Shown here piece by piece: positions 1 through 64,000 of a stretch of 64,000 nucleotides of DNA. Where the stretch lies: positions 352,001 through 416,000 of the forward strand of contig JAVZCZ010000001.1 of NCBI GenBank assembly GCA_038874135.1, read 5' to 3'. Made by a program: the position numbers and the translations under genes. The stretch comes from Candidatus Woesearchaeota archaeon (GTDB taxonomy: Archaea; Nanobdellota; Nanobdellia; Woesearchaeales; 0-14-0-80-44-23). Each line of letters opens with the position of its first letter. Within the stretch, counting starts at the first letter, position 1. The notes beneath the pieces are model-generated. The model was not told where the DNA came from and made no database searches. It saw nothing but the letters and a program-made list of their open reading frames with translations.

Positions 1-31
1 TGCGCTTTATTCAAACCAGAATGGGTTAAGC

Positions 32-358
32 GTGCTTTCTGAGTTTAATAATAAATTTTCAGAGTATGCTTTGGCATCTGGAGAGCCTCTTGGATTCGTA
101 TACGGAGCAGCCATTGATAGGAAGATTTATCTTGCAAGTAACTCTTGTAATGGCTGCGAACTCATAGTTTATTATTCAGACGGAAACGCTTCAGTTGTTG
201 AAAACAACTGCTCTTATGAAGTTGAGGCTGAAAACATAAGCGGAATTGAACTGGTATTTCAAGGAAGAAACTACAGCATGATGCCAGAATCAATTTCGGG
301 AATAAAGATTTTTTGCTATTCAGGAGATTCAAACAACTTACAGATAAATTATCAATAA
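32..358 (+). CDS. Hypothetical secreted/pilus-associated protein, probably 5'-truncated by the window edge
   Basis: Cys/Asn/Ser-rich ORF co-directional with the downstream pilins; the reading frame appears open to the window start. Confidence 0.55.
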   Translation: MLSEFNNKFSEYALASGEPLGFVYGAAIDRKIYLASNSCNGCELIVYYSDGNASVVENNCSYEVEAENISGIELVFQGRNYSMMPESISGIKIFCYSGDSNNLQINYQ

Positions 359-378
359 GAAAAAAGAGGGGTTAGAAA

Positions 379-843
379 ATGCGTTTTGGAAGAGGCAGCA
401 GGAAGGGAGAGTCCGCCTGGATTGCCTGGGTGATGATAACTGCATTTATGGTCGTGATGGGCGCTCTTATCTATAAGTGGAGCTCCTCATATGCAGCAGC
501 CTCTGCAGAGCAGGTTGAGGAAAATGCTTATAGAGAAAATTGTAGGGATGTTAGCGTAAATATTAAGGAAGCCTGCCAGGACAACTATACATTAACACTA
601 AATATTGAAAATGTTGGAAGCGTTAATGTGGATAAGGTAATCATAAACATGTTTGACGCTTTTGGTTATGGAGCGTCCAGAGAGCAAATGCTTAGAATAA
701 AGCCTGGTTTGAGCAGCATGTGTACTTTTGTAAAGCAGTATGCAATCAGCACAGTTAAAGTTGTGCCCGCGATAAGAGTGAAAAACAAGTGGATAGTATG
801 CTCTGAAAGGGAGGTGGAATTTACAGGGGTAAAGTATTGTTAA
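379..843 (+). CDS. Archaeal type IV pilin-like protein
   Basis: Class III-like signal peptide SRKG/ESAWIAWVMI followed by a hydrophobic helix; pilin-like 'NIENVG' beta segment; Cys pairs. Confidence 0.75.
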   Translation: MRFGRGSRKGESAWIAWVMITAFMVVMGALIYKWSSSYAAASAEQVEENAYRENCRDVSVNIKEACQDNYTLTLNIENVGSVNVDKVIINMFDAFGYGASREQMLRIKPGLSSMCTFVKQYAISTVKVVPAIRVKNKWIVCSEREVEFTGVKYC

Positions 844-900
844 AAGAAAAAATATAAAAATAAAAAAAAGAAGTGAATAATTAAAAAGAGGTGGTATGAA

Positions 901-1227
901 ATGCCTGAAAAATTTAAAAAGGAATTTATAGATTTAGAAAAGAAGATTGTGGATGTCCAGCTTGAGAAGTCTAGGCTTAATAGAGAAAAATCAATAAACC
1001 TGCTCAACAAGGGAATTTTACTCTACTTCTCATTCACCTTCCTTGCCCTAGTTGGATTTGTAAATAACTACATAGGCTACTCCTTACTAAATCTTTTGAT
1101 AATAATGGGGCTCTGCACCTTGCTAATAGGAGCAGTGCCATATATAATTAATATGAGTAAAGAGGAAAAAAGGCTGGACGAGCTAAACGAGAGGCTTTTA
1201 AGAATTGAAAAGGGTGATGCAGAATGA
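901..1227 (+). CDS. Small two-TM membrane protein in the pilus locus
   Basis: Two hydrophobic segments flanked by charged helices; GAGGTG RBS upstream. Confidence 0.7.
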   Translation: MPEKFKKEFIDLEKKIVDVQLEKSRLNREKSINLLNKGILLYFSFTFLALVGFVNNYIGYSLLNLLIIMGLCTLLIGAVPYIINMSKEEKRLDELNERLLRIEKGDAE

Positions 1228-1745
1228 AAAAAATTTTTAGCAGTAGAAGAGGAGTTTCACCACTCATAGCAACAGTACTTTTAATAGCGTTTGCAGTTGC
1301 ACTGGGCGCGGTTGTTATGAACTGGAGCAGGAGCTTTACAGGGGAGCAGATTGAGAACACCAACCAAGTTGCAGGAACAAGCAGTGCCTGCGAATTTAAT
1401 GTGAGGATGCAGCTTGTTGAAATAGGCGGAATAGAAAGAATATGCTATGGTAATGAAAGTGGGAAATTTATAATAAAAAATATAGGAAACACTGAAATAG
1501 AAGGTGTACAGGTTCAAGTAATAGGAAGTCAAAGCGTGGCTGACGCTACAGTAAGTGGAATAGGCTCCACAATAGGAAAGGGAAAGGTTGCGATGGGAAA
1601 CTTCTCATGGAATAATAGTATAGGTGATTTTGAACAGGTTATAATAAGCCCGATAATAAAGGTTAACGGCGTTAATGTAACTTGCACTGGACAGGGAAGA
1701 GAGATTATAAGAACTGCTTCAGAGATGGACAACTGCAACTGGTGA
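1224..1745 (+). CDS. Archaeal type IV pilin
   Basis: Canonical class III signal SRRG/VSPLIATVLLIAFAVALGAVV. Confidence 0.9.
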   Translation: MKKIFSSRRGVSPLIATVLLIAFAVALGAVVMNWSRSFTGEQIENTNQVAGTSSACEFNVRMQLVEIGGIERICYGNESGKFIIKNIGNTEIEGVQVQVIGSQSVADATVSGIGSTIGKGKVAMGNFSWNNSIGDFEQVIISPIIKVNGVNVTCTGQGREIIRTASEMDNCNW

Positions 1746-1763
1746 ACTCAAGGAGTTATAAAG

Positions 1764-2195
1764 ATGCAGAAACAGAGGAACTTCCTAATAACAGTAATAT
1801 TTGGGGGAATAGGCGCTCTGCTCATAATTTACATACTGCTACTTACTGGAACAATACTTAAAAGCGCTAGGGAAAACATATTTGCTAACACGCTTAGAGG
1901 AGGTTCCTCAAATCAAAATGCCTGCGAAAGATTTTCACTCATCATCAACAAGAACAGTATCCTCTACTCTTACGCTACTCTCACATTTTCAGTGAGAAAC
2001 ACCGGAAGCATCCCAATAACGCAGCTCAGAGTATTAACAGACAGCGAGCCTTACAATGAAAGAATTGTAAATATAAGCAGCATCTACCCTGGCTTTGAGA
2101 AGAATGTTGTAATCACAAACATAAGGGTGAAAGAAAAGTTTTTGGTTTTCCCGCAGAACTGCAATACCAACGGAGAGGAGGTTTATATAAAATAA
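1764..2195 (+). CDS. Pilin-like membrane-anchored protein
   Basis: N-terminal TM helix; 'FSVRNTGSIPI' pilin-like motif; Cys pair. Confidence 0.65.
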   Translation: MQKQRNFLITVIFGGIGALLIIYILLLTGTILKSARENIFANTLRGGSSNQNACERFSLIINKNSILYSYATLTFSVRNTGSIPITQLRVLTDSEPYNERIVNISSIYPGFEKNVVITNIRVKEKFLVFPQNCNTNGEEVYIK

Positions 2196-2197
2196 AA

Positions 2198-2956
2198 ATG
2201 GAAAAGAGAAGGGGAGCCAAGGCACAGGTCTGGATTTCAGCAGTGCTCTACACTCTAATCATGGTAGTAGCGGTATTCATAATACTAGAAGCTGGCACCC
2301 CTATAATCAACGGACTCAAAGAAAGAACTGCATTCTCAAGGGCTAAGGACGCCATGCAGGCAATAGACCAATATGTAATACAGATTGCCTCAGAAGGGCC
2401 AGGCTCTCAGAGGACCATCCCGCTTGATATAAGTACTGGAAGGATCTATTCAAAAAATGGTTCTCTCACTTGGGAGATGCAGACCGATTCAAAGGTTGTT
2501 GAGCCGAGAACTGGCAGTAGGTCTGGAAACATTTTAGTAGTTAGCACCACTGCTAACCAGCTTGCATCTCTTTATGAATCAGAAGATTACTGTTATTATA
2601 CTTTGGAGAATTCCCGGATAGTTGCCAGGATTAGCATATTCGGCAATGTGAGCAAGAAGCTTGAGAACTGCTCACCTGAAGTTAATACGAGCACTCTTAT
2701 AAGGTCAATTGTTTTGAAGGAAACTGGAAGTGAAACTTCGGGTGTTTTTAAAATTCTTATAGCTAATGATTCTACTTCCTCATTTGGAAATGGATTTACT
2801 GTTCCCGTTGAAAAAGGGGATGGGCTAGCCTCTGCAGCAGTCCTGCTGTATGTAAACTCAACCAAGTATGACTATGTCCTACAGGTTGGACTTGACAGCA
2901 CATCTGACTTTTTAGAAATAAAACTTCTCAGCGTGAAGGTGAAAGGGAATGGCTGA
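2198..2956 (+). CDS. Minor pilin-like protein
   Basis: Class III signal RRGAKA/QVWISAVLY followed by a hydrophobic helix. Confidence 0.75.
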   Translation: MEKRRGAKAQVWISAVLYTLIMVVAVFIILEAGTPIINGLKERTAFSRAKDAMQAIDQYVIQIASEGPGSQRTIPLDISTGRIYSKNGSLTWEMQTDSKVVEPRTGSRSGNILVVSTTANQLASLYESEDYCYYTLENSRIVARISIFGNVSKKLENCSPEVNTSTLIRSIVLKETGSETSGVFKILIANDSTSSFGNGFTVPVEKGDGLASAAVLLYVNSTKYDYVLQVGLDSTSDFLEIKLLSVKVKGNG

Positions 2957-4526
2957 ACCTCCTGGGGGTAAAGTAGAGGAAAAGAATAGTGAAGTGAAAT
3001 TTAGGTTGAATCCTCCTAGGATAATCCCTCTTCCTGAGTTAAAAGATTTTAAAGAAGTTGATGTGAGATATCCTCTTATTCCCCCTTATGCTTTTGCCCA
3101 CATATATTGGGATGAGGAAAAGAAGGAGTTAAGGTACGATGTGGAAGAATTCCCATTAGATAAGGTGGAAGAAGAGCTATTAAAGCTCATAATGACTGGA
3201 ATTGAAGAAGTTCTGGATGTCAGTGCTTCAAAATTGAGAAGCACTGAAACAATGATTGAATATCTAGAAAAGAGCGTGAGGGCAATACTTGCAGAGTTGG
3301 GCGCGAAGATTTCTGAAAAGAGTTACATAAAAATAATGTATTATGTTTATAGAGACTCTATAGGTCTGAACCAGATTGAGCCTTTGATGAATGATTATTA
3401 CATTGAAGATATAGAGTGCAACGGAGTTGGCTATCCTGTTTATGTAGTGCACAGAAAGTATGAAAATATAAGAACTAATGTCATATTTAAGAGCAATTCT
3501 GAGCTTATGAACTTCGTAGAGAAGCTTGCGCAGAAGTGCGACAAGTATGTTTCCTATGCAAGGCCTCTTTTAGACGGAGCGCTTCCTGACGGGTCAAGGG
3601 TTAACGCCACTTATTCTAGGGACATAACCGCTAGAGGCCCAACTTTTACAATAAGGAAATTTACAAAGGCGCCCTTAACTCCTTTGGATCTCATGAGGAA
3701 TAAGACTGCGTGTGCTGAGGCATTTGCCTTCCTTTCCATGCTTGTGCAGCATAAGTTTAACATAATGGTTATTGGGGAGACAGCTTCTGGAAAGACAACA
3801 TTTCTAAATGCCATACTTGACTTCATTCCTAAAGATGCAAGGATATGCTCTATTGAAGACACTCGCGAATTAAACCTGTTGCACTCTAACTGGATCCCAG
3901 CTGTGTCCAGAGTTGGAATGCGAGGTGCCGGATCTGAAAATTATGGCGAGATAACAATGTTTGAGCTGCTGAGCGAGACCTTCAGGCAGAACCCTGATTA
4001 TGTTATCGTGGGAGAGGTTAGAGGTGCTGAAGCGTATGTGCTATTCCAGGGGATGGCTTCTGGACATCCCTCTTACAGCACATTTCACGCTGGATCTGTT
4101 GAGGGGCTTGTCAAGAGGCTTCAAACTCCGCCAATTAATCTTCCAGCAACTTTGATAGAAGCGCTAGATGCAGTATGCATAGTAACTCATATTAAGGAGC
4201 CTGACAAGAATTTTAGAAGATTGATAGGAATAAAGGAGATAAAAAGCGTTAAGGAACAGGCTGGGATTGTAGATGCGAATGATGTGCTGGTGTGGAATGC
4301 AGTTGATGACAGTTTTAACTTTCAAGAACAGTCTTTTGTTTTTGAGAAGATGAGCAGACGAACGGGAATTCCTATTGAGAAGCTGAGAGCAGAGCTGAGG
4401 CAGAGGACCGCCCTGCTTAAGAAGATGCTGGAGCTTCCTAATATTGGAATTAAGGAATTTAACAAAATAATAAATGAGTACTATCTAAATCCCAAAGAGG
4501 TTTTAAGAAGGTTAAATGTTAAGTAG
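2949..4526 (+). CDS. Type IV pilus/secretion ATPase (FlaI/TadA/VirB11 family)
   Basis: Walker A GETASGKT, SIEDTRE Asp box, RQNPDYVIVGEVRG Walker B, GHPSYSTFHA His box. Confidence 0.95.
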   Translation: MAEPPGGKVEEKNSEVKFRLNPPRIIPLPELKDFKEVDVRYPLIPPYAFAHIYWDEEKKELRYDVEEFPLDKVEEELLKLIMTGIEEVLDVSASKLRSTETMIEYLEKSVRAILAELGAKISEKSYIKIMYYVYRDSIGLNQIEPLMNDYYIEDIECNGVGYPVYVVHRKYENIRTNVIFKSNSELMNFVEKLAQKCDKYVSYARPLLDGALPDGSRVNATYSRDITARGPTFTIRKFTKAPLTPLDLMRNKTACAEAFAFLSMLVQHKFNIMVIGETASGKTTFLNAILDFIPKDARICSIEDTRELNLLHSNWIPAVSRVGMRGAGSENYGEITMFELLSETFRQNPDYVIVGEVRGAEAYVLFQGMASGHPSYSTFHAGSVEGLVKRLQTPPINLPATLIEALDAVCIVTHIKEPDKNFRRLIGIKEIKSVKEQAGIVDANDVLVWNAVDDSFNFQEQSFVFEKMSRRTGIPIEKLRAELRQRTALLKKMLELPNIGIKEFNKIINEYYLNPKEVLRRLNVK

Positions 4527-4538
4527 AAAGATTAGAAG

Positions 4539-4802
4539 GTGACGCAGGTTATGAAAGGTGTAAAATTTGTGGAAGGAGATAAAAAGGTTAGTGATGCGGA
4601 CCTGCTATTGAGAGAGGTTGAGGATGAGATAATGGGGTTGCGCGCTCTTACAGGAATTTATAAGGAAAGTGCTGCGCAGGTGCTGAATGGGGGAAGCTAT
4701 CTAAACGCGGAAAGGGCAATTGTGGTAAGAGAGAGAATACTTGAAGAGTCGCTCTCGCTCAGGGACTCGCTGATAAGTTTCTTAAAAAAAGAGAGGGTCT
4801 AA
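4539..4802 (+). CDS. Small helical hypothetical protein
   Basis: ORF fills the gap between the ATPase and the platform gene; its stop abuts the next ATG. Confidence 0.6.
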   Translation: MTQVMKGVKFVEGDKKVSDADLLLREVEDEIMGLRALTGIYKESAAQVLNGGSYLNAERAIVVRERILEESLSLRDSLISFLKKERV

Positions 4803-6692
4803 ATGCGCAATTTCAGCCATGGGGAAGCGGAAAAAGCGCTCTCTCAGCTTGAATATGCGGAGAAGCTTGCTGAGGATATGCTCAGCCTATTTTATGAGCT
4901 TAGAAACTACTACGAGTTGAAGCAGGAAACCTTATCTGAGCTGAAAAGGCTTGAGGAAGATTACCAAAACAGAAGATATAATTATGAACAGTTCAGCAAG
5001 CAGCTTTCCTCTCTCTTAGAAGGTAAGAGTAAGTCTGAATTCATCTCAGAATACAACCAACAGCTTCTAAATATAGGGCTCAGAATCGAAAATCTTAACA
5101 GCAGGCTATTTCACACAATATACCATTCAGAAGCTCACATCCTCATAAGCCAAATACTTGCAGAATTAAGAGAAGAAGAATTTGAACTTATAAATAAGCT
5201 GAAGGAAAAAAAGAGAGAGGAACACACTAAAGAAGAGATAGCTGAACAGATGGCAATTTCTGAGAAGATTGAGCCTACACAAACGAGTGAGGTAAACCTT
5301 GTAGGAGGAGCTGCTGCGCAGAGAGTGCCGAACCCAGTAGAAAAAAAAGATGTGGCAGCTAAAGATAAAAAGAGAAATTATGAGAATGTGGGAATGAGAA
5401 TTTTACAGATCATGTCAGCCCCATTCAGAGTGGTTTTTGAATCTTTCAGGGAGCTCTTCAGAGAGGAGGAAGAGAAAAAATTAGGAAGAAAATTCAAATT
5501 CAGCGAAAAAACTGAAGTTAAAAGGGTTAGAATAAAAAAGCCTGAATTGCCCCACACTAAGAAGAAAGAGGAGGGAGCATTTAAAAGCCCTTTGGCAGGC
5601 TTTTTTAAGATAAGACCTTTTAGAAAGATTAGAGAGCAGATTCTTGCATCAGATGATTTTCTGAGTGAAGAAAATTATGTACCAATAACAGTTGAGCTTA
5701 TAAAAGAGGGTTCAAAGCCGGAAGAGCTTAGGCGCACATTACTGCTCAAAGAATCCGAAAGGATAGAGCGTATAATTAATAAGAGTAAGGCATACTTCAC
5801 AAGGGGAACACCTACTCTGGCAGTAATTGCAAATATAAGTGTCAAGCAGCTTACTCACAGGTTAATAGTTCTCTTTCCCTCATTTTTCAAGACTATATAC
5901 AAGAATCTCAGAGGAGCAGATGTAAGGATGCTCTCCAATACTTATGCCAACATGATGGTGTTCTTTTCAATAGTAGCTTTCATTTTCGGAATTGGGATAG
6001 GACTTCCAGTAAGTGTTGCTCTCGGAAATGGCATTGCACTAGCAATTATCAAGTCAGTTATTTTAGGAATAATTTTCGGAGCTGCCTGCACATACGGCTT
6101 TTATGCTTATCCAAAGCTTCAGATGCAGCAGAGGATCAGAAGCATAAAATCAAACCTGCCTTTTGCACTTAATCACATGGCGGCAATCTCATCTTCAGGA
6201 AGCCCTCCAATAATGATTTTTAAGCTCATAGGAAGCTCTCCTGACTATGGAGAAATCTCTGTAGAGTTTCAAAAGATTGTTGACTATGTTGAAATATTCG
6301 GTTTTGACCCAGTTACAGCAATAAAGAATGTTGCTTCCAATACGCCGTCTAAGGAGCTTAAGGAGCTCTTAGAAGGCCTTGTCTCCACACTTAAAGCTGG
6401 CGGGGAGATAAAAAGTATGCTGAGGCAAAAGGCTGAGGAGGCGCTCAACAATTACAGGCTTGAGCTTCAGAACTACAATGAAACAATAGCTACCTATTCT
6501 GACATGTATACTGGAATTTTGATAGCTGCGCCCCTATTTTTCATAGTCACATTAGCAATGGTAAGCATACTGGGAGGAAATGTTGGGAACATGAATATTG
6601 GGACGCTTATGGTTGTAAGCACATATGTTGCCATTCCAATACTCAATGTTTTGTTCCTAGTGTTTTTGGAAATGAGTCAACCGAATATATAA
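4803..6692 (+). CDS. T2SS-F (FlaJ/TadC-like) membrane platform protein with a long N-terminal charged extension
   Basis: C-terminal 'IKSNLPFALNHMAAISSSG...YGEISVEF...GFDPVTAI...TPSKEL' GspF-like domain with TM helices. Confidence 0.9.
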   Translation: MRNFSHGEAEKALSQLEYAEKLAEDMLSLFYELRNYYELKQETLSELKRLEEDYQNRRYNYEQFSKQLSSLLEGKSKSEFISEYNQQLLNIGLRIENLNSRLFHTIYHSEAHILISQILAELREEEFELINKLKEKKREEHTKEEIAEQMAISEKIEPTQTSEVNLVGGAAAQRVPNPVEKKDVAAKDKKRNYENVGMRILQIMSAPFRVVFESFRELFREEEEKKLGRKFKFSEKTEVKRVRIKKPELPHTKKKEEGAFKSPLAGFFKIRPFRKIREQILASDDFLSEENYVPITVELIKEGSKPEELRRTLLLKESERIERIINKSKAYFTRGTPTLAVIANISVKQLTHRLIVLFPSFFKTIYKNLRGADVRMLSNTYANMMVFFSIVAFIFGIGIGLPVSVALGNGIALAIIKSVILGIIFGAACTYGFYAYPKLQMQQRIRSIKSNLPFALNHMAAISSSGSPPIMIFKLIGSSPDYGEISVEFQKIVDYVEIFGFDPVTAIKNVASNTPSKELKELLEGLVSTLKAGGEIKSMLRQKAEEALNNYRLELQNYNETIATYSDMYTGILIAAPLFFIVTLAMVSILGGNVGNMNIGTLMVVSTYVAIPILNVLFLVFLEMSQPNI

Positions 6693-6728
6693 CACAATGA
6701 AGAGTGAATAGTATAATAAAGGTGAAGC

Positions 6729-7634
6729 ATGGCGATAAAATTTGAGAATAGGCACATTGCAGGAATCTCAATAGGAGTTGCATTCATAATACTTGACATT
6801 ATAATTCTGAATAAGAGTCCTCTGTTCGTCCCAATACTGGCAGTTTCAGTGATAATAATTGCGTCCCAATTTTTAATAGACTTCATAGTAGAAACTAGAA
6901 AACAGAAGGAGATTGAAGAACAATTTCCAGAATTTGTGAGAAACTTTGTGGATGGAATAAATTCAGGAATGCCCCCCACGCTTGCGGTCATAAACGCTTC
7001 AAAAGAGGACTATGGCGCTCTCACGCCTCACGTCATAAGATTAGCTCACCAGCTAGAATGGGCAATTCCATTTCACAAGGCCCTAACAAAATTTGCAGAA
7101 TCAACCAACAACTCGCTAATAAAGAAAACAGTGGCTACAGTTATTGAAGCTGAGAGCTACGGTGGAAACATTGAGGATGTTTTGAAATCAGTAACGCAGT
7201 CCCTAATTGAGGTCAAAAAGATAAGGGCTGAGAGGAGGTACAGCATCCGTTCTCAGGTCATGCAGTCTTACATAATATTTATAGTATTCATTGGCATAAT
7301 AATAGTGATACAAAATTTTCTCATTCCCTACATGAAGAGCGTAAGCGCCAGTTCGGCCAGCATGTTCGGAGGAGCACCCACTGCTACGATAAGCATTCCG
7401 CAGAAAGCTGTTATCTCCTTTTCCTCATTCGGAGCGTTTGTTCGCTCGTTCTCTGAATGGCTAAAAAGCCTGAACGGAATATTCATAATGCTCTCAGTAA
7501 TTCAGGGACTATTCGCTGGACTAGTAATAGGTAAGCTCTCAGAAGGAGACATAAGATACGGAATAAAGCACTCAGTCATCCTTATGAGTATGGCTTTCAT
7601 ACTAATATCTCTGTCGCAAGGGTTTGTAAGGTGA
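6729..7634 (+). CDS. T2SS-F (TadB/FlaJ-like) membrane protein
   Basis: 'IEEQFPEFVRNF..GINSGM', 'DYGALT', 'GGNIEDVL', C-terminal 'QGLFAGLVIGKLSEG..GIKHS'. Confidence 0.9.
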   Translation: MAIKFENRHIAGISIGVAFIILDIIILNKSPLFVPILAVSVIIIASQFLIDFIVETRKQKEIEEQFPEFVRNFVDGINSGMPPTLAVINASKEDYGALTPHVIRLAHQLEWAIPFHKALTKFAESTNNSLIKKTVATVIEAESYGGNIEDVLKSVTQSLIEVKKIRAERRYSIRSQVMQSYIIFIVFIGIIIVIQNFLIPYMKSVSASSASMFGGAPTATISIPQKAVISFSSFGAFVRSFSEWLKSLNGIFIMLSVIQGLFAGLVIGKLSEGDIRYGIKHSVILMSMAFILISLSQGFVR

Positions 7635-7638
7635 AAAA

Positions 7639-8415
7639 GTGGTGGAAGTAGAGATTGATACAAAGATTTCAATAGAGGCAAACGCTTCCCGCTACTTTGA
7701 AGAGGCAAAAAGGTTCAAGAAAAAGGCGGAAGGAGCCCTCAAAGCATTATCAGAAGCAAAGAAGAGGATAGAGGAAGAAGCTATAACTTTTCAGAAGCAG
7801 AAGGAAGTTGAAAGCAGGAGGGAGAAGAAGTGGTATGAAAAGTTCAGGTGGTTCATAAGCTCGGAGGGCTTCTTAGTGATAGGGGGAAGGGACGCCACAA
7901 CAAATGACATACTGATAAAAAAGCATATGGAAAAGCATGACTTGGTATTCCACGCAGAGATGGCTGGAAGTCCTTTTGTGCTGATAAAAACAGAGGGAAA
8001 GACGCCTGGAGAGTTAACAATAGCTGAAGCAGCAGCGGAGACTGCTTCATTTTCAAGAGGGTGGCGCTTAGGTTTATCTGAGATGGAGGTTTTTTATGTA
8101 GCTCCAGAACAGGTGTCACTTACCCCAAAGGCTGGAGAATACATGGGCAAGGGCTCTTTTATGATATATGGGAAGAGAAATGTTTTAAGGGCTCCCCTCC
8201 GCGTGGCAGTAGGAATTTATGAAGGAGCGGTGATGTGCGGGCCGCCTTCTGCAGTTTCCAAAAACTGTCCTAAGGGCATCCTGATAGGTCCAGGATCTGA
8301 GAAGAAAACTGACATTGCTAAGGTAATTTCTAAAGAGCTGAACTGTAAGATTGATGATGTAGTTAGAGAACTCCCTTCGGGAGGTTTCAGAATAATAAAG
8401 GATAAGCACAATTAG
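7639..8415 (+). CDS. NFACT-R (DUF814) RNA-binding protein, short Rqc2/RqcH homolog
   Basis: 'ENA..YFEEAKRFKKK'-type helix, 'WYEKFRWFISSEGFLVIGGRDATTND', 'FHAEMAGSP', 'GEYMGKGSFMIYGKRN'. Confidence 0.9.
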   Translation: MVEVEIDTKISIEANASRYFEEAKRFKKKAEGALKALSEAKKRIEEEAITFQKQKEVESRREKKWYEKFRWFISSEGFLVIGGRDATTNDILIKKHMEKHDLVFHAEMAGSPFVLIKTEGKTPGELTIAEAAAETASFSRGWRLGLSEMEVFYVAPEQVSLTPKAGEYMGKGSFMIYGKRNVLRAPLRVAVGIYEGAVMCGPPSAVSKNCPKGILIGPGSEKKTDIAKVISKELNCKIDDVVRELPSGGFRIIKDKHN

Positions 8416-8430
8416 AGCAGGTGTTGATAG

Positions 8431-8742
8431 GTGAAAGATTCAGAGGATTCAAGAGCTGAAAGTTCAAAGGAAGAAAGTAAAAAGCTACTTCAAGAAGCTT
8501 CAGCCCTGCCAGTCACAATGCAGATTGGAAAGATGGGAATTACGCCAGGTGTTGTTTCAGAGCTGGAGAAACAGCTTGAAAAGAGAGGGATTGTTAAGGT
8601 GAGAATTTTAAAGAACTACATGCACGAGCTGGACAGGTTTCAAGTTGCAGAAGCCCTTGCAACCAAGAGTGGAGCGCGCCTACTGCAGATTAAAGGTTTC
8701 GTAGCTGTTTATTACAAAAAGAGGATAGAGAAAAAAATGTGA
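8431..8742 (+). CDS. YhbY/CRS1 RNA-binding protein
   Basis: 'MQIGKMGIT..V..EL..QLEKRGIVKVRIL', 'G..AVYY'. Confidence 0.85.
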   Translation: MKDSEDSRAESSKEESKKLLQEASALPVTMQIGKMGITPGVVSELEKQLEKRGIVKVRILKNYMHELDRFQVAEALATKSGARLLQIKGFVAVYYKKRIEKKM

Positions 8743-8810
8743 AAGAAGCTTTGGAAACTTTTAAATATGCAGTTAATTATTAAGAAATTGAAAAAGCTGA
8801 GGATTTTAAC

Positions 8811-10304
8811 ATGGAGAGCGCTGCAAAACGCCTTTTGAAAGCCGGTTTTGCTAAGAAGGAGTGGAAGGGCCTGCCGCCTGAAAAGAAAAAGAGCATCTCA
8901 GATAAGGAAGCGGAAGAGTACGCTGACATGGAGGAGATGGAAGTTGAGAAGAATGTCTTTGAAAAAACGGATTTTCCAGCAACTAATCTGAGGCTGAGAT
9001 TCATAAAAGAGAGCCCACAGCTGGCGATGGAAGAAACATATTTCTGGATAATGTCGCAGCTTAGGCTTGGCTTCTCATACCACCACTTTCTTAAAGTGAA
9101 AGACATATTCACGGCTTCAACCCAATCTTCAATGTTCGGCTCGGCACAGCAGAGGCTCGGAGCTCAACAGGACAAAGCATCTCAATACTTAGCAATAATA
9201 GGTAAGATGGTAAAGGAGCTCTTCCAGCTGGTTAGAGAACTCAGGATTTTAGACGAGAGGTTAAAACTTTATACAGATTCAGAAAAGGGGGATGTTGCAG
9301 CGGAGGTAACTCTAAAAGGAATATGGATTGACCTAGTAGAGGGCGGCAGCAAGAATCCTGCTTCGGTGTATGGAATGGCACACGATGTCGGATTTGCAAC
9401 GCTTCCAGACCTATTCTTTGACATAAGAGTCAAATCCTCTGATGAGGTAGATAAGAAGGTTGAAGCGTTGGACTTCAACAGGAAAGTTAAAGAGGTTCTT
9501 AAGAGGAAACTCAAGACATACCTGCTCTGGAAGGAGAACACCTACAAGGAATTACAAACCAAAAGGAAATTTACACTCCGCTACATGAGGCAGCATTATG
9601 ACGCCATAAAAATGTATATGGAGTGGGTAAAGCCCTACCTTGGGCAGATTAAGAGGATGATGATGAATGATGAAAGGCTGGATGACGCAAACCTGGTAAG
9701 CGCATTTGAAGGCTCAGTAATAGATGTTGAATTCGTTGCCTTCAAGAAGGACAGCGCCAAGTATGGAGAGTATATGCCCTGCATAGTAGTATCATTCAAC
9801 TACAGAACGACTCCCTCTTTGAACTACCACGCAGAGGGCTACCAGAGGGGACCTATACATGTTGGAAGAGTAGAATGTACTTTGAGAGGGTATGTTTGGA
9901 CTAAGGAGCAGCTGGAAGCTTACAGGAGGTATAGGGAAGAAGAGGCGTTTGAGGTGCTCACATCAATTGACAGCTCGCTAAGAGAGGCGATGGATGCCTT
10001 GGGAGACAGCATGAAGGACTACCTGAAAGAAGCTGGTGAAAAGTTTGAAGTAGAAGAAAAGCCTAAAGAAGAGAAAATAAAAAGGGAATCAGCGCTCGCT
10101 CCATTTGTATCCATATTTGCAGGCCTTGGAGAAATACTTTCAGCATTTACAGGAGGCATGGAATTTTTCAAGAGCTCAGGCTCTTCAAAAGATGAGGAAT
10201 TAAAGAAAGAAAATCAGAAAAAGGCGGCAAAGAAGGATGTAATAGGCGCAATGTCCAACACTTACTTTAATTATAAGAAGTCTCACGGGCTCCTCGCCTG
10301 GTGA
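8811..10304 (+). CDS. Conserved hypothetical protein (largely helical)
   Basis: 497-aa ORF with genome-typical composition and an upstream TTTAAATA TATA-like box; no motif recognised. Confidence 0.8.
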   Translation: MESAAKRLLKAGFAKKEWKGLPPEKKKSISDKEAEEYADMEEMEVEKNVFEKTDFPATNLRLRFIKESPQLAMEETYFWIMSQLRLGFSYHHFLKVKDIFTASTQSSMFGSAQQRLGAQQDKASQYLAIIGKMVKELFQLVRELRILDERLKLYTDSEKGDVAAEVTLKGIWIDLVEGGSKNPASVYGMAHDVGFATLPDLFFDIRVKSSDEVDKKVEALDFNRKVKEVLKRKLKTYLLWKENTYKELQTKRKFTLRYMRQHYDAIKMYMEWVKPYLGQIKRMMMNDERLDDANLVSAFEGSVIDVEFVAFKKDSAKYGEYMPCIVVSFNYRTTPSLNYHAEGYQRGPIHVGRVECTLRGYVWTKEQLEAYRRYREEEAFEVLTSIDSSLREAMDALGDSMKDYLKEAGEKFEVEEKPKEEKIKRESALAPFVSIFAGLGEILSAFTGGMEFFKSSGSSKDEELKKENQKKAAKKDVIGAMSNTYFNYKKSHGLLAW

Positions 10305-10384
10305 GTTGCGATTTGACTGATGATCAATTCAACTATAAGTTTTAATAAGTGCCATCAGGAATTATGTAAGGTGGATAATGCACG

Positions 10385-12430
10385 ATGATAATTGGGAGTG
10401 ATTATTACAACAATATGGACAGGGGATATTATTCTGAAAACTCAGAAGGCAGCGAGCCCGACATTGAAAAGCCCATAGTGCGCATAAGCGAGCTTGGACA
10501 GACAGTTACAGAGGGCAGGGCTGGAGGGGGAACTCTCCTGGACACGATGAGAGCTGCAATATTCAGAGGGGCTGGAAAGGTGGAGCTTCAACTCCAGCAG
10601 GAGGGCTCTGAGCCATTCGTTGGAGCTGAATCGTATGGCAGAGAGATGAGACAGGACATAAGAGACCTATCAAGAGTCAACCAGGTAAGGATAACCAGCA
10701 TACACGCACCAACCTGGGTCGGAAACCTTTCGGGCTATGCTGGCAGGCAGCAGGGATTCAGTGATGAGTACAGAGCAATGCAGGTTGAAGAGATAAAAAA
10801 GGCAATTGACTTCGCTGCGGACACAACAGGAGGCTCAGCAGTTGTGGTTCACACAGGAGAGTTTGAAAGGCCTATAAGCGAGAGTCCCTGGAATAAGAAC
10901 GGCGCTTTTAGGCAGTATGAAGAGGAACCTCAGAAGGCAATGTATTCTCTCGTTGACAGGAGAAGCGGTCATGTAATAAGTGTCATAAGAAAGGACACTC
11001 CTATAATGGTTCCAAAGTGGAAGACGAATGAGAAGGGCGAATTTGTGGATTATGAGGGGAATGTCGTCTCATTCAAAGATAGGGTTCCCGAGTTTGATCC
11101 TAAAAATCCTGAAAAGATAATTATGGAACAAAAGGACTGGAACTATTTTATTAAAGAAGCTGAGATGAGAAACCGGGAGCTTGAGCGCCAAAAGGGCAGA
11201 CCCCTTCTTCCAGATGAAAGAATAACCCCTGAAGAGGCGTTCTATATCTCAATGCTGGACGCTCAGGAAAAAACAGCTAGGGGCTGGGCAATGAACTATG
11301 CACAGGGGATGGAAGAGCAGATAAAGGCGCTGGAAAAGTTAAAAGAGGCGAGAAAGTATTATGAAGAGCTTGAGAAGAGGACTCCAAAAGAGCAGCTGTG
11401 GAAGATAATGAGGGAGGATCCTACAATTAGCAGAATTACAGGAGGAATTGCGCCTTCAGAATACAAGCTTCCAACCCAGTTGATTGACGAGCAGATAAAA
11501 GAGATTAGGGAGAGAATAAATGCTGAAAAAGACATGGTGACTGGACAGTTACAGAGTGCTAAGGAAGCTGAAATTGCAAAGCAGAATGTTATATCACTAG
11601 AGAAGTATGCCAAGAATAAAACCCTGCACTCGTACGCTGAGCTAGGAATATATGCTATGCAGCGAACTGAAGAGGGGATGAAACAAGGAAAGATTGACAA
11701 GCCAATATTCATAGCTCCAGAAAACCTGTTCCCTGAAATGGGCTACGGCAGCCATCCTGAAGAGCTGATAGAGCTTGTAGAAAATGCGAGAAAGAAGATG
11801 GTAGAATACCTCACACAGCCTCAGATTCCAGATCCTTCAGGAGCTTTGGACCCAGCAACTGGAAAGCCTAAAATGATAAACAATCCGTACTACAGGGGAA
11901 TGAGCAGGGAGGAAGCTGAAAAGAAAGCTAGGGAGCATATAAAGGCAACACTGGACACTCAACACTTAGGAATGTGGTTCAAGTATTTCACTCCAAAACC
12001 AGGAGAAACCGAGGAGGAACGCTTCAAGAGATTTGAAAAGTGGTACCTTGAAGAAGTCAAAAAGATGGAAGAAAAGGGGATAATAGGGCACATGCACATA
12101 GTTGACGGATTTGGAAGCGGACATACGCATCTCCCAGCAGGGGAAGGCAGGCTACCTATAAGAAGCGCTGTGGAATATCTAAAGAAAAAGGGCTACACAG
12201 GTACTATGAGCTCTGAAGGCTATGGAGAGCAGGGAAGACAGCTTACCCAGGCGTGGGCATACTTCGGAAGCCCCATCTATCACAGAGCGGCTGTAGAACC
12301 ATCTGCAGCCAGGAGCTGGACTGAGGTTGAACACTCATACTTCTCCCAGATGCAAACGCCATACTTTGTATTCGGAGCATACTCACCTTCTAACGATTGG
12401 ACCCTGTGGAGCGGGGTGCCATTAGAATGA
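10385..12430 (+). CDS. Xylose-isomerase/endonuclease IV-like TIM-barrel metalloprotein with a large insertion
   Basis: Metal-ligand motifs SIHAP, VVVHTGE, APENL, TLDTQH, HMHIVD, HTHLPAGEG, SSEG. Confidence 0.85.
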   Translation: MIIGSDYYNNMDRGYYSENSEGSEPDIEKPIVRISELGQTVTEGRAGGGTLLDTMRAAIFRGAGKVELQLQQEGSEPFVGAESYGREMRQDIRDLSRVNQVRITSIHAPTWVGNLSGYAGRQQGFSDEYRAMQVEEIKKAIDFAADTTGGSAVVVHTGEFERPISESPWNKNGAFRQYEEEPQKAMYSLVDRRSGHVISVIRKDTPIMVPKWKTNEKGEFVDYEGNVVSFKDRVPEFDPKNPEKIIMEQKDWNYFIKEAEMRNRELERQKGRPLLPDERITPEEAFYISMLDAQEKTARGWAMNYAQGMEEQIKALEKLKEARKYYEELEKRTPKEQLWKIMREDPTISRITGGIAPSEYKLPTQLIDEQIKEIRERINAEKDMVTGQLQSAKEAEIAKQNVISLEKYAKNKTLHSYAELGIYAMQRTEEGMKQGKIDKPIFIAPENLFPEMGYGSHPEELIELVENARKKMVEYLTQPQIPDPSGALDPATGKPKMINNPYYRGMSREEAEKKAREHIKATLDTQHLGMWFKYFTPKPGETEEERFKRFEKWYLEEVKKMEEKGIIGHMHIVDGFGSGHTHLPAGEGRLPIRSAVEYLKKKGYTGTMSSEGYGEQGRQLTQAWAYFGSPIYHRAAVEPSAARSWTEVEHSYFSQMQTPYFVFGAYSPSNDWTLWSGVPLE

Positions 12431-13566
12431 GAAAGAAAAGCCTCGTCTCAGTAGTGAGGTGCAATTCTTACAAACTAAAAGAGGTTGAATCTGCAGTAAG
12501 GAAGTCCCTTGAAATGTTGGGAGTTGAAATCCCTAAAAGGAAGAATGTTCTGATAAAGCCCAACATAATACTTCCAAAAGAGCCAGAATATTCTGCCACA
12601 ACGCACCCGGCATTGGTGGAAGCGGTTTGCAGGATTCTTAAAGAAAAGCAGTGCAGAATAATAATTGGAGAGTCAGATGGAACCGGGCTTACTGAGCTTG
12701 GCTTCAAGAGGTCCGGAATTGAAGAAGTAGCAAAAAAGTATAATGCAAAGCTTGTAGCATTTGAAAAGGACAAAAAGATAAGAATAAAACGCAAGCATAA
12801 TCTCATAGTAAAAGAGGCATACCTTCCGGAAACACTAATTAAAGCGGACTTTGTGATAAACCTGCCGAAGCTGAAAACACACTCTCTAACAAAATACACT
12901 GGAGCAATAAAGAATATGTTTGGAATCATCCCGGGAGGCACTAAAGCTTTATACCACAGCCTCGCCCCAACAGAAAAAAGGTTCTCAGAAGTTCTCATAG
13001 ACGTTTATAATTTCAGAATCCCAGACCTAAACATAATAGACGGAATAGTTGGAATGGAAGGCATGGGCCCAACTCAGGGCACTCCTAAGAAGAGCGGACT
13101 AATAATTGCTAGCACAGATGGGCCCGCACTGGACTTAGTAGCTTCCAGGATAATAGGACTTGAACCTGAAAGGGTGTATCATATACAGAAAGCGTTTGAG
13201 AGAAAACTCTCAGACAAGAACAACATTGAAATAGTTGGAGAGGATGGCAAGGTTGAATCGCTCGGAAGGTATTATATCAAGTATAAGAGGGCTCCGGAAG
13301 CTGGAAGCTTATTGTCCCTGCTTGGAAGGAAGGCGATAAATGCGTTTGCTCCCAGACCAATATTGATGAGGGAGAAATGCACGGCGTGCAGGGTCTGTTA
13401 CAAGCACTGCCCTGTAGATGCCATAAGCTTCAAAAGGGGATTTCCAGAGATCAATAGAAAGAAGTGCATAAGGTGCTTCTGCTGCGTTGAGCTCTGCATT
13501 CAAAAGGCGATGGTGGTTGAAAAAACGACACTTCTTTCAATAATAAAAAGGCTAATTGGAAAATAA
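12427..13566 (+). CDS. DUF362 protein with a C-terminal 2x[4Fe-4S] ferredoxin domain
   Basis: VLIKPN, TTHP, INLPKLKTH, GAIKNMFG, IIDGIVGMEGMGP; CxxCxxCxxxCP and CxxCxCCxxxC; start taken at the ATG overlapping the upstream TGA. Confidence 0.92.
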   Translation: MRKKSLVSVVRCNSYKLKEVESAVRKSLEMLGVEIPKRKNVLIKPNIILPKEPEYSATTHPALVEAVCRILKEKQCRIIIGESDGTGLTELGFKRSGIEEVAKKYNAKLVAFEKDKKIRIKRKHNLIVKEAYLPETLIKADFVINLPKLKTHSLTKYTGAIKNMFGIIPGGTKALYHSLAPTEKRFSEVLIDVYNFRIPDLNIIDGIVGMEGMGPTQGTPKKSGLIIASTDGPALDLVASRIIGLEPERVYHIQKAFERKLSDKNNIEIVGEDGKVESLGRYYIKYKRAPEAGSLLSLLGRKAINAFAPRPILMREKCTACRVCYKHCPVDAISFKRGFPEINRKKCIRCFCCVELCIQKAMVVEKTTLLSIIKRLIGK

Positions 13567-13569
13567 GAT

Positions 13570-14721
13570 TTATAGCCCGGCTTCCTTCCTTAAAATTTCA
13601 GCCTTATCAGTTCTCTCCCAGGTGAATTCTGGAAGCTCCCTGCCAAAGTGCCCGTAAGCAGCTGTCTTAGAATATATCGGCCTCTTCAGATTGAGCGTCT
13701 TTATCATCTCAGCAGGTTTGAATGAGAAGTGCTTTCTGATTAGTTCTAAAATTTTATCTTCAGGAATCCTGTTTGTGCCGAAGCACTCTATGTTTATTGA
13801 GGTTGGCTCGGCAACGCCTATGGCGTATGAAACAGTTATCTGAAATCTATCTGCGATTCCTGAAGCAACTATGTTTTTAGCCACATACCTCGCCATATAA
13901 GAAGCTGACCTGTCTACCTTAGAAGGATCCTTTCCAGAGAAGGCTCCTCCGCCATGGGGCACTATGCCTCCGTAAGCGTCAGCCACCACCTTCCTGCCAG
14001 TCATTCCAGTATCAGCTTGAGGGCCGCCCAGCACGAACTTTCCCGTGCCGTTTATTATGAACTTCGTGTTCTTGTCAATCAATTTTCCGCAAACCGGGCT
14101 TATAACATGTTTGATTATGTCCTGCCTCAATTTTTCAACCTTAACCTTTTCAGAATGCTGAGCGGCTATGATTACATTGTCAATCCTTACAGGCTTTCCA
14201 TTCTCGTACTCCACGCTTATCTGCGCCTTTCCGTCAGGCCTAAGATAGGGCAGGGTTCCGTTCTTGCGCACCTCTGCAAGGCGCATGCAGAGCCTATGAG
14301 CCAGTAGTATTGGAAGGGGCATCAGCTCTTTAGTCTCGTTGCAGGCAAATCCCGTCATTGTACCCTGATCTCCTGCTCCCTGTTCGTGCTTTTCAGAAGG
14401 GTTTACACCCTGCGCTATGTCTGGACTCTGAGGTTGTATTGAAACCAGAACACCAGTTGTCTTAGCATCCAAGCCGCACTCTTCACTAGTGTAGCCTATC
14501 TTTGCTATAGCGTTCCTAACTATGTTCGGGATTTCCACATAAGTTTTAGTAGTTATCTCTCCAGCAACTAGAATAATGCCCCTAGTAGCGAATGTCTCAC
14601 ACGCAACTCTCGCATCTGGATCCTTTTCAATTATTGCATCAAGTATGCTGTCCGAGATTATATCACACACCTTATCAGGATGTCCCTCTGTTACACTTTC
14701 TGCTGTAAAGATTTTTTTCAT
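13570..14721 (-). CDS. metK: S-adenosylmethionine synthetase (bacterial/eukaryal type)
   Basis: [25 protein letters not shown] and YGHFGR signatures; GAGGTG RBS before the ATG at 14721. Confidence 0.97.
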
Positions 14722-14727
14722 TAGTAC

Positions 14728-14755
14728 GCACCTCAATCTGAAAAGGTGCAGATTG
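14728..14755 (-). promoter_or_regulatory. Overlapping inverted repeats at the metK RBS (operator or anti-SD switch)
   Basis: CAATCTG-N8-CAGATTG (14734-14755); GCACCT/AGGTGC pairing covers the GAGGTG RBS. Confidence 0.5.
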
Positions 14756-14782
14756 TGGTAGTGTTTTTAAAGTTTTTGGAAG

Positions 14783-14806
14783 AAAATATTCCAATAGGAA
14801 TATTTT
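14783..14806. promoter_or_regulatory. Palindrome upstream of the metK TATA box
   Basis: AAAATATTCC-AATA-GGAATATTTT, perfect 10-bp arms. Confidence 0.55.
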
Positions 14807-14815
14807 TAATTAAAT

Positions 14816-15310
14816 TTAATGATTTAAAACATTAAGCTTAGGCGCTGGAACCTTTATCATTTGTGCTAGTTCCATGTCCGAGAGAAACTCTTCTCTTTTC
14901 AGCTCATCCACTATATAATACACCTGTCTGTCCACAAGATGAAACCTCATCTCAAGATTTTCAAGGAAGTCTTCCGCCTCTTGTATATTTCTAAAAACAC
15001 CTTCAACTAAGAAGTCGTAGCCGTTTGTTACCTTGTAAAGCGAATTTACATTGTAATGTTTAAGAAGATAGTTCTTTGCTTCTTCTTTGTATTCCCGCTC
15101 AAATCTCAGAAAGATGTTTGCCCTGATAGCATATCCAAAAGCTGAGAAGTCAATCAGAGCAGTATACTTCTTGATGAGATTTCCCTGATAAGATCTTATT
15201 TTTTCATAAAGAGTAGAGATTGGAATGCTTGTTTTTCTGCTCATCCTGGTAAGAGACATTCTTGCGTTCTGCCTAAGCTGGCAGATTATCTTAGATTCGT
15301 CCTTCCTCAT
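14816..15310 (-). CDS. Lrp/AsnC family transcriptional regulator
   Basis: 'IICQLRQNARMSLTRMSRKTSIPISTL' HTH; 'VNSLYKVTNGYDFLVE' RAM domain. Confidence 0.92.
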   Translation of the reverse strand: MRKDESKIICQLRQNARMSLTRMSRKTSIPISTLYEKIRSYQGNLIKKYTALIDFSAFGYAIRANIFLRFEREYKEEAKNYLLKHYNVNSLYKVTNGYDFLVEGVFRNIQEAEDFLENLEMRFHLVDRQVYYIVDELKREEFLSDMELAQMIKVPAPKLNVLNH

Positions 15311-15351
15311 TTTTTAAGACGCCCCACTGAAACATTAAAAAATAGTAAAAT

Positions 15352-15399
15352 ATATATACTTTATTGACTTATAATAAATTAGGTATATAAAGTATATAT
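15352..15399. promoter_or_regulatory. Inverted repeat in the divergent lrp/phoU promoter region
   Basis: ATATATACTTTAT (15352-15364) and ATAAAGTATATAT (15387-15399). Confidence 0.5.
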
Positions 15400-15410
15400 T
15401 TTGATGAAAT

Positions 15411-16379
15411 ATGGAATTTAGAAATGTGATTAAATCGGGGAACACCTCTTATGTAATTTCGCTGCCGCGAAGATGGATTCTAAAAAACCAGATTGAAAAA
15501 GGAAGCGTTCTTTCAATTCAAGAAAACAGAGACGGCTCTCTAATAATTACTCCTGAAAAAAAAGAGCTGAAAAAAACTGAAAAAGAATATTCAATAAATC
15601 TGGATGAAACAACTCCTGAAACCTTCCGAAGGCAGCTGGTTTCCTGTTACATAAATGGGTATACTACTCTGATAATAAGAGGAAAAAATATTACGAGCTA
15701 TTTAAAAATGATTAAAGACTCACTAGAAGAACTGATAGCCTTTGAAATAATGGAGATAGAAAAAGAGAGGATAGTGATAAGAGATTGTCTGAATTTTGGA
15801 GAGATGAATTTTGAAGACATAATAAGAAAGATGGACATAAACATAAGAGGAATGTTTGAAGAGGTTTTAAACTCGTTGGAGAAATTGCAGATAACTGAAA
15901 CTCAAATCTCATCAATAGGAAACATGGACAAAAATCTCAATAGGTTAAATTTTCTTTGCGAAAAAATTGCACGCGAAGCCCTTGAAAAGCCACCCGTTGC
16001 TAACGCGCTAGGAGTTTCTCCCCTACAAAGTTTTATAGCAGTAAATACCAGTGCCGCATTAGAGAATATAGGGGATAACCTAAAAAATTTAATGAAACAT
16101 CTAAAAAACAGCCTCAGCCGGGAAGAAAAAGTGTTTATAAGGAAGCAGTGCTTGTTATCCTTTGAAAACTACAAGAATGCTATGGAAGCATATTTCAAAA
16201 GGGACAAGCGCGCTGCAAATCAGGTCTCTGACGAAAAGCACAGAATAAGAGAAAAAAATGAGGAATTCTTTGCAAAGAAGAAAAACATGAGCATAGCTGC
16301 ATCAAGAGCGATAGAACGCATTCAGATGATTGAAAGCATGATAGGAATAATAATGAGAACAATAATTGACATGGTATAG
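15411..16379 (+). CDS. AbrB-PhoU phosphate-uptake regulator family protein
   Basis: N-terminal 'SGNTSYVISLPRRW' AbrB domain; PhoU-like helices 'LENIGD'. Confidence 0.9.
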   Translation: MEFRNVIKSGNTSYVISLPRRWILKNQIEKGSVLSIQENRDGSLIITPEKKELKKTEKEYSINLDETTPETFRRQLVSCYINGYTTLIIRGKNITSYLKMIKDSLEELIAFEIMEIEKERIVIRDCLNFGEMNFEDIIRKMDINIRGMFEEVLNSLEKLQITETQISSIGNMDKNLNRLNFLCEKIAREALEKPPVANALGVSPLQSFIAVNTSAALENIGDNLKNLMKHLKNSLSREEKVFIRKQCLLSFENYKNAMEAYFKRDKRAANQVSDEKHRIREKNEEFFAKKKNMSIAASRAIERIQMIESMIGIIMRTIIDMV

Positions 16380-16384
16380 CTAAA

Positions 16385-16945
16385 ATGGAAATTGAAATAT
16401 CACAAATAAAAAATATAAGAAAAAAACTGGAGATAACTCAGTCAGAACTTGCCAAACTTTCAGGCGTATCGCAGTCAATGATAGCAAAAATAGAAAGAGG
16501 AAAAATAGACCCTTCTCTCAGCATCTTTAAGAGGATTACCAATGCCATCACTGAACTTCAAAAGAAAAACTCAATAAAAGCGTATGAAATAATGAACAAA
16601 AAGATAATATATGCTTCCGAAGGAGAAACTACCAATTCAATAATCAAAAAAATGCTCAAACATGGAATATCACAAGTGCCGATATTTAAAGGAAAGAAAT
16701 GCATTGGATTAATAACTGAGAGCCAACTGCTAAAAGTAGGGAGCAAGCAATTAAAAGCAAAAGATGTCATGGGCGAATGTCCACCAACCATTCCAAAGGA
16801 CACGCCAATTGAAAACCTAATGGGGTTAATAGAATATTCCCCACTGATACTTGTTGTAGAAAATGGCTCTCCAATAGGAATAATCACAAAGAACGACATA
16901 ATAAAAGGAATGCTTTCCTATTCAAAAAAACAGGGAAAAATATAA
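16385..16945 (+). CDS. XRE-HTH + CBS-pair regulator
   Basis: 'ITQSELAKLSGVSQSMIAKIERGKIDPS'; CBS motifs 'GISQVPI' and 'GIITKNDI'. Confidence 0.93.
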   Translation: MEIEISQIKNIRKKLEITQSELAKLSGVSQSMIAKIERGKIDPSLSIFKRITNAITELQKKNSIKAYEIMNKKIIYASEGETTNSIIKKMLKHGISQVPIFKGKKCIGLITESQLLKVGSKQLKAKDVMGECPPTIPKDTPIENLMGLIEYSPLILVVENGSPIGIITKNDIIKGMLSYSKKQGKI

Positions 16946-16994
16946 CATTTAGTTAAATTTTTATATTACTCCTATTGTCACAACCTCTTGAAAC

Positions 16995-17067
16995 AGCCCC
17001 GTGGTGTAGTGGCCAATCATACAAGGCTCTGGACCTTGTGACCGCGGTTCGAATCCGCGCGGGGCTA
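16995..17067 (+). tRNA. tRNA-Gln(CTG)
   Basis: Acceptor AGCCCCG/CGGGGCT, anticodon arm CAAGG-CTCTGGA-CCTTG, T-loop GTTCGAATC; CCA not encoded. Confidence 0.96.
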
Positions 17068-17076
17068 TTCTCAATT

Positions 17077-17664
17077 TTAGAAGAGCTTTTCTAAGTGGTC
17101 TTGCATGAGAATTTCCATCTTCTTATAATTTCTATAAAGCTTTTCAAGTTCACAAGTTCTCAGGGAATAAAAAGTTTGGGACACTGCTGGATCTGTGCGT
17201 GAAGAGGCTCTCTGGATTATTAGATGGTATTGATCTAGCTCTTCACAGCTGAGCGTTTTGTACGCGAAATCTCCAATTAAGGTTCTTAAAACTTCAGCAT
17301 AGTCTTTTTTTTCAACATGGATTTTAAGCTCTGAAGTGTTTAATAAGTTTGAAAGCGCAAGTTCGTATTCATTAAGAAAATTTCTATAGTAATACCTCTT
17401 CTTTCCATCTTCTTTGAATATTCCGTAGTACATCCCCTTCAGCTGTTTAAGATTTTTTGAATAAAGTTTTTTAGGAAGCTCTTTTTCTTCTCTTAAGCAA
17501 TAATTTCTGATTGCATCTAAGTATTCCTGTTTTGAAGTTGGCCAGCTTTTAACAAATTGAGAGTCTGGCTTTGATTTCAAAAGTCTTGTTAAATCATCTT
17601 CAATATTCTCAACTTCCTTGCAGAACTTAATTATCTGGTCTTCAAGTCCAAAGGTGTTTGCCAT
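17077..17664 (-). CDS. Hypothetical helical protein (similar to 18921..19949)
   Basis: ORF with repeated short helical motifs; start placed at MANTF. Confidence 0.7.
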   Translation of the reverse strand: MANTFGLEDQIIKFCKEVENIEDDLTRLLKSKPDSQFVKSWPTSKQEYLDAIRNYCLREEKELPKKLYSKNLKQLKGMYYGIFKEDGKKRYYYRNFLNEYELALSNLLNTSELKIHVEKKDYAEVLRTLIGDFAYKTLSCEELDQYHLIIQRASSRTDPAVSQTFYSLRTCELEKLYRNYKKMEILMQDHLEKLF

Positions 17665-17758
17665 GCTTATTAAAAAAATCAACAACTATATAAATGTTAC
17701 TATAAAGTAGTAAAAATATAAAGAAAGTGTTTTAAATTAAATGGTTTAAAAGCAAGAT

Positions 17759-18937
17759 ATGAGTGAAGAAGATAAATGGGAGAACAATTCGCAGATCTCT
17801 CTTGAAGAGATAGTAAAAAATTCTCCATCTTTTAAAAAAGAAGTTGAAAAGGAAGTAATAAAAGCTAAAAGAGAAAATTGTTCAATGTCAGAAAAAGATG
17901 CTCTTGAAATAGCTTTAGATTTTCTTAAAAAAGTTGAAAATGGTGAGTGGAAGCCAATATTTTACAAGTTTACACAATCCGTCAACGATTCATATCCGGC
18001 TTACACATCAATAATAACATATTGGGGTTCAAATAGCCTTCTGGAGAAGATAGTAAAAAAGAGCAACCAGAAGATAACAGTCCAAGAGCTTGTTAAAAAT
18101 CTGAAGAATGGGAAGAATATTAACCTCAGTGCTCAGTTTATACTTCCAACATTGGAAACAAAAAGCGCCTATGAGATAATTGCACTTGCTCAAGAAGGTA
18201 AAATCTCTCTAGGAGAGAAATTAACCCCAATAAGTCAGAAAGTGTTAGAGAATTACCTAGATGAAGTTGGAATAACTCATAAGATGGCAGAGGGATTTCA
18301 GATTCCTTGGGAAGAGAAGCGTACTAAGCTTATTGAGTACATAAGGCTTCCTGAAAATTTGCAGAATGTTAAGTCCATAGTGGAGATTTATGAAAAGTTA
18401 GGAAAGAGCATAACTGAAAGACAAGCACTTGAAAAACTTGAAGAATATCAGCGAGGGCATAAGGACGAAAATATAAGCACTTATCTTGCCATTGAAAAAA
18501 TTAGGCAGCTTTTCTCAAAGTATAAGGGGAAAGACCCCGGATTTAAAAAAGCCTATGAGATTTTTCAAGAATACCAAAACATGGACTATGTCCCTGAGGT
18601 TAACATAAAAGAAAAATTCTTAAGGCAGAGTCCGAATGTTGGAAGATTCGCATATGAAGATGGCGCTTATAGAAAAGAGATAGGGCATGAGCACATAGAA
18701 ATCTTTGAGATGTATAAGGCTCGTAAGGATAGAGGCGGCAACAATTTAATAATCTCATTAATAGCAGCAGCTTTAATTGCACTTTCTTCGCTTTGGATTC
18801 AAGGAATTACAGGATATTCAGTTATGGAGTTTGAAAATTCTGCAGAGTATCTGCAAAATTTTGGGATTAGCATAGTTTTGGTAAGCGCATTTGTTCTGGC
18901 CATTCTGAGCATAAACTATCTCAAAGGTCAGGATTAA
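17759..18937 (+). CDS. Hypothetical protein with two C-terminal TM helices
   Basis: Charged helical body; TM-'ITGYSV'-TM tail. Confidence 0.75.
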   Translation: MSEEDKWENNSQISLEEIVKNSPSFKKEVEKEVIKAKRENCSMSEKDALEIALDFLKKVENGEWKPIFYKFTQSVNDSYPAYTSIITYWGSNSLLEKIVKKSNQKITVQELVKNLKNGKNINLSAQFILPTLETKSAYEIIALAQEGKISLGEKLTPISQKVLENYLDEVGITHKMAEGFQIPWEEKRTKLIEYIRLPENLQNVKSIVEIYEKLGKSITERQALEKLEEYQRGHKDENISTYLAIEKIRQLFSKYKGKDPGFKKAYEIFQEYQNMDYVPEVNIKEKFLRQSPNVGRFAYEDGAYRKEIGHEHIEIFEMYKARKDRGGNNLIISLIAAALIALSSLWIQGITGYSVMEFENSAEYLQNFGISIVLVSAFVLAILSINYLKGQD

Positions 18938-19949
18938 GGGAAGATTCAACCTGCTGGACTAAGCTTTTAAAGTTTGTTGTTAAGTTGTAGAAGTATTCTA
19001 GATCTTCAATTGGCATAAATTCCAATGAGCGCTTTATTGAGTATTTAGAAGGAATGATCTTATTCTGAGTGGCAAGTGTGAGAGGCATGCTGAGGTGCAG
19101 AAATACTTTGAAAATCGGTAGGTTTATGTGAAAGAATGAGGTTAAGAATTCAATGTAAAAAGCCTTTTGTTCAGCCTTTTCCTTAGTAAGTGGTAGGTCA
19201 TCTAACATCGGTTGGATGCAGTTTTGAAGCATCTCTCGCTTTAGTATGATGTCTCTGCTTACTTCTTCTGACTCTTCAGCTTCTGCTATTTCGGATTCAT
19301 CAAAATCTGTAAGGGAAGTTGAGTTGTAAAGCAGGTTGATTGCCTGCTCCAGGTCTTGTATTGAGTATCTGTTAAGTAACCATTTGACATCTCCGCTTTC
19401 AACCTTTTTTGAGTGTAGTAAAAGCTCCTGAGCATATTGGCTCTTCTGCTCCTTTGCCCGCTCTTCAAAGTGAGCAATAAGCTGGGTCATTCCGTCTTTT
19501 TTACAATCATTTATGGATTTTATCACATTTTTTATTGAAATCCTTCCCCCGCTGATACGATCGTAGTAGCTCTTAAGCTCAGAAAGTTTCATCTTTTTGA
19601 ATTTACTGAGCTTTTGTTCTGCGCTTTCATTATCTCTATTCAGAGCGCCTATTCCAAGCTCATATTTTGTTAAGAAAATTACATAAAAGCTTTTTTGGAC
19701 ATTTTCCTCTTTAATCTCTCTAATTACTTCATCTTCCAACTCATTCTTGGTCATATAATAAAACTTTTCTGGGAATGGCTTGTTCAGCTCAGCATACTTT
19801 TCCTTCAAAAATTCTAGGCATTCTTTTTTTGTTAAGTTTGGGTCTAGTTTATTTTTTATGTCTTCAGCTTTTATTGAGCGTTCATATTTTTGTGCATATT
19901 TCTTGGCAAAATTGTCCCACTCCTCAATCATCTTGTCCAGGTCATCCAT
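18921..19949 (-). CDS. Hypothetical helical protein (similar to 17077..17664)
   Basis: Long ORF sharing motifs with the 17077 ORF; start placed at MDDLDK. Confidence 0.7.
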   Translation of the reverse strand: MDDLDKMIEEWDNFAKKYAQKYERSIKAEDIKNKLDPNLTKKECLEFLKEKYAELNKPFPEKFYYMTKNELEDEVIREIKEENVQKSFYVIFLTKYELGIGALNRDNESAEQKLSKFKKMKLSELKSYYDRISGGRISIKNVIKSINDCKKDGMTQLIAHFEERAKEQKSQYAQELLLHSKKVESGDVKWLLNRYSIQDLEQAINLLYNSTSLTDFDESEIAEAEESEEVSRDIILKREMLQNCIQPMLDDLPLTKEKAEQKAFYIEFLTSFFHINLPIFKVFLHLSMPLTLATQNKIIPSKYSIKRSLEFMPIEDLEYFYNLTTNFKSLVQQVESSLNPDL

Positions 19950-20059
19950 ACTGCTTTGAAAGAGCAAGAAATATTTAAAGATTGCGAAAATGTAACTATT
20001 ATTTAGTAGTTATTCTGATTTGTGAAAGTTTTAAATATACCTTTAAAAATATTGAAGGT

Positions 20060-20536
20060 ATGAACATTTCGGCAGCTGCAATAATCCTAAGCATGCTCCC
20101 AATATCAGAAGTGCGTGGAGGAATACCACTTGCAATATGCTCTGGAAGCGGCTGGCTGGAAGCATTTTTGATATGCACTGCGTTCAACATTCTAATAATC
20201 TTTCCACTATTCTTCTTTCTAGACTACCTAAATAACATCCTGCTCAAGATTAAATGGTACGAACACTTTTTTAATAGACAGCTGAATTCTGCCCGGAGAA
20301 AAGTTCAGCCTTCTGTAAAAAAATACGGATGGCTTGGGCTCATACTCTTTGTAGGAATACCGCTCCCGTTTACAGGAGCATATACAGGAACTTTAGCTGC
20401 CTGGGCACTTGGAATGGAGAGAAAAAAAGCTATACTCTCAATATCTCTCGGAGTCTTAATGGCTGGAGTTATCGTAACTATTGTAACCTTGTCTGGAATA
20501 AGCTGGTTGAGGTTTTTTATTAAAAATGTCTGCTGA
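20060..20536 (+). CDS. Small multi-drug export family membrane protein (COG2426-like)
   Basis: 'SMLPISEVRGGIP', 'LFVGIPLPFTGAYTG'. Confidence 0.9.
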   Translation: MNISAAAIILSMLPISEVRGGIPLAICSGSGWLEAFLICTAFNILIIFPLFFFLDYLNNILLKIKWYEHFFNRQLNSARRKVQPSVKKYGWLGLILFVGIPLPFTGAYTGTLAAWALGMERKKAILSISLGVLMAGVIVTIVTLSGISWLRFFIKNVC

Positions 20537-21074
20537 AAGATTTAGGAAGGAAAAAATGTTTCTGATTTTGGTATATGGAATAGTTTTTTTGCTCTCATTC
20601 TACATTGATTCATACGCTGAATCTGTTTTTAAGATTTTAAGAAGCCCCTTGCTTGACTTTTTGATGGCAGTTTTCTCATCTTACTTAATACTCGGGGCAG
20701 CAGTTCTCATATATCTCATACTTTTTTTCAGAAGAAAAGAGAGAAAAGCGGCTAATAGGATGCTAACAGGATTCTTATTAACATTTATAGCCAGTTTTTT
20801 AATCAAGATGCTAGTTGCCAGGGTCAGGCCTTCTGGAATAGCCTTTATTCCTCTTCTTAATATTCCCGACTTTTCATTTCCAAGTATGCACTCAGCACTC
20901 GCATTTTCAACCCTGCCTGTTGTTGAAAGGCACTTCAAAAAGATTAGAGGTTGGTGGATGCTCGGCTGCTTTTTGGTAATGATTAGCAGACTCTATTTCG
21001 GAGTTCATTATCTAAGCGATGTTGTTGGAGGAATGCTTTTAGGCCTTGTAGTTGGAAGCATTTTTTCAAAATGA
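20526..21074 (+). CDS. PAP2-family membrane phosphatase
   Basis: KxxxxRxRP, SFPSMH, SRLYFGVHYLSDV motifs. Confidence 0.93.
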   Translation: MSAERFRKEKMFLILVYGIVFLLSFYIDSYAESVFKILRSPLLDFLMAVFSSYLILGAAVLIYLILFFRRKERKAANRMLTGFLLTFIASFLIKMLVARVRPSGIAFIPLLNIPDFSFPSMHSALAFSTLPVVERHFKKIRGWWMLGCFLVMISRLYFGVHYLSDVVGGMLLGLVVGSIFSK

Positions 21075-21682
21075 AAGGGGTTAAAAGAATTTATGATGGA
21101 CTTGAAGCTCGGAGGCACATCTTTCACATACTTCTAGGAGTAGCCTTAATAATACTTATAAAGAAAGGAATTCTGAATGCGTGGAAGCTATTTTTGATTC
21201 TAAGTGTTGGCTTTGTTGTTTCAGTTTTGAGCAGGCGGTTTAAGATTCCAATAGTTTGGAATATGCTAATTACTTTTGAGAGGCCTGAGCAGCTGAAAAA
21301 AGGATTGCCTGGGAAGGGCGCAATTGCTTATTTTGGAGGAGTGCTTCTAGCATTTAAGCTATTCCCACTTGAGGTTGCGCTCGCTTCAATTGCAATTCTC
21401 GCGTTGGGAGATCCAGTGTCACACTTTGTTGGGCTTATGTTTGGCAGGATAAGGAATCCTCTGAGTCTTAAAAAGATGTTAGAAGGTAACATCGCAGGTG
21501 CTATCGCAGGAGGACTTCTAGCTTCAATTTTCGTAAGTTGGAAGTATGCATTTCCAGCTGCACTGGCTGCTCTTCTTATTGAAAGCGTAGAGATAAAGAT
21601 GAATGATAGGGTGGTAGATGATAATGTTGTAATCCCGCTTGCCGCCGGAGCTACTATCCTTATTTTGCGTACACTATTTTAG
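21071..21682 (+). CDS. Dolichol/phytol kinase-like CTP-dependent polyprenol kinase
   Basis: 'RRHIFH', 'LALGDPVS..VG..FG', 'KKMLEG', 'DDNVVIP'. Confidence 0.88.
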   Translation: MKGVKRIYDGLEARRHIFHILLGVALIILIKKGILNAWKLFLILSVGFVVSVLSRRFKIPIVWNMLITFERPEQLKKGLPGKGAIAYFGGVLLAFKLFPLEVALASIAILALGDPVSHFVGLMFGRIRNPLSLKKMLEGNIAGAIAGGLLASIFVSWKYAFPAALAALLIESVEIKMNDRVVDDNVVIPLAAGATILILRTLF

Positions 21683-21687
21683 AAAGT

Positions 21688-22797
21688 TCATATAAGATAA
21701 GCTCTTTCTTCTACAAGTACTATTTTGACATTTTTTTGAGAAAGCGCCTTCTCTGCTAGTTTTCTGTTTTTAACATTTTCAGGAGTAACTGCTTGGAAGG
21801 TAATAGGATTTAGAACTTGAAGTGAAGGGAATCTACGCACTACTTGGGCTTTAAACTGGGAAAGTGCTGAAAGATTAGAAGCGTACTCTTTTTTTAACAC
21901 AAGAATTGAGCCGTTCTCAACACTTTCCAGTCTCAGATTCTTACCTGTGGAAAGCACTCTATAAATTCCGCGTTTATTTTTTGATTTCACCTCAACTATG
22001 CTACCGACCTTAAAGTTTGGTGCGATTATCAAAGCAGTCATCCTGTATAAACGCCTTCCCGAACGATCCTGGCTGAATAATCTCTCGTTTATTTCAATTG
22101 GAGCACCAAACCTCAAAGCAGCTTCTCTTGCAACCTGCATTGCATAAGAGTTAAGTGTCAGCTTAAAATCAATACCGTTAGGAGAGGTCTCCTCTTTTGA
22201 TATGGTTAGCCCGTGCTTAGAATACCTCTTTGAAAGTTCCCTTATTGTAGATGCTATTTCCTCAAAAGCAGCCTTGCCCTCAGGAGTTTCATTGGGATGG
22301 TGTCTTAGCTGTATTGTTGCCTGAAAGTATCCTGGACGTCTGCCCTTACAAATGTTGCACGACTTGTAATGCATCCGTGCAGGTATCTCATATTCTTCTG
22401 AAAGGCGTAGGCCATGCGCTGATTTTGGAGTTGCTTCAACGCTTAATACTATGAATCCGTCAGAGTTTACTCCTTCTGCGCTGGAATGTTCTGGAAAGCT
22501 TTCTGATGCTTCAAAGCTGATGTCTTTATATTCCTGATTAAGTTTCAACCTTTTTAGGAGAAGGTGCTGTATTGCCTTCTCAACCTGGGTGTTGTGCCAG
22601 GCGTTTTCATAGAATATTCTTCCACATGAGGGACATTTTATTATCTCAATCTCTGGAAATGCTAACAGGATTGGATTCTCTCTCAGAAAGCATTCTGAGC
22701 AGAAAAAGCCTACTTCAGCAGCTCTTCCGCAGGAGATGCAACGCTGAATTTTCCCATCTTTAACTTCGCCCTGTTTTAAATTGTTAGACTGGTGCAT
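21688..22797 (-). CDS. nmd3: NMD3 family ribosome biogenesis protein
   Basis: CxxC repeats (CISCG, CSEC, CPSCG, CNIC) and 'GYFQATIQLR'. Confidence 0.85.
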   Translation of the reverse strand: MHQSNNLKQGEVKDGKIQRCISCGRAAEVGFFCSECFLRENPILLAFPEIEIIKCPSCGRIFYENAWHNTQVEKAIQHLLLKRLKLNQEYKDISFEASESFPEHSSAEGVNSDGFIVLSVEATPKSAHGLRLSEEYEIPARMHYKSCNICKGRRPGYFQATIQLRHHPNETPEGKAAFEEIASTIRELSKRYSKHGLTISKEETSPNGIDFKLTLNSYAMQVAREAALRFGAPIEINERLFSQDRSGRRLYRMTALIIAPNFKVGSIVEVKSKNKRGIYRVLSTGKNLRLESVENGSILVLKKEYASNLSALSQFKAQVVRRFPSLQVLNPITFQAVTPENVKNRKLAEKALSQKNVKIVLVEERAYLI

Positions 22798-23118
22798 AAT
22801 TGCTTAGATGTTAATCAGCATTAAAAACTTTGCTAACCAAGCTCAAAAAGTAGGTTTTTGTGATTGGTTTATGAATTTGTTACAAACCTTGGAAGGTCAA
22901 ACTGGCAGAACTTAACGAAAAATCTAAAAAAGAAACCAAAAACAAGCTTTTAAAATGCTTATTTATAAAAAATAAGTCATTTAAATCCTTATTTTAGTTT
23001 TTAAGATAAAACACAAGGTTTAAATATTTGTGAATAAATTTTTATAGAAAAGCGTATTCCAAAATAGGAAAAGATAAATATAAGCGCAATTTGCATGCTT
23101 TAAAGAGGAGGATAAAAA

Positions 23119-23538
23119 ATGGCAGGATTTCTCTCAAAGATTACATCAAAGATAAGAAGAAGTGACGACGATCTCTTTGAAGAAGCTGACAAAGAATATG
23201 TTGAGTTGAACACTCAAGCCCCTTCCGGAGAAGAGGCTGGAATAACAGTAAGGCCTTTCGTGCTAACTGATTTCAATGATGTGAAAGAGATAGTGGACAC
23301 TTTCAGAGAGGGAAACACTATAGCGATGATAAATATTGCGCCTCTAAAAGAAAAGGACATGATAGAACTTAAAAGGGCAATCAACAAGATAAAAAAGACA
23401 TGTGACGCCATTGAAGGAGACCTTGCAGGCATAGGGGAAAACTATCTTGTAGCAACCCCTAAGTTTGTAAAGATTTACAGAGGCCCAACGAGGAGTGTCC
23501 CTAAAAAGGAAAGTTCTGACGAAGAAGACTTAGAATAA
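23119..23538 (+). CDS. sepF: Cell division protein SepF
   Basis: 'FNDVKEIVDTFREGNTIAMINI..L...ELKRAINKIK...IEGDLAG...ATP'. Confidence 0.9.
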   Translation: MAGFLSKITSKIRRSDDDLFEEADKEYVELNTQAPSGEEAGITVRPFVLTDFNDVKEIVDTFREGNTIAMINIAPLKEKDMIELKRAINKIKKTCDAIEGDLAGIGENYLVATPKFVKIYRGPTRSVPKKESSDEEDLE

Positions 23539-23539
23539 A

Positions 23540-23941
23540 TTATCTGTTTTTTATATTCTCATCAATTTCTTTGGCTACCTTTCTAAGGTCAGAAAGCATT
23601 CTCTCAAAGTCAAACTGTATCTCATTCAGAAGTTCAGAAAGAGTTCCTGCTCTTAAGCGGTATCTCTTTTTTTCAGAAACAACAAGGCCTGCCTTTATAA
23701 GCTTGTTAAGATGATGTACAACTGCACTTCTGGATAGCCCAAGCCGGTATGCCAGCTCGTCACTGCTTACCTCCCTATCAGGGAATTTTAAGAGCTCCAC
23801 AAAAAGGCGATAGCACGACCTGTCCTTATCTCTCTCATTAAATAATCCGAGTGAGTTTCCCAACCATTGTATCTTAGAATTTAGGTCTTCCAGATTGCTC
23901 TTCCTCAGCTGAATTATGGTTATCCGCTTTTCCATAATCAT
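23540..23941 (-). CDS. ArsR-like winged-helix regulator
   Basis: 'VSSDELAYRLGLSRSAVVHHLNKLIKAGLV'. Confidence 0.85.
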   Translation of the reverse strand: MIMEKRITIIQLRKSNLEDLNSKIQWLGNSLGLFNERDKDRSCYRLFVELLKFPDREVSSDELAYRLGLSRSAVVHHLNKLIKAGLVVSEKKRYRLRAGTLSELLNEIQFDFERMLSDLRKVAKEIDENIKNR

Positions 23942-24025
23942 ATTCTTCCTATTATGAATTGCTCCTTAAAAATCTTTCCCAAAAGATTAAAAACTTTAAG
24001 AGATTTGCTCAGCACTTATGAGGGG

Positions 24026-25015
24026 ATGAATTTGGTGGATAATATTCAGAAAAAGTTTTCAGTAGCTGAACTAAAAGACGGTATGATTGTGGATGATATA
24101 TTCTTTGTAAAATTTAAAAAGGGAATCTCACCCTATCAGAAAGGGTACGCCTTTGAATTAATGCTCTCTGATTCCAGCGGCAAGAACATAGAATACAGGT
24201 ACTGGGGCGGCCCGGATGAATCTCAGGTCAGAGCACTTTACGATTCAATACTTCCTGATTCTGTAGTAAGGGTGCAAGGCAGAGTCTCAACCTATAAGGA
24301 AAAGCTTCAGCTGGTGACCAATGAACCGATGACAATAAGCGTGCTTAAGCCTGGACAGTATGACCCGTCAATCTTTATAAAACATTCTCAGAAAGATATT
24401 GAAGGGATGAAGAGAAGGCTGTTTGAACTCATAAGCTATGTGAAGAATGAAGAGATAAAACGCCTTCTCAGAGGAATATTTGAAGATGAGGATTTCATGA
24501 AAAGGTTCAGTGAGCATCCCGGAGCTATAGAAATACATCACAACTGGATAGGCGGACTTTTAGAACACACATTAGAAGTCGCTGAGATTTGCCTAAAGCT
24601 GAGAGATCTCTATCCTGAGCTGGACCTAGACCTGCTGATTGCAGGCTCACTGCTTCACGATATTGGAAAACTTGAAGAGATAGAAGTCACCTCAAGGATA
24701 AGAGGAACTGTTAAGGGGCAGCTTTACGGCCACATAACTCTCGGCACTATACTTCTGGAGAAGAAGTGCCGGGAGTTTAATGTCTCAGAAGCTGCTCAGC
24801 TGAAGCTTATCCACATCATAATCAGCCATCATGGAAAGAATGATTATGGCTCTCCTAAGGAGCCCATGTTTCCAGAAGCAGCTGCTGTGTATTACGCTGA
24901 TGAGATTAGCTCTAAGATTTCAGAGATGATAAACTTTGTAAGAGATGCTAAGGAAGACACCGAAGATGAGTTCATGTTTCACAAGAGAAGCCAGAAGAAC
25001 ATATTTTTGAGATGA
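24026..25015 (+). CDS. yhaM: OB-fold/HD-domain 3'-5' exoribonuclease (YhaM/Cbf1 family)
   Basis: 'HHNWIGGLLEHT', 'LLHDIGK', 'GHI', 'SHHG..YGSP..P..PEA'. Confidence 0.9.
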   Translation: MNLVDNIQKKFSVAELKDGMIVDDIFFVKFKKGISPYQKGYAFELMLSDSSGKNIEYRYWGGPDESQVRALYDSILPDSVVRVQGRVSTYKEKLQLVTNEPMTISVLKPGQYDPSIFIKHSQKDIEGMKRRLFELISYVKNEEIKRLLRGIFEDEDFMKRFSEHPGAIEIHHNWIGGLLEHTLEVAEICLKLRDLYPELDLDLLIAGSLLHDIGKLEEIEVTSRIRGTVKGQLYGHITLGTILLEKKCREFNVSEAAQLKLIHIIISHHGKNDYGSPKEPMFPEAAAVYYADEISSKISEMINFVRDAKEDTEDEFMFHKRSQKNIFLR

Positions 25016-25960
25016 CTACTTCAGCATTGCTTGCAGGATTGTCTCAATAGCGTCCTTCTTGGAAAGGCCGTGCGCCATGAGGGTGTCCAGCTGCTTCCTA
25101 TCCACAGAGCCGATAGCAGCTTCGTGAGTTACCCTAGCTGTTTCGTCTGAAACTGAGACTATTGGAGTTGCAGTTGCCTTCGCGTTTCCTGAAACTATCT
25201 CTATGCAGTCTACATGCCCCCTGACATTGGGAGCATTCCCCTCAGTCACATTATAAACATCGCTTACAGCCCGGTCCCTAAGGCCAACTCTTGTCTTTAT
25301 AAGGCTTTTAGCATTCCTACCCAACAATATTGCTTCCTCTCTTATGCGTATCTTATCATCTTCATAGCCCAGCGACTTTGCTTCCATTTCAACTGTGCTG
25401 TTAGCTCCAGCTTCAGTCCGGTAATTTATATCAAGAACGCCAACTCTCCCTTTTGTGAGGGAGAATAAAGTCTTGTAAGATGCACCGTCTCCAACCTTAA
25501 CAAGTATGTTAGGTCTTACAATTATTCCGCCTGTGTTTCCGTGGAAATGAGTTTCATTATATGTTAGAGAAGCTCCTTTTTTTACTATGAATCTGCCATT
25601 CATAAGGTGTTTTACTCTGAGCGCATTCGGAAATGTGCAGTGTGCAAGTATCTCAGCTGATGAGCCCTCTTCCAATACGACTTCAACATTTACCTTCTGA
25701 ACGCCGCTCTTCGGAATTATTCCAAAGCAGAAGTGTATGGGATTCTGAAGCTTTACCCCCTTCTTAACTCTCATTTTAAGTGTAACGCCGTCAGGATCTT
25801 CTATGCCTTTAAGCACTATTCCGCGTATCTGATTTTTTCCCAGAATTTTGTTCTCTTTAACTAAGAGAAAAGCCACTTCCGGATTTTTTAGGAATGAAGG
25901 CTTGCCTCCTGCTTTTTTATACGCCTCCAAAAGAAGCTGAAAATCATTGCTGTAATCCAT
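25016..25960 (-). CDS. sufB: SufB/D-like Fe-S scaffold (SmsB of the minimal SUF system)
   Basis: 'PIHFCFG', 'AHCTFPNA', 'RGHVDC.EIV', 'VTHEAAIGSVD'. Confidence 0.92.
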   Translation of the reverse strand: MDYSNDFQLLLEAYKKAGGKPSFLKNPEVAFLLVKENKILGKNQIRGIVLKGIEDPDGVTLKMRVKKGVKLQNPIHFCFGIIPKSGVQKVNVEVVLEEGSSAEILAHCTFPNALRVKHLMNGRFIVKKGASLTYNETHFHGNTGGIIVRPNILVKVGDGASYKTLFSLTKGRVGVLDINYRTEAGANSTVEMEAKSLGYEDDKIRIREEAILLGRNAKSLIKTRVGLRDRAVSDVYNVTEGNAPNVRGHVDCIEIVSGNAKATATPIVSVSDETARVTHEAAIGSVDRKQLDTLMAHGLSKKDAIETILQAMLK

Positions 25961-26693
25961 TTTTATCCCTCTCAAAACTCTTCTTGTCAGCATCCTCTAC
26001 AGTGCAGGCAGCACACTCCTTTCTAAAATATTCTGAAACTGCCGAACTGTCTCCACTCTTCACTATTTTGCCCGCACAGATAAGCAGAGCCCTGTCAGCA
26101 TGCTTCGCAACCTCTTCCCTGTGAGTTATCAAGACTACTGAAGAGCCCTCCTCCCTCATCTTTTTAAGCACGCGAACCAGATCTTTCAATGATGCAAAAT
26201 CTATGCCCGAATCTGGCTCATCTAGAATTACCAGCTTGGGCTTTAGAGCCAGCATAGATGCTAGCTCTATCCTCTTCCTCTCTCCACCGCTAAGAGTGTG
26301 ATCTATTACTCTATCAAGGTATTCCTCAGGCCTCATTCCAACATGTGAAAGCGCCTCTTCAGGGCTTAGCTTGGCATTTATTGACAAGTACTCCCTGACT
26401 GTTAAGCCCTCAAACCTAGCCGGCTCCTGCCATGCCATGGATATTCCAAGCCTGCTGCGCTGCGATATTGAAAGTTTAGATATCTCTTTTCCATTAAAGA
26501 ATATCCTTCCAGAATCCTGCTTCTTTATACCCATTATTATGGAAGCAATAGTTGACTTTCCAGAGCCGTTTGGCCCTACTATGGAAAGCAATTCTCCCTT
26601 ATTCACACTGAAAGATATTCCTTTTAGTATCTCATTTTTGTCCCTCTCAAACCTGACATCTTCAACTCTAAGCAGTTCTCTAGAAGGTGACAT
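25944..26693 (-). CDS. sufC: SufC-like ABC ATPase (SmsC)
   Basis: GPNGSGKS, LSGGERKR, ILDEPDSG; C-terminal Cys motif C...CAAC. Confidence 0.9.
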   Translation of the reverse strand: MSPSRELLRVEDVRFERDKNEILKGISFSVNKGELLSIVGPNGSGKSTIASIIMGIKKQDSGRIFFNGKEISKLSISQRSRLGISMAWQEPARFEGLTVREYLSINAKLSPEEALSHVGMRPEEYLDRVIDHTLSGGERKRIELASMLALKPKLVILDEPDSGIDFASLKDLVRVLKKMREEGSSVVLITHREEVAKHADRALLICAGKIVKSGDSSAVSEYFRKECAACTVEDADKKSFERDKNGLQQ

Positions 26694-26694
26694 T

Positions 26695-27000
26695 TTAGAA
26701 CAATCCCTCCCTCCGCACTGCTGAGCAAACTGCGCAGAACTCCTCTGACAGCATTTCCGAGTCGGAAAGATTAGCCATTTTGAGAGCAGCTTTTTTTAGC
26801 AGTTTAATCTCTTGGGGTGTAAAAATAACCTTTGAACCCCTCTTGTTCTTTAGATATTGCGAGATTGCCGCTTCAGTTATTCCAAGCTTTTCAGAAGCCT
26901 CTCTCCGTGAGATTTTGAGCTCTTCTACCATTATCCTAGCAAGCTCCCTTCTTATTGCAGGAAGTGTCTTCCATATAACCTCTTCGCATGGAACAACCAT
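26695..27000 (-). CDS. Cys-containing HTH transcriptional regulator
   Basis: 'PCE....LPAIRRELA', HTH 'REASEKLGITEAAISQYLKNKRG', C-terminal CAVC. Confidence 0.88.
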   Translation of the reverse strand: MVVPCEEVIWKTLPAIRRELARIMVEELKISRREASEKLGITEAAISQYLKNKRGSKVIFTPQEIKLLKKAALKMANLSDSEMLSEEFCAVCSAVRREGLF

Positions 27001-27006
27001 AAATAA

Positions 27007-27020
27007 TTAACAATTGTTAA
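27007..27020. promoter_or_regulatory. Perfect 14-bp palindrome, candidate operator of the regulator-sufC-sufB operon
   Basis: TTAACAATTGTTAA between the TATA-like TTTATATA and the ATG at 27000. Confidence 0.65.
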
Positions 27021-27112
27021 GTATTATATAAATCTTTCTAAAATGTTAAGCAAAAATAAAAATTAAATATTTTTCATTAAAAAGGTTTAAAAAGTTACAC
27101 ACAAATGCAGAT

Positions 27113-28078
27113 TTGATGGAATACATATTTTCAAGCTGTATAGGAAGCTTCGCCCTGGACAAGAACCTTAAAACTTTAAAGTTCCTCGGAAGCGATAATC
27201 CCGTAGAAAATCATTTAAAAATCTTAGGGGGAATGCTAACTAAAGAAGATGAAGCACTATTAAAAGAATATCCTGAAGCAAAAGTGCTCAGAACAATTGG
27301 CAGTGAAGACGGAAAAATTGTAAAGGCAAGTCCTGAAATTTTGAGAAGTATACTCCTAGAATTGTCTTCGCAGAACTATTTAAGAATGTTGAGAGATGCA
27401 AACCTAAGAATATGTGGAAAAAGCCTTTCTGAAAGTGTATCACCCGACATTCTGATAATACAGCAGGCAGATGCCATTTCAGAGCTATCCAAAACTGCCA
27501 ACCTGCTTTCCAGGCGTCTAAGAGAGTGGTACGAACTCTACAACCCCGAGGTGTCTAGACGGATTCAGGACCATGAAAGGTTCGTGGAAATGGTGTGCAG
27601 CTCAAAAAAAGAGGAGCTGCTCAAAGAGATGGGTATTGAAAAAGAGCAATCCATAGGAAGCGACTTAAATGAAAGACAACTATCCTCATTAATGTCCCTG
27701 GCAGAACATGTTAAAAACATATTTAGAGAGATAAAAAAGCAAGAAAGCTTATTAGAAGCGGAAATGAGAGAAAACTATCCTAAGCTGTATGAGGCTGTTG
27801 GGCCAAGCATAGGAGCAAAACTAATAGCCCTTGCTGGCGGAATTCGCAACCTTGCTGAGATGCCCTCATCAAAGATACAGGTCTTAGGTGCAGAGAAAGC
27901 ACTTTTCAGACACTTAAAAACGGGATCCAGGCCTCCAAAGTATGGAGTCATATGCCAGCATCAGAGTGTTATGAACGCTTCGGAGAGGGATAAAGGAAAA
28001 GCTGCGAGGAAGCTTGCTGCAAAGGCGAGTATAGCAGCCAAAATAGACTATTTCAGGAAGGTGCAAAATGCAGATTAG
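27113..28078 (+). CDS. nop5: Nop5/Nop56 C/D-box sRNP protein
   Basis: 'RLREWYELYNPE', 'LAEMPSSKIQVLGAEKALFRHL...PPKYG'. Confidence 0.95.
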   Translation: MMEYIFSSCIGSFALDKNLKTLKFLGSDNPVENHLKILGGMLTKEDEALLKEYPEAKVLRTIGSEDGKIVKASPEILRSILLELSSQNYLRMLRDANLRICGKSLSESVSPDILIIQQADAISELSKTANLLSRRLREWYELYNPEVSRRIQDHERFVEMVCSSKKEELLKEMGIEKEQSIGSDLNERQLSSLMSLAEHVKNIFREIKKQESLLEAEMRENYPKLYEAVGPSIGAKLIALAGGIRNLAEMPSSKIQVLGAEKALFRHLKTGSRPPKYGVICQHQSVMNASERDKGKAARKLAAKASIAAKIDYFRKVQNAD

Positions 28079-28745
28079 AAAATCAAAATTTTACGGGGTT
28101 TTTGAATCGGATGAGAAGAAACGCAGAATCTTCACACAGAATCTAAACCCGGGCGTTCAAGTCTATGGGGAGCAGATAGTGCTTAGCGGCGGTTATGAGT
28201 TTAGAGAGTGGAATCCTATGCGGAGCAAGCTGGCTGCTTTTATAATGAGAGGTGCTAATCAGATTGCTGTGAAGCCTGGAAGTAAAGTTCTCTACCTGGG
28301 AGCTGCTTCTGGAACAACAGTTAGCCATGTTTCTGATATTGTAGGAGAGGAAGGTTTCATATTTGCAGTTGACTTCGCACCGAGAGTTGTCAGGGACTTG
28401 TTCTTCCTTGCTAGAGAAAGGCACAACATCGCTCCGATTTTAGCAGACGCAAACATGCCTGAATCGTATGCTCATTTGATTAGCAGTGTGGACTTCATTT
28501 ATCAAGATGTTGCACAGCCAAACCAGGTTGAGATATTTCTTAAGAATGCAGAACTATTCCTCAGAGATGGCGGTTTTGCCATGATAGCAATAAAGGCGAG
28601 GAGCATAGATGTGACCAAGCAGCCTAAAATAATCTTTGAAAATGCCAAGAAGATTATTTCAAAGAAGCTATTAATAGTTGATTTCAGAGAGCTGGATCCG
28701 TACGAGAGGGATCACTGCATAATCCTTTGTAAGAAAAAAAGGTGA
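28068..28745 (+). CDS. flpA: Fibrillarin-like rRNA/tRNA 2'-O-methyltransferase
   Basis: 'REWNPMRSKLAA', 'VLYLGAASGTTVSHVSD', 'YQDVAQPNQ'. Confidence 0.97.
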   Translation: MQIRKSKFYGVFESDEKKRRIFTQNLNPGVQVYGEQIVLSGGYEFREWNPMRSKLAAFIMRGANQIAVKPGSKVLYLGAASGTTVSHVSDIVGEEGFIFAVDFAPRVVRDLFFLARERHNIAPILADANMPESYAHLISSVDFIYQDVAQPNQVEIFLKNAELFLRDGGFAMIAIKARSIDVTKQPKIIFENAKKIISKKLLIVDFRELDPYERDHCIILCKKKR

Positions 28746-29500
28746 GTAGTATGATGTCGTGGATTATGATTGGATTTATTTTGTTTTTTGTGTTACTAAT
28801 TGCTCTAGCAGTTTTGTTAAAGATCACAAAAGTCGTTTTCAAAATATTATTAGTTCTTTCTACTCTAACATTACTACTTGTTGTAGGTTTTGGAATACTA
28901 ATCTTCAACGACTTTAAAGAATTCTCTAAAAATGCTTACGACTCGGTATATTACTTAAGCAGGGGAAACCATTCTCTCATAGCGGGCTTTTCAATTAATC
29001 CGAACACCAAGCAGGTGGCCCATGTTGAGAATGATGAATTAAAACGGCTTAGCGTAGATTATAAGAATAAGAACTATTCAGCAATCCTCAGGGGGCATTA
29101 TAAGATTTTCATAGTTGATGCTGACTTTCTAGCAGGGATAAATAAAAGTGTAAAGTTGTTTGAAGAGCAAGCGAGCTTTTCAGACATGATAAGCTGCACA
29201 GAGCTAGAAGAGGATAATGAGTTAAAGAGTTGCATCTCAAAATTTATTAATAAAGAGGAAGCAGAATTGATTATGAAAGAGAATATGGAAATTAGAGATA
29301 TACTATTTGAAGCTGTAATGTCTGAAGTGTTATCTAAGTATCCATACCTTATGATAGAAGGGATAAGCTCGCATAAGATAAAAGTTTATCCGGAAACTCC
29401 TATGTTTATCGCAATGAAAATGGTGCCAACTTCTCTATTGAGGCAGGTTATTTCAAAAAATTTAAAAGCTGAAGCTCAAACATTTATTAAAAAAACCTGA
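28742..29500 (+). CDS. Hypothetical membrane protein
   Basis: Two N-terminal TM helices followed by a soluble domain. Confidence 0.7.
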   Translation: MSSMMSWIMIGFILFFVLLIALAVLLKITKVVFKILLVLSTLTLLLVVGFGILIFNDFKEFSKNAYDSVYYLSRGNHSLIAGFSINPNTKQVAHVENDELKRLSVDYKNKNYSAILRGHYKIFIVDADFLAGINKSVKLFEEQASFSDMISCTELEEDNELKSCISKFINKEEAELIMKENMEIRDILFEAVMSEVLSKYPYLMIEGISSHKIKVYPETPMFIAMKMVPTSLLRQVISKNLKAEAQTFIKKT

Positions 29501-29547
29501 ACTGGTAAATGGACTGATAAAAATTGATTAAAAAAGTAAAAAGCGAA

Positions 29548-29766
29548 ATGGAAAAAGATTCTGAGATCAACGAAAATTCCTCACTAGCTGAAGTGCTACA
29601 AATTCCGGGAGCAGACGAAGTGCTTCACAAATACAGCCTCCCCTGCATGGGCTGCCCACTGATTGGCTTTGAGATTGGAATGCTAAAACTTGGAGAAGTG
29701 TGTAGAACATACGGAATTGATGAAAAGAAGGTAATAAGCGAAATAAGAAACCTAAAAAAGAAATAA
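29548..29766 (+). CDS. DUF1858-like small Cys protein
   Basis: 'L.EVL..PGA.EVL..Y.LPCMGCP....L...C..YGID'. Confidence 0.8.
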   Translation: MEKDSEINENSSLAEVLQIPGADEVLHKYSLPCMGCPLIGFEIGMLKLGEVCRTYGIDEKKVISEIRNLKKK

Positions 29767-29815
29767 AAAGGTATTTCTAGGAAATTTTTTAAATTGGAAA
29801 AAATCTAAACTTCAA

Positions 29816-31441
29816 GTGAAACCGCATAATCGGTTGGGAAATAGGATAAAACATATTATAGACAGAGGAGACCCTCTGCTTAGCATCGCACTTGACACGG
29901 TGAGAATTGGAAAACAAGCGCTAATATTTCTAAATACTAAGCAAAGGGCTGAAAAAACTGCTGAAGAGATTTCTAAACACCTTATAGTTGAAGAACAGAA
30001 TAAGAAAAAACTAGATGCACTATCCGAAGAAGTGCTTTCAGCTCTAGAAAGCCCAACTGAACAGTGTAAAAGACTTGCATCCTGCATAAAGACGGGAATC
30101 GCATTTCACCACTCAGGACTTGTCCAAAAACAAAGGGAATTAATAGAAGAAAATTTTAGAAATGGTACAATAAAGATCATATGCTGCACTCCAACCTTAG
30201 CATATGGCCTAGATCTTCCTGCCTTCAGGGTTGTAGTCAGAGACCTAAAAAGATTTGGAGCCCGCGGCATGGAATTAATACCAGTGCTTGAGGTTCAGCA
30301 GATGTTCGGAAGGGCTGGAAGACCGTCTTATGATAGTGAAGGAGAAGCGTTGTGCATTGCTGAAAACGAAACGCAAGAAGAAATGATTAGAGAAAAATAC
30401 TTCACGGCAGAGCCTGAGCCGATTTATTCAAAACTCGCAGTTGAGCCCGTACTCAGAACATACCTTTTAAGCTTAATCTCCTCAGGCATAGTAAGTAACC
30501 TTCAAGAAATAATCTCATTCTTTAATAAGACATTCTGGGCGCACCAATTCAGAGACACTAAAACATTTCAGAAGATAATCAAGAATACGTTAGAAGAGCT
30601 AGAAGAGTGGGAATTCATATCCTCTGGAGAGAAAGAAAAGAAAGGTGAAGAATTTTTAAGTGCCTACGAAATTAAAAACATGAACGCTCATACAGAAAGA
30701 AATGTTTTCTCAACACGAATTGGACAGAGAGTTTCTCAACTATACATAGATCCACTTACAGCTCACCAGATGATTCAATGTTTAAAAAGGGCAGAGAGAA
30801 AAGAACACGACACCTTTGCATACCTTCAAATGATAAGCAACACCCTTGAAATGAAGCCGCTTCTAAATGTTAAAAATAAGGAGCTTGAAGAGATTTATGA
30901 CTTCCTCTTAGAACACGAGCAACTTCTACTAGTGGTTCCGCCAAAGGAATACGAGGTGGAATATGATGATTTTATAAGATCTGTAAAAACTGCAATGCTA
31001 TTTAACGACTGGATTGAAGAAAAAAGCGAAGATTACCTTATGGAAAAATATGGAATAAGGCCTGGAGAATTTTCTGTCAAGCGGGGAAATGCTGACTGGC
31101 TGCTCTACTCCTGTGAGGAGCTCTGCAAGATTCTCAGTTTAAGAGAGTGTGAATCGGAGTTGCGGCGCTTAAGAATAAGGATGGAATATGGAGCCAAAGA
31201 AGAGCTCGTTCCACTTCTGCGCCTGAAAGGAATTGGAAGGATAAAAGCAAGAATTCTGTATAACAACAGGATAAGAGACTTGGGAGATGTTAAGAAGACT
31301 CCCATGGCAGCTCTGACAAGCATCCTTGGAAAGACCCTGGCTATAAGCATAAAGGCTCAGGTTGGAGAATCTCCCAAGGAAGAAGCTGAAAATTCAGGAA
31401 CGCTCTTAAATGGAAGTTGGCATCCTCTTTCTGAAGAGTAG
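29816..31441 (+). CDS. Hel308/Ski2-like helicase lacking the N-terminal RecA1 domain
   Basis: Motifs IV-VI (LIFLNTK, GIAFHHSGL, TPTLAYGLDLPA, QMFGRAGRP) and C-terminal HhH present; no Walker A or DExH box; start codon uncertain. Confidence 0.85.
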   Translation: MKPHNRLGNRIKHIIDRGDPLLSIALDTVRIGKQALIFLNTKQRAEKTAEEISKHLIVEEQNKKKLDALSEEVLSALESPTEQCKRLASCIKTGIAFHHSGLVQKQRELIEENFRNGTIKIICCTPTLAYGLDLPAFRVVVRDLKRFGARGMELIPVLEVQQMFGRAGRPSYDSEGEALCIAENETQEEMIREKYFTAEPEPIYSKLAVEPVLRTYLLSLISSGIVSNLQEIISFFNKTFWAHQFRDTKTFQKIIKNTLEELEEWEFISSGEKEKKGEEFLSAYEIKNMNAHTERNVFSTRIGQRVSQLYIDPLTAHQMIQCLKRAERKEHDTFAYLQMISNTLEMKPLLNVKNKELEEIYDFLLEHEQLLLVVPPKEYEVEYDDFIRSVKTAMLFNDWIEEKSEDYLMEKYGIRPGEFSVKRGNADWLLYSCEELCKILSLRECESELRRLRIRMEYGAKEELVPLLRLKGIGRIKARILYNNRIRDLGDVKKTPMAALTSILGKTLAISIKAQVGESPKEEAENSGTLLNGSWHPLSEE

Positions 31442-31442
31442 C

Positions 31443-32153
31443 TTATCTACGCTGCAGTTTTCTGAACATCAGCTTTATTTCAGGAAAGGATAGCTTTCTA
31501 TACCTTCCGGGAGCCAGCCCATTTATTGAGAGGCTTCCTATTCTGACTCTGAGAAGTCTTACTACCTTGTAGCCAAGTACTTCAAACATCTTCTTTATCT
31601 GATGCTTTTTACCCTCATGCATTATAATCCTCACGGCCTTTGAATCTTCTAATGTTTCAGCTTTGAGAGGCCAGCTCTTACTACCATTAAAATCTACACC
31701 CTGTCTCAACAATTTAAGATCCTTGCTTTTTATGGGCCTGTCAATCCAGACGAGGTACTCCTTTTCTGTTTCATATCTAGGATGCGTTATAAGGTTTGTG
31801 ATTTCCCCATCATTTGTAAGGAGCACAAGCCCTTCTGAATCAAAATCCAGCCTGCCAGCAGGGTATACCCTCTCTTTAACCCGTACAAAATCTGCAATGC
31901 TCTTTCTTCCAGGCGTTTTTTCCATACTGCATAGAACAAATTTTGGCTTATAGAATAGGATATAAGTTTTTCTTTCATGCGCGAGTTCCCTGCCGTCAAC
32001 CATTATCCTATCTACAAAAGCGTCTGCCTTGTCTCCCAACTGGCACCTCTTCCCATTAACACTTACCCTGCCTTCAAGGATGAGCTGTTCAGCTCTTCTC
32101 CTGGAGCAGTATCCTGAATTTGCTATTATCTTCTGAACCCTCTGCAACGCCAT
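31443..32153 (-). CDS. RsuA/RluB-family rRNA pseudouridine synthase with S4 domain
   Basis: 'RVQKIIANSGYCSRRRAE', catalytic 'GRLDFDSEGL', 'EGKKHQIK'. Confidence 0.94.
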   Translation of the reverse strand: MALQRVQKIIANSGYCSRRRAEQLILEGRVSVNGKRCQLGDKADAFVDRIMVDGRELAHERKTYILFYKPKFVLCSMEKTPGRKSIADFVRVKERVYPAGRLDFDSEGLVLLTNDGEITNLITHPRYETEKEYLVWIDRPIKSKDLKLLRQGVDFNGSKSWPLKAETLEDSKAVRIIMHEGKKHQIKKMFEVLGYKVVRLLRVRIGSLSINGLAPGRYRKLSFPEIKLMFRKLQRR

Positions 32154-32188
32154 TTTTACCTAAACCTGCTGGAGAACATCCTCTCTTT

Positions 32189-32890
32189 TTAAACCTGCGC
32201 AGTGCAGTAAGCACATCTAAGCCTCAAAGAACAATTAGAGCATTTAGGCACCTTCTGGCAGAACCTCTTGGCGTGCTCAACAATGAGGGCGTGAAATTCT
32301 TGGTACACTTCAAACTTTTTTGGAAGGCAACTTTCAAATTTTTCCCTTACTTCATCATATTCAGCATTCTGGCTTATTAAGCCAAGGCGTGAGAATATCC
32401 TTCTAGTGTAGGCGTCCACCACAAATATTCTCTGCTTGTAGGCATACAGCAGTATTGAATCAGCTGTTTCTTTGCCTACACCCCACACTGAGAGGAGTTC
32501 ATCCCGTGAGGGGATTCTCCCTCTAAGTTTTATGAAGAATCTTGAAAACTCAATAAGCTTTCTCGCCTTCTGATTGAAGTATCCTGCTGGGCGTATCGCT
32601 GAAGCAATTTTATATTCTTTTAAGCGCAGAATCTTTTCAGGATTAAGAGCCCCTAACCTTTTAAGGTTTAAAATGGCTTTTTCAACATTCTTCCAAGAGG
32701 TGTTCTGGGTAAGTATTGCTCCCACACAGATCTCAAAAATATCACTTTCTCGCGTTGGAAATGAATAATCTCCAGGATGATATCCCACCTTGGAAGCTGA
32801 CTTTTTATCAGCAGCACTTAGAAGGGGCCACCAGCCTTGAGGCCCATAATCTTTCAGGAGTTGCTTGTAGACTTCTAAAAATTCGTTCAT
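32189..32890 (-). CDS. Endonuclease III-related HhH-GPD glycosylase
   Basis: 'GAILTQNTSW', 'GVGKETADSILLY', 'VVDAYTRR', C-terminal Cys4 cluster motif. Confidence 0.92.
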   Translation of the reverse strand: MNEFLEVYKQLLKDYGPQGWWPLLSAADKKSASKVGYHPGDYSFPTRESDIFEICVGAILTQNTSWKNVEKAILNLKRLGALNPEKILRLKEYKIASAIRPAGYFNQKARKLIEFSRFFIKLRGRIPSRDELLSVWGVGKETADSILLYAYKQRIFVVDAYTRRIFSRLGLISQNAEYDEVREKFESCLPKKFEVYQEFHALIVEHAKRFCQKVPKCSNCSLRLRCAYCTAQV

Positions 32891-32966
32891 TAAAAAGAGA
32901 TTGTTAATTTCTGATTTAAAATATTTTTCAAAAACCTTTTATATTCAACAGCACAATACTGGAAAT

Positions 32967-34286
32967 ATGAAGATAGCTGTGCTCACAATGTTTAAAGAAG
33001 GGCTTGGGGGAGGGGCGGGAAGAGCAGCTTACGACTTGGCAAGGTGCCTGGCAAGGCATAACAAAGTAGCTCTGCTATGCCCTGGAGAAAATACTGGCGT
33101 GCTTAAAAGGGAAAAAAATTTGATCATGTTTTCGTTAAAGGCAAAAAGCAAGGGCAACATCAGCATTATTAAGTGGGATGAAAAGAACTTTAAGTCTTTC
33201 AGAAATTTTTTGGACGATTTCAAACCTGATGTCATTCATGCTAACGACTTTATAGACATTGACTTTTACGGAATGGTTTATGCGGTAGAGCGGAGAATAC
33301 CCTTCTTCTACACTGGCCACGTGCTTCCTTCTAAGTGTTTGGAGTTCTCACTGCCAAGAGCACTTACTCCTGGAGCGAGAATTCTGGAGAAGGGAGTAAT
33401 AAGAAAATACTTGAAGAGATTCTTCGCAAACTGCGATGGCATAGTAACTATGAACAAGTTCAACTATGCTGACCACGCCAAGTTCTGCCAGAGAAGCAAG
33501 CTTTACATAATTCCTAACGGGAAGAATCTTAGAGTCTATGAGAAGGTAAAAATTGCGGGAAGGAATTCTCCCAAAAACATAATATTCATAGGGTTTTTGA
33601 GCGATAGGAAGAATCAGGCTTTTCTTATAAAGAGCATGAAGTACCTCCCTCAAGAGTACAACCTCATACTTGTAGGTTCTGAGCTCTACCCCGGATACAG
33701 GAAGAAGCTAGAAAGGCTCGCTGAGGATTACAATGTCAGAAATCGCGTGGAATTCGTAGGAGAGGTACCCTATGATAAGATACCCTTACAAATTGCCAGA
33801 GCCAAGGCATTTGTTTCAGCATCCTTAATGGAAGTTCAAAGCCTAGTAGTGCTAGAAGCACTAGCCTCCGGAAGGCCCGTTATCGGGTTGAAGAACGAAA
33901 CAATTTCAGAAGTCATTGACGGTTCAAACGGAATTGCTCTACCAAAGAATTGCACTCCTAAGCGATTTGCAGAAGCGGTTAGAAGCGTTCTTGAAATGCC
34001 TTACGAGGAATATAAAAAAATGTGCGTTAATGCAAGAAAATCAGTAAGAAGATTCGGCTGGGATTCTGTAGAGGGCCAGCTGCTAAAAATGTATCAACAT
34101 GGATTGAGTAACTACAAGGAGAAGAGTACTGCTGGAATAATAAGAACTTATGAAAAGTGGAATAGGCTGCTTTCTTCTGTTATTTATTTCGCAATCTTCA
34201 TAGATGAAAAGTTCAGAAGATTTAACAGTAAGATATTAAATTCTTTAAAGAAGATAAAAAAGAAAGTGGTTAAGAGGAGAGCTTGA
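32967..34286 (+). CDS. Glycosyltransferase family 4 (GT-B)
   Basis: 'GGGAGR', 'PDVIHA', 'IPNG', 'EVQSLVVLEALASGRPVI'. Confidence 0.92.
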   Translation: MKIAVLTMFKEGLGGGAGRAAYDLARCLARHNKVALLCPGENTGVLKREKNLIMFSLKAKSKGNISIIKWDEKNFKSFRNFLDDFKPDVIHANDFIDIDFYGMVYAVERRIPFFYTGHVLPSKCLEFSLPRALTPGARILEKGVIRKYLKRFFANCDGIVTMNKFNYADHAKFCQRSKLYIIPNGKNLRVYEKVKIAGRNSPKNIIFIGFLSDRKNQAFLIKSMKYLPQEYNLILVGSELYPGYRKKLERLAEDYNVRNRVEFVGEVPYDKIPLQIARAKAFVSASLMEVQSLVVLEALASGRPVIGLKNETISEVIDGSNGIALPKNCTPKRFAEAVRSVLEMPYEEYKKMCVNARKSVRRFGWDSVEGQLLKMYQHGLSNYKEKSTAGIIRTYEKWNRLLSSVIYFAIFIDEKFRRFNSKILNSLKKIKKKVVKRRA

Positions 34287-34287
34287 T

Positions 34288-35472
34288 ATGAAGGTTTTCA
34301 GCCACTCCAGGATTCAATCCTATGAGCAGTGCCCTCTCAAATTCAAGTTTGCATATATTGACAATGTTGAAACGGAGATATCTGAGAGCATTGAGAGCTT
34401 TCTTGGATCAAGGGTTCATGAGGCATTGGAAAAGCTTTACAGAGACCTGATGTTTGAGAAGTTAGATTCTGTTGAAGAGATCCTGCAATTTTACAATGAA
34501 GAGTGGAAGAAAAATTGGAATGACGGCATAGTAATAGTAAGAGAGAATGAAGGCTATTCTGCCGAGAATTATCGTAAGATGGGTGAGCGCTTCTTAAGAG
34601 ATTATTACAAGAGGTATTATCCCTTCAATCATTCCAGAACAATTGCACTAGAAACTGAAGAGAAGGTTGCCCTGGATGATGAGCACTACATTCACATTAG
34701 AATAGATCGCCTTGCCATTGCTCCTGACGGAACATACGAAATTCACGATTATAAAACTAGCAGTAGCATTAAGACCCAGGAAGAACTGGATAAAGATAGG
34801 CAGCTGGCGATATACGCTTATGGTGTTAAGAAGATGTTTCCAGATGCTAAGAAAGTATCTCTGGTATGGCATTATCTGGCATTTGATAAGGAAATGCGTT
34901 CTGAAAGAACAGATGAACAGCTGGAAAAGCTGAGGGATGAAGTGCTCTCAATAATAAGGGAGATAGAGTCAGAAGACAAGTTTGAGCCGAAGATGTCTGC
35001 TCTGTGTGACTGGTGCGAGTTTAGGCCTGTTTGCCCAAACTTCAAGCATCTTTACGAGCTTGAGAAGAAGGAACCAGAGGAATTTTTAGATGATGAGGGG
35101 GTTAAGCTAGTTAATGAGTATGCTGCAATTTCGGAAAGAATTGAGGAGCTCTCTGAAAGGGCGGAAGAGTTAAAAGAAAAGATAAAGAGGTTTGCGATTC
35201 AGAAAAATGTTAATTTTGTTTATGGTTCTGAGGTCAAGGCATTGGTTAAAGTTTATAGTCGGCTTAACTTTCCCGGCAGGGACAACCCTAAGCGCAAAGA
35301 GCTTTTTGAGCTTCTCAAAAAAGTCGGGCTCTGGGAACAGATAGCAGAGCCAAACTTTTATGAACTCTCAAAATTGTTAAACTCTGGAGAGATTCATCCT
35401 GAGATTAAGGGCCTAATTGAAAAATATGTGGAAAAATGTGATACAGTGTTCCTAAGGCTTATGAAGAAATAG
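34288..35472 (+). CDS. PD-(D/E)XK nuclease, AddB/Cas4-like, with Fe-S staple
   Basis: 'SHSRIQSYEQCP', 'RIDRL', 'IHDYKT', 'QLAIYA', 'CDWCEFRPVCP'. Confidence 0.92.
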   Translation: MKVFSHSRIQSYEQCPLKFKFAYIDNVETEISESIESFLGSRVHEALEKLYRDLMFEKLDSVEEILQFYNEEWKKNWNDGIVIVRENEGYSAENYRKMGERFLRDYYKRYYPFNHSRTIALETEEKVALDDEHYIHIRIDRLAIAPDGTYEIHDYKTSSSIKTQEELDKDRQLAIYAYGVKKMFPDAKKVSLVWHYLAFDKEMRSERTDEQLEKLRDEVLSIIREIESEDKFEPKMSALCDWCEFRPVCPNFKHLYELEKKEPEEFLDDEGVKLVNEYAAISERIEELSERAEELKEKIKRFAIQKNVNFVYGSEVKALVKVYSRLNFPGRDNPKRKELFELLKKVGLWEQIAEPNFYELSKLLNSGEIHPEIKGLIEKYVEKCDTVFLRLMKK

Positions 35473-35507
35473 AAAGTTTTATAACAAAAAAAGAGAATGA
35501 ATTTTTT

Positions 35508-36032
35508 ATGAACCACAATAACCATAAGGATGTAGTAAAGAAGGGCGACCTGGTTAAGATTGATTACTCCGCCTCATTGCCTGACGGGGTGATATTTGAC
35601 ACTTCCATAGGTTTTGTTGCAGACAGGTGCGGCATTTTAGATGATGTAAGAGAGTATAAGCCTATGGAATTCATAGTTGGATCTGGCAGCGTGATTCCTG
35701 GGCTTGAAGAGGCTGTTTTGGGAATGAGAATAAATGAGTCAAAAACTGTAATGATAAGTGCGAATGAAGCATTTGGAGAACACGATCCTGAAAAGATCAA
35801 GAGGGTTCCGAAGGAGCTCTGCGGAAAGCAGAGCATAATAAAAGGGGAGCACCTTGTTATAACAGATGGGAATAAAGCAGTGCTTTGCCATGTAGAAGAG
35901 GTAACTGAAGATTCAGTAGTCCTTGACTTAAACCACCCTCTGGCCGGTAGGGACATAATTCTGAACATAAAGGTTCTAGCAATAAACGGCAAGCCTGAGA
36001 GCAATCAGAACGGCAATTCACAAACTTTATAA
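35508..36032 (+). CDS. FKBP-type peptidyl-prolyl isomerase (SlyD-like)
   Basis: 'G.IFDTS', 'GSVIPGLEEA', 'LDLNHPLAG'. Confidence 0.94.
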   Translation: MNHNNHKDVVKKGDLVKIDYSASLPDGVIFDTSIGFVADRCGILDDVREYKPMEFIVGSGSVIPGLEEAVLGMRINESKTVMISANEAFGEHDPEKIKRVPKELCGKQSIIKGEHLVITDGNKAVLCHVEEVTEDSVVLDLNHPLAGRDIILNIKVLAINGKPESNQNGNSQTL

Positions 36033-36056
36033 ATAAGCCCAATTTTCTGAGATAAT

Positions 36057-36401
36057 ATGCAGTATAAGAATGGCTCTCAGCAGAATTCTGAAAATCCTGA
36101 AGAGGATTTTAGACACCTCAGAGTCCCAAGGGGCAAAGAGACCTTTGGAATAGTTGAGCAGCGCCTGGGAGCTTCCAGGATAAGAGTTAGGTGCTTAGAC
36201 GGAAAGAACCGTGTCTGCAGAATTCCCGGAAGACTTAAGAGAAAGCTCTGGGTTAGAGAAGGTGACACAGTTATTGTTGAGCCTTGGGAGTTCGGCGGCG
36301 ATGACAAGGGAGACATAGTATTCAAGTACCGCCCAACTCAGGTGAATTATCTTAAGAGAAGCGGCTATTTGAAGGAACTTGAAGACTTCAACGAGTTTTA
36401 G
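36057..36401 (+). CDS. eif1A: Translation initiation factor aIF-1A
   Basis: '[37 protein letters not shown]'. Confidence 0.96.
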
Positions 36402-36876
36402 TCCTCACTTCTTCACTAATTACTGACAGAATTAGAATAAAGCAGCCAAGGCTTATCATGGAATCTGCGAGATTAAAAACTGGCCACGCCTTCAAATCTA
36501 AAAAGTCCAGAACTGAACTGTAAAATATTCTGTCATAAAGGTTCCCGAGTATGCCAGCGCTTATGAGACCTAAAGATAGTGAGAGTTTGCTCTTGTTTAT
36601 CCAAAAAGTTGAGGAAGCTGCAATTACTGCTAAAACGAACAGGGAGAATATAATTAAGAATCCGGCTGAGTGGGGAATTATGCCGAATGCTGCCCCACTA
36701 TTTCTAGTTGGCGTTATAAAGATTAGATTTGCTATAAGTGGGTAGGATTTGCCAATTGGAAATTTTAGAAATACCAAATGTTTAGTTATCCTGTCCATCA
36801 GAAAACCTAAAGTTGTAAGTAAGAAGAAAGATGTTAGATTTTTTATATTGTGATTCTTATCCGCACGCTTCACCAT
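36388..36876 (-). CDS. lspA: Lipoprotein signal peptidase II-like protein
   Basis: 'DRITK', 'NSGAAFG', 'GNLYDR', 'VLDFL', 'WPVFNLAD' with both catalytic Asp residues. Confidence 0.9.
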
Positions 36877-37214
36877 CGTCTCTCCTTCATAATCATTTCA
36901 AGGTTTGAGAGGCGCTGGTTAAGATTCTGCAGCATCATCTGGATTGAGTCCAGCTTGGCAGAAAGTACTTCCATCTGCTTCTGAAGCATGTAAGTAGGGT
37001 CCATTCCCCCGCCGTACTGGAAGGCTGCTTGCTGCTGAAATGCTGTTGGCTGCGGAATGCCCGTTTGGAATCCGGACGGATATGTTCCCTGAGGAGTGCT
37101 TGCTGTTGCAAGCGGATCCTGAATTCCGGTGTTAAGTCCAGGCTGCCCTCCCAGGTCAAGCTTGGAAAGGTCTAAAGGTTCATCTTTCTTTTTTCCAAAA
37201 GAGAATAGTCCCAT
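36870..37214 (-). CDS. Hypothetical protein (low-complexity P/Q/G linker and C-terminal coiled coil)
   Basis: 'MGLFSFGKKK' N-terminus; 'MEVLSAKLDSIQMMLQNLNQRL' heptads. Confidence 0.75.
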   Translation of the reverse strand: MGLFSFGKKKDEPLDLSKLDLGGQPGLNTGIQDPLATASTPQGTYPSGFQTGIPQPTAFQQQAAFQYGGGMDPTYMLQKQMEVLSAKLDSIQMMLQNLNQRLSNLEMIMKERRW

Positions 37215-37231
37215 TTTCCATCACGCTCTTT

Positions 37232-37918
37232 TTATTTTCTCTTTTTGCTGCTTATAGTTTTGGAAAGCTTTTCCAGTAGTTCTTTTCCACATTTTGAAAT
37301 TGCTTCAGCGCCCTTTCTTCCTTTCTTTAATAGGTTTCCAGCAACATTGTAGTCCCAAAGCACTCCTGGCATGTCCTTTATCCTGTTCCCCCACCTTTCA
37401 AAGAAGCAGGTGGACTCTAAAGTGTTTATGGAGTGCATTTCAGGTTTTTCTGCTGGATGCCCAATTGGAAGTATGGCTTCTATTCTAACATGGTCTGGAT
37501 TATCTATTATTCTCTGGATAGCATTCTCTTCAAATGCTCCAACCCAACAGGAAGCGAGGCCTAGGGCGTGAGCTGCGAGAAGCATATTCTGTATTGCTGC
37601 TGCGCAGTTCTGAATTGCGTAGAGACGCTCACCCCTTATTCCGTAAAACTTTCTTATCCTCTCCATATCAGAGCAGACAACTATTATAACTGGAGCCTTA
37701 GAAATCCAGTGCTGCTGAGCGCATGCCTCTGCAATCTGCTTTTTCTTTTCCTCTTCTGTGATTATTACGAATTTCCAGTTTTGAAGGTTTCCTGAAGATG
37801 GAGCGTGCATTCCGGCTTCTATGATCTTCACGACATCTCCCCAATAGACTGGTTCATCAGTAAACTTGCGTATGCTCCTCCTCTCTATCATAGCTTCAAA
37901 CAGGTCCATACCCTTCAT
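37232..37918 (-). CDS. Nitroreductase family protein
   Basis: 'RRSIRKF', 'APSSGNLQNWKF', 'QNMLLAAHALGLASCWVG'. Confidence 0.95.
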   Translation of the reverse strand: MKGMDLFEAMIERRSIRKFTDEPVYWGDVVKIIEAGMHAPSSGNLQNWKFVIITEEEKKKQIAEACAQQHWISKAPVIIVVCSDMERIRKFYGIRGERLYAIQNCAAAIQNMLLAAHALGLASCWVGAFEENAIQRIIDNPDHVRIEAILPIGHPAEKPEMHSINTLESTCFFERWGNRIKDMPGVLWDYNVAGNLLKKGRKGAEAISKCGKELLEKLSKTISSKKRK

Positions 37919-38043
37919 AATGTTATCTTTTCATTAATAAATTTATCTGAAATGCTAGATTTATAACTGCAATTTTAAGTGAGAGTAAAAGATTAGAAAA
38001 ATTATTAGAATAATTTAAACTACTAAAATTATAATAATTTTAA

Positions 38044-38071
38044 AAAAATTATTTTAATTAAAATAATTTTT
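38044..38071. repeat. Perfect 28-bp AT-only palindrome in a very AT-rich intergenic tract
   Basis: AAAAATTATTTTAA|TTAAAATAATTTTT. Confidence 0.7.
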
Positions 38072-38164
38072 AATACTTAAATTTTAAAAATAGTAAAATA
38101 TTTAAATATCAAATATTATTTAGATTAAAAAAATTATAAAAGTATTTTTACAGCGTCGAGAAGA

Positions 38165-38338
38165 ATGAAGAAAGTTAATATTGGATTGAGCGATGAAATT
38201 CATGCGCAGGCAAAAATAATCTCAGTTCTAAAAAAGATAACACTTCAGGAATACCTTCAAGACGCGATTGAAAGTGCGGTGAAAAAGGACAGGGCAATAC
38301 TTGGGAAGGTGCGAGGTGAGAAAGAAGAAATAAGCTGA
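38165..38338 (+). CDS. Small ribbon-helix-helix-like protein (57 aa, not in the ORF track)
   Basis: MKKVNIGLSDEIHAQAKIISVLKKITLQEYLQDAIESAVKKD...: alternating beta strand followed by two helices; TATA-like TTATAAA just upstream. Confidence 0.75.
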   Translation: MKKVNIGLSDEIHAQAKIISVLKKITLQEYLQDAIESAVKKDRAILGKVRGEKEEIS

Positions 38339-38347
38339 ATCATGCTC

Positions 38348-38444
38348 CAAGGGGCTGTGCCAGTAGGTATTGAAGTCAAAGACTTCTCAACTGATGTTGA
38401 CACCCCCAATCTCGACATCAAATACCTAGCAAAACAGCCCCTTG
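38348..38444 (+). ncRNA. Putative structured RNA (three-way junction)
   Basis: Four nested stems: CAAGGGGCTGT/ACAGCCCCTTG, TAGGTATT/AATACCTA, GAAGTC/GACTTC, TGATGTTGA/TCGACATCA (one G-U pair on the + strand), followed by CCCCCTTTT. Confidence 0.65.
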
Positions 38445-38526
38445 CCCCCTTTTAATTCTAAAAAATTTAAAATTAGAAGAAAAAAATTATAAACTGGTCC
38501 AGATAAACCATTCTTTGGGAGTTAGT

Positions 38527-39261
38527 ATGAAGGAAAGTTATCTTGATGAAATCATAATCGGATTATACTCTGAAAAACCTTGTGAAGAGCTCAGGCGAGA
38601 GTTCATAGAAAGAAAACATGTGATAGGAATTGCCGGCAATATAGGCGTAGGAAAATCCACCCTTGCAGAGATCCTATCAAAGGTTCTAGAATGCCCGGTT
38701 TACAAAGAATTGGACGAACCAAATCCTTACCTTGAAAGATTTTACAAGAATCCAAAAGAATGGGCTTACAAGAGCCAGATGTTCTTCTTAGAAGCCAAAG
38801 CAAGAAAGATGAAACAAATTCAAGAGTCAGAAAAATCTGCAATAATTGACAGGACAATCTATGAAGACATATACATATTTGCAAGGGCACAACTTGAACT
38901 CGGCAACATGACAAGAGAAGAATGGCGAAGTTACGAGGAAAGAAAGGATGAACTGCTAAAAGGCATACAATACCCTGAAATGATAATATACCTCAGGGGA
39001 AATGCTCAGCCAACGCTCTGGGAAAGAATAAACAGCAGAAAGAGGCCTGAAGAGGTGAATGGCACTTCCTTGGATCAGGAATATCTATACTTCTTAGGCG
39101 GGCTTTATGAGGTTTGGGTGCACTCTTCAGAGCTGAATAGCAAAACAGAGGTCAGAGTAATAGAAACTGACGATTTCAGAAAGCAGCCTCAAGCCGATGA
39201 GTCAATAAAAAATGTTGCATACAAAACAGTAATTGCGTTACACACTTTTTTTGTTAAATGA
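38527..39261 (+). CDS. Deoxynucleoside kinase (dNK/dCK family)
   Basis: 'IAGNIGVGKST', 'NPYLERFY', 'SQMFFL', 'IIDRTIYED..IFA'. Confidence 0.93.
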   Translation: MKESYLDEIIIGLYSEKPCEELRREFIERKHVIGIAGNIGVGKSTLAEILSKVLECPVYKELDEPNPYLERFYKNPKEWAYKSQMFFLEAKARKMKQIQESEKSAIIDRTIYEDIYIFARAQLELGNMTREEWRSYEERKDELLKGIQYPEMIIYLRGNAQPTLWERINSRKRPEEVNGTSLDQEYLYFLGGLYEVWVHSSELNSKTEVRVIETDDFRKQPQADESIKNVAYKTVIALHTFFVK

Positions 39262-39702
39262 TCAATTAACAAATCTTCTTGCCACTAGAGGAATCAACCC
39301 GAAAGAAGCAATCCCTGCACAAACTAAAAACCCTATTAGAGGGTTTGGAGTTTTAGGCGGACATTCAGAACTTAAAGGTATGTCTATCCGAAAGCTCATT
39401 ATGCTATTTTCAGATGTTTTCAGTTCTAAATATGAGAAAGAGCACTCCTTAAGTGCAGTGACATTTATTGTTTGCGAGCTTCCAGCCTCAACTACAACAT
39501 TCTGCAATGAGGCAATAAACATTCCAGAATTCTCAGTAATAGAAACATTAATCTTTTCATTTCCTGTGTTGAAAATTGTGAGCTGCAAGTTCTGCTGAGA
39601 AGCTCTGAAGTCCAGCCTATCAGGGGAAACTCCCAGAGATGCTGCATTTGTTACATAAACCAGCATTATAAATAAAAAAATTAGAAGAATCTGCCTTTTC
39701 AA
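39262..39702 (-). CDS. Secreted/membrane-anchored Ig-like hypothetical protein
   Basis: Signal peptide, 'LGVSP', 'IFNTG', C-terminal TM. Confidence 0.7.
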   Translation of the reverse strand: MKRQILLIFLFIMLVYVTNAASLGVSPDRLDFRASQQNLQLTIFNTGNEKINVSITENSGMFIASLQNVVVEAGSSQTINVTALKECSFSYLELKTSENSIMSFRIDIPLSSECPPKTPNPLIGFLVCAGIASFGLIPLVARRFVN

Positions 39703-39706
39703 AGTC

Positions 39707-41032
39707 TCACCCCGATCTGGCAGTCAAGAATATAACTCCTGAGTAAATGCCCTCTTTTGAATCCGAAGGAACATCTATCCTTATAGATACTGGGACAAGT
39801 TCAGAAGGGTTGAGATATGGCCCCTCCCGCAGACTTTCGTTTAGAGTTAACATATCTCCCGCACTTTCTGAGAATGATATTGAAACGATACTCGGCGGAA
39901 GTGTTGAGGCTTTACCTGAAAACTCTGTTGAGAAGGCTCCTATCCTGAAAGCCTTATTCCCAAGGTTTGCCAGGGTGGGCCTGTCTGATGTTGAAAAGTC
40001 TGAGTCGCCCAGCCACTCAAAAGATGCTCCGGCGCTTATTGAATCAATCCTTATCTCTTCAGAGTCAAGGCTGAAGGCTATCATAGGCTCGTACTCAAAT
40101 GTTAGGGTTGAGTTATATGCCGAACCGCACGGCCCAGCCCTCACAGTGTAATTTCCAGGAGCATCATAGTAATTCATACTTAGATTGGATATCATGCCCG
40201 AATCGGTTCTTATGAATGTAAAGTTTTTATTCACAAATTCATTTGAGAGAATTCCGCAGAATGAGCTGTTGACTGTTGTGTTAATGAATATTTTAACCTG
40301 TCTGCTTGCTCCTGGCTTGGGTGTTATTTGTATTCCCTCTTTGGTAGGATTCTCATCTTGAAGGAGCAGCAAAGTTGAACCTGTTTGATACATTACTGTA
40401 AATGTGAGTTGAAGTGAGGCTGAGGGGGTTTTCTCTTCTGCTTGACTTCTGGAATTCTGCGGCTCTGGATAATCTCTTATTATGAAGTCTGCAGAGTTGT
40501 TGTTTGAGTCAATATAATTTCCCCCTGCCGGGATTAGCATTCCGGGTTTCCTCTCAAAACTTTTTCCAGATTGTGGGTTCGGCATTGGAGTGCCCTCATA
40601 GAGTAGGCCATCCATGTTGGAAGGATTTCCCCAGCCAAGAGCATCCAAAATCTCTCCATCAGGGCTTAGAAGGGCAACCCCTGCGTCAGAATTTGCCAGG
40701 GTTATTGCCTCTTCATAATCAGCATCTGGCCAAGAAGAATTGTCTTTAGAGGATGCCCAGCCTGCGTCTGCAATTAGGAAGAATCCGTATGGCGGTATGA
40801 TGGAACCGTTTGGCAGGACTGCATCCCTCGAGGAAGACTTTGTCATTATTGAATACCCGCTTATATCCACTGCAAATCCTTCTGTGTTGTAAAGCTCAAC
40901 TGCCTCTCCGCCAGTGTCTGTTAAAACAGGGTCTACTATGACCTCACTTATAAGCACCCTTGCTCCTGCCTGAATTGTGAGGAGCAGAATTATGCACAGA
41001 TAAGCTGCTGGCTTGTAAAGCATTTGCATCAC
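39707..41032 (-). CDS. Secreted lamin-tail-domain protein
   Basis: Signal peptide; 'VLISEV..DP...EAVELYN....VDISGY', 'LANS...VAL', 'DSNNNSADF'. Confidence 0.85.
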   Translation of the reverse strand: MMQMLYKPAAYLCIILLLTIQAGARVLISEVIVDPVLTDTGGEAVELYNTEGFAVDISGYSIMTKSSSRDAVLPNGSIIPPYGFFLIADAGWASSKDNSSWPDADYEEAITLANSDAGVALLSPDGEILDALGWGNPSNMDGLLYEGTPMPNPQSGKSFERKPGMLIPAGGNYIDSNNNSADFIIRDYPEPQNSRSQAEEKTPSASLQLTFTVMYQTGSTLLLLQDENPTKEGIQITPKPGASRQVKIFINTTVNSSFCGILSNEFVNKNFTFIRTDSGMISNLSMNYYDAPGNYTVRAGPCGSAYNSTLTFEYEPMIAFSLDSEEIRIDSISAGASFEWLGDSDFSTSDRPTLANLGNKAFRIGAFSTEFSGKASTLPPSIVSISFSESAGDMLTLNESLREGPYLNPSELVPVSIRIDVPSDSKEGIYSGVIFLTARSG

Positions 41033-41141
41033 CAGAAAGGATTTTGGAAAAGGTTGTTTATAACATTTGATAATGAAATCTCGGAAAGTATTCAGAAGAA
41101 TCGGAAAATAATTAAATAGAATGTGATAAGATTATCTTGGG

Positions 41142-42134
41142 ATGAGAGAGGCACTTTTTTATAGAAAGCTGAAAGGCAAAAAGGTTGAGTGCCAGCTCTG
41201 TCCGAGAAAGTGCGTTATTGGTCCTGGAAAGCTTGGATTCTGCAAGGCGCGAAGGAACATCGGCGGAAAGCTCTTTTCGCTTGTTTATGGAATGCCAGCT
41301 GCTCTACACGTAGACCCTGTTGAAAAGAAGCCACTCTTCCACTTTCTTCCAGGCTCTACAGCACTCTCATTAGGCACTACTGGCTGTAATTTCAGCTGCG
41401 ACAACTGCCAAAACTTTGAGATTTCACAGAGCCAGCCCGCTGAGTTTGAAGAGGTTAGCCCTGAGAGGATTGTTGAACTGGCAGTTGAACACAGCTGCAA
41501 AAGCATTGCCTTCACATATAATGAGCCCACAGTTTTTTATGAATACATGCTGGACATTGCTCTCTTAGCAAAAAAGAAGGGAGTAAGGTGCATTATTGTC
41601 AGTAATGGATTTATCAATGAAGCGCCTCTGAAAAAGATCCTACCCATAATTGATGCTGCCAACATAGACCTAAAAGGAGATGCAAATTTTTATAGAAGGG
41701 TGGCTAAAGGCGAGCTTGATCCTGTTTTGAATTCACTTAAGCTATTGCGAAATGCGGGCGTATGGTTGGAAATAACCAACCTGCTTATTCCCGGATACAA
41801 CGATTCTGAAAAGGATATTGAATGGCTTTCTTCCTGGATTGAACGCAACCTTGGAAGGGATGTGCCATTACACATCTCAAGATTCTTTCCCATGTTTAGG
41901 ATGGCTGACGTGCCAATAACTCCAGAGTCGCGCATTGAAGAAGCGTATATGACTGCTAAGAAGCATCTGGACTTTGTGTACACGGGCAACCTATTCAACG
42001 GGAGAGAGGACACCATTTGTCCAAATTGTTCAAACTGCCTAGTCGGGCGCTCCGGCTACTTCATTAGAGAAAACAACATAGAAAGGGGAAAATGCAAGTT
42101 CTGCAGAAGAAAAATTCCCGGAGTATGGGATTAG
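41142..42134 (+). CDS. amrS: AmmeMemoRadiSam system radical SAM enzyme
   Basis: 'CQLCPRKC', 'DPVEKKPLFHF.PG', CxxxCxxC 'GCNFSCDNCQN', 'AFTYNEP', C-terminal CxxC pairs. Confidence 0.93.
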   Translation: MREALFYRKLKGKKVECQLCPRKCVIGPGKLGFCKARRNIGGKLFSLVYGMPAALHVDPVEKKPLFHFLPGSTALSLGTTGCNFSCDNCQNFEISQSQPAEFEEVSPERIVELAVEHSCKSIAFTYNEPTVFYEYMLDIALLAKKKGVRCIIVSNGFINEAPLKKILPIIDAANIDLKGDANFYRRVAKGELDPVLNSLKLLRNAGVWLEITNLLIPGYNDSEKDIEWLSSWIERNLGRDVPLHISRFFPMFRMADVPITPESRIEEAYMTAKKHLDFVYTGNLFNGREDTICPNCSNCLVGRSGYFIRENNIERGKCKFCRRKIPGVWD

Positions 42135-43156
42135 CCCTTTATCCTTGATAGAAACTTATTAAAATCTTCTTTCTTGATGGAAAGCCCGCAGGCATTATCG
42201 TGCCCTCCACCATAGCCATCCAGTCCTGAGAGCGCCCTCTTTATGTTATCGGGAAGGTTTCCCTTCTTGGAGCGCAAGCTGCACTTGAGATAGCCCCCCT
42301 TCTCTCTACATATTATGTTCATCCTATCGGGAAACCTGTAAAGTATCTCATTGCTCAATTCTCCAGTGAAGCTCATCTTCGTACTTGGATAAATATAAAC
42401 TATAGGGTTGTCGCGCGAATGCTTCTCAAGAATGTCATTTATCAGGGCGTCATATTCCTCCTTAACTTCCAAGTATTTCTTGTAGATGAATCTTCCTGCA
42501 GGAGTTTCCTGCATTAGTATCTCCTGCGGGCTGGTTATTCTTGTAAGTATTTTTATACACCTCATGACCTCAGAGCTTCTGCCTTTAAGTATGAATGAGA
42601 ATATCCTGCTAAGCTCTCCAAGTTTAGTATTAAAGAGCGCATCAGGCGCGTTTAGCATGTTGGGAGGGAGAAGCTGCGGGTATTCCTTTGAAAACTTTTC
42701 CGCAAGCTGCGGGTCTATGAACCAGTCGCCTATCATCCCTACCATGGCAATCCAGAGATCTTCTCCAACAACCTTGTAAGCCCAATAAGATGTTGGCCTT
42801 CCATCTTCTTTATTTTCAATCCTTGGATTATAGTAGCGAGTCCCAGGAAGTCCTGCTGGAAAGTGGTGGTCCAGCCAGATTATTGGCCTGTCACAATTCT
42901 CAACAAAGTCCGGGCTTAGAAGAGGCTTGTCAAGTATAAACACATAATCTGCATCATACTCGTTGACCTTAGCAGCGTACTCTTCCTTAACCTCTGGACT
43001 TGACTTAACTATTATGCCGCGGCCAAGATGATTGCTCCTGTAAAATAGTAGAAATGAGCATAATCCGTCTGGATCGTCATCAAAAAAGTAGATTGGGCGC
43101 TCAGCTTTGCTCAAATACTCCCTTATCTCTTGAAGTTCTGATTCTGAAAGTGCCAT
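42131..43156 (-). CDS. DHH/DHHA1 phosphoesterase (RecJ/NrnA-like)
   Basis: 'DDDPDG', 'ILD', 'WLDHH', 'SLRS', 'GGGH..ACG'. Confidence 0.92.
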   Translation of the reverse strand: MALSESELQEIREYLSKAERPIYFFDDDPDGLCSFLLFYRSNHLGRGIIVKSSPEVKEEYAAKVNEYDADYVFILDKPLLSPDFVENCDRPIIWLDHHFPAGLPGTRYYNPRIENKEDGRPTSYWAYKVVGEDLWIAMVGMIGDWFIDPQLAEKFSKEYPQLLPPNMLNAPDALFNTKLGELSRIFSFILKGRSSEVMRCIKILTRITSPQEILMQETPAGRFIYKKYLEVKEEYDALINDILEKHSRDNPIVYIYPSTKMSFTGELSNEILYRFPDRMNIICREKGGYLKCSLRSKKGNLPDNIKRALSGLDGYGGGHDNACGLSIKKEDFNKFLSRIKG

Positions 43157-43326
43157 TTTTAGAATCTTTCAAAAGATGGCTATATTAATCTTTTGCTTTT
43201 AAAATATTGATAAAGCATTCTGAATTTAGAGGTGTATTAGAAAGCTTTTTAAAGCATATTTGCTTCCTGTTTTTAAGGGTTTTTAGACGGAAAAACCATA
43301 AAATTTTGAGTGGAGAGAATGGAAAA

Positions 43327-43902
43327 ATGGAAAATGGCTTAACATGGGAAAAAAGCGTTCTGGCGCGTGCCATAATTGAGATACTCGGAGCGCCTAAGGA
43401 GTATTTGCAGGAAGCGATGAAGGCGATTTTGGAAGATATTAAGAAGCATGATTACCTCAAAGTTGAAAGAGAGGAACTTTTTGAGCCGAAAGAGAGCGGC
43501 AAGCTATTCACCTCGTTTATGGAGCTGGAGCTCAGATTTAAGAACCTTGAATATCTATTCGGTTTTTGCATAGATTATCTTCCAGCTTCAATTGAGATAT
43601 TGGAGCCTGAAAGGCTGGAATATGGGGCTGCTGAGCTTACTCAGAGCATAAACGACCTGCTGGCTAAGCTTCACAGAATTGACGCTGCCTTAAAAGAAAA
43701 AACTGCTGAAAACGAAGTACTTGAGAGAAATGCAATGTTACTATTCAGAAACAATGTAATAATAACCCTGGGAGATAAGAAGATGAAAATTAATGAAATA
43801 AGTAGAATGGTTGGAATATCTGAAGAGCAGTTAAAGCCATTCCTGGACATCTGGATTAAGGAAGGTTTTATCAAGTGCGATAATGACTTGTATTATGTGT
43901 GA
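43327..43902 (+). CDS. Conserved hypothetical protein with coiled coil and probable C-terminal winged helix
   Basis: 'IIEILGAPKE', 'FTSFMELEL', 'DYLPASIEILEP'; start placed at MENGL. Confidence 0.75.
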   Translation: MENGLTWEKSVLARAIIEILGAPKEYLQEAMKAILEDIKKHDYLKVEREELFEPKESGKLFTSFMELELRFKNLEYLFGFCIDYLPASIEILEPERLEYGAAELTQSINDLLAKLHRIDAALKEKTAENEVLERNAMLLFRNNVIITLGDKKMKINEISRMVGISEEQLKPFLDIWIKEGFIKCDNDLYYV

Positions 43903-43912
43903 GGGTGCATAA

Positions 43913-44947
43913 ATGGCACACAGAGGTAAGATAGACAATTTTGAAGATTTGAAGAAGAGTGTGGAAGCTGTTCTCTTCGCAGCTGGCAGAAGGATGAAAC
44001 TCTCCGAGATTGCCAAGGTAGTAAAACAGAACGAAGAAGATGTAAAAAGTGCGCTTGTAGCACTTATGGATGACTATCAAAAGAATGACTCTCCAATGAT
44101 CATCCTAGAAGAGGGCGAATATTATAAGATGACTGTCAGGGAAAGGTATCTTGGTTATGTGAAGAAGATAGTTCCCAAAACGGACATGAGTAAGAGCGTG
44201 ATGGAAACGCTTGCCACAATTGCCTGGAAAGCACCTGTGCTCCAGTCAGAAGTTATAAGGATAAGGACTAACAAGGCGTATGATCACATAGACCAGCTAG
44301 AAGAAGCAGGGTTCATTTCAAAAAAGAAGCAGGGCAAGTCATACTTAATAATGCTCACTCAAAAGTTTTACGACTACTTTGACATTGAAAGTGAAGGAGA
44401 ACTGAAAAAGGCATTTAAGAGGATAGACGAGATTGCCAAAAAGTCTAAGCTTGCTGAAGAGCAGGACGCTGAGATGAAAAAGGCGGTAAGCAGTATGGAA
44501 GTGTATACTGAAGATGGAAAGGAGAAAGAAATCAGAGTTGTAGTTGAACCTGGCGAGCCGAAAAAGCCAGAGGCAATTCTATTTATAGATGAATCTGCCG
44601 TTGAGTCTGAGCCCCAGAAGCTGACTGTTGAAACGCAAAAAAGAGGGGAAAGTGAAGAGGAGAATAAAATTATTGAAAGGATGCTTTCCAACAAAAATCA
44701 GGAAGTAAAGGATCAGGTTCAAAGTGAAACTCAGAGTTCAAACTTGAATAAGAGTGTTACTGAAATAGAAGAGGGAGCAAAAAATCTTTCAGAGTTAAAC
44801 GAGACGCTCTTAGAAAAAGAAAAAACGGATACTTCAGAGCATAAGAAAAAGGCGAAACTTGACTTGTTTGAAGGAGAAGAAGAGCAGGATGAAGAAGATT
44901 CAGAATTGGAAGCTCTTTTCAGAGAAGAAGGAGATAATCAAAAATGA
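43913..44947 (+). CDS. scpB: SMC-Scp complex subunit ScpB with a long acidic tail
   Basis: 'VEAVLFAAG', 'METLATIAWKAPVLQSEVIRIR', 'HIDQLEEAGFI', 'T.KFYDYF'. Confidence 0.92.
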   Translation: MAHRGKIDNFEDLKKSVEAVLFAAGRRMKLSEIAKVVKQNEEDVKSALVALMDDYQKNDSPMIILEEGEYYKMTVRERYLGYVKKIVPKTDMSKSVMETLATIAWKAPVLQSEVIRIRTNKAYDHIDQLEEAGFISKKKQGKSYLIMLTQKFYDYFDIESEGELKKAFKRIDEIAKKSKLAEEQDAEMKKAVSSMEVYTEDGKEKEIRVVVEPGEPKKPEAILFIDESAVESEPQKLTVETQKRGESEEENKIIERMLSNKNQEVKDQVQSETQSSNLNKSVTEIEEGAKNLSELNETLLEKEKTDTSEHKKKAKLDLFEGEEEQDEEDSELEALFREEGDNQK

Positions 44948-45087
44948 AGAAGGTGTTAGTAGTCAGATGCCCTTTCTGCTCTCACAATATGAAATATGCT
45001 CCTAAGGAGATGCGTCCATCAAACAGGAAGAGGTGCGTATACTGCGGGAGATATTTCAAAGTTGAAGGAAACTTAGAGGACAGTTAA
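44944..45087 (+). CDS. 47-aa zinc-ribbon protein (not in the ORF track)
   Basis: [18 protein letters not shown]...[11 protein letters not shown]; ATGA overlap with the scpB stop; its stop lies 1 nt before the gyrA ATG. Confidence 0.8.
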
Positions 45088-45088
45088 G

Positions 45089-47566
45089 ATGAGTGAAGAA
45101 AAAAATGTTCAAAACAGGGAGATACAGGAAGAGATGACTGCTTCCTACATAGACTATGCAATGTCGGTCATAATAGGAAGAGCACTTCCGGATGTTAGGG
45201 ACGGTTTAAAGCCGGTTCACAGGAGAGTTCTGTATTCAATGAGGGAGCTTGGATTATTACACAATAAGCCAACTATGAAATCTGCTAGGATTGTTGGCGA
45301 TTGCCTTGGAAAGTATCACCCTCACGGAGACATGGCTGTTTATGATACATTGGTGAGGATGGCTCAGGACTTCTCAATGAGGTATCCCTTAGTCGTTGGA
45401 CAGGGCAACTTTGGAAGTATAGATGGGGACAGCCCTGCTGCTATGAGGTATACGGAAGCTAAGCTTTCTAAGATTGCAGAAGAAATGCTTCAAGACCTGG
45501 ATAAGGAATCAGTGGACTTCACGCCAAACTTTGACGGCACTTTAAAAGAGCCGACTGTACTTCCAGCAAAGCTTCCCAATCTTCTAATAAACGGAAGCTC
45601 AGGAATTGCAGTTGGAATGGCAACTAACATACCACCCCACAATCTGAAAGAGGTTGCAGATGCCATAGTCGCTGTTTTAGATAACCCAGGCATAAGCGTG
45701 AAGGAGCTTTGCAGTATTATTAAAGGCCCGGACTTTCCAACTGGCGGGATCATTTACGGAAGGAATGGAATATTAAATGCTTATCTAACTGGCAATGGAA
45801 AGGTCATAATCAGGGGAAAAACTGAATTTGAAGAGAAGAAAAACAGAAAAGCGATAGTTATAAAGGAGATTCCCTTTGCAGTGCAAAAGTCTCTGATTGT
45901 TGAGAGTATAGCGGACGCTGTTAGGGATAAGAAGATTCTGGGAATATCAGATATAAGGGATGAGAGCAATAAAGAAGGAATAAGGATAGTTCTAGAGCTC
46001 AAACAGGATGCAAATGAGGAATTCGTGCTCAACCAGCTGTATGCTCATACTCAGCTTCAGTCAAACTTTGGAATAATAATGTTGGCAATAGTGGATGGCT
46101 CTCCAAAAGTTCTTAACATAAAGCAGATTATAGAGCACTTTATAAGTCACAGGAAGAATGTTATTGAAAGAAGAACGCGCTATGATCTTAAAAAGGCAGA
46201 GGAGAGAAAACACATTTTGGATGGGTTAATAATCGCAATACAGCACATTGAAGAGGTTGTTCAGAAAATAAAGTCTGCAAAGGGAACTGAAGCTGCTTTA
46301 GAAGTGCTTCAGAGGGACTATGCCCTTACTGAAATTCAGGCGAGAGCAATTCTGGATATGAAGCTACAAAGGCTCTCTTCGCTGGAACGGGAGAGGCTAA
46401 TTCTGGAAAATGAGGAAGTAACTTCCTTAATAAAGAGGCTCAAAGAGATACTTTCCTCAGAATCGGAGATAATTAAAATAATTAAGGAAGAAACACTCAC
46501 GCTAAAAAGGGAATACGGCGATGAGAGAAGAACTGAAATCGTAGATGTTGAAGATTCTGACTCGGTTATAAACTATGAGGACACCATAAAGAGGGAAAAT
46601 ACTGTAATAACAATAAGCAAAGACGGCTATATCAAGAGAACATCCCTTTCAGAGTTCAGACTGCAGAAGAGGGGCGGTAAGGGCTTGATAGGTGCAAACA
46701 AGAAGGAAGAAGATCTTATGGAGCTGGTAAGAGTTGTAAACACCCATTCTGACATGCTCTTCTTCACTAACCTTGGAAGGGCGTACAGGATAAAAGCTTA
46801 TGAGATTCCCGAATCGGAAAGAAACTCCCGGGGAAGACCTGTTGTAAACTTTATGAATCTTTCTGAAGGAGAAAAAATATCTGAAATGATTGAAGTTCCA
46901 GAATTCTCTGATGGAAAATTTATAATACTCGCGACCAGCAGGGGAATAATAAAGAGATCTAGCCTTTCAGAGTATGATTCACGCAGGGAATCCATAAAGG
47001 CAATAATATTAGATGATAAAGATTTTGTAGTTGGGGCTGCAATAAGTGATGGGAATATGGACATAGTTCTGACCACACGGGAGGGGCTTGCAGCCAGGTT
47101 TAAAGAAGAGGAAGTCAGATGCACCGGCAGGGTTGCTCGCGGCGTGACTGGCATAAAGCTTGGTAGTAACGATTCTGTGATTGACTTGTGTGTAGCAACT
47201 CCTGAAAAATGCCTTCTCAGCGTAACTGAGAAGGGCTTCGGGAAGAGGACTTTTGTTTCTGAGTACAGATTAACTGGAAGAGCTGTTAAAGGGGTTAGGA
47301 ATATTAGGATCTCTCAAAAAACCGGGCTGGTCGCTGGAGTAAAGGAGGTTGAAGATGGAGATGAGCTTCTCCTAATAACGAAGGAGGGCAGCTCAATAAG
47401 GTTCCCAGCAGTTCAGGCTTCTTTAGTGGGCAGAAACGCTCAGGGCGTTAGACTGATAAAGCTTGAACCTAATGACATTGTTGTTTCAGTAGCCAAGATA
47501 AGTAGAGAAGCTGTTTCTGAAGCTCAAGAAGATAAGGAGAATGATAGCACTAAAAATGCCAATTAA
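45089..47566 (+). CDS. gyrA: DNA gyrase subunit A
   Basis: '[16 protein letters not shown]', 'KYHPHGD', catalytic 'AAMRYTE', GyrA-box QKRGGKG, beta-pinwheel repeats. Confidence 0.98.
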
Positions 47567-47569
47567 GCA

Positions 47570-49072
47570 TTATGCAGCTTTAGGGGATTTATTTTTCTTG
47601 CCCTGAGTTTGTCTTGTTCTCTTAGGCTTTATCTTTTTAGCTTCTTCTTCATAAGACCTCATACGTATCTTAGAATAATTCACAGGGTTCCTTATTTTTT
47701 GACAGAGAGAATCTGGAGTGCATATGCCAATATCTGAGTAATACATCTTATTGGAACAGTTAGGCGGGAGGACCTTCCTACCCCTCTTTTTGTATCTCAA
47801 TTGAGACCTAACATAGTTTTCACGCAGGGGCTCCTTATTGCTCTTATTCCATTCAAGTATGAGTTTTTCAGCATCTGCATAATCCCAGCCCACGCTAGAA
47901 AGAAAGTTTTCAAGAATGAACAAGGCACGCTTACGCCCGTCAGATAAGCCTTTAAGAATGTTCTGTATGCATGGAGGGAAGAACTCTTTTGGAATTGCAG
48001 AAATTTGCATCTCATCTACAAGGTATTCACCAGCATCTTCTCTTTTAACGAACTCTTTTTCCCTCGTATAAAACTCCCAGTCAAAGGCGTTTTTGAACAA
48101 AAGTTCTGCTTCTCCTTCAACTGCATGCTCCCGACAGAGGAATTTAAACCTTGAAGGACTAACCTTTTCGGGCTGAGCGTTCTCCCTCTTAAAACTCATA
48201 ATCTCTTCAACACCTATTGGAAGGCTTACCAGTCCTGATTTCTCATTTATTGAATAAGCCAACCGGTAAAGGTGTCTAGGCGCTATTAGCACCGTGTCAA
48301 TTTCGAGAAATGAACTTATGTTTAGGCGTGGTGGGGGAAGCTCCTTTCCACTACGTATCAAATTCTTATACTCCTCTGGAGAAAGCTGCTTCCAAACCCC
48401 TTCTGAGTTTAAGAATCCATATTCTATTATCTCTGTTTTTCCAACCTTCTTAGCTATTGCGGAAAAGTCGCTGTTTTCAAACTTAAGTATCATCTCAGCC
48501 AGTTTAGGTTTTATCATCTCAGCAATATAGCGAGCTATTGTGCGCGGCGCTTCCGGGAATAAAAGGCGCACTTCTCTTTTCTCAACACGCCCAGTTGCAG
48601 AAAGTACTGGAACATGCTTTGGAAATGCTTCAAAAGGCACTCCAATGTGAAAACCCTTGTTCCCTGAAAACTTTACGCTGACACTTCTTATTCCTAACCT
48701 TTTAAGCTGATTAACAACAAGACTTGCTGCCATTCTGGAATATTCAAACTCTCGGCAGTCAATATCTAACACTAAGTCCCATCCCTCTCTTATTGAATCT
48801 AGGAACTGCCTGTTGGACTCCTGAGTGAGGAGCATCGGATTTTTCCATATTTCTTCTGAAACATGAAAGGAGGTTGCTCCCTCTTTTGCAAACTGCAATA
48901 TATCATTAAGGTAGAGGAGCACATCAGGCCGTTTTCCAAATCCTGAGCTTCCATACCTTACTGCCACTTCCCGCTTTGGGCAGTTGTAAAGCATCTCTTC
49001 TTGTATTTCCCTTCTGGAGTAGTATTCCAATACTTTCTTTCTATCCAGAACAGCTTGCTCCTCCATCTTCAT
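47570..49072 (-). CDS. Fused archaeo-eukaryotic primase PriS-PriL
   Basis: PriS motifs 'WDLVLDID' and 'KFSGNKGFH'; PriL Fe-S motifs 'FPPCI' and 'PPNC...C..D..C'. Confidence 0.92.
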   Translation of the reverse strand: MKMEEQAVLDRKKVLEYYSRREIQEEMLYNCPKREVAVRYGSSGFGKRPDVLLYLNDILQFAKEGATSFHVSEEIWKNPMLLTQESNRQFLDSIREGWDLVLDIDCREFEYSRMAASLVVNQLKRLGIRSVSVKFSGNKGFHIGVPFEAFPKHVPVLSATGRVEKREVRLLFPEAPRTIARYIAEMIKPKLAEMILKFENSDFSAIAKKVGKTEIIEYGFLNSEGVWKQLSPEEYKNLIRSGKELPPPRLNISSFLEIDTVLIAPRHLYRLAYSINEKSGLVSLPIGVEEIMSFKRENAQPEKVSPSRFKFLCREHAVEGEAELLFKNAFDWEFYTREKEFVKREDAGEYLVDEMQISAIPKEFFPPCIQNILKGLSDGRKRALFILENFLSSVGWDYADAEKLILEWNKSNKEPLRENYVRSQLRYKKRGRKVLPPNCSNKMYYSDIGICTPDSLCQKIRNPVNYSKIRMRSYEEEAKKIKPKRTRQTQGKKNKSPKAA

Positions 49073-49966
49073 TCACATTGATTCCAAAGCCTTGATCCTA
49101 TCCTCAATCGGCGGGTGAGTGCTGAAGAGGTTAAGGAACCAGTTAGGCTTTTTGAAAGGGTTTGAAAAATACATGTGCTCAACTGCAGGATTCGCATCCC
49201 TCATCACTTGCTCGTCCTTTGCAATTTTTCTCAAAGCGTTAGCAAGTCCCTTAGGGTATCGGGTCATCAGAGCTGCATCCGCATCTGCCAGGAATTCCCT
49301 CCTGCGCGAGATTGCAAACTTTATGAGCTGGGCTGCAATCACTGAGACGAGCGCAAACACTAGCCCTAATATTGCCATCAATATAAAGCCGCCTTCATTT
49401 TCACGCCTGTCCCTCCTTGAAGGGCCGAACCAGAAGAATCCTCTAAGTAGCCAATTTGCTAGTATTCCAACCACTCCTACGAGTAGTGCGACCAGCGTCA
49501 TGAATCTCATGTCGTAGTTCTTTATGTGGCTTAGCTCGTGAGCTATGACCCCTTGAAGTTCGTCCCGGTTTAGCTTTTCAAGAGCGCCTCTGGTTACTGC
49601 TATTGAGGCGTGCTTAGGATTTCTTCCAGTAGCAAATGCGTTTATTGCAGCGTCTTCAATTATGTAGACTTTAGGCTTAGGTATGCCCGCGGCTATTGAG
49701 AGCTCTTCAACTATGTTTAGGAGTTGAGCATTGTCTTTTTTTGAAGCTGGAACCGCCCTGTGAATTGCCAGAACGAGCTGGTCTCCGATGAAATAGCTAA
49801 TGGATATTGATATGAGTGCGAAGATTGTGGCTATCACTATCGCAACTGAGCCAAAGCCGAATATGATGTCAAAGAAGTAGCCTAGGCTCCAGATTATTAG
49901 CAAGAACAGGATTATCAGCATAACTGAGCTTCTCCTGTTTGCAGAGATTCTGTCATAAACGTTCAT
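49073..49966 (-). CDS. htpX: Zn metalloprotease HtpX (M48)
   Basis: 'NAFATG', 'AHELSH', 'SRRREFLADA', 'FSTHPP'. Confidence 0.95.
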   Translation of the reverse strand: MNVYDRISANRRSSVMLIILFLLIIWSLGYFFDIIFGFGSVAIVIATIFALISISISYFIGDQLVLAIHRAVPASKKDNAQLLNIVEELSIAAGIPKPKVYIIEDAAINAFATGRNPKHASIAVTRGALEKLNRDELQGVIAHELSHIKNYDMRFMTLVALLVGVVGILANWLLRGFFWFGPSRRDRRENEGGFILMAILGLVFALVSVIAAQLIKFAISRRREFLADADAALMTRYPKGLANALRKIAKDEQVMRDANPAVEHMYFSNPFKKPNWFLNLFSTHPPIEDRIKALESM

Positions 49967-49980
49967 GGCTTTTCACCTCC

Positions 49981-50547
49981 CTATCCAGATATGTCAATTT
50001 TGACATCGCTTTTTGAAGCATCATCTGCCTGAAAGAATTCTGCCGGCTTAAAATTGAATATTCTTGCTATTATGTTGTAGGGGAATTGGTCCAGCATCGT
50101 ATTGTAGTCCATCACGACATCATTATAAAACTGCCTTGCGTAGCCTATCCTGTTCTCCGTTGAAGATATCTCTTCCTGCAATGCTAGGAATTGCTTGTCA
50201 GCTTTCAGCTGAGGGTAGGACTCTGCAACTGCAAAGAAGCTAGATATGCTTTTGGAAAGGCGCTTGTCCGCCTTGGCAACCTCTGAGAATGAGGAAGCCT
50301 TGAGAAATGCGCTTCTCGCTTCAACTATCTCCTTTAAAACACCCTTCTCATAATCTTTGTATCCTTTTACTGCTGCAACGAGTTTAGGGATTAGATCAGC
50401 TCTCCTCTTGAGCTGCACATCAATCTGTGCGAGTGCATTTTTCACCCTGTTCTTTTTGGTGACAAGTAAGTTATAGATTATTATAAATGCCAAAACTAAT
50501 GTTAATATTAATCCAAAAAAAGCTCCTTTTAAGTCCAATTTTTTCAC
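49981..50547 (-). CDS. lemA: LemA family protein
   Basis: 'QIDVQLKRRADLIP', 'ESYPQLKA', 'ENRIGYARQFYN'. Confidence 0.95.
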   Translation of the reverse strand: MKKLDLKGAFFGLILTLVLAFIIIYNLLVTKKNRVKNALAQIDVQLKRRADLIPKLVAAVKGYKDYEKGVLKEIVEARSAFLKASSFSEVAKADKRLSKSISSFFAVAESYPQLKADKQFLALQEEISSTENRIGYARQFYNDVVMDYNTMLDQFPYNIIARIFNFKPAEFFQADDASKSDVKIDISG

Positions 50548-50633
50548 CCCGCAAATCAGATATTCTACAGTTGGCTTATAAACTTTTCCTAACTTAGTTT
50601 AAAATTCTAATATTAGAAAAAATTAGAGAAGTC

Positions 50634-51665
50634 TCAAACTTTTATTTCGCTCTCTTGCAGCCTGCTGCTCAGCTTGTGCCTTTCAAGAGCGTGATAAAGA
50701 ATCCTTCTTATTAAGCCATCATAAGAAAGCCCTGCTGCGCTAGCTGCTCTAGTAAATGCAGTATCATTAGGTCCTATGTCCGGGTTGGGGTTCACTTCAA
50801 GAATGTAAGGATTGTTGTTTGAATCTAAGCGCAGGTCTATCCTTGCATAGTCCTGGCATTCTAGAACACGATATGCTGCAAGTGCCGCCTTCTTTATCCT
50901 GTTTTCAACAGTTTTTGGAATCTGTGCTGGGCAGGTCGGTATTGTGTGCTTGAACTCGTCTGATTCGGGAATCCACTTTGCAGAGTAGGAGCATATCTTC
51001 GGTTGGTTTTCTGAAAAGTTTTGAAATTGAAGCTCTTCAATTGGAAGTGCGGTTGGCTCGCTGTTCCCTAGTATAGAAATGTTAAACTCTCTGCCATCTA
51101 TAAACTCTTCTACCAATGCGTGCTGCTTGTATGTCTCTATTACATAGGCAACTCTCCTTCTCAGCTGCTCTTCATCCCTAACTACAGATTCTTGCGTTAT
51201 CCCTATACTGGCATCTTCATGTATAGGTTTCACTATTAGTGGAAATTTGAGGGTGAGCGGCAATTCTTGTTCTGGAGTGGTAAAGATGTGAAACTTGGGA
51301 GTAGGTATTCCTGCTGAGATTAGTATCTGCTTTGCTCTCGCCTTGTTTAGGCATACTGAAAGTGTTAGGGAGTTTGAGCCAGTGTAGGGTATTCCCATCA
51401 TATCCAGCATTGCGGGGATGTATGCTTCTGCCAAAACATTACTTCCAAAGCCTTCTGCAAGGTTGAAAACTACATCAGGCTTTAGAAGAAGAAGGTTTTC
51501 ATACAAGTTTTGATCAGCCTGCAAGGGTACTGTCTCGTGCCCATCCTTTTTTAGCACCTGTTCAACTGCTCTTACAGTGTTTAGTATGTCCTGATCAGCA
51601 ATTATATCAGCATCCTGTCCTCGCGAAAGCTCGCTCATAAAGTTATAAAGTATTACTACTTTCAT
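50634..51665 (-). CDS. D-Ala-D-Ala-ligase-like ATP-grasp enzyme
   Basis: 'VFNLAEG', 'IPYTGS', 'IVKP..EDASIGI', 'EEFIDGREF', 'ARIDLR', 'LEVNPNP'. Confidence 0.93.
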   Translation of the reverse strand: MKVVILYNFMSELSRGQDADIIADQDILNTVRAVEQVLKKDGHETVPLQADQNLYENLLLLKPDVVFNLAEGFGSNVLAEAYIPAMLDMMGIPYTGSNSLTLSVCLNKARAKQILISAGIPTPKFHIFTTPEQELPLTLKFPLIVKPIHEDASIGITQESVVRDEEQLRRRVAYVIETYKQHALVEEFIDGREFNISILGNSEPTALPIEELQFQNFSENQPKICSYSAKWIPESDEFKHTIPTCPAQIPKTVENRIKKAALAAYRVLECQDYARIDLRLDSNNNPYILEVNPNPDIGPNDTAFTRAASAAGLSYDGLIRRILYHALERHKLSSRLQESEIKV

Positions 51666-52747
51666 TTCCTGCTCCTCTTGTACGCCTGTTCAACCCTCTT
51701 CTGAAGATCCTTTACGACTAAGGATTTCTTGAACTTCATCTTTAAGCCGTACCTCGCCGCTGCGTGGTAGAGCACTGTGTTTATGAGCTGCTCATATGTC
51801 AGGCCCATGGAGTACCACATTGTAGGAAGGTTGCTGTGCTCTTCCGGGTCTGGAATTATTCCCGGAAGTGGGTTTATTTCAAGAACCTGAGGCCTGTTGT
51901 GAGCGTCCATTCGCATGTCAATTCTGCACCAGTCCCTAACATTCAGTGCCTTGTATGTTGCCAGGGCAAGCTCTGATATTCTCTTTCTTAATCGCGAGTT
52001 TATCTTTGCAGGGCAAGACACCATGTTTATCTTGTTCTCCTTAGTGTCCCAGAGCCACTTTGCTTCATAGGAGTAGATGGGATTTGCCCCTTTGGGAAGC
52101 CCGTCAAAGACTAATTCCAAGATTGGAAGCACAACAGGGTTTTCATTTCCGATAACTGCAACTGTGAATTCTCTGCCACTTAGGAAGTTTTCTACAAGTG
52201 CTGGCTCCTCATATTTTGTGATTATTTCGCAAACTTTTTTTCTAAGCTGCTTCTCATTTTTAACGAGAGAATTATTTCTTATCCCCTTGCTGGAGCCCTC
52301 GTAGAGGGGCTTTACAATCATTGGAAATTTTAGCCTGCTGCTAATCTTCTCGTTTCCCTTATAAAAAACTTGAAATGGCGGCGTGGGTATTCCATTCTGC
52401 ATTAGTATCTCCTTTGTCATTGCCTTGTTGAGCCCTATGGACAATGTTGCCGGGTCTGAAGCCGTGTAGGGTATTCCTAAGAGTTCCAACATAGCTGGAA
52501 TTTGGGATTCTCTATTCCTGCCCCTTACTCCCTCGGCTATGTTGAAAACAATATCCGGCTTGAATTTTTTCAGTTTTATAAATGCATTCTCGTCTGCTTC
52601 AATTCTTACTGTTTTAAACCCTCCCTTTCTTATTGAGGATTCTATTGCTGCGATTGTTGTTTCGTCGTCACATTCAGAATAGAAATCTTTTGGGAGCCCC
52701 TTTTTCGGTTTCTTTTTTAGGTTGTAAGTTATTCCTACCAGTGTCAT
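51662..52747 (-). CDS. D-Ala-D-Ala-ligase-like ATP-grasp enzyme
   Basis: 'VFNIAEG', 'IPYTASD', 'IVKPLYEGSSKGI', 'GREFTV', 'RIDMR', 'LEINPLPG'. Confidence 0.93.
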   Translation of the reverse strand: MTLVGITYNLKKKPKKGLPKDFYSECDDETTIAAIESSIRKGGFKTVRIEADENAFIKLKKFKPDIVFNIAEGVRGRNRESQIPAMLELLGIPYTASDPATLSIGLNKAMTKEILMQNGIPTPPFQVFYKGNEKISSRLKFPMIVKPLYEGSSKGIRNNSLVKNEKQLRKKVCEIITKYEEPALVENFLSGREFTVAVIGNENPVVLPILELVFDGLPKGANPIYSYEAKWLWDTKENKINMVSCPAKINSRLRKRISELALATYKALNVRDWCRIDMRMDAHNRPQVLEINPLPGIIPDPEEHSNLPTMWYSMGLTYEQLINTVLYHAAARYGLKMKFKKSLVVKDLQKRVEQAYKRSRK

Positions 52748-52768
52748 TTTGTTTCAACCATTATTACT

Positions 52769-53839
52769 TTAGGGCAGTGGATATTCATATCTTTTTCCTT
52801 CATAATTTCTAAGAATGATTTTTCTCTTCCCATTCTTTTCCTTTTTCTCTCCAAGGTAATACTTGGGCAACAGCGGAATCTTTCCTCCTCCGCCAGGCGC
52901 ATCTATAACATAGTGCGGTACTGCCATTCCACTTGTAAAGCCCCTTAGCGAGTGGATTATTTCAATGCCTTTTGAAACTTCTGTGCGGAAGTGTTTTGTG
53001 CCCTTCACAATGTCCGCCTGATATAAGTAGTAGGGCTTTACTCTCATGCGCAGTAGTTTGTGCACGAGCTCCTTCATTATCTTGGGATCGTCATTTACTC
53101 CTTTTAGAAGCACTGATTGGTTTCCTACGGGAATTCCTGCGTCTGCAAGCATTGTGCATGCCCTTATGCTTTCAGGAGTTATCTCCTGAGGATGGTTGAA
53201 GTGGGTATTTATGTATATTGGGTGATATTTTTTTAGGATGTTGCACAGCTTTTTTGTTATTCTCTGCGGCAGAGCGCATGGCATTCTCGTTCCTATTCTG
53301 ATTATCTCCACATGCTTTATTGCCCTCAAGTTTTTCAGTATGAACTCAATCTTATCATCTGTTAGCATTAGAGGGTCTCCACCTGATATTATTACATCTC
53401 TAACTTCGGGATGACTTTTTATGTATTGAATCCCCTTCTTCATTTCTTCTATTGAGATTTCCCTGTCGGGATGGCCTACTCTTCTCTTTCTCGTGCAGAA
53501 TCTGCAGTACATTGAGCACTGGTTGGACACTAAGAAAAGTACCCTGTCTGGATATCTGTGCACTATTCCTGGAACTGGGCTTTGGTGTTCCTCTTGAAGT
53601 GGGTCTGGAAGTCCTTCTGTGTCTTTCAGTTCAAGCTCGTCCGGGATACACTGCTTCCAAACGGCATCTCCCCTCTTCTTTATTAGGCTTAGATAGTACG
53701 GGTTTACCCTCATTGGATAAACCGAAGCGACTCTTTTTATCGTATTTAGCTCTTTATCCGAGAGCTTGAATTTGGAGAGAGCCTTCTTTAGATTGTTTTC
53801 ATCTTTTGATTCGGAAAGAAGTTTTTGCCAGAGTTCCAT
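52769..53839 (-). CDS. kamA: KamA-family radical SAM/PLP 2,3-aminomutase (lysine-type residues)
   Basis: 'HRYPDRVL', CxxxCxxC 'CSMYCRFCTR', 'SGGDPL', 'HFNHP', 'NQSVLL', 'YQAD', 'DAPGGGGK'. Confidence 0.92.
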   Translation of the reverse strand: MELWQKLLSESKDENNLKKALSKFKLSDKELNTIKRVASVYPMRVNPYYLSLIKKRGDAVWKQCIPDELELKDTEGLPDPLQEEHQSPVPGIVHRYPDRVLFLVSNQCSMYCRFCTRKRRVGHPDREISIEEMKKGIQYIKSHPEVRDVIISGGDPLMLTDDKIEFILKNLRAIKHVEIIRIGTRMPCALPQRITKKLCNILKKYHPIYINTHFNHPQEITPESIRACTMLADAGIPVGNQSVLLKGVNDDPKIMKELVHKLLRMRVKPYYLYQADIVKGTKHFRTEVSKGIEIIHSLRGFTSGMAVPHYVIDAPGGGGKIPLLPKYYLGEKKEKNGKRKIILRNYEGKRYEYPLP

Positions 53840-53857
53840 TTTTCAGTCTTGCCCCTC

Positions 53858-53953
53858 TTAGAAGTACTTAGAAGGTATCACCCGCCCGAAGGCAGTTTTT
53901 AAGAAGGTTTTCTGTTCTTTGTAAGGATAACAGGCACATTTCAGAACTTTCAT
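53858..53953 (-). CDS. Possible 31-aa leader peptide upstream of kamA
   Basis: ATG...TAA ORF MKVLKCACYPYKEQKTFLKTAFGRVIPSKYF; its stop directly precedes the kamA GAGGGG RBS. Confidence 0.35.
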   Translation of the reverse strand: MKVLKCACYPYKEQKTFLKTAFGRVIPSKYF

Positions 53954-54060
53954 TTGTATGTGGGTGTTTTTATCCCGTTGACACCTCGTTGAAACTTTTT
54001 TTATTTGTATGTTAATATGGTATGCTAAGCTTATTTAAATATTTAACTTTTTGAAAAAAA

Positions 54061-54136
54061 TTTCCGACGAGAAAATTTTAAAATTTATGTTTATCAAAAA
54101 TTTGATAAAAAAATTTTGTAATTTTTCCGACGAGAA
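54061..54136. promoter_or_regulatory. Two 13-bp direct repeats flanking a palindrome, upstream of the kamA promoter
   Basis: TTTCCGACGAGAA at 54061 and 54124; TTTATCAAA-AA-TTTGATAAA at 54090-54109. Confidence 0.6.
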
Positions 54137-56428
54137 TCATTGTAAGAGATTTTTCTTAGATGATCCTGCATATTCAGAATCAATTATGCGCCTTATTGCT
54201 CTGGCTTTCTTTTCTCCTATGAGTGCAACTTCCTTTAGTTCTTCCTCAGAAGCATTGAAAACATTTCTTACTGAGCCGAAGTGGTGTAGGAGTTCTCTAG
54301 AAATGTCAGCGCCTACTCCTGGAAGTGAAGAGACAATATATTCTTGCTGTTCCCGCTCTGTTTGAAGCTTCTTTTCAGCATGCATATTAAAGTCAGAGCC
54401 CTCATTAAGTTGTTCCCTCCTTGCTATTACCATTAAAAGAGCTGCGGTCTCTCTGAAGTTCTTTGTCTGAACTACAGGCACTCCATAACTTACAACTATG
54501 GTAGCTAGCATTCCCCTAATAGCATTTGGATGTATATTCCGTATAGAGTAGATATCTTCTGTTCCTTCCAAGATTAAAATGGGGCGCTCGTAAGAATTAG
54601 CTAAGTTTTTAAGCTGAGATAATAATCTTCCATCAATTATTGAGTCCACAAAGTCAGGTATTCTTTTTATCTCAACTGCCACTCTGTCGCTTAGTACATA
54701 ATCTGCAACTTCAAGGCTTTCCAGGCTTATCTCTACACCTGCATTGGAAAGTTCTCGTAGGAGCATTGAACCCTTTTCCCGCGAGTCCGCTTTAACCCTT
54801 ATTCTTATCCCTTCAGGATTGAAATCTGAAAGCTTAAGCTCTTTTGAAACACTTTCCTGTTTTGATACATAGCCATTAAGAGTTAGTCCTTTTTTTAGTT
54901 CCTGAAGCGTGTTTCGCATCTTCCTCTCCTTATAGAAGGCAGACCACCTGTACATCTCATCCCTTGTGTTCTTTGTTATCAGCATGATTACTCTTCCAGA
55001 CTCGTGCCTTCCAGTCCTGCCCCGCCGCTGTATCGTCCTTATTGCTGAGGGGATTGGCTCATAAAATATCACTATATCCACTTGGGGAATATCTAAGCCT
55101 TCTTCACCTATGGATGTTGCCACAAGTATGTTAAAATCTCCTCTTGAGAAGCTCTCCAGTAGCGCCTTCTGTTCCTTCTGACTCATGCCCGTGTCTTTCT
55201 TCTTGGCCTGTCCCACAAATATCTTCGGAAATGCCCCTTGAATTTTTGATATTTCTTCAATAATGCGCGAGGCAGAATCCCTATATTGAGTAAAGATTAT
55301 CATCTTCACTGAAGATTTCTTTCTGATTTCTTCAGCAACTATCTCTGAAAGTTTGGCAAGTTTAGGATGCTCAAGTCCCCTCTCCACTATCTCTCTAGCT
55401 TTAATTACTGCCTTCTTGAAGTTTGGGTCTGCTACAAGATTCTTAACTGCTCTAACTCTGGTAGAAACTGATTCCTCTTCAAGCTTTTCAAAATACTCAT
55501 TAAGCTGTCTTATTCCCTGAGTTTCAAGAAGTTCTAGAGCGTGCTGAACCTTCATTGCCTCTGCTAGAAGTGAAACTGCCTGCATTGCTTCAAAGCTTTT
55601 TTCGCCAGCTGCAATCTGGGCGTGAAGGCTTCCTTGAAGCATCAGAATCTCTTTTTTTGAGATTGTTTTCGGTATCCGTTCAGTTATGCCCAGATTATTA
55701 ACTGCTTCAACCTTAGAATTAAAACACTCTTCCAATAACTTTTTTACTTCCACGAACTCGCTAGGTAGTTCTACGCTTACCCATTCAAATTCCATCTTTT
55801 GTATGTAAGGCTTAACATCCGGGTCGTGTTCTGAGCGTATCTCCACAGCTTCTATGAACAGGTTTCTGCAAACCTCCATTATTCCCTCAGTGGTGCTTCC
55901 AGGGGAGGCGGTAAGTGCTAATATTCTCGGAAATCTAGCTTTCTGGACATAAGCGTTGGCTATAAACCCATATGCGTAGTTGCCAACAGCCCTGTGAGCC
56001 TCATCAATTACCAGCAGGCTAACCTCTGAAAGGTGTATCTTTCCTCCAATGATATCATTTTCCAGCCCTTGAGGCGTAGAAGATATGATCCTGAGCTTGC
56101 CCCAAAGTTCTGCCCTTTTTTGAGGGCTCATCATTCCTGTAAATACTGCTGCTTCATTCTCATTAATTGAAAGGAATCTTAAAAATGATTTGAGGTGTTG
56201 CTCTGCCAGCGGCTTTGTTGGGGATAAGATTACCACCTTAGAGGTTGGAAATGCGTTCAGACGGTGAGCAGCGAGCATTATGGCTATTGCAGTTTTGCCT
56301 AGACCTGTTGGCAGCACTACCAGAGTGTTTTTCTGAACTGCTGTAGCAAAGATTGCCTCCTGATAGAGCCTTGGCTTGAAGTCGCGAATCTTAATCGTAG
56401 CATCCTCTCCTAAATTGCCACCCTCCAT
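54137..56428 (-). CDS. hef: Hef (FANCM-like helicase + ERCC4 nuclease + HhH)
   Basis: 'PRLYQ', 'LPTGLGKT', 'DEAH', 'TASPG', 'QRRGRTGR'; ERCC4 'DSRE...ADY...VEIK...DF..SIIDGRL'. Confidence 0.95.
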   Translation of the reverse strand: MEGGNLGEDATIKIRDFKPRLYQEAIFATAVQKNTLVVLPTGLGKTAIAIMLAAHRLNAFPTSKVVILSPTKPLAEQHLKSFLRFLSINENEAAVFTGMMSPQKRAELWGKLRIISSTPQGLENDIIGGKIHLSEVSLLVIDEAHRAVGNYAYGFIANAYVQKARFPRILALTASPGSTTEGIMEVCRNLFIEAVEIRSEHDPDVKPYIQKMEFEWVSVELPSEFVEVKKLLEECFNSKVEAVNNLGITERIPKTISKKEILMLQGSLHAQIAAGEKSFEAMQAVSLLAEAMKVQHALELLETQGIRQLNEYFEKLEEESVSTRVRAVKNLVADPNFKKAVIKAREIVERGLEHPKLAKLSEIVAEEIRKKSSVKMIIFTQYRDSASRIIEEISKIQGAFPKIFVGQAKKKDTGMSQKEQKALLESFSRGDFNILVATSIGEEGLDIPQVDIVIFYEPIPSAIRTIQRRGRTGRHESGRVIMLITKNTRDEMYRWSAFYKERKMRNTLQELKKGLTLNGYVSKQESVSKELKLSDFNPEGIRIRVKADSREKGSMLLRELSNAGVEISLESLEVADYVLSDRVAVEIKRIPDFVDSIIDGRLLSQLKNLANSYERPILILEGTEDIYSIRNIHPNAIRGMLATIVVSYGVPVVQTKNFRETAALLMVIARREQLNEGSDFNMHAEKKLQTEREQQEYIVSSLPGVGADISRELLHHFGSVRNVFNASEEELKEVALIGEKKARAIRRIIDSEYAGSSKKNLLQ

Positions 56429-56517
56429 AAATCCGGAATATCGTTCTCTTCTTTAAAAACATTTTGGGAAGGTGTCCAATGACAAAATATTTATACAAAT
56501 TCGGGAATAGTTTCAGT

Positions 56518-56940
56518 ATGGCTGAAATTCTCTTTGTGCTCATGCTCCTGGTAGGAGCTCTTCTAATCTGGGTTGGGTACATACTTGGAAGAAGAGTTGA
56601 AGATTACCTGTGGAAGAAGGAAAAGTTAAAACCTGTAGTGCAGGAGAGGATAAATGCTTCAAGAGCAGTTTTAGGAGGACAGTTCAGCGAGCAGCTAGCA
56701 CCATACCTTCCAGAATTCCAATACAGCCCGACGGAGTGCAGATTCATAGGAAAGCCTGTGGATTTCATAGTGTTCAGGGGAATGGATTCTGGAGAAATTG
56801 AAGAAGTGATATTCTTAGAGATAAAGAGCGGTAAGACAGCCTCTCTTAACCACAGAGAGCTCAGCTTAAAAAGGGCAGTGCAAGACAAGAAGGTCCGCTG
56901 GGAAATCTACAGAGTGCCTGAAGGAATTCTAAAAAAATAG
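56518..56940 (+). CDS. Membrane-anchored Holliday-junction-resolvase-like endonuclease
   Basis: N-terminal TM; 'SRAVLGGQFSEQLAPY', 'RFIGKPVDFIVF.G', 'FLEIKSG'. Confidence 0.85.
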   Translation: MAEILFVLMLLVGALLIWVGYILGRRVEDYLWKKEKLKPVVQERINASRAVLGGQFSEQLAPYLPEFQYSPTECRFIGKPVDFIVFRGMDSGEIEEVIFLEIKSGKTASLNHRELSLKRAVQDKKVRWEIYRVPEGILKK

Positions 56941-56949
56941 AGTAGTTTC

Positions 56950-57687
56950 TTATTTCATCTCATAATTGAAGAAGTAGTACGCCCAAGAGAGTATGCCTAT
57001 CAAAAGTCCCCCGATAATTATTAGCGGAATGCTTTTTAAGAGCAGAATTAGAAGCCCTGTGGCTAGCACCGCTGCAAGGGAAAAAGCATAGAGTGGCCTG
57101 GCAGCATAAAGAACCTTGCTGCCATCCAGTGGAGGTATTGGAAGCATTGAAAATAATGCCATTAGCACATTGAATTTTATAGCTAATGGAATTAGGGGGC
57201 TTGGAAGTCCTGAGAAGAACTTGAAGAATAATGCGAGAATAAGATTAGCAACTGGGCCCATCATCGCAATTATTCCCAGAGAGAAGTAGTTTATGTTGTA
57301 TCTGAAGTATCCGAGTCTGTGGCCCGGTAGCATTGTAACTGCGAAACCTCCCAACATCAGTATTGGCAGCCAGCCGTTTGTCAGGAAGCACAGAAATAAA
57401 GATGTGAGTATTCCTGTAAGCCAGAATTGGTATTCCAGCTTGTAGCCTATGTGCAGCGCGTATATCTTCTGAACTGAAACCTTGAAGAGCAGGGAGAGTG
57501 TTATTATTAGAAATGCGTTGAAGAGGTTTCTCAATCCTGCTGAGAAGTCAAAAGTGGCTCCACCCCACTGCCTGAAGGAAAGTATGAAGGCTGATGTGAG
57601 TATTGTTATCAGAAGCGCTCTAATTTCTAACTGAGAAAATTTGAAATGTTCCCTAATCTTTCCGCGGAGGTCGTACAGGGAATACAT
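56950..57687 (-). CDS. Site-2 protease (M50)-like membrane protein with degenerate HExxH
   Basis: 'GPVANL' and 'LPIPPLDGSK' present; the HExxH position reads 'FKVSVQK'. Confidence 0.8.
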   Translation of the reverse strand: MYSLYDLRGKIREHFKFSQLEIRALLITILTSAFILSFRQWGGATFDFSAGLRNLFNAFLIITLSLLFKVSVQKIYALHIGYKLEYQFWLTGILTSLFLCFLTNGWLPILMLGGFAVTMLPGHRLGYFRYNINYFSLGIIAMMGPVANLILALFFKFFSGLPSPLIPLAIKFNVLMALFSMLPIPPLDGSKVLYAARPLYAFSLAAVLATGLLILLLKSIPLIIIGGLLIGILSWAYYFFNYEMK

Positions 57688-57729
57688 AAGAGCACTTCAA
57701 TTTATTAATATTTAAAAATGTTTCTTAGC

Positions 57730-59064
57730 TCATATCCAGATGCGCTGCCCGTTCTGCATGAGATGTACATTTCTTCCGAGAGTGTACCCCATGCTTCCTG
57801 CGAGGTTGGAAAGTGCTGAGGTCATCTGAAGGTCGCCGTGAGCGGGAATTATGTGCTCAGGCTTTGTCATGCTTATGAGGTCTCTTTGGTCCTCCTTGGA
57901 AGCGTGTCCCGATACGTGTATTCCTTTGAAAATTCTGACATCCAGCTGTGAAAGCTTGTATTCCAGAATGTCCCTGTTGGCTATATTTACAGGTGTGGGT
58001 ATGACATTGCATGAGAATATTACAAGGTCTTCCCTTCTGAGCTTTAGGGGAAGCTGCCCGTTAGCTATCTTTGATAGTACAGAGTTTGGTTCGCCCTGAT
58101 GGCCTGTTGTTACGAGTAGGTACTTGTTTCTGTGCGGCGATTCTGAAATCTTTTTTAGCCCCTTCTTTATCTCGTCTCCGTATTGGAGTATTGTAGCATT
58201 TCTTGAAAACTTTATCAGGTTGAGCTTCTCAGCAGCCCTTATGTACTTAGCCAGATTCCTGCCTGCAAATATTACCTTTCTACCCATCTTCTGGCCCATT
58301 TCCAGTATTGAGCTCAGTCTTGCGATGTGGCTGGAGAAAGTGCTTATTACTATAAGGTTGTTCTGGTTTTCAGTGCCGAATAGTACGTCTCTGAGCATTT
58401 CACGGGCAACTGCTTCTGAAGGGGTCTTTCCCGGCTGTTCGGCTCTGGTGCAGTCCATTATGAGAGCCTTCACTCCTTCTCTGCCAAGCTCTTTAAGCCT
58501 TTTTATGTTGGTGGTTTTTCCTATTACTGGAAATGAGTCAAACTTATAGTCGTTAGCGTAAAGTATTGTGCCCTCTTTTGTGTGCAGGGCTATCATCGCA
58601 GTTTGAGGCGTGGAGTGCGTGGCGTGTATGAACTCTGCTTCAATATTTTTTGAGATTCTTATACGAGAGTTTGTATTAACTATTCTTTTCGGATTTTTTA
58701 TGCTCTTCTTCTGGTCGTGAAGTATGCTGTTTAACACCTCAATAGTGTAGGGTGTCCCGATTATTGGGGCGTTGTAGGAAGATGCCATGAACGGCAGTGC
58801 TCCCAAGTGGTCAAGGTGAGCGTGAGTTGGGATTATCGCCTTAACCTGGCTTCGCAGCTCTTTCAAGACTGAATCGTCGGGAACTGCACCCATTCTTATG
58901 AGTTCTGATATTCCTAATTTTTCAATCTCCTCTTCACCGCTGTATGAGGTGTACTTCTCAACATGAAGTCCCATGTCCAGGATTACTACTTCATCTCCTA
59001 CTCTTATGGCAGTCATGTTTCTGCCAACTTCGTTGTATCCGCCTATTGCGTAAATTTCTATCAT
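57730..59064 (-). CDS. rnj: Ribonuclease J (beta-CASP)
   Basis: 'GGYNEVGRNMT', 'THAHLDHLG', 'THS', 'STFSSHIAR', 'HVSGHA', 'PAHG'. Confidence 0.96.
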   Translation of the reverse strand: MIEIYAIGGYNEVGRNMTAIRVGDEVVILDMGLHVEKYTSYSGEEEIEKLGISELIRMGAVPDDSVLKELRSQVKAIIPTHAHLDHLGALPFMASSYNAPIIGTPYTIEVLNSILHDQKKSIKNPKRIVNTNSRIRISKNIEAEFIHATHSTPQTAMIALHTKEGTILYANDYKFDSFPVIGKTTNIKRLKELGREGVKALIMDCTRAEQPGKTPSEAVAREMLRDVLFGTENQNNLIVISTFSSHIARLSSILEMGQKMGRKVIFAGRNLAKYIRAAEKLNLIKFSRNATILQYGDEIKKGLKKISESPHRNKYLLVTTGHQGEPNSVLSKIANGQLPLKLRREDLVIFSCNVIPTPVNIANRDILEYKLSQLDVRIFKGIHVSGHASKEDQRDLISMTKPEHIIPAHGDLQMTSALSNLAGSMGYTLGRNVHLMQNGQRIWI

Positions 59065-59277
59065 ATTATTTCACTTCCTTTTCAGATCATTGTGTCAATC
59101 CTTACCTATTTTTATTTTTTCTTTATTTTTATCTTTCTTTTGAAAATTTTTTAAGATTATAAGTTTCTTATGCCTCTTTTTTTATAGTTTAGATGCGATT
59201 AGAAGAAGCCCTATTCTTAAAAAACTTAAAAAGTGGAAATGCCGTGCAATTTAAAAATGTATCGGAAAAGATGTTAA

Positions 59278-59352
<75 letters not shown>

Positions 59353-59434
59353 ATTTCTTAAAGGAGTCCTAGTTCTCCTTTAAAAATATTGCTCTCAGCC
59401 AGTTCAAAAAAAGAAGAAAAAGATAAAGCAAAAA

Positions 59435-59487
59435 TGAAAAATTGCAGGAAGGGAAAGATAGCCCGCTAAGCCTTCCTGCATTTTTCA
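59435..59487 (-). terminator. Long hairpin followed by a U-rich tract downstream of dacZ
   Basis: TGAAAAA(T)TGCAGGAAGG/CCTTCCTGCATTTTTCA; the minus strand continues with TTTTGCTTTATCTTTTTC. Confidence 0.55.
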
Positions 59488-59534
59488 GCATGAATCGCTT
59501 GAGTTTTCTTTTGACTTTTGACATTCAGACCACT

Positions 59535-60803
59535 TTAGAGGCGCATCATTATCTGCCCGCCCTTAAATATTCTGATCTGGCCTCCTGACTGGCTAAGTAC
59601 CACTGCAATGCTTTTTGTGAGCTTTGTTATTGCTGCGCAGCTCCTATGTCTCGTTCCCAGCCCGCTGAGCGCGTCTGATATCTCCTTGTCTACATTTACA
59701 TTTAGGTAGGTGCCTGCTGAAACTATCGTTCCATTCTTATCCACTATGAAGACTCCGTCCAGCTGTGCAAAGCTCTTAATAGTATCTCTAAGGGATGGGT
59801 CTGTTATCTTCTTTTGCTCGTCAGGTAGAGATTGGAATGGGTTTATTATCATCTGCTTAGTATATTGGGCTATCTCATCCTTATCCCCTATAATGAAGGC
59901 AGTGCCTATCGGCTTTCCTTCAAAGCCCTCTCTACCTATATCCACTGCAATTCCTATTACTGCTTCCAGGATGTCAGGGCTGACTATATCAGTAAGATGA
60001 GTCATGCTTATGTTGAAGAATATGTTGTCCACATCAAATATGAAGAGCATTCCCTTGTAGCCCAAGCCGATGCTCTCATTTTCTACACAGACCACCCTGT
60101 CGCCCTTCTTTATGTACTCACGCTTTATCGCCTCTGTTAGAAGCTCCTTTACAGGTATTATGGAGCCCTGCAGCATCTTTTTCATTTTTGTCCTATAAGC
60201 CACTTTTTTGTATGAGTTGTTTCTTCCCTTCCTGAATATGACCACTTCAACATCTAAGCAGTTGTCTTCAATTCCTCCTGAGAGGTCCGGCTTTCTCTCA
60301 ACTGAAACTATGCAGTTTGCCCCGACATCCTTTCCAATATTTGTTGCGGCCAGGCCTATTACTTCGTCTATGTTTTTTATCTTGTTGTTTATCAGGTCCT
60401 CGCTTACTGAAGATACGCCTATCTCGTACTGTTCTCCTCCTGAGGATCCAACTGTGGCTAAGCATTCTGCACTTGAGGTTTGAGCTGCGGTTTGTTGCTG
60501 AAGACCTTCTAAGCTAGCATCCTGTTTTTGTTGCGGCTCTGACTCTTGAGATTGTGCCTGTACCATCTCATTTTGAGTTGTTGAAAATTGTGCAGTTGTT
60601 CTTTTTTCCTGCTCTGTACTTGGAGAAAGGTACATTACTAGTTTTCTCTGATCATAAAGACGTTTTACAGCATCCACTGCCATTCCGAATATTGAGTTTT
60701 TGGTGTAAACAACAGGATCTGCCGAATCGCTCCTTTCAGAGGGCTGTTTTAAAAGTTTAAGCCCCTTAGGGATATTTGACTCTGCCTTTTTTAATTTCAG
60801 CAT
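59535..60803 (-). CDS. dacZ: Diadenylate cyclase (DacZ-like, DisA_N domain) with a disordered N-terminal extension
   Basis: 'GREGFEGKPIGTAF', 'FAQLDGVF', 'GLGTRHR', 'LSQSGG'; start placed at the ATG at 60803 after a GGGGG RBS. Confidence 0.88.
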   Translation of the reverse strand: MLKLKKAESNIPKGLKLLKQPSERSDSADPVVYTKNSIFGMAVDAVKRLYDQRKLVMYLSPSTEQEKRTTAQFSTTQNEMVQAQSQESEPQQKQDASLEGLQQQTAAQTSSAECLATVGSSGGEQYEIGVSSVSEDLINNKIKNIDEVIGLAATNIGKDVGANCIVSVERKPDLSGGIEDNCLDVEVVIFRKGRNNSYKKVAYRTKMKKMLQGSIIPVKELLTEAIKREYIKKGDRVVCVENESIGLGYKGMLFIFDVDNIFFNISMTHLTDIVSPDILEAVIGIAVDIGREGFEGKPIGTAFIIGDKDEIAQYTKQMIINPFQSLPDEQKKITDPSLRDTIKSFAQLDGVFIVDKNGTIVSAGTYLNVNVDKEISDALSGLGTRHRSCAAITKLTKSIAVVLSQSGGQIRIFKGGQIMMRL

Positions 60804-60856
60804 CTTTTCCCCCAATCTCGTTTTGTTCAAATGTGAATTTTGTGAGCGTGAAAATG

Positions 60857-60913
60857 ATTTGGCTCCCTAATTGTGGGGTGGGGTGGAGCAAAGAAGCAGT
60901 TAGGGAGCCAAAT
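60857..60913. other. 14-bp perfect-stem hairpin upstream of dacZ
   Basis: ATTTGGCTCCCTAA/TTAGGGAGCCAAAT with a 29-nt loop that is G-rich on + and C-rich on -. Confidence 0.65.
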
Positions 60914-60929
60914 TCAACATGCTTCAATG

Positions 60930-61343
60930 CTATTTTTCAGGCTTTATCTGGTGAGCAGGCCTGTCAACCTCTCTCAGCCACATCAGGCCTATGGAAACCA
61001 TCTCGTTGTTGAACCTTTTTGATATTCTGTATGTTTTCTTGTAAAGGTCGTAGTCTATCATTCCCATACTCTTCATTGGAGTAAGTATCCTATCGTAAAA
61101 CTGTCTCTTGTTGTATGAGACCTTTACCTTTTTTCCTGCGAATGGGGGCTCTTTTATTGTAGTGATGAGCTGTCCCTCGTGGAGCTTTGTGGCGAACATT
61201 GACATTTCTGTTTTGCCAATCTCGCCGCCGTTATCCTTCATGTATTCTATTATGAGTTTTGCCACGATTACCTGCTGCTTTGTGGCAAATATTATCTCAT
61301 ATATGTCTTCCGGAAGGTTGAACCTATCAAATAATATGACCAT
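60930..61343 (-). CDS. Conserved hypothetical protein (possible winged helix)
   Basis: 137-aa ORF with a TATA box ~25 nt upstream; 'FYDRILTPMKSMGMIDYD..KKTYRIS'. Confidence 0.75.
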   Translation of the reverse strand: MVILFDRFNLPEDIYEIIFATKQQVIVAKLIIEYMKDNGGEIGKTEMSMFATKLHEGQLITTIKEPPFAGKKVKVSYNKRQFYDRILTPMKSMGMIDYDLYKKTYRISKRFNNEMVSIGLMWLREVDRPAHQIKPEK

Positions 61344-61450
61344 AAAAGGATTAAAGCACTACTAATATATAAATATTACTATTTTGTATACTAATAGTGA
61401 AAATATTAAAAATTGGGCTTGTTGCTAACTAGCCAAAGAAATTTAAAAGC

Positions 61451-61594
61451 TCAGTTGGAAAAATCCTCACACTCTAAAACCTCAATTGAGAAGTCCTCAC
61501 TCCCATCAGAAGAAACATACTTAGAAAAATATGCGCAACTTGCCCTCTTTAAACACGAGCTGCATAAAGAAGAGCTTGCTTGCTTGGATTTCAT
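61451..61594 (-). CDS. 47-aa Cys-rich small protein
   Basis: MKSKQASSSLCSSCLKRASCAYF...ECEDF; TTTAAA box upstream; the longer ORF call runs through two tRNAs. Confidence 0.55.
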   Translation of the reverse strand: MKSKQASSSLCSSCLKRASCAYFSKYVSSDGSEDFSIEVLECEDFSN

Positions 61595-61666
61595 CAAAAT
61601 TAAATTATGGCTGTCGTTTAAATATTTTTTGATTTTTGAAAAAAGTAGAAAAAAGCGAAGTAAGAG

Positions 61667-61740
61667 TGGGCCCGCGGAGATTTGAACTCCGGACCACTCG
61701 ATTATCAGTCGAGCACTCCACCAGGCTGAGCTACGGGCCC
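61667..61740 (-). tRNA. tRNA-Ile(GAT)
   Basis: GGGCCCG/CGGGCCC acceptor; anticodon arm CTCGA-CTGATAA-TCGAG. Confidence 0.95.
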
Positions 61741-61743
61741 GGA

Positions 61744-61815
61744 TGCGTCGGCCGGGATTCGAACCCGGATAGGCGGCTTGGAAGGCCGCAATCATAGCCG
61801 TTAGATCACCGACGC
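61744..61815 (-). tRNA. tRNA-Gly(TCC)
   Basis: GCGTCGG/CCGACGC acceptor; anticodon arm GCGGC-CTTCCAA-GCCGC; 3-nt spacer to tRNA-Ile. Confidence 0.95.
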
Positions 61816-61873
61816 GTTTTCATTCTGAAATTTGGCAGGCGTATTTAAATCTTACGCGGAATAGTCAGAGATT

Positions 61874-64000
61874 CTAACCCATCGTTATTCCTGAGGTTGA
61901 AACCTGCATTATCTTTGAAGCCACCAGGTTAAAGATTATTATTACTGCAAGGGACAAAAGGGTGTAAAGTATGACGCTCTTAGGCATCTCAGTGCCCAAA
62001 GCGTATCTTTCTCCTAAAGAATCAGCCCCCCTTTCAATGCCGTTAGATATGACTATGAGTATGTAGGTAACTTCAACAAGGTAGATGCCAACAATGAGCT
62101 GAAAGTAGTATGGGGGAATTCCATCACCGAACATTCCTGACATAGCATTCATGCTTCCAAGTTCTCCACTTCCAGCCTGCTGCTCCCTAAGCGTTTGAGC
62201 AAGTCCTCCTAATATTGTCGTAATCATAGAAGTTATCCCAACAACAATGCCCGCTATTGCCGGAGTTAGGAAGGATATCTGAGACTTCATTGAGGAAAGG
62301 ATATCTGCCAATAGGTCTTTCAAGCGCTCATCCACCCTGTGTATCTGCTTTATGTACTCTGCCACGTTCATCAAAGACTGGGAAACAACGAGAGGTCCTT
62401 TCTTAGCGCTTTCTATGAGCACCTTCATTGAACTCTCTATCATGTTAGAAGGATACTTCTTTATTGCCCCAACCCTGGGATCAAAGATTGCCTGGGCAAC
62501 ACCCATTCCGAGCTTTCTTATGTTTATGCTTACCAGCTCAAAGAAGTTTCCAGAAGGAGTGCCCTTCATTATCTCAGCAACCTTGCCGCAGGCGAGCTCT
62601 ATTGGAAGGCCATCTCCAACCCTGTTTCCGAGCTGGAAGAGTGCAGAGGCGAACTCGTCCTCTAACTTTCTAGCGTTTTCCCTTATCTTTATCAGGTTCC
62701 TGGATCTAATTAGATAGTAAAGCCCGATTGAGAGTCCAAGTCCCAGCGGGATAAATAGGCTGAGTATTGTCGCTCCAATCCCATAAGGGCCAACTATCGC
62801 ATCCTTGTTCACAGCATTCTTATTAAGCGTCTGTCTGTATCCTAAGAAGGGAAGCCCGAACAGGTTAAAATCAAATTCCGGATTTAAGGCGTGTATCACT
62901 AGCGGGCTTATGCCTATGAGCAGACATATTGAGAAAGTAAGCACAGCGACAAACAGCGGGCTTAGTACATATTCAATGTTTCCAACCTTCACTATCACAT
63001 TCTCATAGTATTTCATCTTAGGATTCTCAGCAGAGATGTCTACATCTCCATAGCCGGTAGGCCTTGTGGATAGTATGCTCTTGCCCAGGTAATAAACTGC
63101 AAGCGGCAGGATGATGTTATAAAGAAGGGCGATGTGATACCACTTCACTCCTTCCATGAATGAAACCACAAGCGGCAATATGACAAGTCCCAGAATTGGC
63201 AGTATAATCCCTAACATGTGCAGCATGGTAATTGGAGACTTAAGATTGTGAGCGTAGTGAAGCATCCTTTCATAAGTCTCATCTAATATCAAAGAGAGCG
63301 ACCTGTCAAGTAGGTTTAAACGCCTATCCTCAGAACTCTCATAGAGGGAACTCTCAATAAGGTGGAATGCCTCTACAAATTCCATATTCCACTTCTTCCA
63401 GGTTTCAAAATACTCATCTAGAGACTCCTTTACAGAGGGATATTTTCCGCTTTCAACATTCCATAGAATCTTTTTTATGTCAATAGAAAGCGGGGGAGCG
63501 AGATGCTCTGAAGCGAAGTTAAGAGATAGTTCCAGATTTGAAGTATGCCTCATATAGGTTACAACATAAAAGACGCAAAGCACCATCTGATTACTAGCCC
63601 TCATCCTCCAGTTGTTAGCCAGCAGTTCAGGAATCTTTTGCAGGAAAAAGAATGCGCTTGCAGCTAAAACGAAGAAAAGAAGTAACAGAAACATTGAATT
63701 GAAAAGCAGCAGTCCAAATATTAAACCTGTTAAAAGTATAGCCACAGGGTATAAGATGGATGCACTTATGACTCCTGATGGAGTTATGTTGAGATGGCAT
63801 ATATTAATGTATTCGTTCAGCTCAGCTTCTGTCTTCTTGTCTGCGGATATGTGAATTGTTCGTTCAGCAAGCACGCAGAGCTTTTCAAAAAGGGTGTACT
63901 GAGCGGGCATGTTCTCCCGTTTAAACTCTGCATACTGCCTAGAAGTAAGCTTCTGAGCGGAAGCGTTATTTGCCTCATATGCTGAGTCCTGCCCGAACTG
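61874..64000 (-). CDS. Double-domain T2SS-F/FlaJ-like membrane protein, 5' end beyond the window
   Basis: 'LEDEFASALFQLGNRVGDGLPIE' GspF-like repeat and many TMs; the frame is open from 64000 to the ATG at 63910 (QFGQDSAY...KRENM). Confidence 0.85.
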   Translation of the reverse strand, partial: QFGQDSAYEANNASAQKLTSRQYAEFKRENMPAQYTLFEKLCVLAERTIHISADKKTEAELNEYINICHLNITPSGVISASILYPVAILLTGLIFGLLLFNSMFLLLLFFVLAASAFFFLQKIPELLANNWRMRASNQMVLCVFYVVTYMRHTSNLELSLNFASEHLAPPLSIDIKKILWNVESGKYPSVKESLDEYFETWKKWNMEFVEAFHLIESSLYESSEDRRLNLLDRSLSLILDETYERMLHYAHNLKSPITMLHMLGIILPILGLVILPLVVSFMEGVKWYHIALLYNIILPLAVYYLGKSILSTRPTGYGDVDISAENPKMKYYENVIVKVGNIEYVLSPLFVAVLTFSICLLIGISPLVIHALNPEFDFNLFGLPFLGYRQTLNKNAVNKDAIVGPYGIGATILSLFIPLGLGLSIGLYYLIRSRNLIKIRENARKLEDEFASALFQLGNRVGDGLPIELACGKVAEIMKGTPSGNFFELVSINIRKLGMGVAQAIFDPRVGAIKKYPSNMIESSMKVLIESAKKGPLVVSQSLMNVAEYIKQIHRVDERLKDLLADILSSMKSQISFLTPAIAGIVVGITSMITTILGGLAQTLREQQAGSGELGSMNAMSGMFGDGIPPYYFQLIVGIYLVEVTYILIVISNGIERGADSLGERYALGTEMPKSVILYTLLSLAVIIIFNLVASKIMQVSTSGITMG

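Follow-up and report, generated by a model that had tools for sequence, protein, structure and literature searches.

The locus described herein raises the question of whether a compact, strongly folded element of about 97 nt, located behind the gene for a small RHH-like protein in a Woesearchaeota archaeon, is a regulatory RNA and, if so, which gene is regulated. The element lies in a window of 64,000 nt, i.e. the whole stretch of DNA that was analyzed, which belongs to a complete genome of 909,956 bp with 41% G+C (G000). A first-pass annotation had proposed that the apical loop of this element pairs with the ribosome-binding site of dacZ, the diadenylate cyclase gene. On the basis of genome comparisons, we propose that the RNA regulates dacZ through base pairing, a reading to which we assign a probability of roughly 0.6. 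The coordinates of the features discussed are collected in Table 1.

Table 1. Features of the window that bear on the proposed regulation of dacZ.
Feature	Position	Strand	Basis
RHH-like gene, 57 aa, directly upstream of the RNA	38165..38338	+	ORF
Structured RNA (~97 nt) closed by stem P1, with P2 across a short internal loop and, inside P2, the variable hairpin P3 and the hairpin P4	38348..38444	+	fold z -7.8
Stem P1, 11 bp	38348-38358 with 38434-38444	+	MFE of 38340-38455
Stem P2, 8 bp	38364-38371 with 38421-38428	+	MFE of 38340-38455
Stem P3, 6 bp	38372-38377 with 38381-38386	+	MFE of 38340-38455
Hairpin P4, 9-bp stem including one U-G	38392-38400 with 38412-38420 (hairpin 38392..38420)	+	MFE; proposed seed hairpin
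P4 apical loop CACCCCCAAUC, 11 nt	38401-38411	+	MFE of 38340-38455
12 nt (9 of the loop, 3 of the stem) complementary to the dacZ leader in G000	38403..38414	+	exact sequence match
CCCCC-TTTT tract after P1, likely archaeal oligo-T termination site	38445..38453	+	T-run in all four lineages
Promoter-like element of dNK, AAAAR-GTTATAAAC; here TTATAAAC	38487-38494	+	after the T-run
dacZ, diadenylate cyclase, 422 aa from the conserved ATG, C-terminal DAC domain	59535..60803	-	PF02457, E 9.5e-21
Proposed target CGAGAUUGGGGG in the dacZ 5' leader; covers the G-rich SD and lies 5 nt upstream of the start codon (60803)	60809..60820	-	complement of the 12-mer

A structured RNA behind a small gene

First, the element is very probably a real structured noncoding RNA. 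As the first-pass annotation had described, it starts 10 nt past the TGA of the RHH-like gene, and the four nested stems of 11, 8, 6 and 9 bp were reproduced exactly in the MFE structure of the + strand. The folding energy of this strand (38340-38455) was -44.7 kcal/mol (z -7.8), a stability that none of 200 shuffled sequences equaled, and the MFE structure accounted for 42% of the ensemble, whereas the fold of the - strand was poorer (z -3.75) with a diffuse ensemble. The preference for the + strand, originally read from a G-U pair, was confirmed both by these z values and by the G-U pairs in P4 and P1, which are valid on the + strand alone. The G+C content of the 38348-38444 island is 50%, and a 200-bp tract of approximately 5% G+C precedes the RHH-like ORF.

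The RNA family had not been recognized from the sequence, and the subsequent Rfam check matched no family either. At the gathering threshold, the scan of the window returned just four tRNAs, none of which was at the element, and a permissive scan (38100-38600, E<=10) returned only two noise matches, beside the element and on the opposite strand; no Rfam family fits, including the c-di-AMP riboswitch ydaO/kimA, the C/D and H/ACA sRNAs and the Hgc RNAs. Individual classes were rejected on their own grounds: ARAGORN predicts no tRNA at the element; the genome's 5S rRNA, SRP RNA and RNase P RNA were found above threshold at other loci; the single UGAUGU that might suggest a box C/D guide RNA is buried within the P4 stem, and the terminal boxes are absent; and the ACA of an H/ACA guide RNA does not occur 3' of P1. 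The element is not a repeat or a MITE, because it is single-copy in the complete 910-kb genome, and each relative likewise has one copy, always behind the RHH gene. A cis-acting leader or riboswitch of the downstream gene dNK, which encodes a deoxynucleoside kinase (PF01712), was also rejected, since the promoter-like element of dNK stands after the T-run: in all lineages, the T-run followed by a BRE/TATA-like AAAARGTTATAAAC separates the RNA from dNK.

The RHH-like gene and transcription of the RNA

The 57-aa gene upstream of the RNA is conserved, with 71-89% amino-acid identity among six sequences, and a TATA-like AAAATATTTAAATA is retained approximately 80 nt upstream of it in all lineages. 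The window's own protein gave no above-threshold Pfam or NCBIfam match; sub-threshold scores for Antitox_RHH, ParG and CcdA were observed for its close homologs, and the protein and its relatives repeatedly gave weak matches to ParG, ParD, Antitox_RHH, CcdA and HicB. Among the distant relatives, the cut-offs for ParG and HicB were passed by P0140 only. In other words, a conserved 57-aa gene linked to the RNA is upheld, but its assignment to the RHH class derives from weak profile matches. The AlphaFold monomer model, a single long helix, was uninformative, and the family comprised 93 representative clusters among 1.8 billion proteins. In two distant relatives, P0126 and P0135, the gene overlaps a large ORF (830-951 aa) and is not followed by the RNA. 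As a side observation, such distant RHH homologs (L067, L068) overlap the start of this ORF, which has no Pfam domains, and the pair forms a conserved two-gene module on other archaeal metagenome contigs.

The gene and the RNA are probably co-transcribed, as judged from the arrangement of the locus. No convincing promoter specific to the RNA was found: none was observed in G001, a relative of the same genus, and there is no room for one in G000 or G001. In two further relatives, G002 and G003, a 50-nt spacer before the RNA contains a weak TATA-like GATTAAT, located 33 and 19 nt from P1, respectively; this spacing is inconsistent between the two genomes, and a promoter for the RNA alone was considered unconvincing. 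A sigma-70/terminator scan predicted no terminator, although the models of that scan are not applicable to archaea.

Distribution and conservation of the RNA

Second, the RNA was found in a narrow group of relatives. A blastn search of 40 relatives detected the element in the three other species of the family alone (G001, 91% identical, G002 and G003), a covariance model applied to 150 genomes of the order gave matches confined to the family, and metagenome and protein-based look-ups added three near variants (L040, L044 and L048). Pattern scans of genomes and metagenomes retrieved near-identical variants only. A search for homologs of the RHH-like protein returned five close clusters, with the RNA present in all five. 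The proposed link between the RNA and the RHH gene was thereby borne out, the element always standing behind the same 57-aa gene in the order nitroreductase(-) / RHH(+) / RNA / dNK(+). Two apparent matches elsewhere were dismissed as chance, namely a 28-bit covariance-model match in G038, inside an AbrB-like ORF (KIDTPNLD), and a 20-mer match in L038, inside a sulfatase-like ORF. A G002-type genome record (CAYQKJ010000052.1, L034) was deposited as 'uncultured Methanosarcinales archaeon', and is probably mislabelled, because the Woesearchaeal RHH-RNA locus is present in it.

Between lineages, the RNA was 77-99% identical at the nucleotide level, the RHH coding sequence 60-93% and the spacer that follows the RNA 53-65%, and the 33-nt apical hairpin P4 was 97-100% identical across all seven sequences. 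The sequence of P1 is replaced in G002 and G003 (CUGGAAAGRGAGG...) with its pairing retained, and in P2 of G003 a U-A pair is swapped for C-G. When six distinct sequences were aligned on the model, 95.5% of the cells were paired, compared with 38.5-48% in slid controls, and four pairs had changed on both sides; with about six distinct sequences and two to three effective lineages, this covariation is modest and concerns P1 and P2 only. The comparison of homologous RHH 3' regions thus agrees with the annotated structure in that P1 and P2 keep their pairing through compensatory changes and P4 is kept, but P3 does not form a helix in every relative. The P4 loop is unpaired in each of the individual folds. 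Taken as a sequence comparison, these results indicate that the RNA is under purifying selection and is confined to one family of Woesearchaeales (DPANN).

The same changes bear on whether the region might instead encode a small protein, since a 37-aa ORF (38342-38455) containing DVDTPNLDIK has a frame that is open over the conserved core in all seven sequences. However, the frame contains no start codon in G003 and L048, no SD precedes it, the peptide flanks are unrelated between clades, and the changes in P1 and P2 preserve base pairs and not amino acids. The same 17-20-mers also occur in unrelated ORFs (G038, L038) by chance, as a common DTPNLD coding motif. A small protein is therefore an extremely improbable explanation.

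Complementarity between the P4 loop and the dacZ leader

Third, all four genomes of the family have a dacZ leader complementary to the loop of P4. The reported recurrence of the 12-mer CCCCCAATCTCG of the element in front of dacZ was confirmed, but the match is not meaningful when taken alone, because 12-mers of the element recur at about the number expected by chance: 13 recurrences were counted genome-wide against an expectation of approximately 9 (86 words x 1.8 Mb / 4^12), and a third copy of the 12-mer itself lies at G000:97826. Judged from the sequence comparison, the weight of the dacZ match comes from its position and its conservation. The start codon of dacZ aligns across four orthologs, the leader reads CGAGAUUGGGGG-AAAAG-AUG in the sense of the mRNA, and no significant structure of their own was found in the dacZ leaders. 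Complementarity to the loop and the P4 3' arm extends over 12, 11, 11+6 and 25/26 nt in the four genomes; the motif ends approximately 5-8 nt ahead of the dacZ ATG in every one of them and spans -6 to about -30. Specifically, G000 has CGAGATTGGGGG followed by 5 nt and the ATG; G001 has GAGATTGGGGG 5 nt ahead of the ATG at the ribosome-binding site; and G002 has GGTGTC-AGATTGGGGGT, also 5 nt ahead of the ATG, with 11 bp to the loop and 6 bp to the P4 3' arm across a one-nt bulge. Each genome has between one and three exact copies of the 11-mer, of which one is always the sRNA gene, and the motif is absent from three outgroup dacZ leaders (L051/52, L053-55 and L056). One of these outgroups, L053-55, retains the gene upstream of dacZ and its hairpin. 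The complementarity of the loop to the dacZ ribosome-binding site, which the first-pass annotation had noticed in a single genome, is thus confirmed and conserved in 4/4 genomes of the family.

The G003 site was first met blind, in the initial blastn search (E 7e-4), before the neighboring dacZ was known. Its leader sequence, AGGCATTTGATGTCGAGATaGGGGG, which ends 8 nt ahead of the ATG, is complementary over 25/26 nt to the loop, the P4 3' arm and the P2 3' strand. This leader carries a G that matches the G003-specific AAAUGCCU of the sRNA, at which the G000 sRNA has AAAUACCU, and a C facing the G of the U-G wobble in P4; therefore, it represents a complement of the 3' arm and not a copy of the 5' arm. 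Such a duplex would be predicted to out-compete the intramolecular helix of P4. True covariation between the loop and its target, which had been suggested as a check, was not observed among the relatives, because both are invariant in the core. The single compensatory-like change lies in the extended G003 duplex, and recent local duplication explains it equally well.

These observations also lend themselves to a different reading, in which the RNA is functional but in another role, as a protein-binding or stabilizing 3' element of the RHH mRNA or as a regulator of other targets, and the dacZ match is a decaying relic of a duplication combined with a conserved SD. The 25-nt match in G003 does look like shared descent, traces of a longer match remain in the G000 leader (ATTTGA...CGAGATTGGGGG), GGGGG is an SD by itself, and better hybridization sites than dacZ exist genome-wide. 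However, the six non-SD bases GAGATT, or AGATT, are kept in four lineages in which the dacZ leaders cannot otherwise be aligned, and they are missing in the outgroup leaders. Moreover, the portion that survives in all lineages is exactly the single-stranded loop with 1-3 bases of the stem, as expected of a seed. We therefore consider a role unrelated to dacZ unlikely.

A further possibility is that the shared motif is a double-stranded DNA operator, recognized at dacZ and at the RHH 3' end by a transcription factor such as the RHH protein, with no pairing between RNAs. Orientation is irrelevant to a DNA site, a short leader would place the site over the transcription start region, and CdrS, a small RHH protein of Haloferax volcanii, binds upstream of dacZ (PMC8406309). 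Against these points, the motif is neither a repeat nor a palindrome, unlike the usual RHH operators; at the RHH locus it falls exactly within the apical loop of an RNA structure that covaries; and it would have no obvious role behind the stop codon of the regulator's own gene. A DNA operator is thus regarded as very unlikely, and pairing of the RNA with the dacZ leader remains our preferred reading. The link between a small RHH protein and dacZ in Haloferax also counts for this preferred reading, to which it lends biological sense.

Genome-wide background and other candidate targets

The rank of dacZ among all possible targets in G000 differed between the searches. With the loop as the query against the start regions of ~881 crude gene calls, dacZ was second, approximately 5 sd from the mean, but it was not the top match; in an unrestricted RNAduplex scan, the dacZ site was approximately 23rd of 227,480 windows. 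Full-length RNAduplex comparisons of the sRNA with 90-nt leaders produced artificial long-range loops and were discarded. GGGGTG and GGGGG(UG) are frequent SD variants in this genome, so part of the dacZ match is simply a conserved SD, and the 5' part of the loop, ACACCCCC, resembles the 16S anti-SD tail GAUCACCUCCU. Because the loop acts like an anti-SD, several ribosome-binding sites score well.

It is therefore conceivable that the RNA is a general mimic of the anti-SD, whose loop titrates GGGGGUG-type ribosome-binding sites, with dacZ as one member of a broad regulon. Besides the likeness to the 16S tail, complementarity of 8-14 nt to the 5' half of the loop is present in several start regions, i.e. 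those of a 242-aa gene (G000:175031), a 342-aa gene (G000:742964) and a 132-aa paralog of the protein encoded upstream of dacZ, and the GGGGGTGT of this paralog is conserved in 4/4 genomes. Nevertheless, candidate sites shrink to the SD in relatives. The top-ranked 242-aa gene, with GAGGTTGGGGGTGT, and the 342-aa gene are both reduced there to a bare SD and were rejected, and the conservation at the 132-aa paralog is indistinguishable from that of a plain SD, as is the regulon as a whole. Among the candidates checked in relatives, the non-SD part of the complementarity, i.e. the extra part that matches AAUCUC of the loop, is kept at dacZ only. A broad regulon of this kind appears quite unlikely, and dacZ remains the preferred target.

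Two other sites were considered and rejected. A site inside a signal-peptidase-like gene is partly kept, within the genus only. The second target that had been suggested, kamA, did not hold: the 9-mer GTTGACACC is indeed present at 53977-53985, but the kamA ATG is more than 110 nt away, and the absence of the 9-mer from 3/3 orthologous leaders identifies it as a chance match.

Proposed mechanism

Herein, we propose the following sequence of events for the regulation of dacZ. Transcription of the RHH gene would read into the RNA, which would constitute the 3' end of that mRNA or be a product of its processing, and would terminate at the oligo-T tract. P1 and P2 might serve as a scaffold on which the P4 hairpin is displayed, and its exposed, anti-SD-like, C-rich loop would nucleate pairing with GAGAUUGGGGG in the dacZ leader. 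Pairing could then spread into the P4 3' arm and, in one lineage, into P2. Because the duplex would cover the SD, 5-7 nt ahead of the AUG, binding of the 30S subunit should be blocked, resulting in less diadenylate cyclase and less c-di-AMP. Since the loop matches the dacZ ribosome-binding site in every relative examined, the RNA would most likely shut off dacZ translation; repression is read from the position of the site, and activation or an effect on mRNA stability are the alternatives. Transcription of the RNA, its ends, its physical pairing with dacZ and the direction of the effect are all predictions from sequence.

The near-invariance of both arms of P4 may have one linked reason. The 3' arm would be constrained by the leader, which is visible in G002 and G003 and was probably so in their ancestor, and the 5' arm would be constrained because it pairs with the 3' arm. 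Why the 5' arm does not vary is thus explained indirectly only, and pairing beyond the loop requires melting of the stable P4 stem, which counts against the extended duplex. We also considered that one transcript might yield both a DNA-binding RHH protein and a 3'UTR-derived sRNA, acting on dacZ at the promoter, as CdrS does, and at the ribosome-binding site, respectively. This two-layer arrangement is speculative and unlikely, but if true it would provide coherent transcriptional and translational control of c-di-AMP in a minimal DPANN cell.

Comparison with known systems

Several known regulators share parts of this arrangement, and we read the element as a new RNA family that would use a known mechanism, namely masking of the SD by base pairing. 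C-rich loops on stable hairpins that contact a G-rich SD, loop first, are well known from bacterial, multi-target sRNAs of Firmicutes, including the hairpins of S. aureus RNAIII and RsaE/RoxS. The likeness to the RNA described here consists in the C-rich apical loop on a stable hairpin and its complementarity to a G-rich SD; there is no relation in sequence, and here a single target is conserved and the loop adds the specific AAUCUC extension. Bacterial sRNAs derived from 3'UTRs, such as CpxQ, DapZ and SroC, are comparable in location, as the present RNA begins just past a stop codon (10 nt in G000), uses the same terminator as the gene and has no convincing promoter of its own in G000 and G001. 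Unlike these sRNAs, it is preceded in G002 and G003 by the 50-nt spacer with the weak TATA-like motif, the archaeal processing enzymes would differ, and an origin from the 3'UTR is in this case inferred.

Within the archaea, masking of the SD by an sRNA has been established for sRNA162 of Methanosarcina mazei (PMC3510493), the closest mechanistic precedent, in which a base-pairing sRNA likewise covers the ribosome-binding site of a trans-encoded mRNA. The two RNAs are unrelated in sequence and structure. sRNA162 is encoded by an intergenic gene of its own, has two targeting domains and acts on the mRNA of a transcription factor, whereas the RNA described here stands behind the RHH gene, is probably part of its 3'UTR, occurs in DPANN archaea and has a second-messenger synthase as its proposed target. 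The parallel with CdrS is of a different kind, both systems tying a small RHH protein to the control of a diadenylate cyclase gene. CdrS is a DNA-binding factor that acts upstream of the dacZ promoter and is encoded beside ftsZ2 (PMC8406309), whereas the link in the present locus is an RNA behind the gene of an RHH-like protein that lacks an above-threshold NCBIfam or Pfam match.

As far as PMC8406309 reports, citing PMC6741144, dacZ is essential and its overexpression lethal in H. volcanii. By that account, c-di-AMP synthesis is essential and dose-sensitive in the sole archaeon studied. The literature library searched contained neither a report of a regulatory sRNA from DPANN archaea nor one, for any organism, of a diadenylate cyclase controlled by an sRNA. 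The proposal is a hypothesis that can be tested by mutation, since the RNA (97 nt), its seed (11 nt) and the site in the leader are all specified, and heterologous reporters are feasible even though the hosts are uncultured. If correct, it would suggest that riboregulation is kept even in a genome of 0.9 Mb.

The dacZ protein and its neighborhood

Several minor observations concern dacZ and the genes around it. The DacZ proteins of this family are 420-470 aa long, compared with ~277 aa for most Woesearchaeota homologs, and carry a low-complexity, Q/S/T-rich N-terminal extension of 130-170 aa; a DacZ protein search of 30 relatives (E<=1e-20) gave matches in the family only. Directly upstream of dacZ, every family genome encodes a 137-aa protein (MVILFDRFNLPEDIYEIIF...; 60930-61343, - strand) that belongs to no Pfam family, and the gene also occurs in the outgroup lineage L053-55, which has a similarly placed small gene. 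The 132-aa paralog of this protein (G000:C1:106845-107243, - strand) has a strong conserved promoter in addition to its conserved SD GGGGGTGT.

Between the 137-aa gene and dacZ, a hairpin of 13-14 bp (UUUGGCUCCCUAA...UUAGGGAGCCAAA) with a C-rich loop (..CUCCACCCCACCCCACAA) was observed at 60857-60913 on the - strand, with a T-rich run behind it. The hairpin is kept in a G001-like genome (L049) and in G003 (L016), and in the CG08 outgroup (L053) it has a different loop. It may terminate transcription of the gene upstream of dacZ, and its C-rich loop could reach the dacZ SD in cis. In G003, dacZ is preceded by a 320-nt spacer in which a T-run follows an additional strong hairpin (GGGCAGAGCAGG...CUGCUCUGCC; L016:1253-1400), and in G001, GAGATTGGGGG is duplicated approximately 90 nt upstream, adjoining a CUCCCC/GGGGAU hairpin. 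The architecture of the dacZ leader therefore differs widely between lineages. At the RNA locus itself, a 347-aa DHH/DHHA1-type protein is encoded after dNK in the G001-like and L044-like lineages (L041-L047) and is missing there in G000; DHH-DHHA1 enzymes include the c-di-AMP and pApA phosphodiesterases.

Follow-up and report, generated by a model that had tools for sequence, protein, structure and literature searches.

Several described systems share parts with the locus described here. In methanogens, some bacteria and Bacillus (kamA-yodP), the AblA/AblB pathway uses a KamA-type enzyme to make the small soluble product N-epsilon-acetyl-beta-lysine. Beta-lysine is also a modification of EF-P in gamma-proteobacteria, where EpmB, a short KamA homologue whose C-terminal zinc domain is missing, feeds it to a dedicated ligase, EpmA, a lysyl-tRNA-synthetase paralogue with a protein target; archaea carry aIF5A with deoxyhypusine. 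The Ddl and VanA ligases (EC 6.3.2.4) belong to the same ATP-grasp sub-family as the ligases of the present locus and share their ATP, magnesium and transition-state residues. Some examples of enzymes with beta-amino-acid or non-D-Ala substrates are carnosine synthase, which uses beta-alanine and histidine, and the Ddl-like MysD of mycosporine-like amino acids. The NAGGN pathway reportedly combines the GNAT/ATP-grasp enzyme Ngg with the AsnO amidotransferase. Glutathionylspermidine and trypanothione synthetases form an ATP-dependent amide onto a polyamine and, together with FslC of rhizoferrin synthesis, are precedents for two acylations in succession by related enzymes and for post-ligation decarboxylation of an amino-acid moiety.

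The locus is a three-gene operon, kamA-ligA-ligB, in a 64,000-nucleotide stretch (the window) of a Candidatus Woesearchaeota genome. It is probably a self-contained operon, a minimal version of an as yet uncharacterised cassette that would yield a small cationic beta-lysine amide and not a cell-wall precursor. Many such cassettes also carry an acetyltransferase, as the Abl pathway does, but the cassette adds two ATP-grasp ligases missing from that pathway, and the source genome has no match to AblB (TIGR03827). The short KamA without a zinc domain recalls EpmB, whereas the ligases are ATP-grasp enzymes, unlike EpmA. Unlike Ddl and VanA, they score below the Ddl cut-offs, have an altered pocket, are linked or fused to KamA, and have no Mur context. 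Fuller cassettes resemble the NAGGN pathway in directing an acetyltransferase, an ATP-grasp enzyme and an ATP-pyrophosphatase-type enzyme at a small peptide; the NAGGN enzymes, however, belong to other sub-families, act without an aminomutase and yield a glutamine-based product, and the source genome lacks the GNAT and PP-loop genes. The likeness to glutathionylspermidine and trypanothione synthetases is one of reaction logic, and it is gene neighbourhoods that suggest an amine acceptor for the cassette. Carnosine synthase and MysD, likened by description, have contexts and products unlike those of the cassette.

The features of the locus are collected in Table 1. The KamA stop codon is followed by a 21-nt gap and the LigA ATG, and the stop of LigA and the start of LigB share an ATGA, so that the open reading frames and junction sequences bear out the operon geometry given in the initial annotation. 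The same annotation held that none of the usual KamA partners is adjacent, and indeed no EpmA-like or lysine-fermentation gene occurs among the operon neighbours, which encode Hef, LemA, an M48 peptidase, primase and GyrA. The T-run spacer after LigB is likely the end of the transcription unit. In the nearest syntenic Woesearchaeota relative (locus L033), the order is KamA-LigA-LigB-MurL-like-LemA-M48-primase-GyrA, with the MurL-like gene occupying the place of the 86-nt spacer.

Table 1. Features of the kamA-ligA-ligB locus, in positions of the window.
Feature	Positions	Strand	Description
KamA	52769-53839	minus	356 aa (P0001); KamA-family radical-SAM/PLP lysine 2,3-aminomutase, short form without zinc site
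LigA	51662-52747	minus	361 aa (P0002); Ddl-like ATP-grasp ligase, A clade
LigB	50634-51665	minus	343 aa (P0003); Ddl-like ATP-grasp ligase, B clade, more acidic substrate pocket
Operon upstream region	53840-54136	minus	TATA-like box and two motif copies
Spacer 3' of LigB	50548-50633	minus	86 nt, with T-run

Alignment of KamA to the clostridial lysine 2,3-aminomutase (LAM, structure 2a5h; 409 bits) places the Fe-S motif CxxxCxxC at C108/C112/C115 and the PLP lysine at K320 in GGGGK, the equivalent of LAM K337. In 2a5h, R134, D293 and D330 bind the carboxylate and epsilon-ammonium of lysine; their counterparts here are R117, D276 (YQAD) and D313 (VIDAP), respectively, and the Cys triad together with the equivalents of R134, D293, D330 and K337 is invariant in 72 cassette KamAs. 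On the other hand, the inter-subunit zinc site of 2a5h is lost: the chain stops near LAM residue 369, short of the ligands Cys375/377/380, the position of LAM Cys268 is an Asp, and the Cys-rich tail is absent from all 72 cassette KamA relatives examined. The reading first made from the sequence, with the CxxxCxxC, the PLP lysine and the two Asp kept and the zinc region gone, agrees with this alignment. KamA passes the family model TIGR00238 (323.1 bits, cut-off 199.2). The aminomutase model that scores best, and comes nearest its cut-off, is the AblA/KamA equivalog TIGR03820 (496.5 bits, 29 bits short of 525.4), with a match over model positions 20-358 of 417 that misses the C-terminal part; the equivalogs for glutamate (464.8 vs 650), arginine (362.4 vs 600) and EpmB (248.3 vs 369.3) are also below their cut-offs. 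The predicted conversion of L-lysine into beta-lysine by KamA is well supported by these comparisons.

LigA and LigB, which are 42% identical, both match Dala_Dala_lig_C (PF07478; 143.5 and 123.8 bits, respectively, cut-off 24), retain the Ddl N-terminal domain and have Ddl structures as their best named structural matches. With scores of 193.2 and 185.7, respectively, they miss the cut-off of the best Ddl model (243), and other Ddl models are further below. When aligned to E. coli DdlB, whose numbering is used for the substitutions, both conserve the ATP, magnesium and catalytic set (equivalents of K97, K144, E180, E187, K215, R255, D257, E270 and N272) and the Glu to which the donor ammonium binds. 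A heterodimer with a catalytically dead partner appears unlikely, since both paralogues keep all catalytic residues. Neither ligase has the D-Ala pocket of DdlB (E15, H63, S150, Y216, G276 and S281): H63E and Y216W are found in both and are family-wide, and M259R and G252D occur in LigA and LigB alike. LigA has H63E, E68R and Y216W but keeps E15, S150, G276 and S281. LigB differs from it at five pocket-loop positions, with family-wide changes G149D (99%), S150A (90%), G276D (97%) and S281A (83%). The LigB of the source genome has a Thr at the S281 position and the pocket residues A152, D296 and T302; it has gained two pocket Asp, D151 and D296, and lost the carboxylate-binding Ser. The ligase tree contains A and B clades, each with archaea and bacteria (B-clade support 99), and places the source-genome LigA in the former and LigB in the latter. 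The Atlas includes a LigB structure model of high confidence (pTM 0.90).

The source operon, with a short KamA and one ligase of each clade in close linkage, is the minimal form of a widespread cassette and not a DPANN oddity. In a contig sample of LigA relatives, from which 80 loci were kept, KamA and/or LigB adjoins LigA in 77, across at least 10 phyla, and the trio is found in Bathyarchaeia, Nezhaarchaeota, Bacteroidota, Ignavibacteriota, Nitrospinota, Planctomycetota and others. Within the order of the source archaeon, 15 of the 18 genomes with a close KamA have the ligases, 12 of them on the same contig (two members of this set, G121 and G132, are unpublished genomes). KamA and LigA are fused at loci L028, L029 and L030, in genomes G021, G065 and G073 and in proteins P0209-P0214, double-ligase fusions occur in Anaeromyxobacter (A. 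dehalogenans) among others, a MAG of Ignavibacterium album has the complete cassette (L080), and P0149 joins two ligase modules and a GNAT domain in one protein. This conservation of the trio across many phyla, together with the KamA-LigA, double-ligase and ligase-GNAT fusions, supports the conclusion that KamA, LigA and LigB are one functional unit making and ligating beta-lysine. The initial annotation was right to recall similar clusters in bacteria and to propose such a unit; it had, however, seen novelty in the host, and the cassette proves common in Bathyarchaeia and other archaea, while its peptide product is favoured no more than an amine or polyamine acceptor by the context described below. 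No paper describing a KamA-LigA-LigB cassette or its product was found in a full-text search, in which the amidoligase survey of Iyer et al. 2009 was not included.

The genes that accompany the cassette vary among lineages. A GNAT gene, typical of bacterial and TACK cassettes, is found with it in 35 bacterial and 17 Bathyarchaeia loci, and a MurL-like PP-loop gene is typical of Woesearchaeota cassettes, which also have an AR-fold decarboxylase. Unlike AblB, the GNATs that come with the cassette elsewhere are short and of RimI-like or Acetyltransf_3 type, and their best match, a weak one, is to a RimI-like GNAT. LigB-GNAT fusion clusters are listed in the Atlas, which offers a lead only. In Thermodesulfobacteriota/Myxococcota MAGs, LigA and LigB are coupled to polyamine genes: at locus L071, speY (a deoxyhypusine synthase, or DHS, homologue), speB, the pyruvoyl decarboxylase gene ADC, LigA and LigB follow one another with 4-nt overlaps, and the same order recurs in about 9 more loci, in two LigA clades. 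The speY-speB-ADC set is a demonstrated agmatine-dependent homospermidine pathway (PMC13625781). A Nitrospinae locus has the order ADC-LigB-GNAT-KamA-LigA. No polyamine gene lies next to the cassette in the source genome, Bathyarchaeia or Bacteroidota. Other Bathyarchaeia neighbours (TFIIB, PdxA, PIN, amidase and Ogg) were considered as cassette parts and left uncounted as housekeeping genes.

The source genome (G000), from a hot-spring metagenome, is a closed single contig of 0.91 Mb and 99.4% complete. It has neither of the accompanying tailoring genes: the MurL-like gene was not found, no convincing match came from tblastn queries with the cassette GNATs of bacteria and Bathyarchaeia, an M24 peptidase and the pyruvoyl ADC, and the only GNAT matches in the genome are two weak ones within frames of 606 and 412 aa. 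A DHS-decarboxylase-agmatinase operon is present away from the cassette; its decarboxylase was rejected as an orthologue of the relatives' cassette decarboxylase, the two being only 23% identical. As DHDPS was not found in this genome, lysine is probably imported.

The identity of the enzymes has to be weighed against two other readings. That LigA and LigB are ordinary D-Ala-D-Ala or D-Ala-D-X ligases for a cell-wall-type peptide, with KamA adjacent by chance, would explain why Ddl models and structures are their best named matches and why S150, G276, S281 and R255 are kept in LigA, but this is extremely improbable. The conclusion that they are not true Ddl is supported because they fall below all Ddl cut-offs, carry H63E and Y216W, and come from a genome with no Mur ligase (no Mur_ligase_M match), where the sole Ala_racemase_N match is a 240-aa ORF, too short for an alanine racemase; moreover, the linkage or fusion to KamA recurs across phyla, including bacteria expected to have their own Ddl. 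A comparison with true Ddl had been suggested from the outset, and the profiles set these ligases apart. It is also improbable, if somewhat less so, that KamA acts on arginine or glutamate and opens a beta-arginine or beta-glutamate pathway. The corresponding aminomutase models do score high and the AblA model stays under its cut-off, yet that model scores best and comes closest, and none of the 72 cassette KamAs departs from the two Asp that bind the lysine epsilon-ammonium in 2a5h, while glutamate 2,3-aminomutases reportedly have other residues in their place.

In the case of the product, the readings differ in what beta-lysine is joined to. Given the speY-speB-ADC-LigA-LigB operons, the Nitrospinae locus with ADC, the decarboxylases of relatives and the DHS-decarboxylase-agmatinase operon of the source genome, an amine or polyamine acceptor has to be considered, and the context favours it at least as much as a pure peptide; tentatively, the product could belong to an undescribed class of cationic metabolites in which amide bonds connect beta-lysine with an amine or polyamine (agmatine, putrescine or homospermidine, for example). 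The amine link comes from few bacterial lineages, and it could be a sign of similar physiology and not of a substrate in common, since polyamine genes are not adjacent in the source genome, Bathyarchaeia and Bacteroidota. A pure beta-lysine di- or tripeptide or short oligomer, serving as a compatible solute or for storage by a NAGGN-like logic and with no polyamine, is a more doubtful alternative: it would agree with the general scarcity of adjacent polyamine genes, the hot-spring source, the GNAT and PP-loop genes of other lineages, the conserved donor-ammonium Glu and the extra Glu at H63, which could hold the second ammonium of a diamino acid. The LigB pocket, however, with its Ser lost and two Asp gained, fits an acceptor without a nearby carboxylate, the speY-speB-ADC genes are translationally coupled to LigA-LigB, and in the source genome, whose cassette has no GNAT or PP-loop gene, a peptide left uncapped would carry a strong positive charge, an odd trait for a compatible solute. 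Attachment of beta-lysine or a beta-lysine peptide to a translation factor or ribosomal protein, comparable to EF-P or RimK, seems very unlikely. The EF-P precedent, the deoxyhypusine-synthase homologue beside the ligases in some bacteria and the RimI-like character of the cassette acetyltransferases point that way; nevertheless, the ligases are nearest to Ddl, a small-molecule enzyme, and have its N-terminal domain, the bacterial DHS homologues are SpeY-type homospermidine enzymes, the source genome has its own DHS for aIF5A, and no conserved target-protein gene adjoins the cassette.

The pathway of the proposed beta-lysine amide would begin with the conversion of L-lysine into beta-lysine by KamA. 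LigA would then link beta-lysine in a first amide bond; it is put first because relatives have this ligase fused to their KamA. The Ddl-type Ser and Gly, which bind a substrate carboxylate, are still present in LigA, so that its partner would carry a carboxylate. The second amide bond would be made by LigB, whose two gained Asp and lost carboxylate-binding Ser suggest a partner of greater positive charge; candidates are the LigA product plus an amine (for instance agmatine, putrescine or homospermidine) or a side-chain amine. The ligation order, LigA before LigB, is one we infer from the fusions and the gene order. What results would be a small polyamine-like beta-lysine amide or pseudopeptide with a positive charge, possibly joined to an amine or polyamine. 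Other lineages may tailor it by N-acetylation (GNAT) or with the MurL-like PP-loop enzyme, tailoring that the source genome would have dropped.

The three enzyme families are well known, but their combination is conserved and repeatedly fused across phyla; this widespread gene set probably makes a common but overlooked metabolite. The source operon is its smallest natural version and, with three genes, one promoter, no tailoring enzymes and a closed 0.91-Mb genome, offers a clean construct for heterologous expression, while the link to homospermidine genes narrows the candidate acceptor substrates. If beta-lysine is indeed joined to polyamines, the cassette would offer a second, and widespread, way of making polyamine-like molecules, and its product would be important enough for a symbiont-type, host-dependent archaeon with so small a genome to retain the bare three-gene core.

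Upstream of kamA, a TATA-like box (TTTAAATA, 54032-54039) lies 193 nt from the ATG, and from its position the kamA leader would be roughly 165-170 nt long. A structured leader was considered and found unsupported, as the leader has no Rfam match at E <= 1 and its folding energy is on a par with that of shuffles (z = -0.08), an ordinary stability. The 13-mer TTCTCGTCGGAAA is present upstream of kamA in two exact copies (54061-54073 and 54124-54136), which are two of its 3 occurrences in the whole genome, and the TATA-like box and the first of these copies are kept in the syntenic relative L033.

The genes for the aminomutase KamA and the Ddl-like ATP-grasp ligases LigA and LigB form a cassette that is a real, conserved and uncharacterised pathway. 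Novelty had been claimed for both its product and its archaeal host; the first part stands, the product being uncharacterised and a literature search having found no paper describing the cassette, but the host adds little novelty. The useful additions from the window are the minimal architecture and the link to polyamine genes.

The genome is a single contig of 909,956 bp (99.4% complete), and the window DNA occurs in hot-spring metagenome runs. The three ORFs lie where the initial annotation placed an operon, with 21 nt between the KamA stop codon and the LigA ATG and an ATGA overlap between LigA and LigB. With a TATA-like box in the spacer upstream and an 86-nt spacer with a T-run downstream, before LemA, the genes appear to form a single transcription unit. 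Genes for Hef, an Hjc-like nuclease, LemA, an M48 peptidase, primase and GyrA flank it, none of them a known KamA partner, as had been noted. The window's closest syntenic relative is L033, a locus from the record Candidatus Woesearchaeota archaeon CG07 (69-79% identity across the three proteins).

Coordinates of the cassette and of related features
Feature	Location	Strand	Description
KamA	window 52769-53839	minus	ORF, 356 aa
LigA	window 51662-52747	minus	ORF, 361 aa
LigB	window 50634-51665	minus	ORF, 343 aa
TATA-like TTTAAATA	window 54032-54039	minus	within 297-nt spacer upstream of KamA
13-mer TTCTCGTCGGAAA	window 54061-54073	minus	upstream of kamA
13-mer TTCTCGTCGGAAA	window 54124-54136	minus	upstream of kamA
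13-mer TTCTCGTCGGAAA	genome 183047		1 nt past stop of unrelated gene
Spacer	window 50548-50633		86 nt, position of L033 MurL-like gene
MurL-like PP-loop gene	L033 10340-11737		465 aa, exactly between LigB and LemA
speY, speB, pyruvoyl ADC, LigA, LigB	L071 2837-7449		all four junctions 4-nt overlaps
DHS, AR-fold PLP decarboxylase, agmatinase operon	genome 554420-557260 (L114 3420-6260)		outside window, ~150 kb from cassette
Primase	window 47570-49072	minus	500 aa
ORF beside Hjc-like gene	window 56950-57687	minus	245 aa

In the window's order, ligases were matched in 26 of the 151 genomes sampled, and 15 of the 18 genomes with a close KamA also carry them (same contig in 12 of the 18); two unpublished genomes, G121 and G132, contribute to these counts only. 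Among 185,579 species genomes scanned there were more than 579 LigA relatives, and in 77 of the best 80 loci KamA and/or LigB adjoin LigA; in five delta-proteobacterial genomes where KamA is not adjacent, a cassette-type KamA is encoded at another site. The order is KamA-LigA with convergent LigB in Bathyarchaeia and Nezhaarchaeota, LigA-LigB-GNAT-KamA in Bacteroidota, Ignavibacteriota, Kryptoniota, Chlorobiota and Planctomycetota, and KamA-LigA in Nitrospinota. KamA and LigA are fused in three genomes (G021, G065 and G073; about 700 aa), and the longer homologues include KamA-ligase fusions, hundreds of double-ligase proteins and a 944-aa protein that combines two ligase modules with a GNAT domain, while Atlas clusters of LigB-GNAT fusions (282 and 142 members) are a lead only. 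Fusions and gene order together suggest that KamA, LigA, LigB and GNAT would act in that sequence. A FastTree tree resolves two ligase clades, A and B (support for B, 99*), each with archaea and bacteria, and LigA of the window and of L033 groups with Bathyarchaeia LigA. Cultured Anaeromyxobacter (A. dehalogenans and relatives; P0159-P0161, P0165) encode ~728-aa proteins with two ligase modules of the LigA/LigB family, annotated as D-Ala-D-Ala ligase, a possible entry point for experiments.

The alignment of KamA with clostridial lysine 2,3-aminomutase (LAM, 2a5h) scores 409 bits, and the protein passes the KamA family model (323.1, cut-off 199.2). Its AblA equivalog score of 496.5 lies 29 bits under the cut-off of 525.4, since it lacks the C-terminal part of that model, and it falls much further under the glutamate, arginine and EpmB cut-offs. 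The motifs noted earlier were all found and are invariant in 72 cassette KamAs: the Fe-S triad C108/C112/C115, the PLP lysine K320, and D276 and D313, equivalent to the epsilon-ammonium ligands D293 and D330 of LAM; R117 (LAM R134) is likewise invariant. The reported lack of the zinc site extends to the whole cassette family, in which Cys268 of LAM is replaced by D, N, K or S and the Cys-rich tail is absent. We interpret KamA as a member of a distinct, short sub-family of lysine 2,3-aminomutases. Its lysine is probably imported, because no DHDPS was found in the genome.

The genome has no ligase genes of this type besides LigA and LigB, which share 42% identity; both hit the Ddl C-terminal domain and Ddl structures (E about 1e-29) and score under all Ddl cut-offs. 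When 88 LigA and 71 LigB sequences were aligned to E. coli DdlB (NC_000913), both kept the ATP-grasp set K97, K144, E180, E187, K215, R255, D257, E270 and N272 (DdlB numbering), and both should be active. Unlike Ddl, both carry Glu for H63, Trp for Y216, Arg for M259 and Asp for G252. Strongly conserved differences between the two occur at only five positions: LigA keeps G149, S150 and G276, with Thr at T189 and Leu at S274, whereas the LigB residues at G149, S150, T189, S274 and G276 are Asp, Ala, Asn, Asn and Asp. S281 of Ddl, which in DdlB binds the carboxylate of the second substrate, is mostly replaced in LigB (Ala in 83% of the family, Thr in this genome). The LigA acceptor would thus bear a carboxylate, and the LigB substrate may be more cationic and lack one. 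It is very unlikely that the ligases make D-Ala-D-Ala, since no Mur ligase was found in the genome and its only Ala_racemase_N match is a 240-aa ORF, whose length would fit a YggS-type protein, not a racemase.

Relatives add accessory genes: a 162-aa GNAT in 35 bacterial loci, a separate 174-aa GNAT in 17 Bathyarchaeia or Nezhaarchaeota loci, and an M24 peptidase after KamA in 11 loci. Instead of GNAT, Woesearchaeota cassettes encode a ~450-aa protein with an SxGKDS PP-loop-like motif and weak similarity to MurL epimerase (E 5e-8 to 2e-9); in some of them, genes for an AR-fold decarboxylase and a third ATP-grasp enzyme are present too. Ten Woesearchaeota or Nanoarchaeota-type loci have a member of the PP-loop family with the cassette; the one in L033 weakly resembles the MurL UDP-MurNAc-L-Ala-L-Glu epimerase. 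No MurL-like gene was found in the window's genome, and its presence between LigB and LemA in L033 suggests a loss. With no cassette-type GNAT found in the genome either, nor any AblB (noted earlier as missing beside KamA), the window holds only the cassette's bare core.

About ten loci labelled Thermodesulfobacteriota or Myxococcota, falling in two LigA clades, encode, in this order, a DHS homologue, an agmatinase homologue, pyruvoyl arginine decarboxylase (ADC), LigA and LigB, and a Nitrospinae locus reads ADC-LigB-GNAT-KamA-LigA. The speY-speB-ADC genes constitute an experimentally shown agmatine-dependent homospermidine pathway (PMC13625781). An amine or polyamine as acceptor becomes plausible from this linkage together with the decarboxylases encoded in Woesearchaeota cassettes and the acidity of the LigB pocket, on contextual evidence from few lineages. 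Downstream of the five genes, L071 and about 9 similar MAG loci carry genes for a methyltransferase, a small membrane protein and two GT4 glycosyltransferases. Given the DHS, AR-fold decarboxylase and agmatinase operon of the window's own genome, the cell should have access to agmatine or putrescine. That operon, whose decarboxylase is short (341 aa), lysA-like and far below cut-off, is probably an aIF5A deoxyhypusine or agmatine module of a reduced genome.

The 0.91-Mb genome contains just three exact copies of the 13-mer TTCTCGTCGGAAA. The two copies upstream of kamA are 63 nt apart, the first directly 3' of the Hef stop codon, and L033 has near-copies at the corresponding site and in its own KamA-LigA spacer; operator and 3'-end signal are possible roles for the element. 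The 245-aa ORF, which has no Pfam match at E <= 0.001, is conserved beside the Hjc-like gene in L033. The single primase protein matches the domains of the small subunit (residues 114-287) and of the large subunit (351-470), which suggests a fused PriS-PriL primase.
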